Shown here: piece by piece, positions 1 to 64,000 of the stretch | Numbering within the stretch: position 1 is the stretch's first letter | Layout: each line of letters starts with the position of its first letter | NCBI GenBank assembly: GCA_964016885.1 | Contig: OZ024742.1 | Span: 317,874,001-317,938,000, forward strand | Direction: 5' to 3' | Length of the DNA: 64,000 nucleotides | DNA from: Eledone cirrhosa | Lineage: Eukaryota | The notes under the pieces: model-generated | What the model was told of the DNA's origin: nothing | The model's database searches: none | The model's input: the letters and a program-made list of their open reading frames with translations, nothing else | Program-made: the position numbers and the translations under genes

Positions 1-43374: not shown

Positions 43375-43464
43375 CTCTCTCTCTCTCTCACTCACTCTCT
43401 CTCCCTCTCTCTCTCTCATATATGTATGTGTGCGTGTGTGTGTATGTGTGTGTGTGTATGAGTG

Positions 43465-43495
<31 letters not shown>

Positions 43496-44638
43496 ATGAA
43501 TGTGTGTGTGTTTGTATGTGTGTGTGTGTGTGTGAGTGTACTGCATTCGTTTTCATTTCTCTTGTGGTTTTCAAAAGTCACCCCCACTTTTACCTATGCC
43601 ACAGCGGGGTACACTAGTTACATATCTTTATTTTGACCTAGGCGCCAGTAAATATTCTGATTAATATGATTACGAACATTTTGCACGAGATTACTTGATT
43701 CAGATCGAGATATGTGCTGTCAACGAGATCATAAAGCTAGGCCTGGACAGCGCAGGTTTCTCTTCAGAGCTCGAGCTAGCGGAGCTGGCATGACAATCTT
43801 CCCGTTCTGCGGGGTCAGGCCTCTCATTTGGGATGCTACATGTTATAACACCTTCTCTAGTGGAATCTGGTGCGATAGGCTACCAGCACACGCTCTCATG
43901 CCTACCAGGCCGAAGAGGGTAACCTATCAAAGTATCTGCTGCTCTCTCATAGATTTGTGGTGGAGCCTATAGCAATAAAGCCTTCCGATGTTCTTCGTCC
44001 CAGGATCACATCCCTTCTCACTACTATCGAAGCAGAGTTGACTGCCCGCATGTGGAAGTCCCACGGGGTAAAGTGATTGTTCCAGCGCGTCATCCTCACC
44101 GTCCTCCGGGGCAATGTATTCTCCATTTTGTCGGCCAGGTGGAGCGTAAGTTAGTTGGAGGTTGAGGATACTCGTTCGGATGTCACACATATACACACAT
44201 ACTCAACCCCATGCATATATGTTCATTAATTATTAACTGTTTGTCCAGTAGATAGAGAGCGCTAAATGAATTCATTCAATCACGTATGTCAATTTTCTAT
44301 TTGAATAAAAAATAACTCCTCATAACGTTGGCAATAAAAACATAACTATTCATTGAACGCAATATTAATACAAACATAGTTTACCAATAAATATATAATT
44401 CTCAGTAGCTGAACTAAAGAGGGTGATAACTTTGAAACTTATCTACAGAAAATGAAGCAAATTCATAAAATACATAAAATATAGATTAAATTTCTTTTTA
44501 TTTTCCAACGTAATAACTTAAACGTAATAAAAACTCTCACTTCCCGAAGGAATCGTGTCTGTCTTCTGTAAGAGGTGAATAAATAGTTATATATTATTGG
44601 CAACATGGCCATTCGCAAAGCATAACAATACACACGCA

Positions 44639-44683
<45 letters not shown>

Positions 44684-45063
44684 GCGTGTGCGTGTGTGTG
44701 TGTGTTTGTGTGTGTGTTTGTGTGTGTGTGTTACTGCTGTTTTAAGCGACCAACACCAAATGCCCGAGGCATATCAATGAATTGAAACAACAGAAGTAAG
44801 CTTTATTTCTTCTTTATATTTTTCCGTTTTTTTCTGTTCAACTTCTAACTGTCTGATAAGGTCATAACTGTTGCATAACAGTTATCATTGAAATATATAT
44901 AACAGCGACTATGAATATACGAAATGAATTATAACCTGTTCACTTATACTTCATATTTATAAATATACTCCGGAGTAAATAGATCCCCTTGTGCACTTCG
45001 TTGTGGGCTCTACCCTGCATACTAGAGTGTCGGTGATAAACTAACACATACTCTAATTAATAA

Positions 45064-45097
<34 letters not shown>

Positions 45098-45098
<1 letters not shown>

Positions 45099-45566
45099 AA
45101 TGAAGTAATTCCGTCGGAAAAGTCCAGGAAAAAAGAGTGCTCTATGTAGGTAACAGAGCTTAATAGTTATGTAATAAACAACATAAGGCAATTATTCCAT
45201 TTACCAGTGGTTTCTTAAAAGCAAAAGATTTTGCTTTCAATCCTCAGAATGAAATAATCCTGGTCTGTTTATTGAATTTGGATTTTAAAAACAAAAATGC
45301 AATCTATATGAAAGTGAGGCTGGAGAAGGAAGAAGGAAAGGAAAAATAAAATAAAACTACACATGCAAACACACACACAAAAACACAAAAGCATACATAC
45401 ACACACACATATATATATATATATACATATATATATACATACGCACATAAATATCAACACATCCATACATACAAATACATATATACAACCACACACACAT
45501 ATATACACACATACATACCCATAGAAACATAAATATAAATACATATACATACACACATATACATAC

Positions 45567-45597
<31 letters not shown>

Positions 45598-45737
45598 TAT
45601 ATATATATATATATGTGTACAAGCATACACATACACAAACATAGCCATACACACATACATGTATGTGTGTATGGCTATACATGTATGTGTGTATGGCTAT
45701 GTTTGTGTATGTATATGCTTGTACACATATATATATA

Positions 45738-45792
<55 letters not shown>

Positions 45793-46022
45793 GTGTGTAT
45801 ATATATGTATTTATATTTATGTTTCTATGGGTATGTATGTGTGTATATATGTGTGTGTGGTTGTATATATGTATTTGTATGTATGGATGTGTTGATATTT
45901 ATGTGCGTATGTATATATGTGTTTGTGTGTATTTATATACACATATATGTGTGTATATGTGTGCGTGTGTGTATGTATGAGTGTATGTATATATGTATGT
46001 ATATGTATGTATATATATATGC

Positions 46023-46054
<32 letters not shown>

Positions 46055-46279
46055 ATGCTTTTGTGTTTTTGTGTTTGTGTTTGCATGTGTAGTTTTATTT
46101 TATTTTTCCTTTCCTTCTTCCGTCTCCAGCCTCACTTTCATATAGATTGCATTTTTGTTTTTAAAATCCAAATTCAATAAACAGACCAGGATTATTTCAT
46201 TCTGAGGATTGAAAGCAAAATCTTTTGCTTTTAAGAAACCACTGGTAAATGGAATAATTGCCTTATGTTGTTTATTACA

Positions 46280-46286
<7 letters not shown>
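45098..46286. mobile_element. ~1.2-kb inverted-arm element with 65-bp tail
   Basis: 45163-45660 inverted at ~45680-46286; CTGAGGA-TT-GAAA-GCAAAA TC TTTTGC-TT at 46202-46230. Confidence 0.75.
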
Positions 46287-46310
<24 letters not shown>

Positions 46311-48003
46311 TTCGTTTCTGAATTTGTTTAGCAAGATTCTTTATCTGAAATCGTGTGTTGAAACCGATATTGTTATACTTTGGGAGGGTCATGTTGCCAA
46401 TAAGAAACACACGCACCAGTTGCTTTCACTTCAATTTATTATATATTTATAAATTTATAAATTTACAAATTTACAAACTTATAAATTTCTGGTTGGTTGG
46501 TTGGTTCCACAACCAGATAGTTGTTTATATATAGTCATAGTCCTTTCGTCACACACTCTGTGACCTCTTCAGTGACTGGGGATTCCTTTCTTTGTTTCTG
46601 TGCCTTTCCTTTCTTCTATCCTACGCCATTTTGTTTCTGTGTGTGTGTTGTGTGCTCAGTTTGCGCATGCGCCACATCCGGGTGTCTGTGTGTGTTTGTG
46701 TTCATTTATCTATTTGTTTATTTATTTATTTATTTATTGTTGGTTGGTTGTTTGTTCTATGTGTGTGTGTGTTTTCATTTTGTCCTGTGTGTTTTCATTT
46801 TGTCCTTAATTGTAAGTTGTTTGTTCTATGTGTGTGTTTTCATTTTGTCCTGTGTGTGTTTTTATTTTGTCCTTAATTGTAAGTTGTGATGTTGCTGTTC
46901 CACTCATATTTTCTATTTAATTTTGGTTGTAATTCTTTTATGCTTACTGCCTCTGTAATTTGCCTAAACATTGCATCTTTTCTGTGTGTGGATTCTATTT
47001 TTATTTCTATGTTCTCTAATCTACCCCTGTGTTCTATCTTAGCATGTTGGTAGAGCACAGATGATTCTTTATTATCTTGGAGGTCTCGCCAGTGTTCATT
47101 TATTCGTTGCCCTATACTACGAGCTGTCTCACCTATGTACACTATATTTTTGTTTCTACATTGTCCTTCAGTACATCTTATGCTATACACTACATTTCTA
47201 GTTTTACAGTTAATATGGGGGCTTATTTTACAGGTTATACATTTCTTATCTATACATGAGGGTCTTTGGAACGGGTATGTCTTGCTAATAAGTGTTTTTA
47301 CGGAGATACCTGGTCTTTCTACTATCTTAATATTGAGTTTATGTTTATTTAGGGCCCTTCTAAATTTGTAGGCTAGATCGCCTCTAGGGGTTGTATTGAT
47401 GAACATTACACTCTGGTATTTATTGCTATCATACCATGAGTTCATTCTATTGGCCTTGTTCCTAGTTCTTTCTATTCTATTCCAAAATTTGCTCCTATAC
47501 AAGGGGCAGGTCCCATTTATGTCATTATTTACCATTTTTTCCCATTTGGTTCTGGCTCCTTTATACACTCTGATTCTATCTCTCTGATTGTAGCCAGAGA
47601 ACTGCATACGGTGGATGAAGTGTTGTATATGTCTCTCTAGTTCTTCGGGGTTGCACATGCGGGATAAATTTCTCATCACCCGTACCAAATCCGCAATCAG
47701 TATGTTGATTTTGGTATGGTCCGAAATGGCCGAGTTTCGGTGGATCAGATGTTTGGAGGTCATGGGTTTGGCATAATGGGAATGGAGGATTTGTTTTTGG
47801 TTGTTAATGGTATCTAACCAGAGCTCTGTGTCTAGTACAGGTAATCGATGGTTGGGGTGTCTACTTGGGTAGTCTATAGTAACTCTAATGCTCTGGTGGA
47901 TGGAGTTTGCTATTTGCTGGATGCTTTCCATTGTGTTTTTCTCTAGTTCCTGACTGTTCTTTAGTGGGGGTGTCTTAACTACGATGTTTATATCATCTAC
48001 GTA
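46311..48003 (-). mobile_element. Family B PLE with RT C-half, GIY-YIG and 3' HHR, between (TA)n tracts
   Basis: Open frame 46873-48003: [50 protein letters not shown]. Confidence 0.9.
46533..46577 (-). ncRNA. Type I HHR in family B 3' end
   Basis: AGTCA-CTGAAGA-G GTCACA GAGTG TGTGAC-GAAA-GGAC-TA-TGACT. Confidence 0.85.
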
Positions 48004-48047
48004 TGTATATATATATATGTATATATATATATGTATATATATATATG

Positions 48048-48128
<81 letters not shown>

Positions 48129-48529
48129 GTACATATGTATATTTATTAAAATAACAGATTAAAGTTTAAGCAAAGAATCGCTGCTTTCATCCTTAACGGG
48201 ATCTTCTGAAACTAACAAAGTCAATCTGTAAACGCAGACGTGGATATTTCAAAAAACGTTGCAACCGGAGGAAGACAGGAAGACGATACTTTGGTTCGTG
48301 GAAATGTTCCCTGGCAAAGAACGGGAAAAAACGAATATAATACGTCATTAATTGTAGCGGTGAAAAACAATTACACGCAAAGACAGAACCACGTTTATGG
48401 TATAAAAGAAGTCGTAGACTAATGTTCTCTTAGGTGGTTCATAGAGACGTTCTCTCGTCATATGTGGAGCGTGGAGAACAATTGCACGCAAAAACAAAAC
48501 CACGTAAATGGTATAACTGATGTCGTAGA

Positions 48530-48992
48530 CTAATTCTCGTACTCTGTATATGCTACCTTATCGACAAATCCACTCTGAACAAGAGCTTCATTGTAATATG
48601 TGGAATGGTCGTTGAAAATATGCTCGTTAGTAGATAGACGGAAAAGCCTCAACGAAACGTTTCTTACCAGGTTCTTGGTTATGCTGGCAGGATGGTTGGA
48701 ATGCTTACTTATGTAATTAAGCGTATCATTCGGCTGTCTATACGGGTAATACAAGCCATTCGATAAATTGAGGATAACGTCGAGGTAATTAACGACCGAG
48801 AGGTTGACCTCAACCTGTATAGAGAGGTTGAAGCCTTTAAAGAAGGCTGTGAGTTCTTTTCTGAACCTGTCGCAAGCACGAGGGCCGCACTTAGTCATGG
48901 TCAAAAGACCATCATCACGGTACAAACCACCGCCCGCGTTGGGGAATTCGTCCTTGATAGAGAAGAGAAGGAAAAGGCCGATAAGATCAGTA
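48530..48992 (-). pseudogene. Third Hydra-like PLE RT fragment
   Basis: TDLIGLF..GGGLYRDDGLL..NYLDV..YPYRQPN..SNHP..YYNEAL..SGF. Confidence 0.85.
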
Positions 48993-49885
48993 CTGGAGTC
49001 TTATTTTTTTTTTTTAAATATATATATTTATTTGGTTCCTTTACCGGTTTCGCAGTTCTTCTGCTTTTCAAAAGTAGAGTTGAGATGGAGGGTCTGTGGT
49101 TTTGAAAACAGGGAGAAAGAGACTATTATGAGGAAGAAAAGTTTTTTTTTTCCTTTTTTTTTGTGTCTCTCTCTCTCTCTTTTCTGGGTTAGAAAATGAT
49201 TAAAACGAAATGTTTTACTTTGTGTGAAGTGTTAAGGTATTAGTTGATTTATTTATTATTTAACAATGGCATTTATTTATCTATTTATATATTTAATTAT
49301 TGTCTATTACCGGTTTCTGCATTTATATGCATTATCAAATGATAGAGAAATGTATTAGTGTGGTGTCGCACATGTTAAACAAGGTGCAGAAAGAATAATG
49401 TTATATACAAACAAGGTTTAAGAAGTGAAAAGAAAAAAGAAAAGGAAAAAAAAACGTGCATAATGTGGAACGTAAAAAGTCAATGTGGAAGAAAAGTTAA
49501 TGTTATTTACAAGCACAATTTTGAGTTCAAATCCCGCCGGGGTTAACTTTGCCTTTCATCCTTACGGGGTCGATAAAATAAAGTACCAGTAATGCACTGG
49601 GTAATTGCTGGCCTTGTGCCAAACGTAGAAACAGTTATTTACAAGCACAGTCATTGAAGTTAAGCAGTTCAAAATGTGTTAATATCGCAAGAGTGTTTAG
49701 TTGAACCATGGTTCCGTGAAGGGGGAAAATGGTGGACTGTGGTTTGATATGATTTCTCTTTTTAGAGAGTTAATATGCAGGAGGAAGCAATTCTTGCTGG
49801 GTGATATTTAATTTATTTAAGAAAAAGGATTAAGTAGGGTGTGAGGGAGGTAACTCTTGTAAATGTTTGATGGTTTGTTGCAGTT

Positions 49886-50068
49886 TTAGAAAGATCCGAA
49901 TTTTAGGGCATTGAGTACTGATTGAAATTTATTAATGAAATGTGTTTCCTTATTGGTGCGTTGGATGAAAGTAGCGTTGTCTATGAATTTGTAAATGGGG
50001 AAAATTGTAAAGTTTGGAAGTTGGTTGAGAGCACAGTTGGCGATATGTTCACTAAATGCAATCTTTCT
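49886..50068 (-). pseudogene. GIY-YIG C-terminal fragment of another PLE type
   Basis: SEHIANC..FTIFPI..R..KETHFINKFQSVLN; cut at (TA)n. Confidence 0.55.
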
Positions 50069-50163
50069 GTATATATATATACACATGTATATATATATAT
50101 ATATATATACATGTATATACATACATATATATATATATATATACATATATATACAAATATATA

Positions 50164-51004
50164 TAACAAAGAAATTGTGGTAAGGAACCAGATGGACCAT
50201 AACACACCAGAGTACTCAATACTTAGGGTAGTAGAGTGGGGAATAGGAAAAAGTATGACCCCGACGGCAGAGCTCAAGCCGTTTCGACGGCTATTTCTGG
50301 ACTAAATTAGAATGTTTAGCCTGGTGAATAAATAGCCGAACTTTTCAAGGCTAGTGTATGAAGTGGAGGAGGGAGGTTATAGAATAGGTAAATCGAATGA
50401 GAGTAGGAGACAATAAAAGATAATAGAAAGAAATAAAAAAAATATATAAACTTAGATAGTGAGAAATGAATAAAAAAACTCACAATGCTATCTTACAATT
50501 ACAGGTTAATAAGTTGAGAATAGAAATAACTTGTAGAAATTGAGTAGTGATACAGAAGTGATACAGAATTAAAGGGGTTTAACACGCCTGCTATAAGTAG
50601 TTCTATCTAATTTTATATTTTTTTTTATTTATTTCTATTATCTTTTATTGTCTCCTACTCTCTTTCGATTTACCTATTCTATAACCTCCCTCCTCCACTT
50701 CATACACTAGCCTTAGATTCTGCTGTATACATATCACTTTCAACGCTTGACCGCTCCACTCACTCCCCTATTGTTCTACAGGCAAGTTCAGCCACCCCTA
50801 CCTCCCACCAAATGCCATGATAGACTTATTTGTGTTTACAACAAATTTTAACCAATCCTCTTGACAACTACAATCTTTCCATATAAGGAATTACCCCCTT
50901 GAAAAGTTCGGCTATTTATTCACCAGGCTAAAAATTCTAATTTAGTCCAGAAATAGCCGTCGAAATGGCTTGAGCTCTGTCGTCGGGGTCATACTTTTTC
51001 CTAT
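50164..51004. mobile_element. Family A inverted terminal-repeat-only element
   Basis: 50243-50350 inverted at 50897-51004; 50348-50459 inverted at ~50604-50714; ~80-bp tail on left; (TA)n both sides. Confidence 0.85.
50893..50989 (+). ncRNA. HHR with U3-A8 core (truncated inverted copy 50258-50350)
   Basis: ACCCC-C-TTGAAAA-G..CGGCTAT..ATAGCCG.C-GAAA-TGGC TTGAGCTCT GTCG-TC-GGGGT. Confidence 0.7.
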
Positions 51005-51086
<82 letters not shown>

Positions 51087-51116
51087 TATATACATATGTA
51101 TATACATATATAGATA

Positions 51117-51705
51117 AATTTCTTTATTAGCCACAAGGGCACAAAAGAAGGGGATAAATACAAATGGAGTTTACATACAGGTATATGAAAATAAAACTAT
51201 TAATAAAATAACAAATAACAATTGAAATCCCCAATAGTAGGGAGGCGTTACACAGGGGTTGTACACACCCCGAAAAAATGTACAACCCTCATCTCCAGGA
51301 GCACCAAGAGTGAGTACACCCTTCCTCTCTTCCTCTTTTTCCTCAACCTACAGGCTTATATAGAGAGAAAGCCCACCCACTCGGGCCATCTTTACCACAT
51401 TCACCCACCTTTTATAAAAGTTGCTGGGGTACAGCACCTCTCTCTCCATCCTGATTCTTCTTCCAAAATGATATTTGAAAAAACGAATCAGTTGCTCGCC
51501 GGAGAGAAAGGTGTCTGACCTCAGCCCTTTTAACCTCGTCCACCATATTACCTCTTTCACCATAACCATAACACATAGGAAAACCGCCTCTCCCTCTCGT
51601 TTTTGAAGGAGGGTGGCGGTTTGATCATGACAATGGACTCGGTGGTCAACTGGATTGGTCCCATCCGCGACAATAGTCGTTCTACATAGCCCCACATGTC
51701 AGTAA
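51117..51705 (-). mobile_element. Short 3' fragment of the Tx1-like LINE
   Basis: Colinear with 27465-28055. Confidence 0.85.
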
Positions 51706-51751
51706 GTGTACAAATGCCACAAAGTGACCCGTTGCAAAACACGTATATGTA

Positions 51752-51787
<36 letters not shown>

Positions 51788-51789
<2 letters not shown>

Positions 51790-53759
51790 AATATAGACAT
51801 AGAATATTCGAAAATATTCTGTATGTTTATAATAAACATTTTGAAGACCTAATCGCTATAGAATAGAATACGTCACGTATTACAATTAGATTCTCGATAA
51901 AAGCAAGGGAAGTAAGTCTACGCGTTTCATTCTTGTTAGAATTCATCAGGACTACATATCCAGTGCTTTTATCGAGAATGACACAGCTAGAGACTTATAG
52001 AATACTTAGCTGTGTACAGGAACTGGTTTGAAAGAGCGGTTGCCGGTCCGGCAGAAATTAGAAATTGGAATAAATGCTCTGAAATAGCGATATATATGTG
52101 AATATAGACATAGAATATTCGAAAATATTCTGTATGTTTATAATAAACATTTTGAAGACCTAATCGCTATAGAATAGAATACGTCACGTATTACAATTAG
52201 ATTCTCGATAAAAGCAAGGGAAGTAAGTCTACGCGTTTCATTCTTGTTAGAATTCATCAGGACTACATATCCAGTGCTTTTATCGAGAATGACACAGCTA
52301 GAGACTTATAGAATACTTAGCTGTGTACAGGAACTGGTTTGAAAGAGCGGTTGCCGGTCCGGCAGAAATTAGAAATTGGAATAAATGCTCTGAAATAGCG
52401 ATATATATGTGAATATAGACATAGAATATTCGAAAATATTCTGTATGTTTATAATAAACATTTTGAAGACCTAATCGCTATAGAATAGAATACGTCACGT
52501 ATTACAATTAGATTCTCGATAAAAGCAAGGGAAGTAAGTCTACGCGTTTCATTCTTGTTAGAATTCATCAGGACTACATATCCAGTGCTTTTATCGAGAA
52601 TGACACAGCTAGAGACTTATAGAATACTTAGCTGTGTACAGGAACTGGTTTGAAAGAGCGGTTGCCGGTCCGGCAGAAATTAGAAATTGGAATAAATGCT
52701 CTGAAATAGCGATATATATGTGAATATAGACATAGAATATTCGAAAATATTCTGTATGTTTATAATAAACATTTTGAAGACCTAATCGCTATAGAATAGA
52801 ATACGTCACGTATTACAATTAGATTCTCGATAAAAGCAAGGGAAGTAAGTCTACGCGTTTCATTCTTGTTAGAATTCATCAGGACTACATATCCAGTGCT
52901 TTTATCGAGAATGACACAGCTAGAGACTTATAGAATACTTAGCTGTGTACAGGAACTGGTTTGAAAGAGCGGTTGCCGGTCCGGCAGAAATTAGAAATTG
53001 GAATAAATGCTCTGAAATAGCGATATATATGTGAATATAGACATAGAATATTCGAAAATATTCTGTATGTTTATAATAAACATTTTGAAGACCTAATCGC
53101 TATAGAATAGAATACGTCACGTATTACAATTAGATTCTCGATAAAAGCAAGGGAAGTAAGTCTACGCGTTTCATTCTTGTTAGAATTCATCAGGACTACA
53201 TATCCAGTGCTTTTATCGAGAATGACACAGCTAGAGACTTATAGAATACTTAGCTGTGTACAGGAACTGGTTTGAAAGAGCGGTTGCCGGTCCGGCAGAA
53301 ATTAGAAATTGGAATAAATGCTCTGAAATAGCGATATATATGTGAATATAGACATAGAATATTCGAAAATATTCTGTATGTTTATAATAAACATTTTGAA
53401 GACCTAATCGCTATAGAATAGAATACGTCACGTATTACAATTAGATTCTCGATAAAAGCAAGGGAAGTAAGTCTACGCGTTTCATTCTTGTTAGAATTCA
53501 TCAGGACTACATATCCAGTGCTTTTATCGAGAATGACACAGCTAGAGACTTATAGAATACTTAGCTGTGTACAGGAACTGGTTTGAAAGAGCGGTTGCCG
53601 GTCCGGCAGAAATTAGAAATTGGAATAAATGCTCTGAAATAGCGATATATATGTGAATATAGACATAGAATATTCGAAAATATTCTGTATGTTTATAATA
53701 AACATTTTGAAGACCTAATCGCTATAGAATAGAATACGTCACGTATTACAATTAGATTC

Positions 53760-53764
<5 letters not shown>
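51788..53764 (-). mobile_element. Retrozyme-like array 2: ~6.35 units of 311 bp
   Basis: Same unit as array 1 with one inserted G and one A>T; (TA)n both sides. Confidence 0.9.
51912..51955 (-). ncRNA. Type I HHR (also 52223, 52534, 52845, 53156, 53467)
   Basis: GTAGTC-CTGATGA-ATTCT AACA AGAAT-GAAA-CGCG-TA-GACTTAC. Confidence 0.9.
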
Positions 53765-53824
<60 letters not shown>

Positions 53825-54024
53825 CTTTATATGTAATAATCTCCCATTAGGTTCAGATACAAATTTGGCTGTATTGTGCTGTCCTTTCTAGCAAAAAGCC
53901 ACCAGCCGTAAGCAACTACCACACTCCTTCCAACTTGACCGCTGCTACGTCATGATTCTTAGCCATTTTTTAATGTATTCTTGGCGCGATCACTTTGGAA
54001 AATTTATTGTCTAGATTAGAGCAA

Positions 54025-54100
54025 ACTCCTGAAGAGTCCGATGCTCGAATTTCCGAAGATATTGGAAATCTCAAAATGCGGACGAAACCATGATAGAGGT
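54025..54100 (+). ncRNA. HHR candidate with extended helix II
   Basis: CTC-CTGAAGA-GTCCG..ATTTCCGA AGATA TTGGAAAT..CGGAC-GAAA-CCATGA-TA-GAG; helix III has one mismatch. Confidence 0.65.
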
Positions 54101-54472
54101 AAATAAATGTATTCCCTTTTCTCCTAGTTTATTTTACACCTAATTCTGTTTAATTGACTGTATCTGGGCGATTACGCTGTTGAAATATTCGATATATATT
54201 CCGTCGCAGCCGACGCGAAGGGCTAGTTTCGGTTATTTGTTGGAGATTTCTTCATAGAAGCCTTATTCTTATAGCCTGATCTATTCGATTTTTTATATAG
54301 TTGATTATGATAATTGGGAGAGGAAATGGTATATATTTTACCTGGTGATTCTATAGACATGTTTTATGATATATAGCTCGGATTATTTAATTTATTAACT
54401 TTTCATTGAGCCACAAAGTGACCCGTTGCAAAACACGTATATGTATATATGTATATATATATATATGTAAAC

Positions 54473-54542
<70 letters not shown>

Positions 54543-54548
<6 letters not shown>

Positions 54549-55352
54549 CAATATGTTGAAAAGGTAACACACCAGAGAGAGATATACAGTGCGCTATCAA
54601 TAAAACAGGGAAAAAAAACCACCAGTGTATGGAATCTATAACTTATGAAAGGCAGACTATAGACACGATAATTAAAAATATAAATTAAAGCGTAAATAAA
54701 TACCTCTATAACTACATAACACACGTACAAATCCAAAGATACTAATCCAAACATATGTTTCACCAGTAATTTGTTGAAAGAAATGGGTTAGCCTCGGTTC
54801 ATTAGCGTGTGTAAGGCTATACATTTCAGACAACGCTAAGAGAATTTTAAAAGTGACTGTCCAGCTACACGTGGGAGAGAGAAGTCACAGCGTGTTTAAG
54901 GGCAGTGAGCCAGTGGCCTCTGATGGACGAACTGCTAGAAAGGGCAGCCCAAAGCCACTCAGAGAAGTGTGCTCAACCAAACAGAGATAGGAAAGACTGT
55001 TATTACACGCTGATGAACCGAGGCTAACCCATTTCTTTCAACAAATTACTGGTGAAACATATCTTTGGATTAGTATCTTTGGATTTGTACGTGTGTTATA
55101 TAGTTATAGAGGTATTTATTTACGCTTTAATTTATATTTTTAATTATCGTGTCTATAGTCTGCCTTTCATAGGTTATAGATTCCATACACTGGTGGGTTT
55201 TTTTCCCTGTTTTATTGATAACGCACTGTATATCTCTCTTTGCTGTGTTACCTTTTCAACATATTGTATTTTAAAGAACTCAGGATTTCTTCTCCTTTGA
55301 GCACATTATTTACAGGGAATAGCGAGGGCCTATGCCTCCGTTAATTTATCGT

Positions 55353-55354
<2 letters not shown>
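54543..55354. mobile_element. Inverted-arm element with 82-bp tail and degenerate HHR-like core
   Basis: 54543-54811 inverted at 55005-55272; CTGATGA-ACCG..TGGT-GAAA-CATAT at 55010-55066; helix I weak. Confidence 0.75.
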
Positions 55355-55447
<93 letters not shown>

Positions 55448-55450
55448 ACT

Positions 55451-55498
<48 letters not shown>

Positions 55499-55925
55499 CG
55501 TAGATAGATAGACAGATAGAGCTTTCAAGCTACCAAAATGCTGCAGTAGGTGTCAATGCTAACAAAGTATTTTATGTGAACAAAAATAAAACCTTGTGTA
55601 ATACTTAAGTGTTAAGTGACAGAGGCAGAACCCATTACCATAAATATATAGACTAACTGCGGTGTATGTTGTTAACATAATACTTATTGACATCTTCACA
55701 TGAAAAAAATCTTACTGCATTGCATTAAGTAATGAAGAGAACTCAATGTTATCTTGGTACTGTGTCAACAGTAGGTATTTACAATTAGATCAGATGTCAT
55801 CAAGTCAGTTTTCTTGATGACGTCAATATGCTTGATTATATCAAAGAAATTACTAGGTCGATTGAAATTCTTGTTATACAATATCATTAACAAAGAAGCA
55901 AAATGACGAATGTATGTAATATGTA

Positions 55926-56107
55926 AAGAAGAAGAAGAAGAAGAAGAAGAAGAAGAAGAAGAAGAAGAAGAAGAAGAAGAAGAAGAAGAAGAAGAAGAAG
56001 AAGAAGAAGAAGAAGAAGAAGAAGAAGAAGAAGAAGAAGAAGAAGAAGAAGAAGAAGAAGAAGAAGAAGAAGAAGAAGAAGAAGAAGAAGAAGAAGAAGA
56101 AGAAGAA
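55926..56107. repeat. (GAA)n tract of ~60 units
   Basis: Direct reading; poly-E/poly-S ORFs are artefacts. Confidence 0.97.
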
Positions 56108-57960
56108 ATTATGATTTCTTTATTGGTCAGAAGATATAGGACACAATACAAAAAGCTGGGACAGTAGGGTTTACATAAAATATAGCAAATAACGATAAAC
56201 AATACAATTATAACAACAAATATTCCCCAATTGGGACGAGCACCGCCCAGGGGTGTCTCAAGAACTCCACCAATCTCAACCGACCCTACTCTCCAAATTA
56301 GCCAACCTACTGGCTCATGGCCAGAGTAGGCCCATTCACACGGGCCACCCTCGTTACATTCACCCACCTTTTAACAAATGTTCTGGTTGTCGGGCGGGGC
56401 AGCACTTCCCTACCCACCCACACCTTCCTTTCCAAGTGAAATTTGAAAAATCTGATGAGGGATTGGCCGAAGAGTAAGGTGTCTGTCTTCAGTCCTTTCA
56501 ACCTCATCCAGCATACAACCTCTTTCGGTACAGTCACCAGACAGAGGAAAACTGCCTGCCCTTCCCGACCAAAGAAGGAGGCGGGGCGATCTTCGTGATG
56601 GACTTGGTCGCTAGCCGGATCTATCCTACACGCGATAACAGCTGTTCGACATAACTCCACAAGTCAGTAATGCACGGACACTAGACAGGTGCTTGCAGAA
56701 CGTTTTCGTCGTTCTGCATCATCTAGGGCGGGTCCGTCTGACTGCACTTCCGCGTCTGTAAACTTTGTCTTGAAACGGCAGTGACCCCCGGTAGCAAGGG
56801 ATTTGTGGAAGCTCTCCATAGTCCAAGGCTCGAAAGTTGTCCGGAATAGACTGGCCAATTCAATTTCGTCGACGCCCAGAGCCTCTACGAGAACGTTGTC
56901 GCACGTGCCCAGAACTAATCCTCTATAAAGCCCAGAGAAGAATTTCCAATGGATTTATTCTGAGATGGCATCAACATTTTTCTGGTTGGTTTGGATAAGG
57001 TTTTCTACCCCATCCCCGAACAGTTTTCCGTTTTGGTTTGGTAGATTTCGGAGACTTCTTTCGTTTTCCTCGATGTCTACAGTGACCGCAGCAATTAGCT
57101 AACGAACGGCTATTTCAGGTGGCACTTGTTGGGATTGTATTCTTTCCAATCTCTGGTCACAATAATAAGGGACAAGAAGAATTTCTTCACTTTTTATGGG
57201 TTTAAGGAATGAGATCTTGCTTCCTCGTCTGTCATGAATCTCAACTCCACTGTGCCAATGCCCCTGCCCCTATGGATGTAAGTGTTTAGGTTCCATACAG
57301 AGCCTAAAGTCTGAATTGAAGTCTCTGTGACTCTCTCCACCTTTCTTGTTTATAATCTGATAACACAGAACGTCACCGTGCGATGTGCTTTATTTTAGAT
57401 GGTGTCAATAGAGGTGTTGAGGCTGACTTTATGGTCGGCTCTTTCCACCAGTCGCCAAGCCTGTGTTAGTTCTTCTTCAGGGTAAAATACCTTTTGGAAG
57501 ACGACTTTTGTAACACTATCACAAGATATCTTTTGGTTAGTGCTGTCATTTCTGGCTGGTTTGCCGGCTAGCTCGTTGTTGTTGCTGTTGTTGCAATTGT
57601 TGTTGTTGTTGTTGTACTTAGTAATATTATTGTTGTTTTTATTGTTATAGCTGTTGTGTTCGCTGCTATCACTGTTTTCGATGTTATAGCTGTTGTTGTT
57701 TTCGTTGCTGCTGTTGCTGTTATCGCTGTTTCTAGTGTTACAGCTGTTGCTGATGTTGCTGTTGTTCGTGTTATTGTTTCTATTCAAGAAATCTTCGTTA
57801 TTCAAATTTATATCGTTAGAAATAACGTTATTTCCATGATTTTCTCTCTCCACTTTGTTTGATGTCTGACAGACGCTGTCATCTACAAACATTTTTCCCT
57901 TTGACTTCCACACCTCTTCGCGATGTAGTATCCCTCATCTCTCTCTCTCCCACACACGCA
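56108..57960 (-). mobile_element. Diverged, internally deleted Tx1-like LINE ending at (TTC)n
   Basis: KEVVCWMRLKGLKTD..FVKRWVNV..RVNGP homologous to other copies; Asn-rich ORF1 remnant 57395-57913. Confidence 0.7.
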
Positions 57961-59899
57961 CACACGCGCGTGTGCGCTCTTTCTCTGTTCAAGGTATCCA
58001 TGTTAATAAACTGGACTGCGGCAAAATGTCAATGTTCAAAATGTGTTAATGTCTATTACAATCTCATGAAGAATTTCTTAAATGATTATAGATATTAATA
58101 AGTCTCATATAAAGAAGCAACAAAAAAAACAGGTAATCTTTTCACTCCAACAAAGATCACATCTTCCCCGCATTACTGTCTGCAGATTCTTCTATAAGTA
58201 TTAATATAGGTTTTGTGTATTTCAATTTGTCTTTCGGAGATATGATGTAGATCCATTGTATAACTGAAACAGAAAAACAAAGAAGCAGTTTATATTAGGC
58301 TTGCTTGAGGCTAAGAGCATTACTATCCTTAATTTAGAAATAATTGATTCTACGTTTGGCACAAGGCCAGCAATTACCCCAGTGCATTGCTGGTACTTTA
58401 TTTTATTGACCCGTAAGGATGAAAGGCAAAGTTAACCTCGGCGGGATTTGAACTCAGAACGTAAAGGGTCATAACTCTATACTGCAAAACTTGGTGTCTG
58501 ACACTCTACCGATACTGCCAATGATTCCTAGTTTGAATCCAGCTGTGTTCTATGTCATTTAGAAATAAGACATCTGATATCATATTCCCATGTTGTGTAA
58601 TGTGCTGTAGATATAAATATATACACCACAAAACGTTTTATATCTAAAGTTAAGAATAATAGTCTCTACTTTAGGCACAAGGCCAGCAATTTGGAAGGGA
58701 GGGGAAAATCGATTAAATCGACCCCAGTGCATGACTGGTACTTTATTTTATCGACCCTGTAAGGATGAAAGACAAAGCTAACCCCCGTAGGATTTGAACT
58801 CAGACTGTAAAGGGACGTAACTCTATGCCGCGAAATTACGTTGTGTAATGTGGTGCGATATAAATGTATATACAAAAAAAAGTTTTATATCAAAAATTAA
58901 GAATAATAGTAAGAAAATACTAATCATATAAATATGAACACTTCTCGTATGAATGCTCAGGTGAGATAGTTTTATTATGTCAATCACGTCGCCACCAGTT
59001 ATCAATGAAAGGAGAAATAATAGGCATTGTCTATAATGAATTATTAGTAACTTCAGTTTGTGAACTGATCAAAAACATGAAGAGAACGAAAGGCTTAATT
59101 ATTTCAAAACCTACGTTCTCCAAGATGATACAACGGTAAAAATTATATAAAATGTATATGCTTGCTGAGACTTCGCTTCTTCTCAAGAGTACTCGTCATA
59201 TATTCCAAGATGAAAATCAGTTTATAAGAAAGGATTAGAGAATTATCAATTTGCCAAGCGAAGATATGGAAAATTTCAAAATACGATAAATTAGGCAGGT
59301 GTATAATCCAGCTAACTACATCTGTTCGGAGCCTGCTAAATAAGAATTATAACGGAACTGATAGAAAATGTTATATGAAGTTATGAAAAGATATGCATTT
59401 CAATACAAAAGATTTTATAAGCTTAATGGAATCCATTCTCGTGATTCAAATATTCTGAATTATGTTGATTTTCAATTTCAAGATAATAATTAACAGTACA
59501 TTATCGCTTTGTGGTATTATTATTTAATAATATAAAATCCCTCTATTTGTTCATACAATTCTATTCTAGGCATAATTGCAGCCATAGAAAGGAAGTTTGT
59601 GAGTGGTACACTGGCAATAGTTATTAACTGCAAAGTGTGTGTGTGTGTGTGGTTTCAAAGGCAAGTGTTTGCAATTGAAAATTTACGGCTTCAGATTTAT
59701 TTATATTCTCAACAAATTGCCTTTACAGTTGGTAAAGGAACTGAAACAGCTATAGTCTACATGCATGACGTTCATTTATTAACAATTTAAATATAGTTTA
59801 TTGAAGATTGATTTCCGTAACTCCTTTAATTGCATGAATAGCCATATCTCTCTCGCAGAAGGCGACAGAAATTGGTTATGACATTTATTTGTGCTGTCT

Positions 59900-59973
<74 letters not shown>

Positions 59974-60069
59974 CTCTCTTTCCTTCTCTATTTATACACA
60001 TAAATATATATATATATGTATTTCTACCTCTTTCAGGCCTTCTTTCTCCCACTCCTTCCCTCCTTCTTC

Positions 60070-60125
<56 letters not shown>

Positions 60126-60229
60126 ATTTCTTCTCCCCTCTTTCTTTCCTTCTCCATCTCTCTCTCACTCTCTATTCCCCTCTTTCTTCCCTTCTCCCTC
60201 TCTCTACTCCCCTCCTTCTTCCCGTCTCT

Positions 60230-60260
<31 letters not shown>

Positions 60261-60863
60261 AACATGTATCTATTGATCTTTGTCTGTCTCTGTTCTATTA
60301 TTATTCTTATGCAACAAAATGATATAAAGAGAGTCGTTGGTTGTTGACAGTCAACAGCTTTGAAGACACATTTAATGGAATCAGAGAAGATACCAAAATA
60401 AAATATTGATTTCTTTCATTTACAGAAGAGTAGAGATTAATTTTTCAGATAAACTGGTACTGAACGACATCTGTTCATTTCCAAAGAATAGTTGCGATGT
60501 ACATGAAGTAGAAGAAATCCAACTGAGGACCGAAACCGTCTAGCACAATAAGCTCATCGGGGCATTACCGGTATTCAATAAATTAGAACCAGTAATATAA
60601 TTATTTCTACTATAGGCACAAGGACAGTAATTTGGGGAGAAGGGAAAGTCGATTGAATCAACCCCAGTACATTACTGGTACTTTATTTTATCGACTCCGT
60701 AAAGATGAAAGACAAAGTTAACCTCGGCGGGATTTGAACTCAGATCGTAACTCTATGCTGCAAAGCATGGTGTCCTACTCTCTACCGATACTGCCAATCC
60801 ACCGCCCTTTAGAACCAGCAATATAATAAAAGCCGTGTGTATTTGTCCGTCACACACTGGAGA

Positions 60864-62768
60864 TGACTGACGAAGGAAGGGGTGATTACGGCGACTGAGG
60901 TAGGAAGGGTGATTACATCGACTGAGGTAGGAAAGGATGATTACGTCGACTAAGGCAGGAAAGGATGATTACGTCGACTGAGGTAGGAAGGGTGATTACA
61001 TCGACTGAGGTAGGAAAGGATGATTACGTCGACTGAGGCAGGAAAGGATGATTACGTCGACTGACGCAGGAAGGGTGATTACGTCGACTGAGGCAGGAAG
61101 GGTGATTACGTCGACTGAGGTAGGAAAGGATAAGAATGTCGACTGAGACAGGAAAGGATGATTACGTCGACTGAGGCAGGAAGGGTGATTACGTCGACTG
61201 AGGTAGGAAAGGATAAGAATGTCGACTGAGACAGGAAAGGATGATTACGTCGACTGAGGTAGGAAGGGGTGATTACGTCGACTGAGGCAGGAAAGGATAA
61301 GAACGTCGACTGAGGCAGGAAAGGATGATTACGTCGACTGGGGCAGGAAGGGGTGATTACGTCGACTGAGGCAGGGAAGGATGATTACATCGACTGAGGT
61401 AGGAAGGGGTGATTACGTCGACTGAGGCATGAAAGGATAAGAACGTCGACTGAGGCAGGAAGGGTGATTACGTCGACTGAGGCAGGAAAGGATAAGAACG
61501 TCGACTGAGGCAGGAAAGGATGATACGTCGACTGAGGCAGGAAAGGATGATTACGTCGACTGAGGCAGGAAAGGATAAGAACGTCGACTGAGGCAGGAAA
61601 GGATGATTACGTCGACTGAGGCAGGAAGGGTGATTACGTCGACTGGGGCAGGAAGGGTGATTACGTCGACTGAGGTAGGTAGGGGTGATTACGTCGACTG
61701 GGGCAGGAAAGGATAAGAACGTCGACTGAGGCAGGAAGGGTGATTACGTCGACTGGGGCAGGAAAGGATAAGAACGTCGACTGAGGCAGGAAAGGATGAT
61801 TACGTCGACTGAGGCAGGAAAGGATAAGAACGTCGACTGAGGCAGGAAAGGATGATTACGTCGACTGAGGCAGGAAGGGTGATTACGTCGACTGGGGCAA
61901 GAAGGGGTGATTACGTCGACTGAGGCAGGAAAGGATGATTACGTCGACTGAGGCAGGAAGGGTGATTACGTCGACTGGGGCAAGAAGGGGTGATTATGTC
62001 GACTGAGGTAGGAAAGGATGATTACGTCGACGGGGGCAGGAAGGGTGATTACGTCGACTGAGGCAGGAAGGGGTGATTACGTCGACTGAGGTAGGAAAGG
62101 ATAAGAATGTCGACTGGGGCAGGAAAGGATGATTACGTCGACTGAGGCAGGAAGGGGTGATTACGTCGACTGGGGCAGGAAGGGTGATTACGTCGACTGA
62201 GGTAGGAAAGGATGATTACGTCGACTGAGGCAGGAAAGGATGATTACGTCGACTGGGGCAGGAAGGGGTGATTACGTCGACTGGGGCAGGAAGGGTGATT
62301 ACGTCGACTGAGGCAGGAAAGGATGATTACGTCGACTGGGGCAGGAAGGGGTGATTACGTCGACTGGGGCAGGAAGGGTGATTACGTCGACTGGGGCAGG
62401 AAGGGTGATTACGTCGACTGAGGCAGGAAGGGGTGATTACGTCGACTGACGCAGGAAGGGTGATTACGTCGACTGAGGCAGGAAGGGTGATTACGTCGAC
62501 TGAGGCAGGAAGGGGTGATTACGTTGATTGAGGCAAGAAGGGGTGATTACGTCGACTGAGGCAGGAAGGGGTGATTACGTCGACTGAGGCAGGAAGGGGT
62601 GATTACGTTGATTGAGGCAAGAAGGGGTGATTACGTCGACAGACGAAGGAAGGAGTGATTACGTCTACTGAGGCAGGTAGTGGTGATGACGTCGCCTGAG
62701 GCAGGAAAGGGTGATTACATCCACTGAGGCAGGAAGGGGGATGACCTCGACTGAGGAAGGAAGGGGTG
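60864..62768. repeat. Minisatellite, 25-26-bp unit GATTACGTCGACTGAGGCAGGAAGGG(G)T
   Basis: ~73 units with recurrent variants (AAGGAT/AGGGT, GATTAC/AAGAAC, GAGG/GGGG); degenerate ends. Confidence 0.95.
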
Positions 62769-62846
62769 GCAGCGTTTAACATTCGTTCCATCTGTGTGTG
62801 TATATATGTATAGCGAATTGACTATACACATTGGCTTTTATGATTA

Positions 62847-62877
<31 letters not shown>

Positions 62878-62890
62878 GTGTGTGTGTGTG

Positions 62891-63004
<114 letters not shown>

Positions 63005-63671
63005 ATATTTATATATAATAGTGTGTGAGTGTATATATGTTTGTGTGTGTTTATTTAGAAAGATACATAGACAATAGAATTACAAACACACACGAATCTA
63101 CACATACATATATATATACAGACACATTTAGAAAAAATAATTATTACATCCACACAAATCTATGTCATGTGAGAAACTATAGAAGTCCAGCTTTCTAAGA
63201 TTCGTCACAGCTGTGAGTTTGTTTGCTTGTATCACTTGTGTGAGTAAACACGAAGCAACCAACCAACAAACAAACATTTCTTTTTTATATTATGTATAGA
63301 TATTATAATTAACCGTCATTTTTTACGGCACAGGGCCAGCTAGTGCGAATTAATTTTCTCATGTTACATTTCCGATCATTTCAAACGTGGTGAATGGTTC
63401 AATTATATAATTTCTTGACATAAAGCTGTTTACAACCCGATTTTTGAAGTAACATCAACTACATGAAATAAGGGACTCCGAATTGAAGTTGTTGGGGCGT
63501 TGGATAGAATGCTTTGCTGTATTTTTTCTGACTCTGCTCTGAGTTTAAACACCATCGATGTCAACGTTGCCATCACTCTTTCTATCTATCTATCTGTCGA
63601 TCTATCTAGCTTGTCTCTCTTTCTCTCTCATCATTCTCCATCTATCTATATCTATGTTTATGTATATAGTA

Positions 63672-63771
<100 letters not shown>

Positions 63772-64000
63772 TTCTTTCTCTCTCTCTGGAAGAAATTGGC
63801 TGTAGTCAAACCTGAGGAGGAATACGGACTGCCAAATTTAAAATAACCCTGTCCATGGCGGCGCCCCTACAACTCGGATAGGAGTTAAGTGCTCTGCGAT
63901 TAGTGATCATTTTTTTGCTTCATTGTTTCCTCCAAAATGTCTTCAATATTGAATAAAGACCTCCATCGGTTGCGACAATGGTTATCCCATTTGTTCGTCC

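Follow-up and report, generated by a model that had tools for sequence, protein, structure and literature searches.

Near-uniform, mostly two-armed retrozyme arrays in Eledone cirrhosa, each probably copied from one RNA monomer

The genome of Eledone cirrhosa carries near-uniform, mostly two-armed arrays of a 310-base repeat set in (TA)n. Each array is likely the product of one event, in which a Penelope-like reverse transcriptase (RT)/endonuclease copied one monomer, probably a closed circle. Two such arrays lie in the window, the whole stretch of 64,000 nt that was analyzed (contig OZ024742.1, positions 317,874,001 to 317,938,000). Sequence features place the repeat among the non-LTR retrozymes: the unit of 310 or 311 bp falls inside the class range of 150-450 bp, each window unit contains a type I hammerhead, the G+C content (106 of 310, 34%) is below the class limit of 50%, and there is neither a protein nor an LTR arrangement. 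Array 2 contains no reading frame of 150 aa. The family amplified recently. Using sequence patterns, we counted 16,307 occurrences of an internal 28-mer of the unit in the 3.0-Gb genome, and 16,905 core-intact ribozymes (15,535 without and 1,370 with the inserted base described below), the latter count leaving out forms with G at 276. At ~9 copies per insert, these ribozymes correspond to an estimated ~2,000 inserts. The features of the two window arrays were as follows.

1293..2878, minus strand: left arm of array 1 (5.1 units of 310 bp), ending 3' at the 'long' site
1456, 1766, 2076, 2386 and 2696, minus strand: hammerheads of the array 1 left arm
2873..4390, plus strand: right arm of array 1 (5 units), ending 3' at the 'short' site
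2993, 3303, 3613, 3923 and 4233, plus strand: hammerheads of the array 1 right arm
51744..51787, no strand: (TA)n target of array 2, left part
51788..53764, minus strand: array 2, an insert with one arm that comprises 6.4 units of 311 bp
51912..51955, minus strand: type I hammerhead, first copy in array 2, variant with A10.1 and a C insertion in helix I
51916, minus strand: inserted base at the third position following the predicted cut, recurring every 311 bp in array 2
51942, minus strand: U10.1 to A, closing helix II, recurring every 311 bp in array 2
52064..52098, minus strand: 35-nt 'tail' bounded by the two fixed 3' ends, with a 16-nt motif at 52075-52090
52223-52266, 52534-52577, 52845-52888, 53156-53199 and 53467-53510, minus strand: further hammerheads of array 2
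53765..53818, no strand: (TA)n target of array 2, right part

Array 1 consists of two head-to-head arms overlapping by 6 nt. The RNA-sense 3' end of array 2 is at 51788, which is the short site and lies ~130 nt beyond the cut; its 5' end is truncated at unit position ~19, and the predicted cut in its first hammerhead is between 51919 and 51918. Compared from anchor to anchor, all six units of array 2 (311 bp) and all seven of array 1 (310 bp) were identical within their array, as the first-pass annotation had claimed from inspection by eye. Its further claim of exactly two differences between the arrays, both within the ribozyme, held in the unit comparison: one substitution converts U10.1.U11.1 to an A-U pair, closing helix II, and one inserted base yields a G-C pair and a bulged U in helix I. 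Both changes were present in all six hammerheads of array 2 (44 nt, minus strand), and the ten hammerheads of array 1 (43 nt) contained no variant. The full core was found in 16/16 window units. The form lacking the inserted base, at 52538, is present in other sequencing runs. Taken alone, the chance of two changes both falling in 43 of 310 nt is ~0.02. Such a ribozyme-only difference is typical of the family, since 1348 of 3803 differing insert pairs in the genome sample described below show the same.

The core of the motif, CUGANGA...GAAA...UA, is visible directly in the sequence. As read, a 6-bp helix I runs into a long stem, helix II has 4-5 bp, and the palindromic helix III has 1-2 bp and the cap CGCG, which is CTAG in three of five other aligned motifs. 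The A-U pair of array 2 is likely the derived state because U.U closes helix II in 5/7 aligned motifs from several families. At the gathering score, Rfam gave no match for the motif; the best weak match was Hammerhead_HH9 (17.8 of 52 bits, E 0.072). The unit folded better than shuffled sequences (z of -4.8 and -5.2). With the insertion, helix I is predicted to be weaker overall by 1.5 kcal/mol (-5.0 to -3.5 kcal/mol), and with A10.1 the predicted formation of helix II in the circle rises from ~0.15 to 0.93.

The window also contains other elements. An inverted pair of a different type I hammerhead, with G10.1-C11.1 and a CTAG helix III, occurs at 21132 (minus) and 21383 (plus) and constitutes a small two-armed insert of another family. 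Hammerhead motifs of other families are found on the plus strand at 25796, 39663 and ~54029-54099, the last having a long helix II (by eye) and lying 200 bp from array 2. On the minus strand, 22235-22343 matches the tail region of the unit at 78% and represents an older sister subfamily; 28897-31848 holds a broken non-LTR retrotransposon frame (RVT_1 and zf-RVT); and 46882-47337, 38865-39170 and 49904-50068 weakly match the endonuclease end of Penelope-like proteins. A 28-bp tandem repeat of ~69 copies occupies 60865-62768.

The genome sample comprised the two window arrays and 98 loci from contig 1, all within its first 245 Mb, of which 18 were chosen by the internal 28-mer and 80 by the long end. 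Units were compared with one natural unit as reference, numbered from the predicted cut. Eight of the 100 loci had fewer than two ribozymes, and the 92 inserts with two or more amounted to 873 unit equivalents. The inserts are dispersed in the genome. In 88/100, two head-to-head arms meet centrally at their 5' ends, and both arms carry the same variant. Every complete two-armed insert (85/85) pairs a short end, at unit position 125-139, with a long end, at ~165, as do 15/15 in a subset chosen independently of the end; the long end is at 165 in 89/95. This strict pairing argues that a single event on a single template employed both start sites. Array 2 belongs to the 12 single-armed inserts and has the short end. 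Neither arm end coincides with the ribozyme cut, and the 5' ends are scattered over the unit (4/174 within 5 nt of the cut; 5.6 expected), with a mean arm length of 1.4 kb.

By analogy, the interval from ~130 to ~165 corresponds to the 'tail' of Penelope elements. Older sister subfamilies, ~78% alike over the tail region, keep the 16-nt tail motif and stop at the same long site, and an independent deep sequencing run showed loose (TA)n ends at both 3' sites. Arms ended in (TA)3 or more in 178/185 cases, a proportion inflated by the choice of 80 loci by such an end. The insert at L047, outside pure (TA)n, has a 14-bp target duplication; elsewhere duplications are masked by (TA)n. Arm junctions overlapped by at least 2 nt in 52/87 inserts, a count made without a chance control. 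One four-part insert (L031, 2843-3020) has a small extra inversion at its arm junction. The tail length, the inverted 5'-truncated arm and the (TA)n bias match Penelope-like elements, which favors a Penelope-like enzyme.

Intact frames with RT and GIY-YIG domains, of 844-1096 aa, occur elsewhere in the genome, and the retrozyme unit itself contains none. The partner search scored 150 of 10,596 GIY-YIG candidates as well as 20 long-frame loci and sister-motif patterns. Among 50 GIY-YIG loci and 60 motif loci, no autonomous element with the ends of the unit was found, only nested sister retrozymes. Four candidates (L130, L164, L168 and L170) were nested non-coding inserts and a fifth (L208) was a decayed element. 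Several Penelope-like families, 44-52% alike between families, have open RT and GIY-YIG frames of 636-1096 aa (L159, L160, L161 and L162).

The uniformity noted in the two window arrays extends to the genome sample: units differed by a mean of ~0.6 per pair within inserts versus 3.4 between them. We found 40 array-wide alleles, present in both arms and forming 35 haplotypes among the 92 inserts; 22 of the 40 are known from one insert only. Fully uniform inserts numbered 27/92, and single-unit changes 184 (6.8e-4 per nt, junction-near noise included). Array-wide fixation argues that the template was a monomer. Of the proposal made from the window alone, that each array was copied from a single circular RNA in one rolling event, the 92 inserts give good support to one template and to reverse transcription beyond unit length, and they suggest circularity. 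Uniformity from one event did not hold throughout, as two of 92 inserts switch haplotype midway and three long ones show local duplication. Specifically, partly shared alleles were seen at eight loci, those at L118 being alignment noise. In three long arrays (L050, L051 and L073), a variant recurs in units apart from one another, and L096 has one variant in two units of one arm. At L087, the two ribozymes nearest the 3' ends of both arms have one haplotype and the others another; at L060, G276 occupies one entire arm and, in the opposite arm, the two inner units; and at L069, a variant lies in register in both arms. These patterns show other routes at work in at least 6/92 inserts (L087, L069, L060, L050, L051 and L073).

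The repeats in the three long arrays are what would be expected if a short insert grew and was homogenized locally by unequal crossover or gene conversion, as in a satellite. As a general account, however, this route is highly improbable, and so is assembly collapse: alleles are common to both inverted arms, whose starts are fixed and whose ends are random, the 184 single-unit changes remain unshared, and the assembly resolves differences between single units in 65/92 inserts, so that the consensus collapse considered at first pass is not indicated. It is also improbable, if less so, that the same enzyme copied an uncut linear multimer from very young, uniform donor arrays, with circles playing a minor part or none. 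L087 and L069 fit a template read from one 3' region, and in the available text of Frangieh et al. 2024 (PMC11167929) the enzyme worked mainly on uncut RNA in vitro. A new change, however, cannot become fixed throughout an array that is copied from a linear multimer, and 22 single-insert array-wide alleles exist. Moreover, in-register variants in both arms occurred in two inserts versus ~57 expected from linear multimer templates aged at today's mutation load, and the sparing of the ribozyme core is left unexplained.

A single-molecule bottleneck is equally provided by a linear monomer on which the enzyme jumps from the 5' end to the 3' end, or by a host polymerase making uniform multimer RNA from a circle (RNA-to-RNA rolling circle). 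RNA-RNA replication has been raised for retrozymes in the accessible portion of Cervera and de la Pena 2020 (PMC7229834), and an excess of A-to-G over T-to-C at array-wide origins (19:5) would fit an RNA-stage change or a strand-biased copy. We consider this pair of routes marginally less probable than the linear multimer. Against jumping, 889 passes through the cut site revealed neither scars nor stops: at 308-3, substitutions confined to one unit numbered three and such indels were absent. Such seamless passage is what a closed circle, the proposed template, would give.

From the observed anatomy, uniformity and allele spectrum of the inserts, we infer a cycle of transcription, cleavage, ligation and circle copying by a borrowed enzyme. 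An array would be transcribed, and neighboring hammerheads would pair via the palindromic helix III, releasing monomers. These would be ligated, and as a hammerhead on its own, its loop 3 being 2 nt long, should cut poorly, circles would persist. The borrowed enzyme would break (TA)n and prime both DNA ends at the ~130 and ~165 sites of the same RNA. Both cDNAs would circle several times through the old cut site, stop randomly and join, often at short overlaps, and any change in that single circle would become fixed across all units. The cycle would pass only core-intact ribozymes, with common variants at tolerated positions (N7, loop 2, wobbles and bulges of helix I, and the U.U closing pair), some of them likely favored in combination.

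We examined where variation falls in the unit. Per site, differences between inserts were 11-fold higher in the ribozyme. The even spread over the unit that would have spoken against the first-pass reading was not found: alleles common to several inserts cluster in the ribozyme (10/18, P=4e-5), an enrichment weakened by their belonging to few lineages. Counting each array-wide allele once, 11/40 fell within its 43 nt (P=0.018; P=0.054 versus single-unit changes). Single-insert alleles were not enriched there (1/22), nor were single-unit changes (25/184, 13.6%; 13.8% expected). Thus, new changes appear evenly over the unit, and the ones that go on to spread lie mostly within the ribozyme. None of the 11 array-wide ribozyme alleles strikes the core or breaks a pair: five are at N7 or loop 2, four keep or make a pair, and two are helix-I bulges. 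By comparison, 14/18 single-unit ribozyme changes hit the core or broke a pair, excluding seven of the 25 events as arm-junction alignment noise (L077, L082 and L118). Among substitutions, 0/9 array-wide ones were damaging (69% of possible ones are; P=3e-5) versus 14/16 single-unit ones (Fisher P=3e-5). This pattern is an indirect signature of selection on the core. Tuning of the ribozyme has close to an even chance of explaining the enrichment; drift among few lineages under constraint is a distinctly less likely source, and RNA-stage hot spots are slightly less likely again.

The variant of array 2 is a sublineage of 8% genome-wide and is not locus-specific, its two changes being nested steps of that sublineage and not local events. 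A10.1 occurred in 19/92 sampled inserts, six of which had the insertion, and in all of the first 100 listed insertion copies (of 1,370). An array with G at 10.1 (L234-L238), in which G.U closes helix II, represents a second way to close the U.U pair. The same insertion on U10.1 was found in 228 copies, the first 100 listed all carrying C7 and G295. C7 lacking the helix-I insertion was found in nine copies, mostly alone, and the second helix-I bulge in the sample accompanies C7 (two inserts). That the insertion, among the copies listed, was found only alongside A10.1 or C7 hints at epistasis, a hint that comes from two or three origins. If a monomer is excised from a mixed array, recombination between its two ends could transfer the insertion. 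As the literature search gave no published rate effect of C7, we claim no direction for it.

A-to-G changes recurred at 276 (five backgrounds, UAG context) and at 20 and 259 (three each). The 19:5 ratio of array-wide origins differed from that of single-unit changes (13:20, P=0.003); per distinct allele, the excess was not significant (P=0.12). ADAR prefers a UAG context, and A-to-I editing of the RNA is a lead as a source of variants. Tentatively, these elements may be combined: each insert would be a clone of one circle, made by a Penelope-like dimer at two fixed sites; the ~17,000 copies would form a natural selection experiment in hammerhead tuning, with C7, A10.1 and helix-I bulges spreading only in compensating pairs; and A-to-I editing would feed in variants. 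If true, the core is filtered while compensating pairs balance multimer cutting against circle survival.

The unit was also found in 20 sequencing runs from 17 studies, with no RNA run among the 20 listed. In five runs labelled as other organisms (X4, X5, X6, X7 and X9), it forms one closed contig of 331-340 nt without flanks, at a depth of 10-365. Two Hi-C runs of one such organism yielded 0 reads in ~1.9 Gb each, which is no test of presence. Carry-over is at least as likely as horizontal transfer, and we claim no transfer.

If arrays are copied from single circles, the genome would serve as an archive of the ribozyme variants that have spread. The family turns the mobility of retrozymes, and the tandem and inverted copying of Penelope-like elements with its one-sided tail, into counts. 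It also offers ranked natural ribozyme variants with copy numbers to compare with measured rates, and its 310-nt unit could be the substrate in a rolling target-primed assay.

In L1 twin priming, both target strands prime and head-to-head arms join at short overlaps, and the second primer lands on a linear poly(A) RNA at internal positions that vary. Unlike there, both starts are fixed in the present family and both arms are multimers. For endonuclease-positive Penelope-like elements, the available text of Craig et al. 2021 (PMC8557442) describes an inverted truncated arm, a tail on a single end and a bias to (TA)n. The present inserts share the inverted 5'-truncated arm, the 30-40 bp one-end tail and the microsatellite targets, as well as two internal start sites ~90-165 nt past the hammerhead cut; they differ in having no reading frame and in repeating the whole unit, up to 22+ copies. 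As far as the text of Frangieh et al. 2024 (PMC11167929) was available, the Penelope-like protein studied cleaves AT-rich DNA and extends the two strands, with synthesis beginning at two internal sites; the interval between these is the tail, and a dimer was modelled. That anole enzyme used uncut RNA in vitro, its start site did not differ between strands, and ribozyme mutants inserted normally. The strict pairing of one short and one long end and the filtering of the ribozyme core set the present family apart from those results.

In the available part of Cervera and de la Pena 2014 (PMC4209133), a short palindromic helix III permits multimer cutting and spares monomer circles. The predicted ribozyme resembles the dimeric hammerheads of newt satellite 2 and Penelope pseudo-LTRs described there in its short helix III with a palindromic cap, and it differs in that U.U, not G10.1-C11.1, closes helix II in its commonest form. 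That a Penelope-like enzyme copies a circle by rolling reverse transcription is a published hypothesis for non-LTR retrozymes in the accessible text of PMC7229834 and PMC4209133. In the portion available, Li et al. 2026 (10.64898/2026.07.22.740005) tie retrozymes to Penelope pseudo-LTRs by phylogeny, leave mobilization open, discuss a satellite route and lean to local amplification. Their Xenopus multimers cluster at chromosome ends and centers, unlike the dispersed arrays here. Like metazoan non-LTR retrozymes in these accounts, the present family has a tandem unit with one type I hammerhead each, no protein and thousands of copies. Two-armed inserts, a fixed internal pair of 3' ends and a within/between-array analysis are absent from the available parts of PMC7229834 and Li et al. 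2026. In the main texts of the wider open-access literature, PMC7761336 among them, we found neither two-armed, paired-end retrozyme inserts nor array-level ribozyme variation; the bioRxiv supplements and Figure S9 of PMC7229834 may show insert anatomy. The retrozyme class and the rolling model are thus already published, and the strict end pairing and array-level variation make the mechanism testable.
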